Assembly: GCA_030704615.1 (NCBI GenBank)
Contig: CM060733.1
Coordinates: forward strand, 58,590,001-58,654,000
Length of the DNA: 64,000 bases
Source: Takakia lepidozioides
Taxonomy: Eukaryota; Plantae; Bryophyta
Direction: 5' to 3'
The notes beneath the pieces were generated by a model, which did no database searches, was not told where the DNA came from, and saw only the letters and a program-made list of their open reading frames with translations. Of this stretch, positions 1 to 64,000 are shown piece after piece. How positions within the stretch are numbered: position 1 is the first letter of the stretch; each line of letters begins with the position of its first letter. A program made the translations under genes and the position numbers.

Positions 1-1473
1 GGTTTTGTAGCAAGGTACAAAGTGCGCTTGGTTGCAAAGGGGTTTTTGCAAATTGAAGGTATTGATTACAATGAAACCTTCTTCCCTGTTGCACGGATGG
101 AGTCAATTCGAGTGATTCTAGTGTTTGTTGTTATTGAAAATCTTAAGGTACATCAAATGGATGTATGTACAGCCTCTCTCAATGGAGATCTTATGGAAGA
201 AATATACATGGACCAGCCGGAGGGATTTGCTGTAAAAGGGAAGGAAATGATGGTGTGTAAGCTCCTCAAGTCCTTGTATGGTTTGAAGCAATCCCCGAGG
301 GCATGGAATTTTTACCTGAACCAGCGTAAGTATCTTGAAGATATCTTAAGGCGCTTTGGTATGGCTGAAAGTATGCTGGTAAATACCCCGTTTGTCCCAA
401 ATTGCAAACTCTCAAATGAGATGAGTCCTAAGAGTGCTGCAGACTTGGAGACAATGAGAGATGTTCCCTATCATAGTGTTGTGGGAAGTCTCATGTATGC
501 AATGGTCTGTACTAGGCCAGATATTGCAGAAGCAGTAGGGGTTGTAAGCCAATTTGTGACTAACCCTGGGCAACTCCATTGGGTTGCAGTAAAGCGGATT
601 TTCCAGTGTTTGCAAAAGCACAGAGCTATACGGCTATTGTGATGCAGATTGGGCTGGTAATGTTGATGACCGCCACTCTACAACTGGCTATGTTTTTATG
701 CTAGCAAATGGAGCTGTAAGCTGGAGCAGCAAAAAGCAATCTTCAATTGTTATGTCCTCAACTGAGGCAGAATATATGGCTGCATCTCAAGCTACAAGAC
801 AAGCATTATGGTTATCATCATTTCTCTCTAGTATTGGTCGTCCATAGAGGGATACCATGGTCATATATGATGATAACCAAGGGTGTATTGCTCTCTCAAA
901 GAATCCAATGTTTCATGCTCGCACAAAGCATATTGAGATTCATCATCATTTGGTACGAGAGAAGACTGAAGCTGGAGTTGTCATGCTTGTATATTGCAAC
1001 ACCAACAACATGGTTGCAGACATACTGCAACCATGGTTGCGCTTTCGAGGCTTAATGGGAGTAGTTAAGTGCTTAACTTGGTAACTCGTTGAGTGGGGGT
1101 GTTGGAAATCAACTTTTGACCAAGTTACTACTATCTAGATCAGTTACTATGATGACAAGTCAGGCTTCAATAATAGCAGTGCTGACAAGTCACAGTTAAC
1201 AATAGAGATAAGCCTCAGTTAGCTAAAAGATAGCTAAAGTTAGCTTCAGTTATTAGTGACTCAAGTCATTGTACCAAAATAGCAGGTGGAGATAACTTAA
1301 GTAAAAGCATGGAATTATGCTATAGTTATCTCAGCTATTTATGTATTAGACTTTGAGTATAAATATGGAGAGTTCGGAGGGTGGACACACAGCTTGTTGT
1401 GGTCCTATGGTTGGGTGGAGAGTTCTCAGTAATCAATTCATCTTTTATCTCTATTCTCTGTCGAATTCCAACA
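1..1473 (+). mobile_element. Ty1/Copia LTR retrotransposon, 3' part (defective RT, RNase H, PPT, 3' LTR)
   Basis: ORF 22-642 has Copia RT motifs (RLVAKGF.Q.EGIDYNETF.PV, HQMDV, LYGLKQSPRAW, YAMVCTRPDIA). Frameshifted RNase H follows (DADWAG..DDRHSTTGY, DNQGCIALSKNPMFHARTKHIEI). Purine tract GAGTGGGGG at 1091-1099 abuts the LTR. Confidence 0.95.
1100..1473 (+). repeat. Copia 3' LTR (374 bp)
   Basis: Starts TGTTGGAA, ends TTCCAACA (perfect 8-bp terminal inverted repeat). Follows the PPT directly; TATAAATA near 1358. Confidence 0.85.
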
Positions 1474-1999
1474 TAATGTACCCTGACCCGCCAATTGCAT
1501 GATACCCTGACCCGGGCCCTATTGGCACGGTACGTAATTGCTACCAAAACCGGACCCTAACCTGAATCCAAGCCTCTAAAGATATTGGATTGGTTTCTGT
1601 CCACCTCACATGGTCCGGGTTGAAAAAAAGAACGGTGACCGATAGTCAAATTAAAAGGAGAAACAAAGAAAATATAACCCTAAAGAAAGTCCTGAAGCAG
1701 ACGAGGGGGATACCACCCCGATTGTTCTCTATTTTTTTTTCTAGCTGAAGAAGGGGCCCCATTTTTTTTTAAAGTGTTGAAAACAAGAATTAGTTGCTCC
1801 ATTTTCTATTGGACTGTTTTAACATTTTTTTTCATTATTATTGTGTTGCGCCATTATTTGTTTTATAGGCCCGGACCCTTAATCCACCTTGGCCCTGACG
1901 GTATGTTATATGAATACCCGAACGTACCCTAACCCGACTCTTATTTTACCCTGACCCGACCCGGATTCTTTTAATTTGTATGTGCACACAAATTTGAAA

Positions 2000-2348
2000 C
2001 CCGGACCTAGAGGGTCCATTTTTTTTTATTGAAAAGGGATAACCCGGACCTTAAGGCTATATTGAAATCAATATATCCGCCCAACTAGAGTGTCAAGGCC
2101 AACTTGCTTTGTCGCAGCTTGTTACATGCAATGACTTGGGGAATAATTTATCTATGACCTATTTTGCGCCCGACCCGGAGGGTCCATTTTTTTTTATTGA
2201 AAAGGGGTAACCCGGACCCTGAGGCTATATTGAAATCAATATACCCGCCCAACATTGGTAATCCTAGTGTGGCAGGGCCAACTTGCTTTGTCGGAGCTTG
2301 TTACTCACAATGACTTGGGGAATAATTCATCTATGGTATTTTGCGCCC
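2000..2348. repeat. Diverged tandem duplication (~170 bp x2) containing the right end of a hAT-type MITE
   Basis: GGGTCCATTTT...TATTTTGCGCCC occurs twice. Each copy has CCGCCCAAC(ATTG), matching the right TIR of the element at 30014-30788; ACCCGG/ACCCTG subterminal-like motifs run through 1480-2220. Confidence 0.6.
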
Positions 2349-2854
2349 CCACCCCACCCCTCCTTAGTGAATATTCTGCCACCTGCTACAGTCTACCCTC
2401 CATAAATGTGAGCTTTTTTTCTTGTCTTTTAAAAGCGGCACTAGTGGCAATCTTGTGAAGGAAGAAGTCCTTGTGGCAAATTCGCCTATCTTTCAGCCGA
2501 AAAAGTTACAGTAGGTTTTTCTGACTGGTGCTTTTGGCAACACTTCATATATGGACCTAACTACATTAGGCGAGATTATTTTTTCATGTTACTGGACATT
2601 GACTACTCTCTCAAGACAGAGATATAGGAAGTGGCAATTTGGAATTGAGAGCAAGAGCAAATTTTGACAAAATGGATCGGCAAAGCTCCATAATGGACCT
2701 GGTAGCGGCGGCAACATTTATGGCAATGGCAGCATCATTAAGCATACACGTGCGAGAGTTGGTGATGGAGGCGAGGAAGCATGTTGTCGTTCATGCTCTT
2801 GTGCCCTAAACCTAAGAAGATCTTGGCCCTTCATCTTTTAACCCCGGTCTCGCG

Positions 2855-3062
2855 TCCATTTTATACTTAACCAAATTTGGACTTAGTCTAATTCGAGACC
2901 GAGTGTAAGTACACCAAGTGGAGTTACACACCCCATCGTGTAACCCAGTGTAAGCCCAAGTGGAGTAACACCCCCCATTGTGTAACCCAACGTAACCTCG
3001 ACTCGAGTTGACACTCCTTCGTCACTCTCAAGAGAGGGTGGGAAAGATTTGACATGCCGAAA
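2855..3062. repeat. Dispersed repeat with ~40-bp GTAAC/GTTAC subunits; inverted relative at ~42670-42957
   Basis: CCAAATTTGGACTT, GAGTTACAC/GTAACCC subunits and GGAAAGATTTGACATGCCG have reverse-complement counterparts at 42670-42957. Confidence 0.6.
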
Positions 3063-3289
3063 ATCAGCGTACCTATTAGAGGTTGCACGTGTGCATTAAG
3101 TTCTTACCTCATTTCTATTATCTTCCCCAAGTGACCTGCATTCAGCTGGAGCATGTCGCCATGTCGTCATGTCAATTATTGCAGAGAAAAACTAAAAATA
3201 TTAATATCTACAAAATTTATGGGGATTTAACTAGTTTAGCAATACCCGTTTGGGGTTCCATAGGAAGTTAACCCCTAAAGGACGACCCG

Positions 3290-4418
3290 ACCCCAATAGG
3301 GTCCGTCAGATTTTTGCCACCATCCAGCTTTCATGCTCGTTTGTTGGAGAGATTGCGAACGACCCTAGGGAGTACAAAGGTGTCCCTATCCACTGGAGCA
3401 TTCAACAAGGCCATCTCCTTATTGCGGGCTTTGTGCTGCGCCAGGACTTGTGCTGGTGATAATCCCATTCGAAGTAGAGACATGATGTATTGTTTCATGT
3501 CATCAGACAAGCGGACCCCCATAGAAAAACGGAATTGAGCAAATGAGCCCCCATGACATACTTCTCCATTAATGTTTTGCATGCTCCATGTTGTGATATA
3601 AGATTTCACATAAAGTGTTGTCAAGATACAATTGTTTTATACGAAATTGACATTTGTAGCCACGTTTAACAGACATGCCTGACATTTTTTTGATGATCCT
3701 CTTCTTTTTCTCTTGAGTCTTTCCATGGTGTACTGTACTGGACTGCTCCTGCAGCATGACATGCACATGAAATTGTAGTGCAAGCAGCTGAACTGAATCA
3801 TATCACAGAATGAACACATAGCCACAATATACCAACCTCATTTCTGAAAGTTGAACAGATTGTGTGCGGCAAAATGACCAAAATATGACTATTTGTACAA
3901 CAGTAAAATATAAATTTTTGTGTTCAACCACAATCTGAGTACTTGTGTCTTGGTTTGCAGGACAACCTCTTTCTGCTTTGCTTTCACTTGGTTTTTTTTA
4001 TTTCTTCTTCCTTTTAAGCTGAACTTTCTGTTTTTGCTTCTTTTGTGTAGATATGAGTAGTGTTGTCACATCTTGAACCACCATTTGACTATAGTCTTCA
4101 GGGCCATAACAACAACGATATCTGTTAACAAATTCCAGATATATATCAGATGCAATATATGTTTGAAAAACAAAGTTTGAGTTCCAAGAACAGTTTTGAT
4201 AGTGCACTTGATAGCTCATCTCACAAGCAAACTGCTACTGTTTGCCCGTGGGTGGGTGATAGATCCAGGAGCATTTCTCTTCATGACCTCTTTGGTGAAA
4301 CTAGTAGGAAATTGATGATTGTTCTGCGCCCCTTCAATGAAATCAGACACACGATCCCATGGTATGATGGCGGTACAAGTGTCTTTGTATTGTCCACTTC
4401 CTACAGTCACATGTGGAG
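3290..4418 (-). pseudogene. MULE-derived SWIM-family transposase-like gene, N-terminal half
   Basis: Fragments AIIPWDRVSDFIEG..FPTSF, YRCCYGPEDY, KRGYKCQFRIKQLY and RDTFVLPRVVRNL resemble the N-terminus of plant MULE-related SWIM proteins. Stops, frameshifts and introns present; cut by the Gypsy LTR at 4419. Confidence 0.7.
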
Positions 4419-5139
4419 TGTCGCGCACTTCACTTCGGTAAGCTCCCCTTCAAGTCATAGTTACTCGCTTTGATGCGCGTGCCTAACTCCCAACCTGGCG
4501 GCTGGGCCAACTTGGAGCTTCGGCTGCTCACTGGGACATAACGGTCCCCCTTTACTCTTCCAAAAGACCCTCCACCAATTTGGGCCTAGTGGAAATTCTC
4601 TTTGGTAGATGGCAGTCCGGAATAGCTCCCCACTCCTTGGTCGCTTTTCGGCTCGCTCGCTTACCCACTAGTTTTTGGTCACCAACGGGCTTGCACCGTT
4701 CTCGGGTTACTACTCCCTATATATACTTCTGTGACTGTCCGCGGGGTTTCACAAAACCCTGCCATTTTATGGCGAACCACCACGAAGACCCTCGACTCCC
4801 GGTGATGAGTCGCGGTGAGTCTTGGCCCACCCACCACGGCCCCATTGGACCGTGATGAGTCCCAAGACTCCCCACGACTCCCACCACAAGGTCTCCGCCC
4901 CATGGTGAGTCCTATGTCACCCCCACTAAGTCCTACTAAGCTACCACCACCCCTTGTGGAGCCACCCCCACCGCAACCCGGTGTGCGGGGCTCCACCTAG
5001 TGAGCGCCTCGGCCTCCGTGAGTGCCTTGGGCACTCAAGGGTGCTTTAGCCCCCCGTACCTATTGCTGCCACTGCCCCCACCACAGGGGCAGTCCCTCTG
5101 CGTCCCGACCCCTTGTCCTCCATGCAAAGGGCCGCGACA
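4419..5139 (-). repeat. Gypsy 3' LTR (721 bp)
   Basis: On the - strand TGTCGCG...CGCGACA, preceded by G-rich GGTAGGGGTGTG. Homologous end to end with the solo LTR at 15283-16006. Confidence 0.9.
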
Positions 5140-8100
5140 CACACCCCTACCAACAGGGAGTCGATGTCCTCATCGACTTGTCCATTTTGTAGAAACGAAC
5201 ATCCAAATTGTGGCGTCCCACATCAAGGAGTTTGTTTTCGTACCATGGCGTCCCATGGCAAAGAACAAACCCCCACTTGACTCTACTCTCCACTAGCTAG
5301 TTCAGGTCCCCGCCAAGGGTGGAGCTTCTCAAGCTCCTCCCAGTGCACTCTTCTTGGCCCACTTCAAGGCCAAGGAACGATCCTCCCCGAGGATCGAATC
5401 GCCTTACTGCAACAACATTGCTTGCAACCGCTCATGATGCCACTTTTGGCATCACCTTGAGCAAGGGTTCACTTTGAACCCCTTTTTGACTAGGAAGATA
5501 ACCTTGAACCAACCGTGCGCCCCAATCACTACAATTGGGTCCGCCTTGGAATGCTGGCCTGAGGTACGGGAAGACGCCGAAGCCGCATTACGACTTCGTC
5601 CCGAGGCTACACGATTATAGTACGTGAACGAAAGCACGTAGCTTCCGTGTTAGCCTGCACTACAAGGCAACCCCCTCGGTAGCGCAGTTATAGTACTTGC
5701 ACGCACCAGGTGCGCACTAGCACGTGAAATCCCAAAGAAGGCGCAAATTTCCTTGCCGCTTGGATGGGAGTCACCCGATTTCGGCACTACGCAAACACAC
5801 GATTAATCCAATTTACCTCTCCCACCTTTGTAAGCTAGCATGCATTCTACATACTAGCCGAACATACCATGCATCACCATTCCAAACAAAATAAGACGCA
5901 CAACATTTGGAAACCATTTCATTTATAACAAAATTTGTACAATACAAGTTTTTGCAATCGGATTCATGAGCTAGCTAAGCCGGGCTAAGCATGCATTTCC
6001 TCCCCGCGATCCCGGTTGATGTCCCCATCAACGCTTTTCCGAGGTCGCCCTTCGAAAGCTGCAACCGCCTCGGATGCGTTTCCCATTTCTGAGGCACGCA
6101 CCCAAGATGCCTCCACATGATGATAGCCCTTCCATTTTACGAGATACTCTGTTTCTCGATTCTTGAACCTCCTCGACTTAAGCACTGCCTCCACCTCGTA
6201 CTCAGGTTCATTTTCATGATCCAACAGCATAGGTGGCGGACGCAACACTTGATGCCGATTCGGACGCGCTTTATCTTTGAAGTAAGGCTTCAAAAGAGAG
6301 ACGTGGAATACCGGATGCACCTTGCTGTTTGCCGGCAGCTCCAATTCATATACATCCTCATTCATAACCTTCCAGATGCGAAAGGGTCCCGCATACGGAG
6401 GTACAAACTTCGGACTCACTTCCGGAGGTAGTTGGAAATTCTTGATGTTCAACCAGACCTCTATGCCTGCCTCAAACTTAACTTCCCTCCGCTTCCGATT
6501 CGCCTGCCATTCATACCGTTTCCTAGCTTTGGCAATGTTGTATTTTGCGAGCTTCAACAAACGCTCGCGATCTTCCAGCATCGCTGCTGCTGCGGGTTCC
6601 TCAACGTCTTGGGCGGCCCAACTTGTCGGCACCAAAGGTGCTTTTCCATAGACCAATACGAAAAGGGAAACTCCCGTTACGGAGTGTTTTGTGTTATTAT
6701 AACAGAACTCTGCCGCGTCCAAGTGCTCCACCCAGTCCGATTGGTGTGCCACCACGTAATTTCGCAAAATCTGCTTCACCACGAAATTCACCCTTTCCAT
6801 TTGGCCGTCCGTCGTAGGTCGGAAGGCAATGCTCATCTTGAGCCTCGTCCCCATTTTCTTCTAGAGTGCCCTCCAAAATTTACTTGTAAACTTTGGATCG
6901 CGGTTCAAGACAATATCCTTCGGGAGTCCATGATGCTTGAAGACGTGGGCGAAGTAAAGTCGCTCTGTCTCCTGTGCCGTTGCCGCCTCCTTGGTGGGAA
7001 TGAAATGGCCCATTTTACTGAATCTATCCACCACCACCATGATTGCATTGAATCATTTTGACAGCGGCATAGCAGTCATGAAATCCATCGAGACACTTTC
7101 CCAAAACCCCTCTGGAATCGGCAAGGGTTGTAACAGCCCCGCTTGCTTTTTGTACTCGCTCCGGTTTTGTTGGCATGTGGTGCATGTCTTGACATACTCC
7201 TTGGCCTCCTCCCTCAGTTTGGGCCCGAAATACTCTTTCTTTAGGAGTGCCGCGGTGCGCTTGGCTCCGCCATGGCCCGCAAGCGGGCCATCATGACATT
7301 CTCTCAAGAGAATATATCTGATCCCTTCCTTCGGCACATAGAGACGTTTTTGCTTGTACCGGAGCAGTCCATTTTGCAAGTGAAACTGCGATTTAACCCC
7401 CATCCTTAAGTCCCGCATCACAGACTTCGTCATCTCATCCTTCTGGTAAGCCTTCCAGATCTTTCTTTGGAGCGCCGTCTCACCTCTGTACACCAACATG
7501 AGCTGCTGCTTTCTATTTAAGGCATCGGCCACCACATTGTTCCGTCCCGGTTTGTACTGGATATCCACGTCAAACATTGCCAAAGTGTCTTGCCACCTGA
7601 GTTGTTTTGGGGACAACTTAGGCTGCGTGGCAAAATACTTCACCGTGACATTGTCCGTGAATACCTTCACCGGGTTGGAACCAACATAGTGGCACCAAAG
7701 CTCAAGGCAATGCACCACCGCCTTCATCTCTTTCTCGTGCGTTGGCCACCGTCGCTCCGCTTCATTCAGTTTCTTACTTTCGTAAGCCACTGAACGCCCC
7801 CAATCGCGAAGTCCGACGCATTTGTATGAATCTCAAACGGACGGTCGAACTCCGGGATTTTCAAGACTTGAGCTTCCGCCATCCGCTGCTTCAACTCGGC
7901 AAAGGCTTGGCCACAAAAGGTGTTCCATACCCATACCTTGGATTTACACAGAAGGTCTGACAGCGGCCCCACGATCTTGGCAAAATTTCTCACATACTTT
8001 CGGTAGCGAGTCCTAGGAAGGATCGCACTCCCGGGACCGAAGTTGGAGGCTCCCAGTCCAAGATTGCCCTTACCTTTCTGTCATCCATTTTGATCCTATC

Positions 8101-10175
8101 CTGTGTAATCACATGCCCCAGGAACTCCACTTTTGTGACCCCGAATTCGCACTTTGAAGCTTTGGCATACAGCTTCCCTTCTCGCAATTTTTGGAACACC
8201 CTTTTGAGGTGCTCCAGGTGCTCCTCTTTTGTTTTTGAGTACACCAAGATGTCGTCGATGTACACGATCACAAAGTCATCCAGCCACTTCTGGAAAAGGC
8301 TGTTCATCAGCGTGCTAAAGGTCGCGGGTGCGTTGGTGAGCCCAAAAGGCATCACCAAGAACTCATATGAACCATACCTTGTCCTGCATGCGGTCTTCTC
8401 CTGATCTCCTTCCGCCACTCGAATTTGATGATAGACGGAACGCAAATCAATCCGGCTGAAATACTTCGCTCCCGCCAACCGATCGAAAATGTCGTCGATC
8501 CTTGGCAAAGGGTACCAGTTTTTGATAGTCACCTTATTCAGAGCCCTGTAATTGACACACATCCGCAGCGTCCCATCCTTTTTGTCTGCGAATAGCACCG
8601 GGGCTCCGTAAGGTGACTTACTCGGCCGGATGTACCCCTTTGACATTAGATCCTTGAGCTGAGTCTTCAGCTCAACCAACTCTCTCTGGCTCAACCGGTA
8701 GGGCGCCTTGGCAGGCGGCTCCGATCCCGGTATCACCTTAATCTCGTGGTCAACTCCCCTTCGCAGTGGCAAGCCGCTTGGTAAATCCTCCGGCATCACA
8801 TCCTGGTATTTCTCCAAGATCCCCTTGATCCAATCTGGGCTCGGCTCCTTATCGCCCTCTCCCTTCACTTGTCTTACGTAAAGCAAAAACTGGGGCTCGT
8901 GTGGCTCCTCCATGGCCCACTCCCTTGCTGACAGAAGGTTTATTCGCCCTCCCACGGGTTTGGGCGTTTACGACACTCGTAAAACTTCGCCACCATTCCC
9001 ACGCGACAACGTGACTACTCTCTTGCGGCCATTTATGACCGCTCTGGATTTGCTCAAAAAAATCATCCCCAAAATGAGATCCACTCCATCGATCTCGCAA
9101 ATGGTGAAGTTCTCACGTCCCTCCCAACTCCCCAGTTGAAGAGGAACATTGAACGCCAATCTCGTCGCCAAATTGTGGTTCTCTTTTGGCAGAACACATT
9201 TCAATAGAGGCCTCCACGTCACTTGTCGAGAGCCCCAGCTTCGTGTCATTGCCGGTGTCATGAAGGAGTGCGACGCTCCTGTGTCCACCAACAACGACAC
9301 GTTAGTTCCGGAAATTATCCCATCCACGAACATTAACTAACTTCCTTCACGCAACTTGCCAGTTTCCTGATACAACTCACAAGAGTAGTTGCCTATCTTG
9401 CAAGTCTTGGTGACCACCGCCTCCACTAAGCGGCTGATTGAATCTTCGGACAACTCCGTGGCCGCCCGAGTCATGTTCAATTGTCGGGGTTTCGTGCACT
9501 TCTTGGCCATGTGCCTGGGCTCCCCGCAATTGAAGCACACTCCATCGAAGGTCGCCTTCTGTCCGCCATAAGCCGCCGCACCCGCTTTTCCTTTCGGAGC
9601 ACCGGGTGCCACCTTGACGTGTGAAGGCCCTCCCTTTGATTTCCACGTGCCATTGTCGCCGCGTGGCCTATCCCACTTCTTTTCCGGTCGGAAGGAGTCA
9701 CCCTCCCGCCGGGCCTTCTTGTGGTTCAGCTCCGTACGGCCTTGTCTTTTGCCCCTAGGGACATCCGAGAAACATTCAGCCCTCTCAATTGCCTCGTTCA
9801 AAGTCTTAGGTGGTTTCTCCTCCAACTTCCGCCTGGCCCATGGGGCCAGTCCCGCCAGAAAGTTGAAGACCATTTCTGGTTCTCTCATGTCCGCGACTTT
9901 GAGCAACATCACATTGAAAGCCTGAACATATTCCTGAATGTCATCCGTTTGCTTCAAATTCCTCATCTTGTCCCGGACGAGCCAGGACGTGTTGAGGGGC
10001 ACAAACTGTCTCTTCATAAGTTCTTTGAACCCACTCCAGTTCAAGGTTTCCAGTTTTGGACCTCGGTCGTGAAGGCGTTTCTGCCACCATTGTTGAGCAT
10101 AGCCCCTCAAATAGATCCTAAGAACATACAACTTGTGCATGACCTACTCAGCTTCATACCCCTTCTCCACCCATT
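4419..10175 (-). mobile_element. Ty3/Gypsy chromovirus LTR retrotransposon, 5'-truncated and frameshifted
   Basis: gag with CCHC knuckle CFNCGEPRHMAKKC (9337-10140); protease LVDTGASHSF (8968-9333); [11 protein letters not shown] (7990-8955); RNase H and integrase HHCC (7053-7993); integrase core, GPF motif and chromodomain YEVEAVL...YLVKWKGY (5985-6854). 3' LTR present; no 5' LTR or PBS. Confidence 0.95.
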
Positions 10176-10297
10176 CTAAACCAATATCCGGTTATATTCT
10201 ACAAATATTTATTTTGTGTTGAGTGGAAGCAGATTTGCGATGAGCAACATGTAGGCAATCATTGAATTATTGACATATATTGTTCTTTGTTTTGCAG

Positions 10298-11514
10298 TAT
10301 CCATTGTACAGCCTTATGGTTCTTGATGAGTGACAGAACGACATTCCAATTGCGTATGTAATCACTGGAAGGAGTCACCAGGATGATCTTGAGCCCTGGA
10401 TGCAAGCACTGAATGCAAGGTTGCTCCAGCACAATCCAACATGGCATCCAAATGCATTTATAGTTGACAATGCTCAAGCTGAAATCAATGCAATAAGGTC
10501 AGACATATGTACGCACATATATAGAGTAAAAGTCTTGTACTGCATTTTTCATTCATGTATGGTTTGAAGGCTGCATAAAATGTGTTAGGCAATACCACAA
10601 TCTGAACCCTATATTAACAACTTACGTTGCAATTTTTGCAGCAAAGTTTGGGGGAATTCAGCTATTTTCCTTTGTCCGTGGCACGTCTGTAAAGCATGGG
10701 CAGAAAATGTTGTCAAGAAAATAGCAATTCCAGAACTTCGAGCACAAATTTTGCATGACCTTGGAGATATCATGTATGACAAGTCTGGACTTATTGGCGA
10801 TAAGGCGGTGCAGTGAAGCAAGAGCCGTCTAGCCAAGATGACTACCAAGTACCCTGACGCTGCTCGATTCATGAAGTACATGAACAAACATTGGGTCCAT
10901 AAATGTCACATGTGGATCATTGGAAACAGGAACATTCCCCACGCTAGTCAAGACACAAATGCGGCGATTGAATCTTATCATGGGAACTTGAAGTCCATTC
11001 TCAACTCTTCCAAAGAAAAGTTCGAAGGACGACGAGTTGATTGGTTGATTTATCAGTTGGTAGGTGATGTAGTCACACGTTATTGGTATTAGGTACAATG
11101 CAAAGCATTTGGTTTTGTGCGCAACAAACGCCAAGAGGGTATTGTTTGTAGTGCTATTCTGCGTGCAAGAAGCATACCGGATGGCCATGTTCTGCTTCAT
11201 GCAGATGACCAGGATGTTGCGTATGTGGCTTTCGTAAATAACCCACCTCTGGTCTGGACTGTGCACGCACTTGAAAGTGAATGGGCCCAATGTGACTGTC
11301 TTGTTGCCTCACAGGGATACATCTGCAAACATGTTGTGAAGGTGTTCAAGCTCTTGCACCCAAATGTGGAGGATGGGTCCATAATTCATTTGGCAGACAC
11401 TCTAAGAGGTACAGAATATAGAGGTTTGAATCTCATGGCAAATCAAGGCAAGCTCATTCCAATGAAAAATGAGGAAATTGTTGGAGACGATGTTGTTTAT
11501 CTGACTGCAGGCTC
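10298..11514 (+). pseudogene. MULE-derived SWIM-family transposase-like gene, C-terminal half
   Basis: YPLYSLMVLDE..IPIAYVIT, NAFIVDNAQAEINAIR, FLCPWHV, TNAAIESYHGNLK and SWIM finger CDCLVASQGYICKH. GT-AG intron at ~10498-10640; internal stops. Confidence 0.85.
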
Positions 11515-13412
11515 TGTCATGGTTCTAGTCATGGTTATCTAGAATTACCTACTTCTAGTTAACTAGGATATTTTAGATATTTATATTTATATTTTGTGTG
11601 TTGGAACTTCATTTGGTCTCACATGCCAAGTGAGCTGTCGAGCCTCACTTGGGACATGGAGATAGGTTTTCCCCTTGTGAGGATGGAGGAGGCTCATCTT
11701 CTTGTAGTTGAGCCTCCATGAGCCTCTCTCACCTCCAAAGCTCTAGGTATTGAGAAGGGGTGTGGTGAGGGCTTTGTAGGGTGGATTCCCTTAGCAAGGG
11801 TGCCCTTGGCTTAACTTAGTTTATGTGATTGAGTGGTTCATGAGTGGTATGTTTCCATTATGTTCACTTTTATTATCACTACAAGAAGATGACCTTATGC
11901 TTGTGAGTGCGGAGTGTAAGGATAGTTTTGCACTTGTGTTGGTGTACACCAAGGAGTGAGAGAGCTAGGGAAAGCTCAGGTATCTCACAAGGCTTGCAAG
12001 GTGTTGCAAGGAAGAGTATGTTTGCATTGCATCAAGGAGGTGGAGAGCTCTTGAGTTACAAGACTTTGCAAGTATTGCAGGGAGAAAGTATTGTGTGTGT
12101 GGAAGCAAAAGGTTTGAAAGTTTGAGAAGAAGGAGCGTCATCTCTTGTATCTCAAGTGTTGTAACAACCATTTGCCAAGGAAGTGGCTTCTATGGTGAAA
12201 AGAATGCATTGAGGGTTTGTAGAAGCATTATTGTGCACCAAGGGTTTGAGAGCTTGGAAAAGAGCTCTTGCATCACAAGAGAAGCGTCTTGTGTGTGGAG
12301 AAGATAGACACTAGGGTTTTAAGAGCAAGCTCTAGTTGTTCATGGTGTGAAAGAGAAGCCAAAGAGCGGCACATGCTTGGGTTAGAAACACCATAGAAGG
12401 AGTACAACAAGGATAGCTTGAGGAGCGTTGAGTAGCTCAAGAGAAGCTAAGAAGTGGTTGTTTTATCCATGGTGAAATGAAGCCAAGTGGGGTTTCATTT
12501 GGTTGACAAACAAGCAAGCTAAGGCGCTAGAAGAGAGTGATTTTGCTAGTCTATGAGTTCTTGGATTGCTCTTGGTGAAGCAAGTGGTTGACCAAGCAAG
12601 TGGTGCATGTGTGGAGTATGCTTTCCAAGTGCGGCTTCCAACTTCAAGCTTGAGGAGAGCTAGAAGGTGAAGGGAACAAGTTCATTCCTTTGTGTATGAG
12701 GTGATGCTTATGTGGAGCATGTTTTCAGCCCATCGAGGCTTCTATTTTCAAGCCTTGGAGAGCAAGAAGAAAGGAAAAGGGCTGGTTTCCACTTAGGTGA
12801 AGGAAAAACATTTGTAGAGCACATGTTTGAGTTGGGGTTTCAACCTTAAGCTTGAGGAGAGCACGACTCTTGAGCTAGCAAATGAAGGGACTTAAATCTT
12901 CCTCTTTGCATGAGATGGAGATGTATTGATGCTTGGAGAAGCAACACATAGGAGCCAAGAATGGAGCATGTGTGTGGATGGCCAAAGAAGAGCACATGAA
13001 TGAGTACAAGACTTGGTTGCTTGTCAAATGAGGTAAAAAGCTTGATTCTTGAGCTCCAAATAGAAGTGAAGCTTGTTGTGTGGCAAATGCATTGCTAGGT
13101 GAGATGGAATCAAGCTTGATTGTGGCTTGAGGTGAAGAAGATCAAGGTAGTTTGCCTTGATATCTCATAGAAGTCATGGATGCTTGAGGAGAGCAAGCAT
13201 GAAGCTCAAGGAATCCCAAACCCTAGCTTGGAATGCACAAACCCTAGCATGAGATGCATATGAAACCCTAGGTTCATGGGAACAGTCACCAAAGTGTGGG
13301 AATGGTCACCGTAGTCTGGGAACCATCACCGTAGTCTGGGAATTGTCACTGTAGTGTGGGAACAGTCATCACGGTGTGGGAACGGTCACTATAGGTTGGG
13401 AACATAATGACA
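11515..13412. mobile_element. Possible LTR-like insertion, ~1.9 kb, non-coding
   Basis: Abruptly ends the SWIM ORF. Begins TGTCAT and ends ATGACA; purine-skewed interior with internal repeats. No matching TSD (GGCTC vs TATAA). Confidence 0.35.
13277..13403 (+). repeat. Minisatellite, 20-bp unit (TGGGAAnnGTCACnGTAGTn) x ~6
   Basis: TGGGAA recurs every 20 bp with a similar intervening sequence. Confidence 0.85.
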
Positions 13413-14849
13413 TATAAATACAATATAGGGCTTTTGGAGGATTTTCAAGGGCCTTTTGAAATCTAGGGCAGAGAATTTATTATAATGCCAAAAAATTTGG
13501 ACAAGGCACTATGAAATGTTAGTGTACACTTACTTACGAGAGGAATTAGAAATGATAAAGGATAAAGTTTCTTTAACCCTTAAACGACCACGCGACCTGA
13601 GTCGCGTGGTTTTAAAAATTAATGTCGTAACTGATGTGGATGATGGATGAACATGCATTCTGAATGAAAAATTTAGGCGCCCTTGTCCTGTACATGCTCC
13701 AACAAATGCCACAGGAAAACCATAAATGCCCTACAACGGTACGATTTTTTAAGTGTCAGGGGTACCATAATAAGCTTGAAAAATCATCCATTTATTGATC
13801 AATAACAGAGATCGTACCTGAGGGAGGCGTCACCTCCTCTCCTTTGTGGAAAACTACTTCATGCAGTGCCTCCAGGTAGCATCTCCCTTAGGTAACATCC
13901 CTCTTATTGAACAATTTATGAAAATGGATGAAATTTCAAGTTTGTTATGGATGAAAGTAGATTTCGCTATTCACAAAGAGGAGCCACACTAGACTAGCCG
14001 CTTGTTCTAAAGAGAGGTGCCGAAAGAAGGGAAGTGCAAGCCTTTGAAATAACGATTAATCTATGGATTCATAAATTGTGATATTATATTTTTCTCAAAA
14101 AACCATTATATTACATATTTATAGTTACAAGAAGTTGGCTGAGTTGTGTTATTTGAAATTGTATAATACCTTTTTTAAGAATAATGATAATAATAATAAC
14201 AATACCTAATAAATAAATGTAATTTAAATAAATATACAAATAAAAAATCTAACAAAAAGTATAACACATTAGTTAATCAAAGATATTGATGTCTACATAT
14301 GTGATATTAAAAATATAAATAAAAACAATATGTTTTTCTTACCCTTTATTTAAGTATTGAAAGTCTAAAATGGTAGAAAAAGAAGTAATTTGTTATAATT
14401 ATTATTTTTAATTATACATATTATTTCTATATTGATAAATATATATTTACATTTGTAATATTTGAAGGGCTATAAAAAACAAATATTATAATTTTTCTAT
14501 TTCTTCAAATTTTATAAATTGTGGCATCTTTTGATATCACCTCATTGGCCACTTCTATATACCATATAGACCAAAACTTTTGTTGGTCATGCTAGCCCAC
14601 TTGAAACTAGCCCAAGCACCAGACAATGTTTTAGATTTAAACAAATCTTAATGAATAACACGAATGTTGACTAAAGATGACCTAATTCCTGAAAATTCCA
14701 GCAAAAAACTTTCAAGGCTCTTCTCATGTTGTTTGTAAGAAGATCAAAATTTCATTGAACAAAAATCAATACAAAAATACATGGGGAAATATCTTTCTAC
14801 AAATCCCAATCTATTTACGGGACCTCCATGTAACTTCCAAAGGGCCCTA

Positions 14850-16960
14850 CATGGACTGACAATGTCATCAAATTCATCTTCATCACTAATCATCATGATC
14901 TCTCCATCTACCTCGTCCACCACATTGAGATCAAGGATATCCTCATTTTCAATGTGCAGATTTGCAAGACATCTACACATAGTTTCCTCTACGCTAAGGT
15001 CAAGATAGATATCAGGTACATCCTGAGTGACTTTAGCATTCCCATCCACCAAATCATCATTCACTGCAAGCAAATTGGTTACAAAACCTGCTCGCATATG
15101 CCATAGCCTCATCCTAAAAAGTGTGCTCAAAAGCCCGTAAAATCCCACATTGTTCCCACCCAGAGACAATCATGTTCGTATGCACATTCATCTACACCCA
15201 AGCCTCCCACATCCAAATTACTACATGTTCACGTATGGAAGGCAGGTCCATCTTTACCTCTACCTCTTCAGCGGACACACCTTGTCGCGGCCCTTTGCCT
15301 TGAGGGCAAGGGGGGTCGGGACACAAGAGGGGCTACCCCTGTGGTGGGGGCAGTGGCAATGATAGGTATGGGGGGCTGAAGCACCCTTGAGTGCCCAAGG
15401 CACTCAAGGAGGCGGAGGCGCTCACTAGGTGGAGCCCCGCACACCGGGTTGCGGTGGGGGTGGCTCCACAAGGGGTGGTGGTAGCTTAGCGGGACTTAGT
15501 GGGGGTGGCATATGACTCACCCTGGGGCGGAGACCTCGTGGTGGGAGTCGTGGGGAGTCTTGGGACTCATCACGGTGGGACCGTGGTGGGTGGGCCAAGA
15601 CTCACCGCAACTCATCACCGGGAGTCGAGGGTGTTCGTGGTGGTTCGCCATAAAATGGCATGGTTGTTTGTGAAACCCCCGCGGACAGCTACCGAAGTAT
15701 ATATAGGGAGTAGTAACCCCGAGAACGGTGCAAGCCCGTTGGTGACCAAAAACTAGTGAGTAAGCGAGCGAGCCGGAAAGCGACCAAATAGTGGGGAGCT
15801 GTTCCGGACTGCCAACTACCAAAGGGAATTCCGCTGGTTCCAAATCGTTGGAGAGTTCTTTGGGAGATCAAAGGGGGACCGTTATGCCCCGGTGAGCAGC
15901 CGGAGCTCCAAGTTGGCCCGGCGGCCAGGTTGGGAGTTAGGCGCGCGCATCAAGCAAGTAACTATGACTTGAGGGGGGGGAGCTTACCGAAGTGAGGTGC
16001 GCGACACACCTGCTTCCAATTGCTCTTGGATTTCACGTGCTAACTATGTCTTGATTAATGCAGCAAAAACACACTTGAGAGGTCGTTGCAAGATCACATT
16101 GGCAGGTTGTAGCTTAGAAGTGCAATACAATAATATATAGGACACAAATGTTTGGGTAATTATCTCGCATGCACATTTTAAACTCTGCAGACTTGTGCAT
16201 GCTCCCACAATCAATGAGCCAAATGACCTTCTGGTCTGAAGATAGACCAAGAAGTTGTGTTTCCAGCATCACATAAGGCATCAGAACAAACTCCACAAAC
16301 TGCTGACAAGTGTTTTGATTAGACCATTGATTGTCAAAGATGATCCAATGCCAGTCATGCTTGAGAAGTCGACGAGTCTCTGGACCCTTGGGTAAAGATT
16401 GAACAGTCTTTCCTTTGAATACAATCTGAAAATGGATCAAATTTCCAGCGGTAGAGGAAGAAACACAAACTGTTACAACTCGTTTATTTTCCACACCAAT
16501 TTGGGCAATGTCTTTCTTCCCACGTCTCTCCCAGGTTCTCTCTCCTGCCATAGGAAGAAGATGTATCCACGTTTGCTCAGTGTTTATAACCAAGCTGGGC
16601 GGAATATTATATACCTTAACAAGGTATGCAATACGATGGGCTATTGTTGTCCTCTGTGCCTCCCAATCGTTTGGAACCTTGCCGTGGGCTGTACTTGCTC
16701 TCCGATAGCTCCAATTCAAATGCTTGTGCATGAAATGTGGGGTCCATTGAAGGCTTAGTGTCAACCTTTTTGCATATCCTTCCATATCCTACACATGAGG
16801 CGCTTTTGTTTGTAGATAACCTAGAATGATAGGTTGTACAATGCCGACATTCAATGACTGACCTGCCACTCGCATTGCAAGCAAGAGCTTGCAAATGTCA
16901 TCCAAATTGGGTTTATCCAATATTTCCATGAGGTCCCGCAGTGGATACCTTGCTCTGATT
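14850..16960 (-). mobile_element. pogo/Tigger-like (DDE_1) transposase pseudogene interrupted by a solo LTR
   Basis: ORF 16114-16785 has RRASTA, YNIPPSLVIN.EQT, KR.VTVCV, QIVFKGKT, WSN and LIDCGSMH, then CTSKLQPANV. It resumes below the LTR as GVSAEEV..WMWEAW..IVSGWEQCGI. Confidence 0.8.
15283..16006 (+). mobile_element. Solo LTR of the chromovirus family, 5-bp TSD CACCT
   Basis: TGTCGCG...CGCGACA; CACCT at 15278-15282 and 16007-16011; inverted homologue of 4419-5139. Confidence 0.95.
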
Positions 16961-17923
16961 CCAACCAGACGGGTTAACAAACTAGGGACCAAACTCATGC
17001 AAAGGAAAAATAAAAAACACGGGATGAAACTAGTTTTTTCACCAAAACTGGGGGTCAAACTGGTTTCATACCCAGTTTGGGTTTTGCCGAGTTGCACGCC
17101 CCGTGACACCGAGCGACCTGCGAGATCATGTCAAGGAGTAGGGTTCATGCCCAAATTGACAAACTTGTGCCCAATTTTGCTGACTTTACGTTTTCACTCA
17201 AAGTGGGAACAAAACACGAGTTAGAGGTCCAAACTGGGCCTGACTTTAAGGATAACTTAATATGTAGCCCAAGTTGCATTTCAAAAAAATTCAGCTAGTA
17301 AGAAGATGGCATGACCAAGTGGAGGGTGGAAAAGGAGGGGATGGGCAATGAGAGGATGAGAGAAAATAGGGGTCTTGACGAATGGAAAGGTGGGCCCGGG
17401 CTGGAAGGACACCTAGAAAGATAGGGGAGAGACAATGTTTAATTTATGAAAGGTGAAGGAATAGGCGCACCAATGGAACAGCCAATGGTGGGCTCCGATT
17501 AGAGTTTCTGGGGGTGCAATTACTAGACACGTGTCAAATAGTGGGGTGGGACACGTGTGGGATCTTCTCACGTTTCTCAAACCATATCTTCACATTAGGC
17601 ATCTTCATGCTGTAAGTTTTTTGAATTAAACACATGAAAAGAGAAAAAAATGATTTTCTTAAGAATAATATTAAAAAATAAATACCAATGCCCATGGGCC
17701 CTTGTCCCCTGCCAATAGGCCAGCTCGATTCTCCTCCACTCTTGCACCCAGCCGGGCCCCGCCTCATGAGTCCCGACTCCATTAGGTTTTTGTACCTTCA
17801 CCTTCTAGGTGTGCAGCAGTCCATGAGCGAATACTGTGTTCGGCCCGCCATCATCACGTACAGCCTCCATCATCGCAAACGGCTCGCACACCCAGGTGCT
17901 TATTCTGTTTTTTAAGTTGTATG

Positions 17924-19832
17924 GAGAGAGAAGATATACATGTCATGTCAAGACATGGACAAGACCACTAAAGTCATTGTCATTGAAAGACAAAGCAACC
18001 CTTTACAGGGCATCATCTAACAACCCCTTTTACCAACTCATTTGAACATCTTATAACTTTTCAGGGTATCTGAAAAAACAGGGTGGGAGGGCGGGATTCC
18101 TGGTCATTCATATCCTGAAAGCCCCATAAGTTGACATAAAGCATTCATTTTTTTGTTGTGACATGGGTCAAGCCTTACATAATCTAGTTCTTGAGCCATT
18201 CATCTTCCTAAAACAACATCCTGTGTAGGCGTGAAACTGATCTGTCAGTGCCAAGACACATGCAAGATTCATAAAGTAGAAGCGGGGCTAAGTTTTTATC
18301 AAGTATATGTAAGCCTGGATAATCATTCCAGGACTTCAAGATCAAAACTCTGCCATAGTATAAGGTAGGAAGCGCACAGCATCTACCAGCAAGCAGTTCT
18401 TGAAAACCAAAATACTGATGGGGTCAGGTCTGAAGGTGCTTCAGTGCCAAGTCATAAGCCAGATTTCTAACAAAACAAAACATAGGGCTGAGTACCCTTA
18501 AGTAGATATGGGCCTGAAGTGGTATTCCAGGGCCTCATAACAAGCTCTGCTAGTTAAAGAAATGAACTCAGAAACCATTGTCCCTATCATGCAATGAAAT
18601 AGTGGTGATATAAGAGCCTTGAAGAATGTTTGTTATCACAAGGTCTATCTTCTGATCCATCAGAGCCAGGCCATGGTGTTTCATTTCAGAGCTTAGTTTC
18701 CATGCTGCCAGAGCTATAGTCGCAGCCATGTACCTTTGTTAAAAACATCCAGAGCTTTCAACAGAGATTTTGTTTCTATGAAGTCCCTTGTGTGTCTTAA
18801 CTCCAAAATGTATAAAAGTGGTTATCAAGAACCAAAAACAGGGATAAGGAGTAAGAAGGTGATCCTCATTAGAGCAGACTTGAAGCCGATTTGAGGCAGC
18901 AAGATGGCAGATTTGAAAACAACAGTTGGTATCAGCAGCTTCAGGCGGTAACAGCAATCCCTTATGCATGAATCAGACTCTGCAAGCTTCAATAATTCAA
19001 GACAAGTGAAGACCCTCACCTGTGCCCGTCCCAAAAACCACCACATAGAGATGTGTGTTAGTGAGGATGCATCAGGTGAGTGGCAGGTTTTCACAGTTGC
19101 TATCCATGTCAGTGTTGAATTCCAAAGCATGTACAAATCGTAATCCAAGCAAGGGTACACTCAAAAGAAACCTTGAGCGTTTGCGGTATGCCCTGCGCCA
19201 TGGCGTCCAGTAGATGTCTCCAGCAGAACGCAATCAAAGTAGATAGAGATCAGCTCATACAGAAAGAGAGCAACATGTAATCTGTGGCTAAGTAGGGGTG
19301 GAGTACTTCCCAACGAGGAGTAAGAGCGCCGCTGCGAATTTAACAGAATCATAAATTTCTGAGCAGAGCGATCACTGCAATGTCGACTGCCAGAGAAGAA
19401 TCTGTCTATCTGCCATTGCGCATCCCAAAAGCCAGCCATCACGAGTACCATGTAGCCGCAAGGGAGCAGGTTTACACGGCGCATCATCAAGGATCATAGA
19501 AGCACGAGTTCAGTGCTGTGAAATATGTCGGCCCGTTTAGGGCACATCTTCCCGATTTTTCATCCAGGGTGGATGAAAAATCACATTTTTAAGAGATGCA
19601 CTTTGTTAATGGATGATATCCCATAAAAAGGTATCTTAGGGTTACGGTATAGGCTTAGGTTTAGTAACTGCCATCATTAATGATGGTACAGATTACTACC
19701 TCTTGGATTTTTAGAATAGGTCACCAGTATTCATGTATTTCATCCAGTTTAGATGAAAGAAGCAAATAGTAAATATCAGGGCCAAATGAAATCCAAAAAG
19801 TTATAGAGGGAGAGGGAGAGAGGGAGAGAGAG
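17924..19832 (-). repeat. 3' terminal direct repeat (pseudo-LTR)
   Basis: On +, runs GAGAGAGAAGATATAC...TTATAGAGGGAGAGGGAGAGAGGGAGAGAGAG. Matches 24065-25973 apart from about six single-base indels found by eye. Confidence 0.95.
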
Positions 19833-20096
19833 GGACCCACCAGCCAATCCCCTGGCATGGCATAACCTTACGGAATGAGTGTGGTATGCACTCACCCCGT
19901 AAGGGAGTGCATACCAGACCTCTTCTCATAAGGTTTCCCTCTTCCATGTAGTTCTATCATCGGATTATATTATCCAAGGGAGTAGAATCCTACATCCTCA
20001 TTTCCTCGGCTCATGAATGAAACATTAGTATAAAAATGTGACATAGCAAAACTAGTATAGTATTACTAGCAAAGAACATAGAGTTCAATGGTATAC

Positions 20097-22319
20097 TTAG
20101 CTCTGGATAGGTTTTTGGAAAATACCTTTCAGTTTCTCAATAAGCTCATGTACAGGGAAGAACAAGCCAGGGAATGAGCCTTGTTCAAGGAACCTTGTCA
20201 AGATACGAGCAAGTTTCCTGGTCTTAAAACCATTCCTCCCAAGAGTGTTAATCAGAATGCTGCATTCCTTCCAAGCCAAAACAGCATTGCTGGAAATGTA
20301 TAGAATAGGCACAGCTTGTGAAATCACAATGTTGTAGGATTGATTCACAGGCCTATTGGATAAGAACTGGATATATTGAGTGTAAGAGAAAGGAAGTAGT
20401 CTTCTCTTGTCATATTTCTGGAAATAGAACTCACCTGTGTCACTGTTTGAGACTGTAATCTGGATATTCATGAAACAAGCTTCCAACCCCACGTATTGGG
20501 AATCAGTTTTGGTACGTAGTAGCTCAGGTTTGATCTCCACTACATTGAGTGGGTAGATCCACCAAGGGTTGTTGCTGCTTCTGTCTGCCTTTGGGTCCAG
20601 GAACAGCATTGCATCACCCACATTCAGCCAGCATATATCATCAATGTATCTGAAGGCAGATTTAAACAAAGGCATGAGCTGGAATTGTCCCAAAGCTGCA
20701 AGCCTTAAGATGAATTTGATCTCGTAAGAAAGGAAGTACATGTTGCACCATAATGGTGAGCATGAAAAACCCATAGGTATTCCAGAAATCTGCTGCCACA
20801 CACGGTCCCCTAAGGCAACAAAACAGTGTGACATAAGCCATTTGTGGAGCATAAGTAACTTGGCTTCAGAAAGCTCAATCCAAGTACCTGATTTCGGGGA
20901 GGACGTGCCCCACCTACTTTTCCGGAAAGTACCGTTTTTGGCTGGAATCCATAGAGTATGACGTGCCCGGGGGTGAGACATATGGTGTTGTTGGAATGCA
21001 ATCTTCACCACGTATTCAATGGCGTCCCCTAGGTTATCCTGACCTGTCAAAGGTATGTTCTCATAGCATTGTGTAATGTCAGCCACAAAGATGTTATGGA
21101 CTTTTGCAGGCAGGTTTAGTGTAAAGTCAGTGATGGAATCAATAATCCAATACATAGCAGTAGATACTTTGAAAAATTGCTCATAAGTATCCAGCCTTGT
21201 TTTGGTCCATTCTTTTACCAATGGTAGAAGATCCATGGTAGCTCTTGTAAAGAGGCTAGCTAGTTCACTGAAAACACATTTGTGGGCATTGGTAATCCAT
21301 CTGTATTTTTTCTTATGTAGCTTGTAGATTCCCATAATGTAAGGTAGTCTACAGGAGGGAACAGGTATCTCCGGAATCAAACTCTGTATTTCCACGGAAA
21401 TGTTTCCTAGAACAAGGTCAGGTGGCAGCCATACCTCATCTTGCTTGCATGGTGTAAAGTCTTTACCCATCAATCTGTGGAATGCTTGGATTCTTACGTG
21501 CTTCACACACATAAAACATACATTGTTGTTAGCCTTGTCAAGACCAGAGAAATACAGGTGATTGAGAAGCCATGAAAGTTCGTCTTTTGCCTCTTTTACA
21601 GTAAGAGGATTGCGCTCATGGTGAGTGAAGTCATACCTTCTTCTGCCGGCTTTTTGTTTCAGTCTATCCCAGCATGTGTTTTTTACCCATTGGTTGCAGG
21701 TTGCAGCCCAAGATTCACATGGGTCTATATGCAAAATTTCACAGGTTCTGTGGAAAGCCAAAGACACTTGTTCAACAACGTCTTTTAGTAAAGTACGTTT
21801 GAGAGGGATGTGATTCATACCTAGGCTGAATAATTCTTTCAGCTTTGCGTGTTTAATAATGTTCAGGTCCATGGTACGTACGTGTTGCGTAGGTGTAGAA
21901 CCAGACAGATGGAATTCTGATTTTGTATCCACATCCCGAAAATCATGAAACCTCTTGGCACTGTCACATAGACAATCTGGTGAGTGAATCAAGTCTTGCA
22001 TAAAGCAAAAATCACGGAAAACAACAGCAGGCTGATAGTATTCAGAACTGCTTTGTTTATGATATGTCCATCCAAAAACTATCTCATCGATGAGAATAGC
22101 TAAGTCATTTTGCCCAAATTCCAGAAAGGCTTCTTTTATCAGGTTCTTAGGGTGTATCCACTCCATACCACGGTTTGGGTATAACATATGAATGAATCCC
22201 AAAGGAGCAGGTTTTGCTGCCTGTTTTATGAATTTCCTGCCATGGGCATGAGTTTCAATTTGTTTGCAACCATCCTCAAAGACATATAACGCATCTGCAC
22301 ATACAAAGTAGAGGAACAT
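20097..22319 (-). CDS. Penelope-like reverse transcriptase (Naiad/Chlamys-type), 740 aa, no GIY-YIG domain
   Basis: CLC...HVRTMDLNII, DKANNNVCFMC, LPYIMGIYKLHK, ADITQCYENIP (motif A), QISGIPMGFSCSPLWCNMYFLSYE (B), FRYIDD (C), YDKR..PF...SNRP (PLE thumb). The ORF ends shortly after the thumb. Confidence 0.9.
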   Translation of the reverse strand: MFLYFVCADALYVFEDGCKQIETHAHGRKFIKQAAKPAPLGFIHMLYPNRGMEWIHPKNLIKEAFLEFGQNDLAILIDEIVFGWTYHKQSSSEYYQPAVVFRDFCFMQDLIHSPDCLCDSAKRFHDFRDVDTKSEFHLSGSTPTQHVRTMDLNIIKHAKLKELFSLGMNHIPLKRTLLKDVVEQVSLAFHRTCEILHIDPCESWAATCNQWVKNTCWDRLKQKAGRRRYDFTHHERNPLTVKEAKDELSWLLNHLYFSGLDKANNNVCFMCVKHVRIQAFHRLMGKDFTPCKQDEVWLPPDLVLGNISVEIQSLIPEIPVPSCRLPYIMGIYKLHKKKYRWITNAHKCVFSELASLFTRATMDLLPLVKEWTKTRLDTYEQFFKVSTAMYWIIDSITDFTLNLPAKVHNIFVADITQCYENIPLTGQDNLGDAIEYVVKIAFQQHHMSHPRARHTLWIPAKNGTFRKSRWGTSSPKSGTWIELSEAKLLMLHKWLMSHCFVALGDRVWQQISGIPMGFSCSPLWCNMYFLSYEIKFILRLAALGQFQLMPLFKSAFRYIDDICWLNVGDAMLFLDPKADRSSNNPWWIYPLNVVEIKPELLRTKTDSQYVGLEACFMNIQITVSNSDTGEFYFQKYDKRRLLPFSYTQYIQFLSNRPVNQSYNIVISQAVPILYISSNAVLAWKECSILINTLGRNGFKTRKLARILTRFLEQGSFPGLFFPVHELIEKLKGIFQKPIQS

Positions 22320-22336
22320 ACCAAAAAATGAGATTT

Positions 22337-23815
22337 TTACAGATCATTCCAAGATCCAAAGTCTCGTTTGTGTATTGGGGAGAACTCGTCAGTGATACGA
22401 CGAGTCTTGTATGACTCCTGGCTGGCGATGTTGATGGTGGTACTGGAATTAGCACCCGAACCCCCAGTTGAGGACCGATTCGTTGCTCTTGAATTCTCAG
22501 AGGTGTTGGTAGAGTAATGTCCCCTGCCAGAGCGTCCTCCTCTTTGGTAGAGACCTCTTCCACGACCAGGGGTACCTCTTCCCCGGGCAGTGCTGCTCTT
22601 GCCTTGTTGAGGAGGCATCTGCCCCTCCATACGCTGCCGTTTGTAGCTATTGAATTGTGGCCTGGGAAGGCTGTCTGAAAAAGACCCAGGTTTCACGAGT
22701 TTCTCAATGTATCTGGCCCCCTTGGATTCTCCTAACTTCGCAAGCAGCTTGGCTTGTGGGTCATTTGAGAATTCACAGGCTGCTTCCATTATGAACCCTC
22801 GGGTCATCTGGAAAGTAATTTGTGCCAGTACAGCAGATCTGGCAGCCCGCATGATCCATACCAGAAAATTGTAATACTTGGTTTGCACCGAAGGATAGGT
22901 ATCATCAGGGAAGAACACAATCAGATTGTTCAGCATATACCAAACCATATGGTCAAACCAAGCAACACTCCCAATGCAAGAAGAAGGTGCCCCTCCTTGT
23001 CCACAGTTGCATCTTATGTAAGGACGATGCCAATTGAAGAGTTGACTCTTATGGTTCTTGGATCTGGCTGATCCAGTCGGCAAATCATTTTTGGTCCTCA
23101 AGGTAAGGTTCTCACCTTTGTCATAGAGCTTGTAGTAGAAGGTCCTTAGTGGCCACGCCACGGCAATAGGTTCCTTTTTTATTCTCTGAAGACCCTCCTT
23201 AGCATCCTGTGCACATCTACTGCGTTCAGCAGGAGTTATGTTGCCCCATTTGACCCACATTTCAATGGAAATGGGTGCCAATAGGTTGATATTAGCATGT
23301 GGATGCCACATCATATGATCGTTATTGGCAACCTCTAATTCAACTGCACGGGGAGGCAACCAAGGGACAAATTGCAGATTTCCAGGAGTGGCACCTGCTG
23401 CTCTTTCTTGTTCCACTTGTGAGAGTTCTACTTGTTCACAGAATTCTCTCACTGCCTCTTTTTCTTCATCCGGTAAAATTATGTGCCCAAGGATTGGGTG
23501 ATTACTTACAGAAGGGATGAAGTCTTTTTCAGAGGTGTTTGCAGATTTCTGCGTGGAGACAGTCTGGTCATCGTCCGGGTTCGCCATTCTAAGAGCAGCC
23601 TCAATGGCTGATCCCTTCTTTTCCCATTGTATCAGCTCCTCGGCATCATCTTCCAGTACCTCAATCATTTTAGTATTGAACTCCTGGAGCTTCTCCAGGT
23701 ACCTGCCATTCTTATTTGCCATGATGCCAAGTGCAACCCAATTTTCCAAAGCCAAAGTCTCAAGTAGTAATACGGGATTTTCATCACCTGAATTTTCCAA
23801 GGCCTCAGTGTCCAT
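22337..23815 (-). CDS. ORF1 of the Penelope-like element, unknown protein (>=492 aa) with RG/RGG-rich C-terminus
   Basis: Long intact ORF ending 17 nt before the RT ATG. Acidic helical N-terminus, Trp/Cys/His-containing core, RGRGTPGRGRGLYQRGGRSGRG tail. The frame stays open upstream to a splice-acceptor-like site at 23957. Confidence 0.8.
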   Translation of the reverse strand: MDTEALENSGDENPVLLLETLALENWVALGIMANKNGRYLEKLQEFNTKMIEVLEDDAEELIQWEKKGSAIEAALRMANPDDDQTVSTQKSANTSEKDFIPSVSNHPILGHIILPDEEKEAVREFCEQVELSQVEQERAAGATPGNLQFVPWLPPRAVELEVANNDHMMWHPHANINLLAPISIEMWVKWGNITPAERSRCAQDAKEGLQRIKKEPIAVAWPLRTFYYKLYDKGENLTLRTKNDLPTGSARSKNHKSQLFNWHRPYIRCNCGQGGAPSSCIGSVAWFDHMVWYMLNNLIVFFPDDTYPSVQTKYYNFLVWIMRAARSAVLAQITFQMTRGFIMEAACEFSNDPQAKLLAKLGESKGARYIEKLVKPGSFSDSLPRPQFNSYKRQRMEGQMPPQQGKSSTARGRGTPGRGRGLYQRGGRSGRGHYSTNTSENSRATNRSSTGGSGANSSTTINIASQESYKTRRITDEFSPIHKRDFGSWNDL

Positions 23816-24064
23816 CTTTTGTAATGTAGCATGGAAGTCACTTGGTGTGACTTGTGTGAGGGTTGCTTGTACAGCAGGAATTGGAGGAGGTAGAGGGGAC
23901 TGATACCCCAGAGCTACGAGGTCCTCATTCCATCTAGGGTCTCCTTTGGTGACCTTCTGTCAAAGTCCCCCCGAAAAAACTTGTCAGTGCATCATAATGA
24001 GAAGGTGAAAAGGAGATGGGTAGATGATGTGTACAAATACCACTAAGTACATTGGTCAAATAAA

Positions 24065-25973
24065 GAGAGAGAAGATATACATGTCATGTCAAGACATGGA
24101 CAAGACCACTAAAGTCATTGTCATTGAAAGACAAAGCAACCCTTTACAGGGCATCATCTAACAACCCCTTTTACCAACTCATTTGAACATCTTATAACTT
24201 TTCAGGGTATCTGAAAAAACAGGGTGGGAGGGCGGGATTCCTGGTCATTCATATCCTGAAAGCCCCATAAGTTGACATAAAGCATTCATTTTTTGTTGTT
24301 GACATGGGTCAAGCCTTACATAATCTAGTTCTTGAGCCATTCATCTTCCTAAAACAACATCCTGTGTAGGCGTGAAACTGATCTGTCAGTGCCAAGACAC
24401 ATGCAAGATTCATAAAGTAGAAGCGGGGCTAAGTTTTTATCAAGTATATGTAAGCCTGGATAATCATTCCAGGACTTCAAGATCAAAACTCTGCCATAGT
24501 ATAAGGTAGGAAGCGCACAGCATCTACCAGCAAGCAGTTCTTGAAAACCAAAATACTGATGGGGTCAGGTCTGAAGGTGCTTCAGTGCCAAGTCATAAGC
24601 CAGATTTCTAACAAAACAAAACATAGGGCTGAGTACCCTTAAGTAGATATGGGCCTGAAGTGGTATTCCAGGGCCTCATAACAAGCTCTGCTAGTTAAAG
24701 AAATGAACTCAGAAACCATTGTCCCCTATCATGCAATGAAATAGTGGTGATATAAGAGCCTTGAAGAATGTTTGTTATCACAAGGTCTATCTTCTGATCC
24801 ATCAGAGCCAGGCCATGGTGTTTCATTTCAGAGCTTAGTTTCCATGCTGCCAGAGCTATAGTCGCAGCCATGTACCTTTGTTAAAAACATCCAGAGCTTT
24901 CAACAGAGATTTTGTTTTCTATGAAGTCCCTTGTGTGTCTTAACTCCAAAATGTATAAAAGTGGTTATCAAGAACCAAAAACAGGGATAAGGAGTAAGAA
25001 GGTGATCCTCATTAGAGCAGACTTGAAGCCGATTTGAGGCAGCAAGATGGCAGATTTGAAACAACAGTTGGTATCAGCAGCTTCAGGCGGTAACAGCAAT
25101 CCCTTATGCATGAATCAGACTCTGCAAGCTTCAATAATTCAAGACAAGTGAAGACCCTCACCTGTGCCCGTCCAAAAACCACCACATAGAGATGTGTGTT
25201 AGTGAGGATGCATCAGGTGAGTGGCAGGTTTTCACAGTTGCTATCCATGTCAGTGTTGAATTCCAAAGCATGTACAAATCGTAATCCAAGCAAGGGTACA
25301 CTCAAAAGAAACCTTGAGCGTTTGCGGTATGCCCTGCGCCATGGCGTCCAGTAGATGTCTCCAGCAGAACGCAATCAAAGTAGATAGAGATCAGCTCATA
25401 CAGAAAGAGAGCAACATGTAATCTGTGGCTAAGTAGGGGTGGAGTACTTCCCAACGAGGAGTAAGAGCGCCGCTGCGAATTTAACAGAATCATAAATTTC
25501 TGAGCAGAGCGATCACTGCAATGTCGACTGCCAGAGAAGAATCTGTCTATCTGCCATTGCGCATCCCAAAAGCCAGCCATCACGAGTACCATGTAGCCGC
25601 AAGGGAGCAGGTTTACACGGCGCATCATCAAGGATCATAGAAGCACGAGTTCAGTGCTGTGAAATATGTCGGCCCGTTTAGGGCACATCTTCCCGATTTT
25701 TCATCCAGGGTGGATGAAAAATCACATTTTTAAGAGATGCACTTTGTTAATGGATGATATCCCATAAAAAGGTATCTTAGGGTTACGGTATAGGCTTAGG
25801 TTTAGTAACTGCCATCATTAATGATGGTACAGATTACTACCTCTTGGATTTTTAGAATAGGTCACCAGTATTCATGTATTTCATCCAGTTTAGATGAAAG
25901 AAGCAAATAGTAAATATCAGGGCCAAATGAAATCCAAAAAGTTATAGAGGGAGAGGGAGAGAGGGAGAGAGAG
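24065..25973 (-). repeat. 5' terminal direct repeat (pseudo-LTR)
   Basis: Near-identical to 17924-19832; followed by extra AGAGAG. Confidence 0.95.
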
Positions 25974-27607
25974 AGAGAGCCACTTCACCTTAAGGCTACT
26001 ACCCCCTTTGGAGGGTGGGCCCTAAAACAGTTGCACGCACTCTTACACGCCATATCACTTGTCACACACTCTAAATTAGAAGTACAATTTTATATGTGGT
26101 TTTCGTTTCCTAGGTTGAATATATTTGGTACCAGGGTTTAGTGTGCTGTAAGTGTATGCATGTTTGTAATTTTGGCCAAACTCGGTCGAAGGTTGCCCTA
26201 ACACACGTCACTCCTAGAGACCACCCGCCATGCCTGCTTACCCCAATCTAACCATGAACCATCCCCTATTTAATAGGTCTTACTTTCCTCCCTTTTTCCC
26301 CCCAACTTACATGATAGTTATTAATTGAACTCCTGCTGTAGCTTACTATAACTCCCGCTTCATAATTCCTGGACCACTCTCTAATCCCCACACCCACTTT
26401 CAAACCTGGCCCCCTTATTGATAAAGCCCTAGTATAATATAAAAATTAATTACCATTATAGAGGTAATTTAGAGAATCTGAACCTCACAAACCATTAACA
26501 TAGCTATCCCATGGGCTTAAGGGGGGGGGGGATGGTAGCAAACACCCATGATGGCAGCATACCATGGGCGCCTGGCACACGTCAATGAGTGAGGCATCCA
26601 ATTTTTTTGAATTTTCTCTCCAATTGTGACTATTAAATAAATAAATAAATAACAAATTGTGATGTCTTGGGTGCAAAAGTTGAAGGTGAAAAAAAAAAGA
26701 GAAAAAAGTTGAACTTGCCAACTTCACTTCACTTCACTTCAACTTGTCAAGTTAATCTTACATTTTGCCTTCTCACCAACCACACCGTCCACGACATACG
26801 TACATACGGCAGACATGAACATCACGAGATCGCTGCTTTCAGCATATGACCCTCCCACATCATCACTTTTTACTTCCCTTTTGGATGCGTTGCTTTCCAA
26901 GGAGCCACACTTGTGGGCCCACAAACCGCCAAACATGTGAATGACTAGTTTTTTAGTCACAATTTTGAGTTGGCTGTTGCTCCCAACGCACGAATGCATG
27001 GACCACATGACCCACATTCCGGGGAGCAGATTTAGGGAGGCACACCACTGTGTCTGCGTCACCAATCTGGCATGGCTCCCTCTACCAATAATGTAAACCC
27101 GGCCCAAAAAAGCTTTGTTTTTATTGGATTCGTCTTGTAGAAGATCTAGTGCGTGCCACAAGGGTCATGTGAGCTTGTATTGTCCATTGAAAACGTGTAC
27201 AAAATGTCTGGATGTTGTTGAAGCATAGAGTGAGAATCGAGATCAATCATCAGAAATCTGCAACCGAAGTGGTACTTACTGTATGGAGGCAGTAACAATT
27301 TGGGTGTGAGGTGGGTGAATGCCTGCATGATTGTCCATAAGTATTGCCGGCAACTTTTCGTCCATGGATTCTGTGTCTCGGGGGCCCACCTCGCAAGCGG
27401 TGTGATGACTCGCACGGAAAGGAGAAATAGTATATATAAAAAGTGGTCTACAAACCTGGGCACCACACGCACAGGCTGGCAAACTTTATGAGCTTTGTAA
27501 GGACTTGCCAGGGACATCGGCAAGTGGGTGGTATCCGGTGAGAGAGACGAATTTTAGAGATCAGACTTGAACAGGTTGCCTGCAAACAAGCGGAAAGCTG
27601 AGAGGTC

Positions 27608-29576
27608 ATGGCGAAGACGATGCGAGCTGTGCAATATTCGAAGTATGGCGGAGGGCCTGCAGGTCTTGAGGCACGCATCTCTCTTTCTCATCGACCGGCT
27701 TGCGCTAACCCCATTTGTTTTTTGCGGTGCAAGTTGGGTCGTATGCCTCTAGCGTGTAAGAAATCAAGGATATGGCTATTGTTAGTCAAACGGCAGTCCA
27801 TACTTCGCATCTGGAATTTTGTATCTGACTTGAGATGCTGCTGCGGGATCGTTCTTTGACTGTGGCTGCAGTATGTGGACATACCAGTGCCGACTCCGAA
27901 AAAGGGGGAGATGTTGGTTAGGGTAGAGGCTACGAGTGTCAATCCGGTTGACTGGAGAATTCAGCAAGGCCTGCTCTTGAAGCACATTCTGCCTCGCAAG
28001 TTTCCTACTATCCCAGGTAATTTGTCACACACTCTGTAGTTCAGCTTTGCTTCCAAATTTTGTTGTTATGAGGGAATGTGTTCCTGTCTCTATTTAAGTA
28101 ATCAGTGCTTCATGCCCAGATGTTTCTTACATATTTCACACAACTGCCAGGCACGGATGTTGCGGGCGAGGTGGTTGCATTGGGCCCTGAAGTGGAAGGA
28201 TTCAGCCCTGGTGACAAAATCATTTCCAACTTGGCCGTCGCGGTAAGCCTCTCTCTTTGTACATCTTTGTATGGATACGAATGCGTCTCAGAATCAGATC
28301 GATCATTCAAAACAATTTTCTTAGCACTTGTACCTAGATCCCGTGATTTCCTTGAAGGAAAGCTCTAAGCTGCCTCGACAACACGAAGGTTGTCATCCCA
28401 CGGGCCAAGCGACTGTGGAGGTCTTTCTGTGGTTGACAAGGTAAGGAAAAGCTTTCAATGCACATTGTACAAACGTATTAAGAGTTCTGGTTTGGGTTTT
28501 GAGATGTCTATACCGCTGCTCTGGAAGTGACCACCGTAGGTACTAGCAGTTTAGTGGAAAATGGTTGACCAGTCGCCCTAGCTCACAACTGGTTTGCTCA
28601 CGTGACTCGTTTGCTGGTACAAAATGCTGCAAACCTTTTCACCATGTGTAGTTTCTATGAGAGTTTTTGACCTGGGGGATGCAAGCAGACGCAAGGAGCG
28701 CTAGCCGAATACACGATTGTGCCCGCCGACTTGACAGTGAAACGTCCACCGAATTTGTCAGCAGTGGATGGTGCTTCCCTGCCTGTTACTGGTTTGACAG
28801 CGTTGCAAAGCATTAAACTCGTAGGCATCAAATTGGATGGAAGCTCACATCTCAATGTGCTTGTAACAGCAGCATCTGGTGGTGTTGGAATACTTTTAGT
28901 CCAGGTTGGACCTCTCTCTCTCTCTCTTTCTTTCACGCACACAACCCCTTCCACGCCACCTTCCCTCCATTCCTAGCTGTTTCGAGTGAGTGGTAATGCA
29001 CGAAAGAATTATGAGTAGGTGCCCACTTGAGTATCGCCTTCATTTCACTGTGAAATGCGCACAGGCCTCATTGCCTCGATGTCGTGGGAGTCTATTGTGC
29101 AGATTGCCAAACTAGGAGGTTGCTTTGTGACCGCCACATGCGGAGCCCGCAACATTGAGCTGGTTAAGGGCCTGGGAGCTGATGAAGTGCTGGATTACAA
29201 CACCCCTGAAGGTGCCCAGTATAAGAGTCCTTCGGGAAAGAAATACGACGTGGTCTTTCACCTGGCAACATATCAAACCCTGGCTGCCTTCCAGCCCCAA
29301 CTTTCTTCCCATGCAACAGTGATTGACATGACGCCAACATTTAGGACCTTCATAGAAAACTACTACCACAGGATCACATTTAAAACCCAAAAGTTTCTAC
29401 CGTTTATAATGTCACCTGCCCTTGCAGATCTGCAGGTAATTGTAGAGCTTGCTGGAGAAGGGAAGCTGAGAATTGTTGTGGACTCCACATATCCGTTAGC
29501 GAAGGCAGGAGATGCTTGGGAACGCAACATTGGAAGGCACGCAACTGGGAAGGTTGTGATTATCTGCACTGAGTAG
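27608..29576 (+). CDS. ceQORH: NADPH:quinone/alkenal oxidoreductase, MDR family (chloroplast envelope quinone oxidoreductase homolog), 5 exons
   Basis: Exons 27608-27670, 27872-28016, 28151-28242, 28689-28904 and 29103-29576 join in frame: QYSKYGGG, SVNPVDW, TDVAGEVV, LPVTGLTALQ, TAASGGVG, TATCGARNIELVKGLGADEVLDY.TPEG..KSPSGKKYD, HATGK. Confidence 0.93.
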
Positions 29577-30013
29577 GGAGGCAGAAACACACTTGATTAT
29601 TATGATGACAGTTGTAGCTTGGCACATGGAACTGGATCAACTAAAGCTACTTCTGGAAGTCATCTGAAACTTGGAGTTGTTGAGGAGAAAAGAGAGTCGA
29701 GAAACTGGACTGTAACGCCTCCATAGAAACTCGGATTCGTAAAACATGTTTTTCTTGTCCGAGCCAGTGTATATAGACTACAGTAGTCAAACCACTGATT
29801 TAGACAACCTCCTTTCCACAGCTGAATGCAAAGAATAACAAAGCTATCTAGAATGGTTGGACAGTCAACTACACTAAATCAACTTGGAAAAAGGAAGTCC
29901 TTAGTTCACTCTATGATGTCTACAATCCCCTCGTTTCTACAAACTCTCCTCCCTTTGATATGCCTATGAGCGTTGGGTCAAGGCGACACATCGAAGCCCA
30001 CAAAAGTCGCTAC

Positions 30014-30788
30014 CAGTGTTGGGCGGTTCTTGCATTTGTGAAGGAACCCTCGGTTCCAGTTCCACAATTTTTTCAAGAGACGGATCCGGTTTCGGTTTTT
30101 TTTTATTGAGCCGGTTCCGGATTCAACTTTTAAACATGGGGGCGGTTGCGGTTAGGTTTCAGTTCTATTTTTAAAATATATTTGTTTAATTTAATTAGAT
30201 TTAAAATGTCTTATCAGTCCGGTTAAATAGCGGTGTATTCACATATTTGAACTAAAATCCAACGATTTTGTTAGTTTTCACTAACACAAAAAAACAAACA
30301 AAAATACTCTAAATAAACTGGTAGAAGAAAATGGATAAAATTTTATGGGTTGAAATTACTATTCAGCTACCTGGCAAGTATTGGCATCTTCAAACATTTT
30401 ATTAATGAACTTAGCCAGGATATCATGGAGCTGGAGATTGAACCCAAGCTCTCATGGTGTTGAAGCATTGAACATAGAATCTCATGGCCTTCAAGCATTG
30501 AACCCAGGATCTCAGGAGCTTGAGAGCATTAAAGAAGTTTTGCCATGGGCCCACCAGCTCTCCCGTGTTATGCCAAGTCCCACCAAGGGTTCAAAAACCG
30601 GAACGTGTTTTTATCCCCGCCCCATGTCTCCGGTTCTCACACCCAGGAACCGCCGGTTCGGTTCTGTGCCAATCCCCATTGGTAAGTTCCGGTTCCGGGT
30701 CAGGTTCGCAGGAATGGGCCCGGTTCCGGTTAACCTGAACCTGAACCGACGGTTAACCTGGGTCCCGGCGGGTAACCGCCCAACACTG
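30014..30788. mobile_element. Non-autonomous hAT element (775 bp)
   Basis: Perfect 15-bp TIRs CAGTGTTGGGCGGTT / AACCGCCCAACACTG; 8-bp TSD GTCGCTAC at 30006-30013 and 30789-30796; many GGTTCC/AACCG subterminal motifs. Confidence 0.95.
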
Positions 30789-31849
30789 GTCGCTACATGT
30801 GTGTTGTTCAACTCTTGCTCTAAGGGCTGGATTCTCCTTTCCTCATTAGGGCATGCTAAATCTGTGGGAACGCAGTTTTTCGCAAGGAAAATGGATCAAC
30901 CCTCAAAGGACGCGTGATTCTCTCGGTCATCACTAGCTTCACCTTCAGGACACTATTGCCACTATTGCACCCTTCTCTTTAATGGTGTGCAACATTTGTC
31001 AGAATGTAAGAGTAGTCGAGATTTTGTAGATCAATATAGAGCATGGCAAATTATGTTAGAGCCTTCATGTTTCTCCAGACCTAGCATTTTGCTTGAAGCT
31101 CACAATGAACTTGCATTTCCAAGAGGTTACTTGATACCCATTGAAAACAAAAGATAACATTGTATAGTTTTACTGTCTCATTGTAAAATACTAAATGATG
31201 TAAATATATGATGCGGAGTCGCAGACATTATAGCATTTGTGACATTGTCACATCTAATTGAACAAATATTGTCTCATTAAGTTTCTATTATATTTACCCA
31301 ATAGATTGTAAGTGATTGTACCAACAATCCATTGGGAAATCCCCCATAGGTGCTATTATGATAGAAGAGAATTCACCCATTTTTCTTTTATGAGAAGCCT
31401 TCATCATATAAGACTCTGTGTATTTATAAAAACAAAGAAAAAATAACCTTGTGAGAATAAGCGTCACGAAGTCGAATAAATGGGACACAATACGATGATT
31501 GTTCACAATCAGTCAGAAAAACTAGTAAAGCAAGAGTGAAGATTTAGAGCATAAGGCCACAAAAGAATCCTATGAGAGGAGATTTAGAAGCGCTCTCTCT
31601 TCTTTTTAGAAGGCTCGAAAGAAAGCTAAGCCCAAGATTTGCCCTTTCTAAAACTACGTCTATGCCTCCAATTAACCTTAGGCTCTTCACCCTCTTATGG
31701 TGAACATCTTGCACTAATGGAGCTCCAAGCTATTCGGGAGGGAGTCGTTCTAGGTAATTGAATATTTAGATTGTCTTAAGCAGATGCAACCTCATTTTCC
31801 ACAGGTAGTATCAAAGGCAAGAAGCAGTTGTTGTCGTCTGTCTAGAGAG

Positions 31850-32950
31850 CCTCTTTGAAGAGCTGCAAACAACACCCACCAAGCCTTCATGGCCTCAGAC
31901 AATGAGTCTGAGTGAACCCTACCTTCAAACAAAGATCAAATCCCCCAAAAGTGGAGGAACATTTTGCCTTCCATATGTTCCATAAAACATAATATGCACG
32001 AAGAGTTGCCCAGATGGGACAATGGTTTCAAACAGACCCAAAGTAAAAAATGAGCACAATCACCAAGGATCATAAAGCAAATCAGATCTCCAAGCGGAGT
32101 AACAAACAAAAGCAAAATGCCAGACCCTGCTAGCAAAAGAACATGAGACAAATAATGCTTATAAATACAATAAGGCAGGAATTGATGACAACAAGCACAA
32201 GGGAACTGCCTGTTGTCAATGAACTCTAAATCGCCCAAAGAAAGAATCCGATTAATAAGTTTCTAGAGAAAGCCACTAATTTTTGAGGTCCGATCTCTCC
32301 TCCATACATCCTTACATATGCCATTCCAGAGAGGGAGCTCCAGGCAGATGTACTCTCCGTTCTCTGGACCATTTGCGTTCATGATAGAAGTAGGCCTGAG
32401 CAAAGAGTACCCCAGTTTGACATAATAGGGATAAAATGGACATGTTTTTTACCATCCATATCCATTCCCCCGAGTCAAACTGCAATTGAGAGGCAGAAAG
32501 GAACCAGCATAGTCTTCCATTCTAATGAAGAACGTCCAGCGGAGGAGCAAAGTTAAATATGTCACTAGTGAGAAGACAGAAAATCCCGATTGCGAAAAGT
32601 TCGCTCTCCCGATGCCGACATGAAGGGGAGCGAAAAGAGAACCATAAAAGTTGACCTTGAAAGACCAGCCCTCAAGAAAATCCGAATAACGAGAAGTGGA
32701 GTAAAAGGCATAAAAGAAGAGTTCAACTTAATACCCAACCAAGCAGGTAGCAACCGAATGTTTTCAGGATTAAATGAAGAGAGAGAGATCCATGGGGTTG
32801 GAAGATTTCCAGCAATTAAGTCCAACCCAACTGCTGCCCTCCGACGACGTGAGAGCCCAACCGTAGCCAAGTCCATGGATAGGAGGGAACAACATCCCAC
32901 ACCGCCCATCTTTTTGTACAAAGAACAAGAGCCTCTTTATCTCTATTAAA
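31850..32950 (-). mobile_element. Highly degenerate LINE-like remnant
   Basis: Fragmented frames only weakly resembling L1 ORF2; no intact motif. Confidence 0.25.
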
Positions 32951-32985
32951 GTTTCCAAAAAGAGGCTACCTCAAAACTTCTTCCT

Positions 32986-34492
32986 TTGAGGCAGGAGAAA
33001 GTTGAGAAGAAAATGACGAATCTTAAGCTAAGCAGCCTTCGGTCCTTTGATCCCCTCGCCGGCTCTCATGGTGGACAGAATGTTGGGCAATGGCTGGACA
33101 ACGTTCTACACGTAGATGATTCACATCGCAGTGAGAGCCCAAGAGACGAGCTATTCCAAATATCATACCAAACGTGTAAATTACTGAAATCAAGAGTTTC
33201 CTGTTCTTGGAGGCTGGTCAAGGAACAAGTGTTGATGGTGGCAGCCATAGAGGTAAAACTTACGACGAAATTGCAGAGAAAATCTTTGAAGGTGTTGAAG
33301 AAATGCGGTCCTAACTATCAGGCTTTGGAGGAATTGCAGGTGTAGCTAAGCCCCTTCGTTGTGTGTCGGGTGTTGAAGGAAAAAATGAGTGCCGATATTG
33401 CTTGGAAGTTTTTCAATTGGGCAAAAACTCAGAAATGCTATCACCACAATGTCTACACCTACACCGCACTTTAAAGCCATAGAGACAGTGTTGGCAGCAA
33501 TGCGGAAATGGGGATGCGGAATGAGCATCATTACATTCACATCTCTTATGCATTGGTATCGAAGGGCCAAGAATCTGGAGGGAGTCCGGCGGGTGTGGCA
33601 ACAAATGCGGAGCAAGACTGCCCACCCAATGAATTTACTTACACCACTTTGATTAACACACTCATCAGGAGAGAATGTCACCAGGAAGCCATGGATGTGT
33701 ACAGGGAAATGCTAGATTCCGGCTGCCGACCCAACATATCTCATTCAACTACCAGGGTCCTTTTTTCTTTTGTTTCTATGTCCACACAATAAATACTTTT
33801 TAATTTTCATATTCTTAAGAAGATTGCAGGTCACATCCAGTTTCTCGGCCTCCACAAGACTATGCCATCAACAAAGTGTAGGTGTAGATATTGGGGCAGC
33901 TTGGATGCCGACCAAACTGGGTCACGGATGCTTTGCTCATAAAGGCCCATGCCAATGCAAGTGACCTGGAGAAGGCAATGTTTCTCCACAAGAGCACATG
34001 AGTGAGCTCGGGTTGACGCCCTCGCCGGAGGCAAGGGTGGCACTGACAATAGCTTTAAGGGAAGCAAGACGAAGAACAAAGGCTGATGAACTTACACTTC
34101 TCCACAAAACAAAGTCTAAAAAAATCAGAAGGACTTGAAGGTACTTCCCACCCGCTTGCCTCAACCATAGGAGCTTGCGAGATGCTGGGAATCCGATATG
34201 GACAAAACTCTTGAAAGCTTGAAGCCGAAAGTCAAACCTCCCTATGTGTTGAATGTGTTGACACTATTGAGTAGGGAGGTGGATGTGGCATGGTGGTTTT
34301 TTGAGTGGTTGACAGCTCACTTTGGACAAACAAAATACACCTATACTAAAATGATGGACATAATTGGGAAGGCCGGCAATACTAAACTAATTCAAAAGGT
34401 GCTGGGAGAAGTGGAGAGAGATGGATAGGTCAATACGGTCATTTAACACCCTCATAAAGTGCTACAGCAAGGCCAAACATGTCTCCAGGTTG

Positions 34493-34532
<40 letters not shown>

Positions 34533-35081
34533 GCCCTCTTTACAGCTTCTTGTTGCCTCCTCTTTGCTCCTTCTCCTCTGTGCCTGTGTTGTGTTTTACT
34601 CTGTTTGAAAATGTCAATGAACAGGAGTACTGTCAGACTTCAGCAATAAAACATATAGTCAGGTCTTAGTGTGTTTTTGTTATAGGTCTTTGGTCAGATG
34701 CAAGAGCTAGGGCATGAACCCAATGAAATCACTTATACCATGCACATTGACCTGCTATCAAGAACAAGAAACCACCACCAGGCTATGCAGATGTATGGGA
34801 AAATGCGGCAGGCCAACTGCAAACCTACCAAGCACACATACACTGTTCTAATTCATAGTCTAGCAAGGGCTGGAAAAGTAAATGCTGCACAAATACTATT
34901 TGGAAAAATGCCCTCCCTGGAATGCCCACCAAGTGTAATCACTTACACCATACTAATGCAAGCATTTGCCGAGGCAGGAGATGTAGACAAGGCGGTACAA
35001 CTTTATGAAAGGATGCGAGAGGAGGGTGTCAAGCCCTCCCGAGTCATCCTCAAAAGTGCTGGCCAAATGGCTTCATTGTGA
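32986..35081 (+). pseudogene. P-class pentatricopeptide repeat (PPR) gene, apparently disrupted
   Basis: AWKFFNWAKTQKCYHHNVYTYTAL, PNEFTYTTLINTL, AWWFFEWL..YTYTKMMDIIGKAG, PNEITYT, PTKHTYTVLIHSLARAG, PSVITYTILMQAFAEAG. In-frame TAG at 33343-33345 and frameshifts. Confidence 0.8.
34494..34530 (+). repeat. (CT)n microsatellite in a PPR intron
   Basis: Pure CT run of about 18 units. Confidence 0.9.
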
Positions 35082-36249
35082 AGGCAGGGAGGATGAGGCA
35101 CAATGTCTTCTTAAGATAATGTCGAGCAGATTATGCAAGATTCAGCAGATTACAAGAAAACGCGGGGGCCCATGAGTAAGGCAGAGAGGATGTCCTCTGA
35201 ACAATATCCAAGCAATTCCTCTGATGCCGGGCCAGGCCCAGAAAGTTTTCATAGGACCCCTCGGCACATATGGACACTTGAATACAGACGGCCAAAACAT
35301 CTTACAGATTAGCACATGATTTAAAACAGAAGACGGATTAAACAACCTTCAACAGGTGGAAGGGTGTGTGGTCACAAAGCAATTGCAAGCAGTCTAGCAA
35401 GTACATTCTCTCTTTATCATCCCGCCCATGACGTTTATGTCTTATAAATTCTTCAATCTAGCATGTCTGAATGCATCTACTATTGTTGTATTTTTTGGCG
35501 TAAAAGAATTAACCCATGTTGTTGACTGTTGGATGCAGATTTGGGATGGTCTACTCGGACTGCTCTTTGATGTGAGTCGGCGACACTTCTTGACTATCCT
35601 CTTATATGGGATTCCCCCTGCAGGCAACTTTTGAAGCCTCATGTTCAGCTCTGCCATATTCAAATGGATTACAACCCCCACAAAGTGCATGCTGGGTAGA
35701 AAAGAAGCACGTAACATGTTTAGTAGGGCCATCTCCTGTCGCACTTACGTTTATGTTGATATTGAGGAGTAGCTCGTTAGTGGGTCAAATTCAGGGCTGA
35801 CAGGCCTATTCCTAAAGCTCTCCAAAGTATGACCTCTTGCACTCCTGCACTTTATATTGTCGAAGTGGCTATCACGGGAGATAAAATGGATGGTTGATTG
35901 AGTACATGGTCCCTTGCCAAAAGAAAGAATTGTTTCGTATGCCTAATGAGGTGTATACTTCTTTTCATTTTTATTTTCGAAGAAAATAAGTATGGCTTCT
36001 CCAAAACAAAAGAAGATAGAGAAGGGTTCACGGAGTGAAGAAATTATGTAAAGAAGGGCTATTAAGTAAAAGCTTTGGCCTACGATACATTGTGGAAACA
36101 AGTTCTTGAATGAGCAAGCATATCATGCTCCAAGACATGGTTGGATTCTCATCCTGCAAAAAGAACGAATTGTTCGTATGTCTCAGTTGAGGGTGTATAT
36201 ATATATATTTTTCCAAGTTTTTTAAGAAAATGAGTAAAGCTTTTTCAGG

Positions 36250-36991
36250 ACAAAAGATAGAGGGGTTGGCAGCTTATGGCCTTGGTCATATTCTAGAGGC
36301 ATCTGCTAACATCATAGGCCTAAGAGTCCCTAGATCCCTGACCCCTCCCCACAACATCAAAGCCTTTCTTTACGTTGATGACATAGTCCATGTCATTGCC
36401 TCAAGGTGAACTAGCCTAAATCCGTTGGTATCTTGTCCAAGCTCAAGAGTTCCTCTTTGGCAGCTCAAGAATTCTCCGTGGGGTCAAGACCTTGACCTTC
36501 TTTGGCTTCAGGTTGGCCAATCCTATGTTCTGCTAGGTCATCTTATTGGTCATGATTTAGATGATCAGCAGTGTTAATGCGCTCCCGTTGTTGCTAAATT
36601 GAAAAGAAAACTAGCTTACTGGAGCTCTCTAAGTTTAGCGATCACAGGTCGGGCTCTTGCTATTAATCAGGTTCTTTTGGCCTCCACTTGGTTTGTCGCT
36701 ACTATTTGGTCTCCTGGCTTTGTGGCTTATGAAATCCCTGGTCAGAAATTCCTTTGGGGTGCGACACAAACTTCTCCGAACCGAAGAGCCCTGGATTGTT
36801 GGGAGAAGATTGCTCAAAAGAAGAAGCATGGGGGGCTGGGCATTTTTAGACTCAAGCTCAGATCTATGTGCTTTTGGTCAAGTGGGTTTGTAGGTTCCTC
36901 ACCAGCATCTCATCTCCATGGAGCATGTTGGGTAGGCATCATCTTCTCAGCTCCAATCCCTCCACTTCTTCTCTCTGGTCCCCCTCATTTC
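36250..36991 (+). mobile_element. L1-clade LINE ORF2 remnant
   Basis: FLYVDD near 36365; KLAYWSSLSLAITGRALAINQVLLAS, KFLWG and W.KIAQKKKHGGLGI. Confidence 0.75.
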
Positions 36992-37224
36992 TACTACAAC
37001 AAATAGGGGGGGTTTGCGACGCCAACCGCGCCCCCACGCCCTGCGCGGCGCTGAGCCCGCGGCGCCGACCCCGCAGCGGTTTTTTGCGACGCCCCGGTGT
37101 CGCAATCTCCCGCTGCGACACCATTACGACGCCCAACCGTCGTAAGGTGGCATGAAGGGGGAAAGAGGGCCCTCGCTGCGACGGATTTTTTTTTCTTGTG
37201 ACGCCCCGGCGTCGAAAATCCGGG

Positions 37225-37263
<39 letters not shown>

Positions 37264-37647
37264 GTGGCGACGCCTCGGCGTCGCAAAAACGTCACTAAGG
37301 GCGCCCCAGCGCCTCTGCGACGCCAGGGCGTTGCAATAACATCACCACAGTGGGAGTTTTTTTTTTTTTTTTTGGGGCTTTGCGGCCCTCAACAAAAACG
37401 TCGCTGGGGGCGTCCCGCGCTGGGACGCCCAACGTTGCGACGTCGGGGGGTCGCAACGGGGGGTCGCAACGGCGTCGCAACAGGGGGTCGCAATGGTGTT
37501 GTGGTCAGCTTAGGTCCACACAAGGACGTCGCTTGGGCCGCCTGGCGGTGGGGGGGTACAACAACGACGACGATGTTGGGGCTGGGGCTGGGCACTAAGG
37601 CTGTGGAGGTTGCAACTCCCCGACGTCACAAGAGAGATGTTGTAGTG
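36992..37647. mobile_element. CACTA-like non-autonomous element with GCGACG subterminal repeats
   Basis: Ends TACTACAAC / GTTGTAGTG (CACTACAAC with one mismatch); many GCGACG(CC) motifs in both orientations; internal A-tract 37225-37262; truncates the L1 frame. The 3-bp flanks do not match. Confidence 0.55.
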
Positions 37648-39939
37648 AGCGCACTTGGCAGACACAAGCTCAGTATGTGATCGCGAGAGATCATCTCGAC
37701 CTGAAGATGCTTTGATGGGACCTTCAATCAAAGAGAACTCCGTTCAGAATGAGGAAGGTTACCAATGACAAAAACTTTGCAATCTTGTTGCCGATTTTTC
37801 ATGAATGCCTAGCGCCTCAGACGAGGAGCGACCAGTTATGTCCCTTTGACTCATATTCCTTCGTGCACACCTTGTGTGGGTCTTTGCTCTTGGAAATCGA
37901 TCTGCCCACCGTTTTTGAGCTAGGCATGGTCTCGCCTTACAAACAATTCCTCCCTCAGGCGCATCACATTTTTCTTTACACTCACTCCTGATGCGGCGTT
38001 AGGCTATAGGCCCACACTCGATCTTTATTCAAAACCACCTACAGTGCGAACAATCAATGTAGCAGGAACTCGTACTTTGGTCGTGTACATGTGTCTCTCC
38101 ACAACAAATCTACAATCACCACGTTTGCCATCTACATGAGGGACTCCTTTCCTGTTGTATTGTTTGGTAAGTACCATGCTTAGCCAAGGTTTTACACAGA
38201 ATGACTGATGGTGGGAGGAGGAAGGGAGGAAAGAGAATCATCAAGCCGAGACAACCCATTGGAGGTCTGCAGATGGGAGGGTGGTTGTAGATTACGGTGT
38301 CATTTTTTTACGAGAGAAAGAATGTCGAAACCCATGTGGCGTGATGCGATGCATGTCTAGATGCATGTCTAGACGTGACGTCCAATAAAGCTGTTTTTTT
38401 TTCTTGTTGACGTGTGTCCTTTCATCCCCAAAAAAAAGAACAAGTGACATTCTCATTCTGTCTTATAAACCACTACCACCCTTTTTATTTTTGTCCTCCT
38501 CTGTAGTCACATTTTTGCCCTCTTCCACAGCCACCTTTTTCATGTTACAAACTTTATCACCCAAACCACCTTACAAAGAAAAAGTAATGAGATAGTGGGA
38601 TTTGGACACCAAGTCCCTAGAATATCAATGGAGTTCTCTATTGCTCAGCCAACAATAAACATTGTGAATGTTCCCTACAAAGTCTATCTTTACAAAGTAT
38701 GGTTACTTTTATGTACACAAGAAAATGGGCAGCATAGCCGGCTCCACACCTTCCCACCCACTCGGAATGGGGCGATATCCTACAGGTGGTCAGTAGGATT
38801 TGGCTCTTCGGTTACAAAATGTCTCCCTTCAATATGGCGACAAATGCCTCCTTCTTCCGGCCCCCCTTACGAATGGTGGACCGACTAAATCATCTTTTGG
38901 CGAAATCCTTGAATTTTTCAAGCTCTTTTTCCTTAGCATCTGTCTCCAGGACACACGCGAGGTCGAAATTTGGCGATTATTCGCCACTAAAAGAATGGCT
39001 GCCTATTGCAACTTACAATCGCGCGGTTTGTTTTGATTGCGCCGTCGGCAAAAACTCTACAAATAACAATAATATCTTAAAAGACAAAGTTGAGGTCTAG
39101 CAATATTTTTTTTTATTTTTTTTAAATAAATATTTTATGTGTGTGAATAAAGGGGAACGAAGCCCAAGATACATTGCAATAGGTGGAAAGACTCAGCTTC
39201 AACTTTAAAAAAAGAAAACAAACAAATGTCGCCCCGACCAACCTTTCCTTGGAGCCACATTTAGTTTAAAATGAAAAATGAAGTGGGGATCTAGCAATGG
39301 CCATACCCACCTTGGGTTAAACAAGAGTCTTTTTGTTTGTATATATTTTAGTGAATGTACTTGAGGTATCTTATCCCTCTAGCACATGGATGAGTCAGGC
39401 AATGGTGGGACCCTCCTTTCAAAGCAATGTTTAGTTTTTGAAGGGTACCTCAGACTTTCATTTTCAAGGGCTGTAATTTTGACAGCCATTTTTTGTTTTG
39501 GCGGCCATTCGGAGAGCATGCATGTAACATAAAACCTTTTTTTTGTACAATACACATGAAATGGAAGTCTTTTTCACATTCCACAAGTCCACATATGATA
39601 AAGATTATGAAGAAGGTTCACCTAGTTTCGTTTGCCTTTGGGTTGGCACAAGCGTATGTGTTTTACATTACACGAGTTATGTACATTACGTATAAGTCTA
39701 AAAACGTTTTTCCCCCCCCCCCCCCCCTAGAAAGGGTTAGTGGCCCTTGAAAAACGTTTTGTGCATTGTGTACGTTACATACATACTACACAATTTAAAA
39801 TATATTGAACTAGGTACTTTTTGGTACATTAAACTCGATCTTTGAGCCCTTTATATGTTATCTTTGGTACATTGACCCTCAGTTGACCTTCATGAATTTG
39901 CGAGAAGTTAAAGACCCAAACATGTTAGGCAACGGATTT

Positions 39940-41400
39940 TTATTTTATTTTTATTTGGTTTATTATTATTTTTTTACAGAAAGGGGACAGCAGCCCTTGA
40001 ACTCATATTAATGAAAAAACGGCCAAGGCCAGGATACAAGGAGGAAAAAATAACCTCCGATGAGTGCCATGAGGCTGAAGTCGGAAGGCACTGCTTCAGA
40101 ACCTAAGACAAGGGAGATAAGAGCACAGAAACTGCCACATCCATAGCGCCAGGGATCTTGGACGATCTACTCAGCAATGATGCTATCAAAGGAAAGCTGC
40201 ACCTTAGATCTAGTTTTAGATCTAGCCTTCCTCAATGTTTCCAACACATTAGACTCATCCCCCTCTAGGGAAGAGAGCTTGGCACTATACACGCTGCCAA
40301 CTTGACGGGACCTCTTCGTTTCATTGCACCTTAGAGTCGGACTCTCTGGTACAGATGCGGCCACCTTTTCCCTAGGAGCAATCAAATTCAGCGAGGAGTT
40401 GCTTCCTTCTCCTTTGCCCACATCTCCCAAGAGCTTTCCCAAGGACCAACCATGCCTTTCGAGCCTCAGACATTATGTCTGAATGAGTCCTAAGCAAAAT
40501 TGACCTCACACAGCAAGATTTACCAGATAAGATCAGAGCACAACGAGCTTTCCAAACATTCCATAAGGTGTGTGCTCTAAGGGTTGCCCAAACAACACAA
40601 GAAGACCACATGGAGCCGTTTTTGAAATTCAAAAGCACCATAGAGGTGATATCTGGGGGAATAGGTTTCCAGTAGGAATACAAGTCTATAGCCCAGATAA
40701 CACTTGCCAAGGGGCAGAAAAGGAGACAGTGCTCCAATGTCTCAGGGACCTGCAAAGAACACATTGGACAAGCAGGCTGGGGACCTGACAAGCAAGACAG
40801 AACAGACAAAATGCGATTGACAAGCTTCCACAGAAAACCAGAGACCCTAGCCGCTCTGTCTTTTTGCCAAACATCCTTCCAAACACACTTCCGATTGGCA
40901 GGGCAGTCCGCTAAATCGGACCACTTGAGAGACCATTTGTGGTCCATAGAATTCACCGAATTGAGCAAGGCATAACCCATCCTAACCTTATAAGCGAAGA
41001 AGGGTGAATGTTTCTTATCCCTCCAGAACCATTCCCCGGGGTCAAATTGGAGCAAATAAAAACCAGAAAAGGTAAGGGTTTGCGTGTCCCCCATTATCCA
41101 CTCTTGGACTAATGGTGCCTGTGACCAAGCAAATATAACGGATTGCGAAGAGAGAGTCTTCTTGCCAGGATGCCCGAGATGGAGTATGCAAAGAACCCCA
41201 GGGAGATGTACATAAATTCCAACCATGGAGGAATGAATTCTTGCGATTCTGAGCGAAAAACGACAAACTTTTGACCATTGGATTCAACACCGAGCTAGAC
41301 AGGGCAGGCTCGGTTTGCAGGAAGTGAGATAAGTGAAACCAGGAGGGCGGGAGATCTTGGGTTATGGAACCCCACCCAACAATGGTCCTTTGAGCTGAAG
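39940..41400 (-). mobile_element. L1-clade LINE 3' end (zf-RVT region, 3' UTR, A-rich tail)
   Basis: ORF 40372-41226 has WKDVW..RVSGFLWKLV, CPMC...ETLEHCLLFCP and LWNVWKARC. A-rich tail on - at ~39940-39975. Confidence 0.85.
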
Positions 41401-41519
41401 CCTGGGGGGGTCATTCCCCGTATTTTCAAAACCACGTGAGAACAATTATAGTGTGTAGTTTATTTTTTTGAGGTAAAACTTAGAATTTTTTTACTTAGAA
41501 AATATTGTAGGCAATATCC

Positions 41520-41940
41520 TTTCACCCAATTTTCTTAAAAAGAGGTTCACAAAAATCCAGAATTTTACTTAAAAAGTTAATGTAATAAATGGTTTTATTT
41601 GCACACCAAGCCCTCCAAATTGACTGCCATGCAAGACAGGGAGGCGGTTGGAGGAGTCCCCTTGAACCAACCATCGCAGGGAGGGGGACCAGAATCTTGA
41701 AGTAGAAGGGCAAGCATTACAAATGTGATGGTGAACTATCAAGCTCCAAGGGGAAGAGACTTGTTTGAAAATTTTGGGAACCCATTTAGCCAACAAAGCA
41801 CAAATTTGAGTATCATATTTCTTCTTTTGAGTGATTTGTTTCCAGCTCACCAGGGCCCTACGGTTTTGGGTAACAGAATATGCTCCCAAATGAAGTTTCT
41901 AACCAAGGATTTGATTTTTTTAATGGTGCTTGCCCCCGGA
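41520..41940 (-). mobile_element. L1-clade LINE remnant related to 36600-36991
   Basis: RRALVSWKQITQKKK, ALLAKWV and SPWSL parallel the fragment at 36600-36991. Confidence 0.65.
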
Positions 41941-41974
41941 TTCTAAAATAAAAATAAAATTTAATTTTTTAATT

Positions 41975-42199
41975 AAAAAAAAAAAGGGAAACACCTGGGA
42001 GCGACAGCTCACAAATCAGGCCCCATGATAGAGAGAGGAGAAAATAACCTCTCAGTAACCTTGCCGTAAGGCTTTCAGATGCGACACCGCGCATGGAAGG
42101 GGGAGAAGAGCGCACCACACCCGTCAAGTAGCAGGGTTGACCCCAGGGTCATCCGGATGGCACTCAGTGCACTTTACCAACTGAGCTACTGACTGTTGG
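41975..42199 (-). mobile_element. tRNA-derived SINE-like element
   Basis: On -, A-box TAGCTCAGTTGGTA and degenerate B-box GGGGTCAACCC at tRNA-like spacing; ends in a T-run; no acceptor stem. Confidence 0.6.
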
Positions 42200-42669
42200 T
42201 TCCAAATTGAGGATCAAAACCAATGCGGATTTTTCTACTGCGTTTTGCAAGAAATAGCCATATATTCTGTTCATCCATGGAAATTTGGATATAGTCGTCC
42301 TCCTATGTACTTTCATCCATTGATATCATAATTTGTTCTCTATTTGGAGAAGTTTGGCGATTTCATCCATGTAAAACAGGGAATTTATGACAGAATATTC
42401 TATATTATTTCTTGAGGTCGAAATTTGGCGATTATTCGCCACTAAGAGAATGGCTGATGCCAGGAGGTCTTGAAACGAGTGTTTGCTGGCCTCACGCCTC
42501 ACAAAGTTCTCACTGTCCGGGCCTTACACCAACCCATACACATTTATAACTCCATATCTGTTGGATGCACTTGGGATGGGGGAAAACTAACTACATGATA
42601 ACCACTAACACATTTCGTCAGTGGTAAGCATTTAAAAAATTTAGACAGTAAGACTTCAGATATTATAAC

Positions 42670-42957
42670 CTCCGGCATGTCAAATCTTCCCAAGACTGAC
42701 ATGGAACTGAAGGCAGTATAGCTCCAGTCGAGGTGGCATTGGGTTTGGGAGGGAGTGTAACCTCCATTGGGGGTTACATCAGATTACACGGCAGGGAGTG
42801 TAACTTCACTTGGGGTTACACTGGGTTACACGAAAGGAGTGTAACTCCACTTGGCGTTACGCCAGGTTACATGGAAGGGAGTGTAACTCTACTGAGTGCA
42901 CTCACGCTTGGTCTTGAAATTTGACAAGTCCAAATTTGGCTAAGTACAAAATGGACT
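42670..42957. repeat. Dispersed repeat with ~40-bp subunits, inverted relative of 2855-3062
   Basis: GGAGTGTAAC recurs about every 41-43 bp; the flanks are reverse complements of those at 2855-3062. Confidence 0.65.
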
Positions 42958-43979
42958 GAGAAGAGTTACACAAGACACAAGGTGACACCACCCAGAGTTA
43001 CACTAGCTGGAGTTACATAGATCTGGGGTTACATTAGCTGGGGTTACAATAGCCGCCCATGAAAAATCAAACCCATCACCTATACTGCCATCACCTTACC
43101 AATATGCGTGCTGCCTAACAACCTTTTGCATATTAAAGCACTAGGGCTATCCTTTCCTCCGCACTACTAGTGACGACTTCTGAGAACAATACTCAAATTT
43201 TACAAAAAATTCAACGTTTGTTTCATTTGATTTTTATTTTCAAAAATTTATTTTGAGGGGGACCGTAATGGATGGAAAATCCCTCCAGTCAGATGTTGAG
43301 GCCCTTTCCATGGGCACATAGGGCCTGCCCTAAATGGGGGCACCTGTTGCCAAAACATGCATACACCCCATGAAGTAGACTACAACAGGGGCTCTGTACC
43401 TTTGACCCGACAGAGGTAGCAAATTTAGTTTGGAAAAAATAAGAAGTGCTGCTAATTCAACATCAAAGTAATGTCCAAGGGCCGGAGCTGTAAATTACAG
43501 AAGATCATGTAGCTTACTTACATTTAGCTCATGCACGACTGAGTGGTAATCTAGCCTACAAATGCGTCCCAATTTCAGCAAATAAATGGTTTGAGAATCC
43601 TTTACATAGCCACAACTTGCTCCCAACCTTTTCCTGTATCTAAATCCGTTGCTGTCAATACTTCTCCTGTCATGTGTGAAAAGCCTTTCTATGAAGTGAC
43701 AAACTGCCAAAAAGTTGGGCTCATGGAAAGAGTGCCGACTAGCAATGCATGAAAGCATAATTCCCCCCACACTATGGTATGTACTCTTCACATTCTACAA
43801 ACAATTACACTTTTATTACCCTTCGATACTCCTCCCACACCTTCAGGCCTTCAGATATGAACTTGATGCCTTCCACTTGGTTGCCAAATCAAACCTCTCA
43901 GGTAAGGAGGATTGAGTTGGTTTCAAGGGTTTCAAGCTCTGATAGCAAAGCTCTTGTCATGCACAAGCTTGTGGTCTGC

Positions 43980-46900
43980 TCAACGCCTCACGAAATTGAA
44001 ATTCTTGATGGAATAGGCAAAAACAAAGGCAAAGAGAGATGGGAAAATGATAAGCATTGCGGCTACCACTCCAAGGAAGCTGTGGTGGAAGCCAAAGTGA
44101 TCAGCTATGTAGTCCTTGACCAATATATTACTGGCAAAATTATTCTTAACGAAGGTCTTGTCTACATCCCCAAACTGGGATGCAATGAGGCCGTAGAGGG
44201 TCCAATGGACGGGACATGCCCAGGTATACCACCTCCACCATATTGGAATTCTCTGCATAGGCCACCCAGCCAGCCCAACTCAGCACAGGATAGAGGGAGA
44301 CAGGAAAGGAAGGAAAGGAAGGAACTTAATGATGTCCTCACGAAGCTCCAAGAGCTTATGGGACAAAAGAAGCGAGGTACAAGAAGGAAGGTAAGGGGCA
44401 ACTGAAGAGAAAGAAACTGGAGAAATAGAAGTAACAGAGAAATGGAATGAAATGAAATGGTACTTATATTGTCCGCGGGAAGCTCAAAGAGCTTATGGGA
44501 CAAAGGAAAGCATGAAACAAGAAAGAGAGTGGGGCCCTCCAAAAGCAGCCTGAAAACTTTTGTCTAAGAGTGGACACCTCATGCAGATAGGCTGCAAAGT
44601 GTTTCTGATCCTCGTGATGGGACACCTCTGTGAGAGATTGGCTATCTTAGAACAGACATTAGTATCTTCCACACATCTCCTAGTAGAAAGGACAGTGAAA
44701 TGAAATGAAATCGTACTTTATAACGTCCGCGGAAAGCTCAAAGAGCTTTGGGACAAAATGGAGAAAACATGAGAGAGGAGACAAAACCAGAGCCCAAAAA
44801 AAAAGAAAAAAAGAGCCCAAAAGCAACTACTGCTCAAGGGATTGTCTAAGGGTCAAGGCCTTGTGCAGGTAAGCTGCCAAGCATTTCTGATCCTCATAGT
44901 GGAAGACTTGAGTGAGAGATTGAGTCCAGCGGAATAGACAGTGGAATCTCCCACGGATCTCATAATATAGAGGGCAGTGTTCTTCAGTTTTTCCTGGTTG
45001 TGCCCGGTGCAAGCTGGGCATAGGCGGTCCTCCCGTTGCAGGTTTTCCCATCTGCCAGTTCCATAGATTGTGGGAGCCCACCCTGAACCCCAATGCCCTC
45101 AGGAGGGAAGGAGATAAAGGTGCTGAAAGGTAATTGGGCCGCAAGATTCTATCATCACGGAGAACCAAGAATGTATCTCGATAGAAATGGAGGTTTATTG
45201 TGAGGTGGGGCAGCTTCCAAATTCTCCTCACATGTAGTTCCATAAGTTCCCTTCTAAAGAAAGACAAAACTTTCTAATGTTCACAGTGGACCATGAGGAT
45301 TGTACTCCTAAGACATTTGCCGCAGCCTTGTGGCCATAGACACACTACCTCTGTGAGGGTCTCACTCCAGTCGTGAGACTTAAGAGGGCCATGAGGGACA
45401 GAGAGAAATGAAATGGTACTTTATAAGAGCGAAAGAAAGGAACTTTAGAACATCCACAGGGACAAGGGGAAAGAGAAAGCAGGACAAGAAAAGTAGGCCC
45501 CCCAACAATAAGTTTAATAGGAATGAAAGCAAGAGAGATGAAGCCAAAGCCTCGTAGCCACAGAACCTGCACACCCAGATTGGAGAGCAACTGGAATCTG
45601 TCACCGAAGTACTGTACAGAGATGTACAAGGCTGAACAAAATCGAGTGACTTACCGGCCTGGGGATTATAAATCCGGAGAAGAGATTCCAAATAGAGTAG
45701 AATCCGGAAGCCGTGATAGCTGCAATTTGGTGGTTTGGGGTGAGGGCGACCGCCATCATCCCATAATATGTGAAGTAGAGAAAAGTGGTGAACATGATGA
45801 ACACATACCACATAAACTTAGCACCTGTCCATTGAAAGTTTATCATGGAGTACGTGATGAACGCATAAAGGATAGTCTGGACGAATACATAGGGCATCTC
45901 AATCAGAACCTGTGAGACAAACTGCAGAAGTCAGAAGATGAATAAGAGTAATTAAGAAATTATCAAACCCCAAATGTCACTTGGCCTAATGCAGGTAAAC
46001 TGCTAAAACCACTTTGGGTCCTACTAGCCGAGAGAGAAGTGAGTGGAAATGGAGAGGGTGGGTGTTCGTGTTGGGGGGGGTCCTCTGCTGTCATTCTTTC
46101 CAAGTCCTAGGGAAATCATCATGAGAAAATAAAGCCAGCTTAACACAGTTTCTCCTTATTGCAATTTGGTAGGAAAATCATGGATTCAAACTGATAGGAG
46201 GTACCTGAGACATGGCATAAGGTAGGGCTGAATACATTCTAGCGGCCCTCTCCCGGTAAAACACAGTACGCTCTATTGAAATCAGAGGTTGCACTGCACC
46301 ACAGTTGTTGGTCCCAAGGAACAAAGTTGCCCCATACATGGCTCCCATGACACTGAACAATTTTGCCTGATCAGTTCTGCACCCCACAGACACACGAATC
46401 TGAGGTGAGGTCAAATTGACTTCCTTCTTGGCAAGCAGTGGATCCATCCTGCACAAACATATTTATTAAACTGTGTTTAAACTAAACCTGGAATGATTAG
46501 AACAGTTATTACCATTGTTCCCCAATTACCCTAACATGACAAGGACCACAACCTTGAGATGAAGCCAATTGCAGGCAAGGAACCCACACAGTCTGCTTGA
46601 CCAGGCAAAGAGGAAAAGGCAATAGCATAACCACCTACCCTTTCTGGCCAAAGTCCCAGAAAATTGTGCCAAACAAGATAGCAGCTCCGATGGTGAAGAT
46701 ATATCGAACCCCATTATAGTCGGGGTTGCGAAAATACGTCTTACTCATTTTCCAAGTGCATGACTTCAACTGTTGAAATGCAGGCTGTGCATACTGCGTG
46801 GGAAAATATAGGTCTTTGGATCCTGGAAGTGGGCTGCTAAGCTCCTTCACAAGTGCCCTATTTTGTCTGCACCACAAAGAAGTATCAGTTAGCATCAGGT

Positions 46901-49900
46901 TAGAAAGAGATCATTCATTAGACTGCTGCCTATAGCCTTGTTGCCCTACACCCTATATGCAGTTGGATGGAGCACGACAAGGCGGCAGAGACTAAGGAAA
47001 TGAAAGGAAATGAAATGGTACTTTATAACGTCCGCAGAAAGCTCAAAGAGCTTATGGGACAAAATGGAAAAAAAACAAGAGAGAGGACACAAAACTAAAG
47101 TAAAAAAGCAGCCCAAAAGCAACATTGGGTCCTCAGCTGCTTCTGCAAAGGACGAGACTTCAGCTTTGCTGTATGAAGTTAGGTCTTGGTTGCAGCAGAA
47201 AAGGGTTTTCATAAATGTATGTTTTGCCACTACCCAGGATGCCAACAGCTTGCAGCTACATATCCATGGAGAAACGCTTGGTATGGAACTGGCAAAGCTC
47301 TCTCACACTTTATTTGAACCATTGAGCTTAAATCTGGCTAGTCTCAACATATGATAAAAAGGAAGTGTAGAAAGAGGGAAAGAACGTCCGTACTCGTAAA
47401 GAGAAGAGTTTTTGTACACATCTGCAAAATCTACGCCAAGCTGTTGCTCCACTGCAACAGAACTCACTTCAAGCATCCACGTGGCAGGGTTGTATCCATC
47501 CTTGATTTTTGGTATTCCAGGAACAGCCTGCACAACTCATCAGACATCCACATCAGCTTGTCTTGCAATTTATGTAGAGATATTTACTCCAACCATGGAG
47601 AGTACATCATAGACTGAGCAGTTCACTCATCTTAACTGTCTGTGGGCATGTCTCTAACTGTCAAAATATGCAACTGATCTGTTGTAGTCATGCATCGAAT
47701 GCAGTCTTTATGTGATGATCGAAGTTCCTCGACGTTTTGCCCTGGAATTATATTTCACTGTTCAATGCAACAGAGTAACTCCTACCACCTGTAGGAGCCT
47801 CTTGGAAGCCAGCATGGAAATTCTCTTTTTCTTCACCTCATGAAGTACTTCAGAGTCTCCTGAGTTCCAACTAGTGGCAACTGGAGGTAATTACATTCTG
47901 TAGATTACCACTATGACAAAGCATGTAGGTTTATGGCACAATTCATTGGAGTCATCTTACGAAGTGTAGAACAAGATTACCTACTCAATTTTTCATTTCT
48001 ATACAAGCAAATGATCACTGATAGTGCCATGAGCGTTTGGGGCGTTTTTGGAATCACTTTGATAGTATGTTGAAGACCTTATTGGAGGAAACTGGAGCAA
48101 GCCTCAATCAAAGAGAGTGACCGCATTGTGCTCTCCAACCCCTGTTTTTCAGTTCCCCTCAAACTGGAAGTGGGATCTATAGACAAAAGGTTACAAAGCT
48201 CACTGTATCTTAGTCTCTCATTGTGATCGATTTTTGGTAGTCCCATGGATCCTTCTACTTCAAGGGGAGAAAATAAAATTCACCTTCTTTTCCCCTCTAT
48301 ATCCTCAACAGAACAATTGGCAGTGCAACTACAGCCATGTGTCATATTGGCTACAAAGCTGGAGAATCAGTGCTGGAATCAATGCCATGCTTTCTAGTTT
48401 GCTATAAAGGCCACCTGATTATGAAACAGACTCTTACTTCCTGGTAACCGAACTTCTGTGCATGGGCTCTATGGTGTTCTCCATCTCAACTACTGTGGTT
48501 GGTTGAAACCAGCTCAGGGAGGCTTAGTATCCTGCAAGGACTTCTCCTCTAGGGTATGTTGTGGCCTGTTCTTGGGAGCAGTCAATGTGTACATTCGTAA
48601 ATTCTCTCTCTCCTTGTGTATCTCTATCTTGGTCTCCCCATGTTAAAGATCTCACCTCAAAGTACTCAACAAGTGTATGAGAATTGAACCCCAAGGGACC
48701 CATGTAGATAACTTGACCTCCACGCTTAAGCAACAACATCTGCCACGTCGTCAGCACTACACATATCAGATACAAACATGTATAAGGGTAAGTGCACTTC
48801 ATAGTTGTTCTACAGGGACTCTTCACCTAAATCTCACAGAGAGGGTCATGACAGCAGTGCCAAAGTCAACATTTATGACTCTGGCGTGGTTTGAATTGAA
48901 GCCCTTGGCCAGCATGACCCAGTGATTCAAATGTCATTTGTGTACAAGAACTAAGGCAGCCTCGGACTGAGTTTCATACCCTGGTCAGTCAAACATCCTC
49001 GCAAATGAGCACAACGACCACCGCGTTCCACACTTCAACATCCATGTTTCATATTGTTAAAGACATGGGGATTGTTCTGCATACATTGGTCAGCTTAGAC
49101 CGTAAATCACCCAAGAACTCCCATGAGCTACGGCTGCAGCTGGTTTCTGCCTGCTCATTGAGTAAAGGTTGCACAAATTAAAAAAGGAGCACGATTCCGA
49201 ATCCATACAGTCACAGAATCTGCCTACTTCATCAGCCCACGGGACACAAGAAGAACAACCCCGAACACCAGGAACTATCTAAGCTTGAGCATTGCACGAA
49301 GGCAGAGCGCCTCATGCAGACAAGTCATTAAGCACCTTGGCAGAGACAAGAAAAGCAAAGAAGAGAAACGGTACTTCATAACGTCCGCGGAAAGCTCACA
49401 GAACTTATGGGACAAAATGGAAAAAACAAGAGAGAGGAAAAAAAACCAGAGAAAAGAAAGAAACGAAATTAAAAGGTGCTTTATAACGTCCGCGGAAAAC
49501 ATAATATAACGTCGGCGGAAAGAATGAAATGAAACTTTATAACGTCCGCGGAAAGCTCAAAGAGCTTATGGGACAAGAGAAAGCATGAAACAAGAAAGAG
49601 AGAGAGGGCCCCCACAAGCAGCCCAAAGACAACTATTGCTCAAGGGATCGCCTAAGAGTCAACACCTCATACAGGTATGCTGCTAAAAATTTCTTTATAA
49701 TGCCCATAGGAAGGTCAAAGAGCTTATGGGACAAAAGAAAGTAGGACACAAAAAGAAGAGAGGAACTCTGTAATGTCCAAGGAGAGCCCATGGGACAAGG
49801 CAAAACAACCAAGAACTACGTAGTTCACCTGAAGACAAAGTGCCTCAAGCAGGTAGGCTGCCTGACACTTCTGATCTTAAGAAAATCCAAAGAGAAAAAC

Positions 49901-52900
49901 TAAAAGAAACGAAATTAAATGAAATCACACTTTCTACTGTCCTCAGAGTGCTTGTGGGACTAGAGAATGTACTCATAAGACATTGTTTGCCATAGCCTTA
50001 TGGCCATAGACCCTGTGGGAAAGCAGGAAACAAGAAAGAGAGGTGGGCCCACAACAATCAGCACAAAAACAACTTGATGAAGGGATTGTCTAAGAGATAA
50101 TGCCTCATGCAGATATGCTGCAACATTTCTGACCGAAATTTATTGAGTCCAGGTTCCCCAAAAGGGCCCAGGGAGAGGGGATACCTCATCAAAAGCTTCA
50201 AAGATGTCAATACTGGGTTGATGGATGGTGCAGACAACAGTCCGGCCAGTGTCAACGGTATTACGGACAGTACGCATCACAATAGCAGCAGCCCGTGCAT
50301 CAAGCCCACTGGTGGGCTCATCCATGAAGATGATGGATGGGTTGGCTACAAGCTCGACCGCAATTGTGAGACGCTTGCGCTGCTCTGTGGACAGTCCAGT
50401 GACCCCTGGCAGACCCACCAGGGCGTCTTGCAGTGGCACTAGCTCCACCAGCTCCATCACCTCATTCACAAATATCTGCATCAGATGTATTAGATAGAAT
50501 GCAATACATTATTTTCTCCCTATGCTCTTGGATCAATGCACGATGAAAGGAATCACACTTGCAGGTAAGTCATAGCAGAAAGGGGGTCAAACACACTGGG
50601 GCCAAGGCAGACACAAAATAAAACAGAATTTATAAGTTGCTCAACTGCAGACATGTCATGACCATGGCAGCACAAATAGTACCATTTTATCAGCATCATG
50701 TATGTCGGCAGAGAGACGGAGCCAGGCTGAGTAGATAACTGATTCCAGAACTGTAACCTGAGGCGAATGAATGTCATTCTGCTCACAGTATCCTGCAATT
50801 CGAGCAAATGTCTCCTGATTCTTGGGGTAGCCAGCAATGCGGATGTCACCCTCAATGTAGCCGCCTGTTTTCCTTCCTGCAAGAACATCCATGAGGGTCG
50901 TCTTTCCAGCCCCGCTTATACCAACCAATGCGGTAAGGACACCAGGCCTGAAACTACCAGTGACACCACGTAGAAGCTGGAGTCTGTCCTCTGCTATGCC
51001 CTGCTGCTTCATTTCCTGTGTAGATGAAAGAGAGAAGAGTTCAGACCTTGGCATCCCCATGATCCTCCAAGTTCAATGACCAAGAGAGAACGGATACACT
51101 ATGTCCACTGGATAGCCAGAGGGCCCATGGGACAAAGTCCAACGATAGAAACCAAAGAACAAATGAAACCCAAACATTGCACAAAGACAGCAAAAAGAAG
51201 CAAGAAGATCCACGGAAAGCTCAAAGAGCTTATGGGATAGCAAAGCAGAAAACAAGAAATGAATTGACACTAGAATTCACCTTAGAGAGATTCTCTAAGG
51301 TGGAGAGCTTTGTATAGATATGCCACACGGCATCTCTGATCCTTGTATTGAAACACCTCTGTCAAGGGCTGTCTCTCTAACGAGAAAAAGTATGGCCTTG
51401 TGATTCATAAGAGAGAGAACAGTGAAAGAAGAAATGTTCCTCAGTCTAAATCTCCTGCCTGGCTTGTTGAGCAGAGCAGGAGACAGTGTTTGGCACACTG
51501 CTGCTTATCCATCTGCCAATCTCTATCCTCAGGCTAGGTGAGCACACCCTGAATTGACACATAGAAAATATGGAGAGAGGTGTAAACAAGTCAGAGGTCT
51601 ATAAGATTCTATCCATGCGTAGGACAAGGAAGGTGTCTCATTAGAACTACAACTTGGCTATGAGAGGCATCACCGATTTCCAGGTCTGCTTGATGTGGTT
51701 TGAAAGAAAGGAACTTAGAAACAACCACTGGGGAGAAGAGAAGTGGAATGAAATGGTACTTTCTAACGTCCGTGGAAAGCTCAAAGAGCTTATGGGACAA
51801 AATGGAAAAAACATGAGAGAGGAAACAAAACCAGAGCCAAAAAAAGCCCAAAAGCAACTACTGCTCAAGGGATTGTCTAAGGGTCAAGGCCTCGTGCAGG
51901 TAAGCTGCCAAGCATTTCTGATCCTGTGGAAGACTTCAGTGAGAGATGGAGTTCCCCGGAATAGACAGTGGAATCTCCCACGGATCTCATAATATAGAGG
52001 GCGATTAAAGAACAAGTGTTCTTCAGTTTCAATTTCCTGGTTGCGCCCGGTGCAAGCTGGGCAGAGGCGGTCCTCCCCTTGCAGATTTTCCCATCTGCCA
52101 GTCTCTATCCGTAGATTGTGGGACCCCACCCTGAACCGCCCAATGCCCTCAGGAGGGAAGGAGATAAAGGCGCCGAAAGGTAATCGGGCCGCAAGATTCT
52201 ATCATCACGGAGAATCAAGAATGTGTCTCAATAGAAATGGAGCTTTGTTGTGAGATTGGGTAGCTTCCAAATTCTCCTGCCATGTAGTTCCATAAGTTCC
52301 CTTCTAATGAGTCTGTTGCGATCCTGTTTGGATGTGATTTCCACCCCTGCTGGATTCTCTGGCAGTAATGAAGTAATACAGAGTCCATTGCGCTCAAAAA
52401 AACTGCACACTCAAGCATACCAGGAGTGCTTGAAACCTGCTGCGAGGGCTCTTGCCACGAGCCCCTTGGGTGGAAGGGCTTGTAACCTATTAATGACACT
52501 TTATAACATTCGTGGAAAGCTCACAGAACTTATGGGACAAGAGATAGCAGGAAATAAGAAAGAGAGTGGTGCTCTGAACAAGCAGCCCAAAAACAACGAT
52601 TGATCAACAGAATCTGTAAAATTTAACGCCTCATGCAGATACGCTACCAAGCACATCCTCGTATTCTAACAGCTCTGTAAGGGATTGGTTATCTCTGAAT
52701 AGGCACTACAAAAAGACACATTTAATAATGTCCCTAGAAAGCCAAAGTGCTTGTGGGAAAAACATGTACACATAAGGTGTTGTTGGGTGACATTGTGGTC
52801 ATAACCATGCACCCAGTTTGGGCAGAACAGAAGTGAAGTGGGCAAAAGAATGAGAAATATGAAAGAAGGAAACACAGAAGAAACTTGAAATTTATTCCAT

Positions 52901-55900
52901 CTTGGGAGACCAAACGGCCCAGGAACACTGTAGGACAGCACAATAGAACACCAGGTATGAAGATTGAAGGTGGGAGATGGAGTACCGCAGGCATGTCAAC
53001 AGAATACTTGATATCATCAAATGAGATGGACAATGGTTCGAAAGGCAAGATCATCCCTCGCGTTGTGACCTTCTCTCGAGTACTGACAGACTCAAATCCT
53101 GGATCCAGAAAATCCTTGTGATCTCTGTCTTCATTTGACACGCTCATGCGGGCTATCTGAGCTGAAATGCTCAAACGTACAGGGTCTGGTGCCCCATCCT
53201 CTACATCTGGCTGGTCCTGTACCATGTACATAGGGTCCATCGTAACTGAATCTGCAAGCAAACCAAGCATGGTCTCAGTTTGAAATCCAGATGACCCTTT
53301 AACCTTAGGTCATCACCGGTCACTATCCACAGACTGGGAGTCCACTCTAACCTTCCCAATGCCCTTGGAAGAGAGGAGAGTTGCAGACAAGTAATTAGGC
53401 TGTAAGATTCTATCATCGTGGAGGACCAAGAAAGACTCCTGATAGAACGGTGGCTCTGTTGTGGGATTCACTGGTTTCCAGGTCCGCTGATAATGTTCCA
53501 TCAGCTCTCGCCTGATGAGTTTCTTGCGGTTGTGTTTGGAAGACATTTCCAAACCTTCTGCGTTTTGTGGCTCGCAATCTTGTCAGGAGAAAAGGAAGTT
53601 GGAAGATCGCTTCGATTCCAAGAAGTACACAAGCAAATTCAGTGTATAAATCTGTGATGCTGTTGTACCCCGAGCCCCAGGCATTACCTGAATTGCAGGG
53701 GTTCCAGATTTGGAAATAGGTACCCCAGGGGCCCAAAGCTCACAGCCGTAAGTGGCAGCATGGAAATTCATGACTCCGCAGAAGCTCAGAGAGGTCTATG
53801 GAATCAAGAATAATCCAAACCAAACACCTCAGCCCCAGCATTCAGCTACCAGGGCTACCATTGTAGCATAGAGAAATGAAATGAAATGGAACTTTATAAC
53901 GTCCGCAGAAAGCTCAAAGAGCTTATGGGACAGAAGGAAGACAATAAACAACAAAGAGAACAAAAGACAAAGAGTGAAGCCAGAAGCAGCCCCAAAAGCA
54001 ACAACTGCTCAGAAATTGCCCAAGGGTCAAAGCTTCGTGCAGATAAGCTGCCAAGCATTTCTGATCCTCATAATGGAAGACTTCTGTGAGAAATGAAATG
54101 GTATTTTATAACGTCCGCGGAAAGCTCAAAGAGCTTATGGGACAAAATGGAAAAAACATGCGAGAGGAAACCAAACCAGAGCCCAAAAACAGCCCAAAAG
54201 CAACTACTGCTCAAGGGAACGTCTAAGCTTCAGGGCCTGAGAGAAACAAATGAATGAAAGAAACTTTTAGAACCACGGGAAGTTCAAAGAGCTTATGGGA
54301 CAAAAGAAATAGATGACACTTTATAACGTCTGCTGAAAACTCAAAGAGATTATGGAACAAGAGAAAAGCAGGAAACAAGAAAGAGTGGGGCCCACAACTA
54401 GGCCATAAAAAGAGGGACTCTACAACGTCTACAGAGGGCCAGGGAACATTATAATGTCCATGGTAGCTTAGAGAGCTTATGGAACAAGAAAAGACAAAAG
54501 GAGCACACACACAGACTTAGATTCCATAGGTGAATATACATACTTGGACTGCTGTTGCCATCTTGAGAAGACAGTGACCGTGGGAGCTTCCTTGTGTGGC
54601 TTGTCCGTGCTGGGGTAAGAGGTACGTCATCACCCGACAAACTTGCGTGCTTTCGAGCAAGGGCCTCCTCAGTTACCACAGCTTGAGGTTTTCCTATTGC
54701 TGTTTAGAAAATGATCAATGAACATAATTCAAACTCCAGTATGAAAGTAGAAAGGCACTAAGACAAAGACACAATCCAGGACAGTATCCCACCCTGTGAC
54801 ATTACCTTGCTGCTTCCTGCCTCTCCTATACTTGGAACCCTCTTCAATCAGTTGTAAGTACAAGTTGGCTTAGCAATGAATAGGCGGATTGTTGGACTTA
54901 CGTCTAAGATAGGCGAGCGCCAGTGTCCAGAGAACATTGAAAAAGATCGCATATCCAATTAGTGCGGCAATGCTTATCCAATACCAATAGGGCTCCGTGA
55001 AGGTGCCCGCATTTACCAGTACCTGCTGTCCAAGACTGTGGGTGGTGTTTGGCAATTTCTGTCATGCCAGGTCAACATAGTCCATCATTTCACTGTATGT
55101 GTAACAACAAAACTATGGATTAAACCAGAAGGATCACATGGCATTTGCGTAGTAAAGAACTTAATGTCACATGCATTTCCATGTGTATTTGGTCCTTATT
55201 TGAGCTAAACAATACCATCATGGGAAAACATCAAGTTTCGATTAGGCAAAGACGGGCCAATATCTTGGTTGATTGCTTTGAAAAAGCACGGCACCGCATT
55301 TGAAGTAGGCTATGATGAATATTACCTTATCCCAGCGGGGTGCGAGCAATTCATTTGAAGTGATTCCGGTATTTGAGTAGGTGAGGGGTGACACCCAGTA
55401 GCCCCAAATCCACCAAGGCTTGATATCAGGCCGAGGAATAATGAAACCTCCCAACATAAAGACGAGGAGCAATGCAAAGGTCCCTCCTATAATCCAAAGG
55501 CAGACCAACGTATAAGCATCAGCAGGAGGATTTTGTGAATTAACCTACATTCAAGTATATGGCTCTGATAGCGAATTTGGGTAAAGCGTATGAGGCAATG
55601 GAAGATGCCCTGCAGCTTGTGAATTGCTCAGCTAGGAAATGCCATGAAATGAAAGAAAAAGAAGCTACATCCTGGTACAAGGTAGGGCCACTGGAGAAAA
55701 CCCAAAAAGCGAGAGAAAAAAACGAGAGAAAAAAGAATTGTGTCCATGGGTGGCCAGAGAGGTGGGGCCTTTGGACAAGGGAGAACAACACAAACCACAG
55801 GCAGAAAGGAATTCACAACATCCACAGGAAGCCTACAGAGCTTATGGGGTTTGAACGCTCAGAGAAAGAGAAATGAAATGAAATGAAATGGTGCTTTATA

Positions 55901-58900
55901 ACGAGAGAAAGAGAAAAGGAGCAGCTATCCAAGTTGGGCTGGTTTGGTCCAACCATACCTGTATTAGCTACAATAGTTGTACGACAGACCCCCGCCATGA
56001 AACGGAAAAGACCTGAAGACATTTGATGCGTGACAAAAAGGAGAAGGAATTGTCGAAAATATCTGTGGCCAACAATACATGTTGCTAGGGTGAGCTGCTG
56101 ATAGATGACTGATGCATCCTGCAGCTCTTAACACTCGACCAAACATGCATGTTTCAGTCAGAACGGAAATGCAGCCACACTTGACATCTGTGTCAGGAGG
56201 ATGCCCTAGTGGCTGACTACAAATCATGTTTTCTAGTGTTATGGTAATACTATGACTTGAATCCATTGTAATTTACTTGGACCAGGCACTGTCACCATTT
56301 TCAGCTTAGATTCCATACCCTCGTAGGTGACAACGTGACAACCCCACAAATAGCTAGAGGGTTAGTGGAGACTATAGTTCTGATCACCATTACATACTTG
56401 AGAAAGTTTCAATTCAGACAACACTTTCCTAGTCAGTCCAGTGAAGAATAGGCATGACATCCATGAGGGGGACCTGATTTTCAGCTAGGCTGGTCCAAGT
56501 GTTGGTCTGCCATGCAAAGGCACAGTTTCAAATCACAGGAAACCTTAATCTGACTTCATAGAAATTTCTTATGGTGGGTTTGTTTACAGCATCCCTGGAT
56601 AAAGCAGTGTGATACCCCTCATTCATTATATGCCTTGTCTGACTGGTGGGTTGATTTGAGAACTCACCTGCTAGCTTCTGGAGTGTACCCTATGACAAAG
56701 TATGTCATTATGATCCAAAGGCCTGCATCGAGTAAGGACATTGGGAGCCTAAGAACAACTGTCGGGAGTGTATACGCCCATGCTGGAAAGAAGAGAAGGT
56801 CACGCTGCTTGAAGAATACTGGCAAGCGAGAAATGGTCATAGAGGTTTCTGCAAACCCATTGAACATGACCACAATGACACCAAAGAAAAGTGAACTAGC
56901 GTAGATCTGCCCATCCTCCACAGTCTCTCTGGGCATATTTGTGCGAAGGTACACGGTCATTGTTATAAACCCTATAACAATAATCTGCAACAGTCAACAC
57001 GATTTTGTAGAGGGTTACATGGAGACAATGGAACACATTCAGATTATCTCTACTTTCTTCCGCTCTTTCTTGCCTTCGGTTAACAACTTCTGTAACTATG
57101 CTTCTTTGTGTTTGCGATCCATTCTTGTCCCATAAGCTGTCTGGGCTTTCTGTGGTTCTAATTCTTCTTCCCTCTATATGCTCCTTCCCTTCCTCGTATA
57201 GACATGCTAAGTCATTCTACAGTGGTAAATCAATGTCATGATATGACACAGTGCGTACACTCCACAGGCTGTATAAAACAGGATAATGAGGCAAATATAG
57301 GATTCTGAAGTCAATATTCTTATTATAACTTTCACCCAATTTACATTGGGATTTAACTAACCTGAACTGTTTTGAAGATATAAACAAACGAGTTGCGTTG
57401 CACCAAGATCAACTCCTTGGCAAAATTTGCCTTGAAAAGCTCCCACTTGCTGATAGAGTATTTATCATGTGACAATGCTGCCTGGTGGCTATTTGATTTG
57501 TCAAATGGAGTCATCAGCTCTTGATGCAATTTTGCACCTACTCGAAAGTTCTTGTAAGCATTTGTAAACTGCCTCACAGATACGTACTGGTAGGGCCGAT
57601 GTCTGTTGAACCAATATTGTTCTTGATCTTTTTGTGATGTAACCTGCACAAAGTAAGAACCATGTACCAGCCAATTATATGGTCTACTCTAAAGTACTAA
57701 AGTGCAGAAAAAATACACAAGTACAACTGCATGCAAAGAGAAAGGGCCGAGAGGGGACAGGGACATGTTGCACACATGAGAGATAAGAGTGTACTCACTG
57801 TACTCAGAGCATCATACCCTGTTGCTAGAGACATGTGCTCACCTTGGACAGAGCAAAGGGAGTGGTAAGAGTGACAGCCTGTTCAGTTCAAGAAATCTCA
57901 CCTCTTGCAAAAAATCAGCAACACCCTTTCGGTCCGGGCACTGGAAGCCACAGCTCTCGAAAAATTCCAACACATTCTCACATGGGCCATGGTATACAAC
58001 CTGGCCTTCTGAAAGCAAAATGACATCATCAAAGAGCTCAAAGGTCTCTGGGGCTGGTTGTAGCAACGACATGAGGATGGTAGACTCCATGACATGGGAA
58101 AAGTGGCGCAGGCATTTCACTATCTGGAATGTTGTTGAGCTGTCCAGACCTGTCGAAATTTCATCCATGAAGAGTGTCTTTGTTGGACCCACTATCATTT
58201 CACCTGCGAGAAATATAACAAGCACCTAGCTTGTAATTGAGAGGAGAAAATCACATCCCATGCAACCATGGGGCATACAGCAGACCTAATGAACCACGTG
58301 CTTTCTAGTACAATGTTATGACACCATGCATGACCACAAACTCCTCTAACCACATTGCCATTAGCTGTACAGGAGCTCCTCACAAATCCCGACACCATAC
58401 GACTGGTTCCAGGGTCATTCTTATGCTGCAGTGACCACACCCTTATTGATGTGTGTGCTTGCATGGGGCATACAGCAGATCTAATGAACCCCATGCTTAC
58501 TAGTACAATGTTATGACACCATGCATGACCACAAACTCCTCTAACCACATTGCCATTAGCTGTACAGGAGCTCCTCATAAATCCTGACACCATACGACTG
58601 GTTCCAGGGTCATTCTTATGCTGCAGTAACCACACTATTATTGATGCTGCTCTCCTCATGCCCTGTCCCCCATTGCTCTTCTATTCAAACCCAATGCAAG
58701 GTGCATTGCCACGGGGTATGGAGAAGCAAAATCTACTACTCCGAGGACTCTTCTTCTTGTGCCCTGTGGTTTTCTCAGAGATAATCATCGCTGGAAGAGG
58801 CCCTTAGGTTGAACACCTGACTTGCCCGAAGTGAATAGCCGTTTACCTGCATGACGCACTCTGTCTTCGTGCAACAGTTGGGATTTTTGGCTTTTGGTTT

Positions 58901-61900
58901 TTGTGGTTCTACTTCTCATGGCCCTCTGGGCCTCCCCGAGCTTCTTTTCCCTTTCACCATACCTTTTCATTTCATTTCACCCACTTGTTTCCTGGCCACA
59001 AGGCTATAGTAAACAACGTCATATGAGTACATTCTCTTTCTTGTTTCCTGCATTCTCGTCCCATAAGCTCTTTAAGCTTTCTGCGGACATTATGGAGTGT
59101 CCTTTCATTTCTTTCCACAGTTTATTCAGTGGAACCCAAACTCTCACTGATGTCTTTCACTATGAGGATCAAAAATGCTTGGCAGCCTACCTGCACGAGG
59201 CCTTCACCCTTAGACAATCGCTAGAACATTAATTGTGGTTTCTGGATTTGTTCCTCTCTCATGTTCTTCCATTTTGTCCCATAAGCTCTATGAGCTTTCC
59301 GCGGACGTTATAAAGCACCATTTCATTTCATTTCATTTCATTTCCTATGTTCCATAAGATATTTGAGCATTACAAAGTGCATTACAAAGTATCGTTTCAT
59401 TTCTCTCACACATTTTGAGGTTCCTTTTTTGCCCCGGCCTCCTCTGGAAATAGTAAAGTTCTCTCTTTCTCCTGCATCTCCTCCTCTCTTGGTCTTCAGA
59501 TGATGGAGTTCACCCCACAAATCTGAAAAACAGCCCATTTAGCTATGTTTCTAGTGGCCAGCTACACATTACTATTTCCGTTGATGGCATGGTGATACCT
59601 GTTGTGGCACGTTTTCTTTGCCCTCCCGAGACACCTCGGCGCATGGCATCTCCAACCATTATGTCAGCACACACATCAAGGCCAAGTACCTGTCCAATTT
59701 GCAGATACAGCTGTGAGAATTATCTCACACTCCAGCATCAAACAAGCAAAGAGAAAGACTTAGAGTATCAGCCGACAGTTACATGAAAAGATTGGGAGAG
59801 GCATGATGCCAGTCAGACACTTTGTCAAATAGTGCGGGCCCACATCAAAACTAGAAGCAGTGCACTTCCAACAAATGGTGGTGACCCATACCTCTCTTTG
59901 AGGACCACCTAACCTTCCGATTGAGGACCTTAGAATCTGGAATGAGCAAAATGTCTAATGGATACGATCCTACCCTCAATGTATAATCAGTTTGAAGGCC
60001 GCTCTCCACTCCTTCCATAGCTGTTGCCTGCCATAACAATATTAGTTGAGCCCACAGTTGCAAGATTGATTTACAGACACAAAGGAGAAAAAATAGGTGG
60101 CCCGTGAGAGACAAGAAAACTGGGAATGATTTTCTATCCCCACATCATGCATTTAACAATTGTGGACTCTATTTAGTCCAAATTAATTCCCTCCAAACTG
60201 TAGAGTACAACTTTCGAAGAGAACCAGACAAACCACTTAGTTGCGTACTTTCATGAAGAAATCAACATCAGCCTCGGGGAAAATGCCTGCTGCCTTCTCT
60301 CTTTTCACCAGCTCCGAAAGTAGCTCTGTAAGCAAAAGACCACTTCGACCATGTGAATGAAAAACAAGCATCACATATTCGTCATATATTATTTTGTGTC
60401 AACAACAAGGATTTAGGTGGCCCATGACCAGTGAGATCAGACAGCCATCCATCCATAAGGAAAGTGCAAAATTAGCGAGGGAGTTAACTCACGATAGCGG
60501 GTGCCAACCCCTTGGCAACGTGCAGAAAAGGCGAGGGTTTCACGAACAGTCATTTCGGGTGTGTGTAAGTCATGTTGGCTTATGTACACTGCTGTTTTCT
60601 GTGGCACAAACTCATCCAGTGTATGCCCATTGTAGGTCACCTTCCCGGAGACCTGCGGAAAAGCAATTCATTTGCAGACTTCAGTTCTTTGAAGCCACGA
60701 AAGAAGTACATAATTTGTGGTCTCCTCCACCCAGCTACTGCCTCCTCCAGCCAATAATGTAAATAGAAACAAGCAGCTGGGTTCTTACTCTCAGGTCGGG
60801 ATCGAGCTTTCCAGCCAAAGCTAGAAGAAAAGTCGTCTTCCCCGAGCTTGGGGGCCCAAGAAGCAATGTCATCCTGCAGGACCAAGGATTTTGGAAATAC
60901 ATGTATTATACATTGTGCCAATTGAAGCCCAAAAGTTTACAAGACCAGTACCATACAATACACGTTGACATGTTACAAGGCTATCAGTAGAGAACAAATG
61001 CAGAAGAAGCAAAGACACAGCGGAATCTGATTTGTGGGACAAATGAGGGACTGTCAAGCTGTAGACATTCAGTCAAGAAACTTGTGGGTAAAATCCATTA
61101 TATTGTAGCTTGTGAAGCCTATAAATACCTCAAGCCTCTCAGACTAGTAGCAAGTGTGACAATCCACATCAAATCCCATTAGGTACCTTGAAGGTCATCA
61201 GAGCTCTAAGAATCCTCTAGGCTACAACTGGGATAAATGCTAGTTGAGGACTGGCATCAACGCATCTTTTAGATGCATTTACATTGGTTCAAAGGTTAGA
61301 AAGGTCTAAGTAAGGAGGCAACCACACCTGCCAGGCTTTATACTACCACTGACATTGTGTAATATATTGAGCTCTGTCTTTCTCCTCCGCAAAATGGGGG
61401 CCAATAGGACCTGCAAAAATTGAAACACCATCAGCTCAGTATCTGCGGACACTATTATGCATGTAACCAGAATCAACCACACCATTTTTGGTATCCTGCT
61501 GGGACAGTAATATAAGATAAGGCCTTGGCAAATGCCAATGAATAGGACCCAGTAGTATTTTCCAAATAGGATGGAACTCCTAGTGTCCTGCTCACCATAC
61601 TGTTTGCTGAGCTTCCATGCACACTAAAACCCAGGGCTTAATTCTACTGGATACTCAGTACGTAAGAAGTAAATATCTAGCAACCTCAAGAGAGGCTTAT
61701 TGGAAACCCACCTACCAAACTGGCCAGCAACTATCCATACTGCAAGAACCAATCAGTGTTAAGGTCCAGGTTTATAACAAACCTCAAGAATGTTTCTTGC
61801 AGAGTTCCAAAGGGTGGGAAGAGCTCTGCCTCCAACTCGACAGTCGGCATTTACTGTCAAATTTTCATATCGGACCTCTATTGTGGGAATTTCTATTCCC

Positions 61901-62435
61901 ACCCTGTCACATCACAGACTGGCTTTAGTTCAGAAAGAAGCTGAGTGATCTTCTCACAACAAACGGAGTGTAGACCGTACCTTGGGATCAGAAGGCAAGG
62001 TTGTTAGCCTTCAACAACGCAACGTCTATGACTGATGTCTATTTCTAGCCTCTTCTTTCAGTAATTCATCCCGAGGAACTTGAGGTCATAAGCTCTGTTG
62101 ACAAACCAACCTCTATGACTGAGGCACATTCAAGTTGTTCTTCTCTCTGCCCACCCTCAAATGCTAAGACACTTGAAACAATCAGGATCACTCACCTGTC
62201 AATTCGTTCCCGCAGCTTCAAGAGAAACTTCTCATTGTCTTCCTCAGCAACTTTAAGAGTTTTTTGTATCAACTGTTGGCGTTCCGCCAATCCCAGAGTC
62301 CGTAAATCCACAGTGTCATGTAGGATCTTGTTGCCATCCTCGTTTACTATGACAGTGGTGCGAAGGCGGTCATAAGTAGGGAGTTTCTCCAGAGCTGCCC
62401 ACTTTAGAGCCTCCTCATCATCAATACCCACTTCC
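43980..62435 (-). CDS. Full-size ABC transporter G family (PDR-type), ~24 exons in window, first exon not located
   Basis: Approximate exons: 62195-62435 ([19 protein letters not shown]), 61783-61903, 61329-61411, 60790-60873 (GPPSSGKT), 60492-60651, 60249-60326, 59973-60028, 59599-59689 (VSGGQRKR), 57902-58204 ([10 protein letters not shown]), 57362-57643, 56669-56985, 55959-56062, 55326-55488, 54901-55058, 54542-54700, 52987-53250, 50684-51016 (GISGAGKT), 50185-50475 ([32 protein letters not shown]), 48656-48739, 47391-47527, 46636-46866, 46205-46376, 45655-45909, 43980-44252 (NFNFVRR*). Confidence 0.95.
44697..45267 (-). mobile_element. 5'-truncated RTE/RTEX-type LINE 3' end with (ATTTC)n tail
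   Basis: [23 protein letters not shown], then 3' UTR ending GTCCCAAAGCTCTTTGAGCTTTCCGCGGACGTTATAAAG and (ATTTC)n. Confidence 0.8.
51745..52460 (-). mobile_element. 5'-truncated RTE/RTEX-type LINE 3' end
   Basis: [12 protein letters not shown]...RLCPAC...[12 protein letters not shown] (C-terminal zinc-knuckle region); same 3' UTR and tail as 44697-45267. Confidence 0.85.
53290..53780 (-). mobile_element. RTE-type LINE internal remnant
   Basis: ATYGCELW and [20 protein letters not shown] match the same family. Confidence 0.6.
58262..58645. repeat. Intronic tandem duplication, ~195 bp x2
   Basis: CATGGGGCATACAGCAGA at ~58267 and ~58462 with near-identical continuation. Confidence 0.9.
58915..59345 (+). 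mobile_element. Cluster of RTE-type LINE 3' tails in + orientation
   Basis: TTGTCCCATAAGCTCTATGAGCTTTCCGCGGACGTTATAAAGCACC(ATTTC)5 at ~59275-59344, with related copies upstream. Confidence 0.8.
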
Positions 62436-62699
62436 CTGCAGGCAAGGAAGACAGTTCGGTTATTTTTAAAGAAGGGCATGTGTACAGGTCTTTATCATGT
62501 AGGTGCTACCAATAATAAACTCGACTTTGTCCAATGCTCCATAATTAGGCGGGGGTGGTCTGAAAGACAACACCCATGGCACTGTTTCACTTTTTCTTCT
62601 TGCAACTAATCAACCAATTTGTGTACCAAATATCACGCATAGTTCTGGACCTGGCTGCCACCATGAAACCCCCTTCAAGAGAAACTACATACACCGATG

Positions 62700-64000
62700 T
62701 CATGTGGCACTGAATGCCACAAACCAACTCCTATGGTAAAAAAATTGCCTTGGAGGATCACAATTTGCGAATGATTTCCACAAATAGAGGCCTGTAAGTG
62801 CCTCTGTCCATCAAATGATGAAAATCTAAGCTTTGAGGGGATTGTATTTTGGAGAGGAGTCAATTTGCGGCAAATGGCATTCTAAAGTGATCTCCAACCG
62901 GACATTGTTAGTACCCATTGTCCCTACAGAGACTGATATCCCTGGCAATAGTCAAGCACCTTAACTTGGTGCTATTTCTCCTTACTTACAAATGCTAGCC
63001 ATAATCCCCTTTGGGCAACAAAAGTCCTCTCCGTCTGCCTTGCTCTCAAGCACTATAAGTCCCTCATTAGATCCAAAAAGAGAGCCTACACTCACAAGCT
63101 CCAATCTTCTTTTCTTGCAAAAGTCAGATCTTCTCCTCGTTCCTTTTGGTCCCTCCTTAAACCTCACAGAGACCCACCTGCGATCCCTGACATTCACGTC
63201 TGGCATGAGTATGCCCAATCTTTGTATCATTCCCCAAACCAAACTCCCTCTCCCATAACCTCTAAACCCCTACACTTCTCCCTCTTTACTACAACCAACG
63301 TCAGCAAGGCAATCAAGAAGCTGCAAAATGGCAGGGCATTGGATATTTCAGGGCTACAGGGTGAATTCATCAAGCACGCAGCACCCACTTTGGCCCCGTT
63401 TATAGCTTACCTCTTCAATGAGGCAGTGCAACATGGCTTTCCAACAGAGTAGACAAAGAGCATCATCCATCCCCTCTTCAAGAGCGGTGACAGGCTCGCA
63501 CCGACCAACTATCGCACAATTATGGTGTCATCGTTATTGGCTAAGCTGTTTGGGGCAGTAGTGGCCATGGAGTTGGATGATTGGGCTGAATCCTCTCACA
63601 TACGGGCTAAGGGACAACCTGGTTTCCGTCGCAACAGATACACTCTTGACCACATCTTCACTCTTCAGGTTATGGTGGAAAGTGCTCGCTTTGACAAAAA
63701 ACTGGTTTACATCTGCTTCATTGACTTTCACAAGGCTTTTGATTCGGGTTCTCGCGAACTTCTTTTCCAAAGGCTCCAGAAGGTGGGAGTCCCTCAACAC
63801 ATTCTCTATGCTATTTCCTCCATGTATGAGATCGTCACTGGCATGGTCAATATCGCAGGGGAATTCTCAGCTGAGGTCCATAGCAACATTGGGGTCAAAC
63901 AGGGCTGCCCCCTCTCGCCTACCCTATTCGGAATCTACATTGACGCCTTGGAAGTCTACATCTCAAAAAACCATGGAGCTGGTGTGCCATTGGATGGAGG
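62700..64000 (+). mobile_element. RTE/RTEX-type LINE reverse transcriptase region (runs off the window)
   Basis: IHPLFKSGD..PTNYRTI, QPGFRR..TLDHIF, CFIDFHKAFDS, GVKQGCPLSPTLFGIYID; one in-frame TAG at ~63450. Confidence 0.9.

What the first reader, a model, noticed from the sequence alone, without database searches (positions are those of the whole stretch)
17924..25973. Young two-ORF Penelope-like retroelement with 1.9-kb terminal repeats and no recognisable nuclease
Seen: repeat(1909 bp)-ORF1-RT-3'UTR-repeat(1909 bp), both ORFs intact, repeats differing only by about six 1-nt indels. Known: the RT motifs (CxC..HVxTxD, DKAxNN, GIPMG, FRYIDD, YDKR..F..SN) are those of Naiad/Chlamys-type PLEs, which normally carry a GIY-YIG endonuclease C- or N-terminal to the RT, while described endonuclease-less PLEs (Athena, Coprina) are telomere-associated. 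Here I find no GIY-YIG, RNase H, integrase or tyrosine recombinase motif, the site is interstitial (1.6 kb from a host gene), and the repeats lack TG..CA ends. Inference: an undescribed nuclease-free PLE lineage with LTR-like architecture and its own gag-like partner, which moved recently.
Basis: partly seen in the sequence, partly recalled or inferred. Interest (0 to 1): 0.92.

Follow-up and report, generated by a model that had tools for sequence, protein, structure and literature searches.

The report
Young endonuclease-less plant Penelope-like retroelement (PLE-X)
This is a real, very young and apparently intact jumping gene of the Penelope-like kind in a land-plant genome, but it belongs to a nuclease-free group (PLE-X) already described in stoneworts and spike mosses, so it is a useful new member and not a new kind of element.

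Summary
On the minus strand, two 1909-bp direct repeats (17924-19832 and 24065-25973) differ by no substitutions, only six 1-nt run-length differences. They flank a 492-aa ORF1, a 740-aa RT ORF and a 264-nt 3'UTR.

"Undescribed lineage" is not supported.
- The RT has the CxC, DKA, GIPMG and FRYIDD motifs of the Naiad/Chlamys clade.
- Its nearest named relatives are Selaginella moellendorffii and Chara braunii proteins. These are the taxa in which Craig et al. 2021 (PMC8557442) described the nuclease-free "PLE-X" families.
- ORF1 carries the PLE-X N-terminal CxC-X8-C motif and aligns to the N-terminal parts of those proteins.
- The "LTR-like" repeats are ordinary Penelope pseudo-LTRs. The insertion lies in a (CT)n microsatellite.

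No nuclease was found. Pfam and a GIY-YIG motif scan were negative, and a confident model of the ORF1 core matches no solved fold.

Differences from published PLE-X:
- ORF1 is a separate ORF, and RT restarts 17-21 nt after its stop in six elements.
- No hammerhead ribozyme was detected.
- A conserved structured 3'UTR RNA abuts an internal (CT)n.

An earlier follow-up in this scan (s1-476341) filed a sister copy on the same piece of this genome as PLE-X. RNA and long-read checks could not be run.

The parts
24065..25973 (-). Upstream pseudo-LTR (repeat copy 1), 1909 bp. On the element strand it begins with an imperfect (CT)n run and ends in TCTTCTCTCTC.
25946..25979 (.). GA/CT microsatellite spanning the 5' junction. 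It runs 6 nt beyond the repeat into the flank, so the target was a (CT)n tract.
   Evidence: TRF; sequence.
23816..24064 (-). 5' leader between the repeat and the ORF1 ATG. Positions 23956-23816 encode, in the ORF1 frame and with no ATG, the conserved block W-N-E-D-L..GY..PLPPP.P..QAT found at the N-termini of homologues. A candidate 84-nt intron is unproven: ATG 24052-24050, donor GT 24040-24039, CTGAC 23987-23983, acceptor AG 23958-23957.
22337..23815 (-). ORF1, 492 aa. It has N-terminal long helices (37-78, 116-141), a confidently modelled alpha/beta core (about 175-385) with C269-x-C271-X8-C280 and W-F-D288-H289, and a disordered RGG-rich tail (about 396-492).
22320..22336 (-). 17-nt spacer between the ORF1 stop (TAA 22339-22337) and the RT ATG (22319). 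The RT frame opens only at 22343, so the overlap is 4 nt and a -1 frameshift site cannot fit.
20097..22319 (-). RT ORF, 740 aa. Motifs: CxC (C116, C118), H146-V-x-T-x-D, D261-K-A263, RT motif A D414, GIPMG 513-517, FRYIDD 556-561, then the thumb. No endonuclease domain.
19833..20096 (-). 3'UTR. Positions 19834-19925 form a conserved structured RNA (three nested helices) that ends directly at the internal (CT)n.
17924..19832 (-). Downstream pseudo-LTR (repeat copy 2). Positions 19832-19805 are the internal imperfect (CT)n. The copy ends in TCTTCTCTCTC against the flank CATACAAC.

Best explanation
This is a recently inserted, probably autonomous member of the endonuclease-less PLE-X group of Penelope-like retroelements (Chlamys side of the Naiad/Chlamys clade) in a bryophyte-type land-plant genome.

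Structure:
- The repeat unit is 6141 bp.
- The 1.9-kb "terminal repeats" are pseudo-LTRs, made when the RT jumped templates during one insertion and produced a partial tandem.

Likely mechanism (inferred):
- The upstream pseudo-LTR drives transcription.
- ORF1 (helical N-terminus, zinc-binding core, RGG tail) coats or chaperones the RNA.
- The RT is translated by restart about 20 nt after the ORF1 stop.
- The RT binds the structured 3'UTR.
- With no nuclease of its own, the CT-rich RNA end anneals to a free 3'-OH in a (GA/CT)n microsatellite, at a break or replication gap, and primes reverse transcription there.

Shown here: the architecture, the homology, the absence of any detectable nuclease, and the CT-rich junctions.
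For: RT homology:
- 1858 hits at E<=0.001.
- The named ones among the best 150 that I looked up are all Selaginella moellendorffii (EFJ12422.1, E 5e-87) or Chara braunii.
- The quick ML tree puts the window RT in a 100%-supported 11-row clade beside the group holding the Selaginella and Chara rows.

ORF1:
- It aligns to the N-terminal parts of those same RT-bearing proteins.
- It carries CxC-X8-C; C269 and C280 are invariant and C271 is conserved in at least 90% of sequences. This is the PLE-X hallmark in PMC8557442.

Architecture in relatives:
- The repeat-ORF1-RT-repeat layout recurs in independent contigs L001 and L002.
- ORF1 followed by RT recurs in L002-L008, L014 and L019.

No nuclease:
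- Pfam gives only a weak RVT_1 match.
- No GIY..YIG motif occurs in either ORF or in 224 fetched relatives.
- tblastx finds no conserved coding in the repeats.
- The ORF1 core model (pLDDT 80.5) matches no solved fold: Foldseek E>=1, best Z 3.6, Atlas TM<=0.37.

CT-rich junctions.
Against: - No hammerhead ribozyme was found here or in seven relatives, whereas published PLE-X families have canonical ones.
- No EN+ Chlamys or Naiad reference sequences could be obtained, so the tree has no outgroup and PLE-X monophyly was not tested.
- ORF1 is a separate ORF here, not an intron-joined extension.
- The unit boundaries are ambiguous by circular permutation. The 3' end could be the repeat end or the internal (CT)n.
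Confidence: 0.82

Rival explanations
1. ORF1's zinc-binding core is itself a nuclease or DNA-end-processing enzyme of an undescribed fold. It would supply the missing endonuclease, so the element is not nuclease-free.
For: The core is conserved from Chara to land plants and is always linked to this RT. It folds confidently but matches nothing solved. Near-invariant polar residues exist: E159, K230, N261, R264 and D288.
Against: - The invariant residues are Cys and Trp, and C-x-C-X8-C followed by D-H looks like a metal-binding structural site, not a catalytic triad.
- There are weak hints to GRF-type zinc ribbons, which are DNA binders.
- No PD-(D/E)xK, HNH, GIY-YIG or RNase H pattern was seen.
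- The only nuclease row in the Atlas search has TM 0.37/0.24.
Confidence: 0.08
2. This copy is a deletion derivative of an EN+ Chlamys element and is mobilised in trans by nuclease-bearing relatives.
For: EN loss by frameshift is common in Naiads. Craig et al. suggest secondary EN loss for PLE-X.
Against: - The EN-less ORF1+RT layout is shared by more than 10 independent elements at only 43-49% RT identity.
- No GIY-YIG motif occurs in any of the 224 fetched proteins.
- Earlier notes on this genome list several EN-less copies, and none of those listed describes an EN+ one.

Any loss is therefore ancient and clade-wide, not specific to this copy.
Confidence: 0.04
3. The second 1.9-kb repeat is an assembly duplication, and the true locus has one copy.
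For: The two copies have zero substitutions and differ only in homopolymer lengths, as polishing noise would give. Short-read relatives L014 and L019 assemble as unit-length, permuted contigs.
Against: The same repeat-body-repeat layout occurs in two independent assemblies of related elements (L001, L002). Each repeat copy has its own distinct unique junction. Pseudo-LTRs are the expected PLE structure.
Confidence: 0.05

Closest known systems
PLE-X families (EN-minus subgroup of Chlamys; e.g. PLE-X1_sTam) of Chara braunii and Selaginella, Craig et al. 2021, PMC8557442
   Same: - The RT has the CxC motif and DKA, with a long spacing between RT motifs A and B.
- No GIY-YIG.
- An upstream protein part carries CxCX1-8C and is homologous to the N-termini of the Selaginella and Chara gene models.
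- Pseudo-LTRs are present.
- The location is interstitial, as in Chara.
   Different: - ORF1 is a stand-alone ORF ending 17 nt before the RT ATG, not an intron-joined extension.
- No canonical hammerhead was detected.
- The target is a (CT)n microsatellite, not 28S rDNA.
- The host is a bryophyte-type land plant. The paper reports only BlastP hits in mosses.
Chlamys and Naiad (N-terminal EN+ PLEs)
   Same: CxC linker motif, DKA, GIPMG and FRYIDD RT motifs, lack of canonical hammerhead, microsatellite insertion bias, pseudo-LTRs.
   Different: No N-terminal GIY-YIG endonuclease. An unrelated ORF1 sits in its place.
Athena and Coprina (EN-minus, telomere-attached PLEs)
   Same: No endonuclease. 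Extra upstream ORF with coiled-coil-like helices. The simple-repeat RNA end presumably anneals to a matching DNA 3' end.
   Different: Not at a telomere: no telomeric repeats occur in 64 kb. The repeat used is (CT)n. The RT is of the CxC Naiad/Chlamys type.
LINE-1 ORF1p/ORF2p bicistronic arrangement
   Same: A two-ORF retroelement in which the second ORF (RT) starts shortly after the first ORF's stop. ORF1 has helical, folded and basic parts, like a nucleic-acid chaperone.
   Different: No sequence or fold relation. No APE or REL endonuclease. This is an analogy only.

Membership tests
Penelope-like elements (PLE) | RT with the DKG/DKA motif upstream of RT1, the PLE-type RT4(B) GIPMG and RT5(C) FRYIDD motifs, and a thumb. 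| tested here: met
   Read in the translation. A263, G513, G517, D560 and D561 are invariant, and D261 and K262 are conserved in at least 90% of sequences, in the 16-sequence alignment A5.
Penelope-like elements (PLE) | Partial tandem insertion giving pseudo-LTRs. | tested here: met
   1909-bp direct repeats with a 6141-bp unit. The same layout occurs in L001 and L002.
Penelope-like elements (PLE) | Hammerhead ribozyme in the pseudo-LTR (canonical clades). | tested here: not met
   Rfam at gathering and at E<=10 gave no hammerhead. There is no CUGANGA..GAAA pattern, and none was found in seven relatives. Naiad and most Chlamys also lack it.
Naiad/Chlamys clade | CxC (zf-CDGSH-like) motif N-terminal to the RT. 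| tested here: met
   C116-L-C118, both invariant in A5.
Naiad/Chlamys clade | Insertion-in-fingers domain between RT3(A) and RT4(B). | tested here: inconclusive
   D414 to G513 is about 99 residues, which is long. No canonical-PLE reference was available for comparison.
Naiad/Chlamys clade | N-terminal GIY-YIG endonuclease. | tested here: not met
   No Pfam hit, no motif, and no nuclease fold in ORF1.
PLE-X (EN-minus Chlamys subgroup) | N-terminal extension with a conserved CxCX1-8C motif. | tested here: met
   ORF1 has C269-N-C271-X8-C280. It aligns to the N-termini of Selaginella P0030 and Chara P0039, P0052, P0142 and P0150.
PLE-X (EN-minus Chlamys subgroup) | Extension joined to the RT across an intron. 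| not testable with these tools
   Here there is a stop followed by a 17-nt spacer. Relatives show all three relative frames with a constant 17-21 nt spacer. No RNA data were available.
PLE-X (EN-minus Chlamys subgroup) | RT groups with the Chara and Selaginella PLE-X families. | tested here: inconclusive
   The nearest named relatives are only Chara and Selaginella. The quick tree places the window clade beside them with SH-aLRT 82. There is no EN+ outgroup.
PLE-X (EN-minus Chlamys subgroup) | Canonical hammerhead ribozyme. | tested here: not met
Athena/Coprina telomeric EN-minus PLEs | Attachment to telomeric repeats. | tested here: not met
   No (TTTAGGG)n or (TTAGGG)n in the window. The flanks are unique sequence plus (CT)n.
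LTR / DIRS retrotransposons | RNase H plus integrase or tyrosine recombinase; TG..CA LTR ends. | tested here: not met
   Pfam was negative for both ORFs. The repeat ends are CT-rich.

The most novel reading that the evidence does not exclude
The conserved ORF1 core is a new fold that recognises or processes DNA 3' ends at (CT)n tracts. It may be a GRF-like zinc ribbon grafted on an undescribed alpha/beta domain. Together with the structured 3'UTR that abuts an internal (CT)n, it would give this telomerase-related RT a telomerase-like way of aligning template to primer at interstitial microsatellites. That would answer the open question of how EN-minus PLEs integrate inside chromosomes.
Probability: 0.12. 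Interest if true: 0.78.

Novelty: new member of a known kind. Interest (0 to 1): 0.36.

Why it matters
Craig et al. 2021 left open how PLE-X elements insert genome-wide without an identified endonuclease. This copy has zero substitutions between its pseudo-LTRs, open ORFs and clean CT-microsatellite junctions. With its ORF1 and 3'UTR RNA now defined, it is a practical substrate for testing that question by expression, RNA-end mapping, and ORF1 and RT biochemistry. It also extends PLE-X firmly into bryophyte-type land plants. In this sub-clade the extension has become a separate, restart-coupled ORF1.

Tried and rejected
- Rfam at gathering and at E<=10, plus a manual hammerhead core pattern, found nothing relevant.
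- The full-length ORF1 model matched only generic coiled coils. The core-only model had no match in PDB by Foldseek or VIA-align, and none in the ESM Atlas. The feature search and a profile search against PDB sequences gave only chance-level rows.
- The RT against PDB sequences gave no hit at E<=1.
- A profile search meant to reach named EN+ Chlamys or Naiad proteins returned only the same unnamed metagenome set, so no outgroup tree was made.
- The paper's supplementary reference sequences are not held.
- A -1 frameshift fusing ORF1 to the RT was rejected for this copy: the two frames overlap by only 4 nt. It was rejected for the clade because the ORF1/RT frame offset differs between relatives while the spacer stays 17-21 nt.
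- Splicing from the ORF1 stop-overlapping GT to nearby AGs was considered. Only a 104-nt candidate keeps the frame, and the donor is not conserved in relatives. It remains unproven.
- The metagenome pattern scan for the 3'UTR motif returned 17 loci, of which 3 were true relatives.
- The covariance model of the 3'UTR RNA found no extra copy in the window.
Full report
**Observation**

The repeat search and BLASTN confirm two direct copies of 1909 bp at 17924-19832 and 24065-25973. Identity is 99.69% over 1912 columns, with 0 mismatches and 6 gap openings. A base-by-base alignment shows that every difference is a length change in a short run. There is therefore no substitution divergence at all, and the indels may be long-read consensus noise.

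The coding strand is the minus strand:
- ORF1 23815..22337, 492 aa.
- RT ORF 22319..20097, 740 aa.
- 3'UTR of 264 nt.

The unit length is 6141 bp. No other copy of the element or of either protein lies in the window. No telomeric repeats occur in the 64 kb. Neighbours are a Ty3/gypsy chromovirus (5985-10140) and a zinc-dehydrogenase exon at 29055-29576.

**Junctions**

Read on the element strand, the upstream flank ends in (CT)n. This runs straight into an imperfect CT tract that opens the repeat. The same 28-nt imperfect tract opens the downstream copy at 19832-19805. Both copies end in TCTTCTCTCTC, followed by the element body in one case and by the flank CATACAAC in the other. No target-site duplication can be read, and there are no TG..CA ends.

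Relatives behave alike:
- L002 has repeats of at least 1255 bp, probably about 1.85 kb, that end in GCTCTCT.
- In L001 the upstream repeat starts inside about 390 nt of (CTT)n.
- L006 starts with (CT)6 about 2.4 kb before ORF1.

This is the partial-tandem pseudo-LTR structure and microsatellite bias that Craig et al. 2021 describe for PLEs in general and for Naiad/Chlamys in particular (PMC8557442).

**What the RT is**

Pfam sees only a sub-threshold RVT_1 match. An exhaustive HMMER search finds 1858 relatives at E<=0.001. Every protein I looked up that carried a name is from Selaginella moellendorffii (EFJ12422.1, 967 aa, E 5e-87) or Chara braunii.

Alignment A5 shows invariant C116, C118 (CxC), H146, A263 of the DKA motif (D261 and K262 are conserved in at least 90% of sequences), G513/G517 (GIPMG) and D560/D561 (FRYIDD). 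A quick ML tree places the window RT in a fully supported clade of 11 unnamed metagenome elements. That clade sits next to the group holding the Selaginella and Chara rows, with SH-aLRT 82.

I could not obtain EN+ Chlamys or Naiad or canonical PLE references. The tree is therefore unrooted in the sense that matters, and clade membership rests on nearest named relatives plus diagnostic motifs.

**What ORF1 is**

ORF1 has 17 homologues at E<=1e-25, mostly unnamed, with one from a liverwort assembly. It also aligns to the N-terminal parts of the same Selaginella and Chara proteins whose C-terminal parts are the RT. In one relative (P0087) the ORF1 C-terminal half and the RT N-terminus lie in one continuous protein.

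C269, C280, W286 and W292 are invariant, and C271 and D288 are nearly so. C269-N-C271-X8-C280 is the "CxCX1-8C" motif that Craig et al. give as the mark of the PLE-X N-terminal extension. ORF1 is therefore not a new partner gene. It is the PLE-X extension, here as a separate reading frame.

**Search for a nuclease**

- No GIY..YIG-type motif occurs in either ORF or in any of 224 fetched relatives.
- tblastx between this element and four relatives finds no conserved coding in the repeats or UTRs, only the 3'UTR RNA.
- The window's repeat has no nucleotide similarity to the relatives' repeats.
- The full ORF1 model (pLDDT 60.5) has long N-terminal helices, a confident core and a disordered RGG-rich tail. 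It matches only coiled coils.
- The core modelled alone (residues 175-385, pLDDT 80.5, pTM 0.82) has no Foldseek hit at E<1, a best VIA-align Z of 3.6, and Atlas TM<=0.37.
- The only recurring hint is a GRF-type zinc ribbon: the top Atlas row, and weak Pfam Zn_ribbon_GRF_2 matches in 2 of 23 family members.

The conserved residues look like a Cys3-His/Asp metal site plus a hydrophobic core, not a catalytic centre. I read ORF1 as a multimerising, zinc-binding nucleic-acid partner. This is an inference. A novel-fold nuclease is not excluded.

**ORF1-RT junction**

In the window the RT frame opens 4 nt before the ORF1 stop, so a -1 frameshift site cannot fit. The same layout appears in six elements (window, L002, L005, L006, L014, L019):
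- ORF1 ends in a conserved peptide and TAA.
- A spacer of 17-21 nt follows. In the five relatives, though not in the window copy, it contains TCTGAC.
- The RT frame then begins at ATG or CTG, followed by the nearly invariant GTATGT(A/G)CAGAT.

The frame offset between the two ORFs takes all three values, which excludes readthrough and programmed frameshifting as a shared mechanism. Termination-coupled restart fits best. A 3' splice site (branch-like CTGAC about 20 nt before CAG) is the alternative. I built and searched no joined exon model.

ORF1's conserved N-terminal block lies upstream of the first ATG in the window copy and in L006 and L019. A candidate 84-nt intron that would supply an ATG is noted under the parts list but is unproven.

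**3'UTR RNA**

A stretch of about 92 nt at 19834-19925 is the only non-coding part conserved with relatives whose RTs are 43-49% identical.
- The 125-nt stretch around it (19826-19950) folds at -62.8 kcal/mol, z -5.95.
- The consensus has three nested helices, with 6-8 pairs changed on both sides.
- It always ends directly at the internal microsatellite: (CT)n, or (CTT)n in L001.
- It is not a hammerhead or any Rfam family.
- A covariance model finds no second copy in the window.

**Mechanism**

The junctions fit priming of reverse transcription by a (GA)n DNA 3' end annealed to a CT-rich RNA end. A template jump would then create the partial upstream copy, and microhomology would join it at the target (CT)n. 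Whether the break is made by a host process, by another element's nuclease or by ORF1 is unknown.

The unit is circularly ambiguous. The 1.9-kb repeat may be its 3' part (the classical pseudo-LTR model) or its 5' part, with the structured RNA plus (CT)n as the true 3' end.

**Novelty**

The class is known (PLE-X, Craig et al. 2021). The only other paper in the held library that uses the name merely takes the Craig et al. PLE-X sequences as reference data. An earlier follow-up in this scan reached the same class for a sister copy on the same piece of this genome (s1-476341).

New details here:
- The separate, restart-coupled ORF1.
- The absence of a hammerhead.
- The (CT)n-linked 3'UTR RNA.
- A confident but unmatched fold for the ORF1 core.

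**Limits**

- No RNA or long-read evidence was available.
- No reference-set phylogeny could be made.
- Covariation rests on eight sequences, six of them close to one another.

Noticed in passing
window 19834-19925 (-); L002:5643-5732, L005:6975-7069, L006:6741-6835, L014:1150-1239(-), L017:3435-3524, L019:5231-5324(-): A conserved structured RNA of about 92 nt (three nested helices, some compensatory changes) ends exactly at the element's internal (CT)n. It matches no Rfam family. It may be the RT recognition or primer-alignment element.
   Followed up: partly
window 22295-22343 (-); L002:3113-3150, L005:4418-4456, L006:4166-4206: The spacer between the ORF1 stop and the RT start is a constant 17-21 nt. 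It carries TCTGAC (in the five relatives, not in the window copy) and then a near-invariant (A/C)TG GTATGT(A/G)CAGAT, while the ORF1/RT frame offset varies. This points to a restart signal or a 3' splice site, not a frameshift.
   Followed up: partly
window 23816-24052 (-): ORF1's conserved N-terminal block has no in-frame ATG. A candidate 4-codon first exon (ATG 24052) and an 84-nt intron (GT 24040 .. CTGAC .. AG 23957) would restore a start in frame. L006 and L019 also lack an ATG there, whereas L002 and L014 have one.
   Followed up: partly
window 5985-10140 (-): A Ty3/gypsy chromovirus split into several ORFs, carrying gag, zf-CCHC, RVT_1, RNase H, integrase zinc finger, SH3 and chromodomain. 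The region is GC-richer (about 0.48-0.51) than the rest of the window.
   Followed up: partly
L002:9000-9230: The metagenome contig that carries a related PLE also has a short ORF with a Replitron_HUH Pfam hit. This suggests the contig comes from a plant or algal genome rich in other transposons.
   Followed up: no
L014 (6731 bp) and L019 (6749 bp): These short-read contigs of related elements are about unit length. L019 is circularly permuted, with the RT split across the contig ends. This is as expected if assemblers collapse the pseudo-LTRs or tandem copies.
   Followed up: no
L002:6317-6555 and 7470-7601, with matches in L005, L006, L014, L019: Within the pseudo-LTRs of the closer relatives, only two islands are conserved at 67-88% identity: about 240 nt, and the last 130 nt or so before the element body. 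They are possible promoter or leader elements. The window's repeat shares neither at BLASTN level.
   Followed up: no
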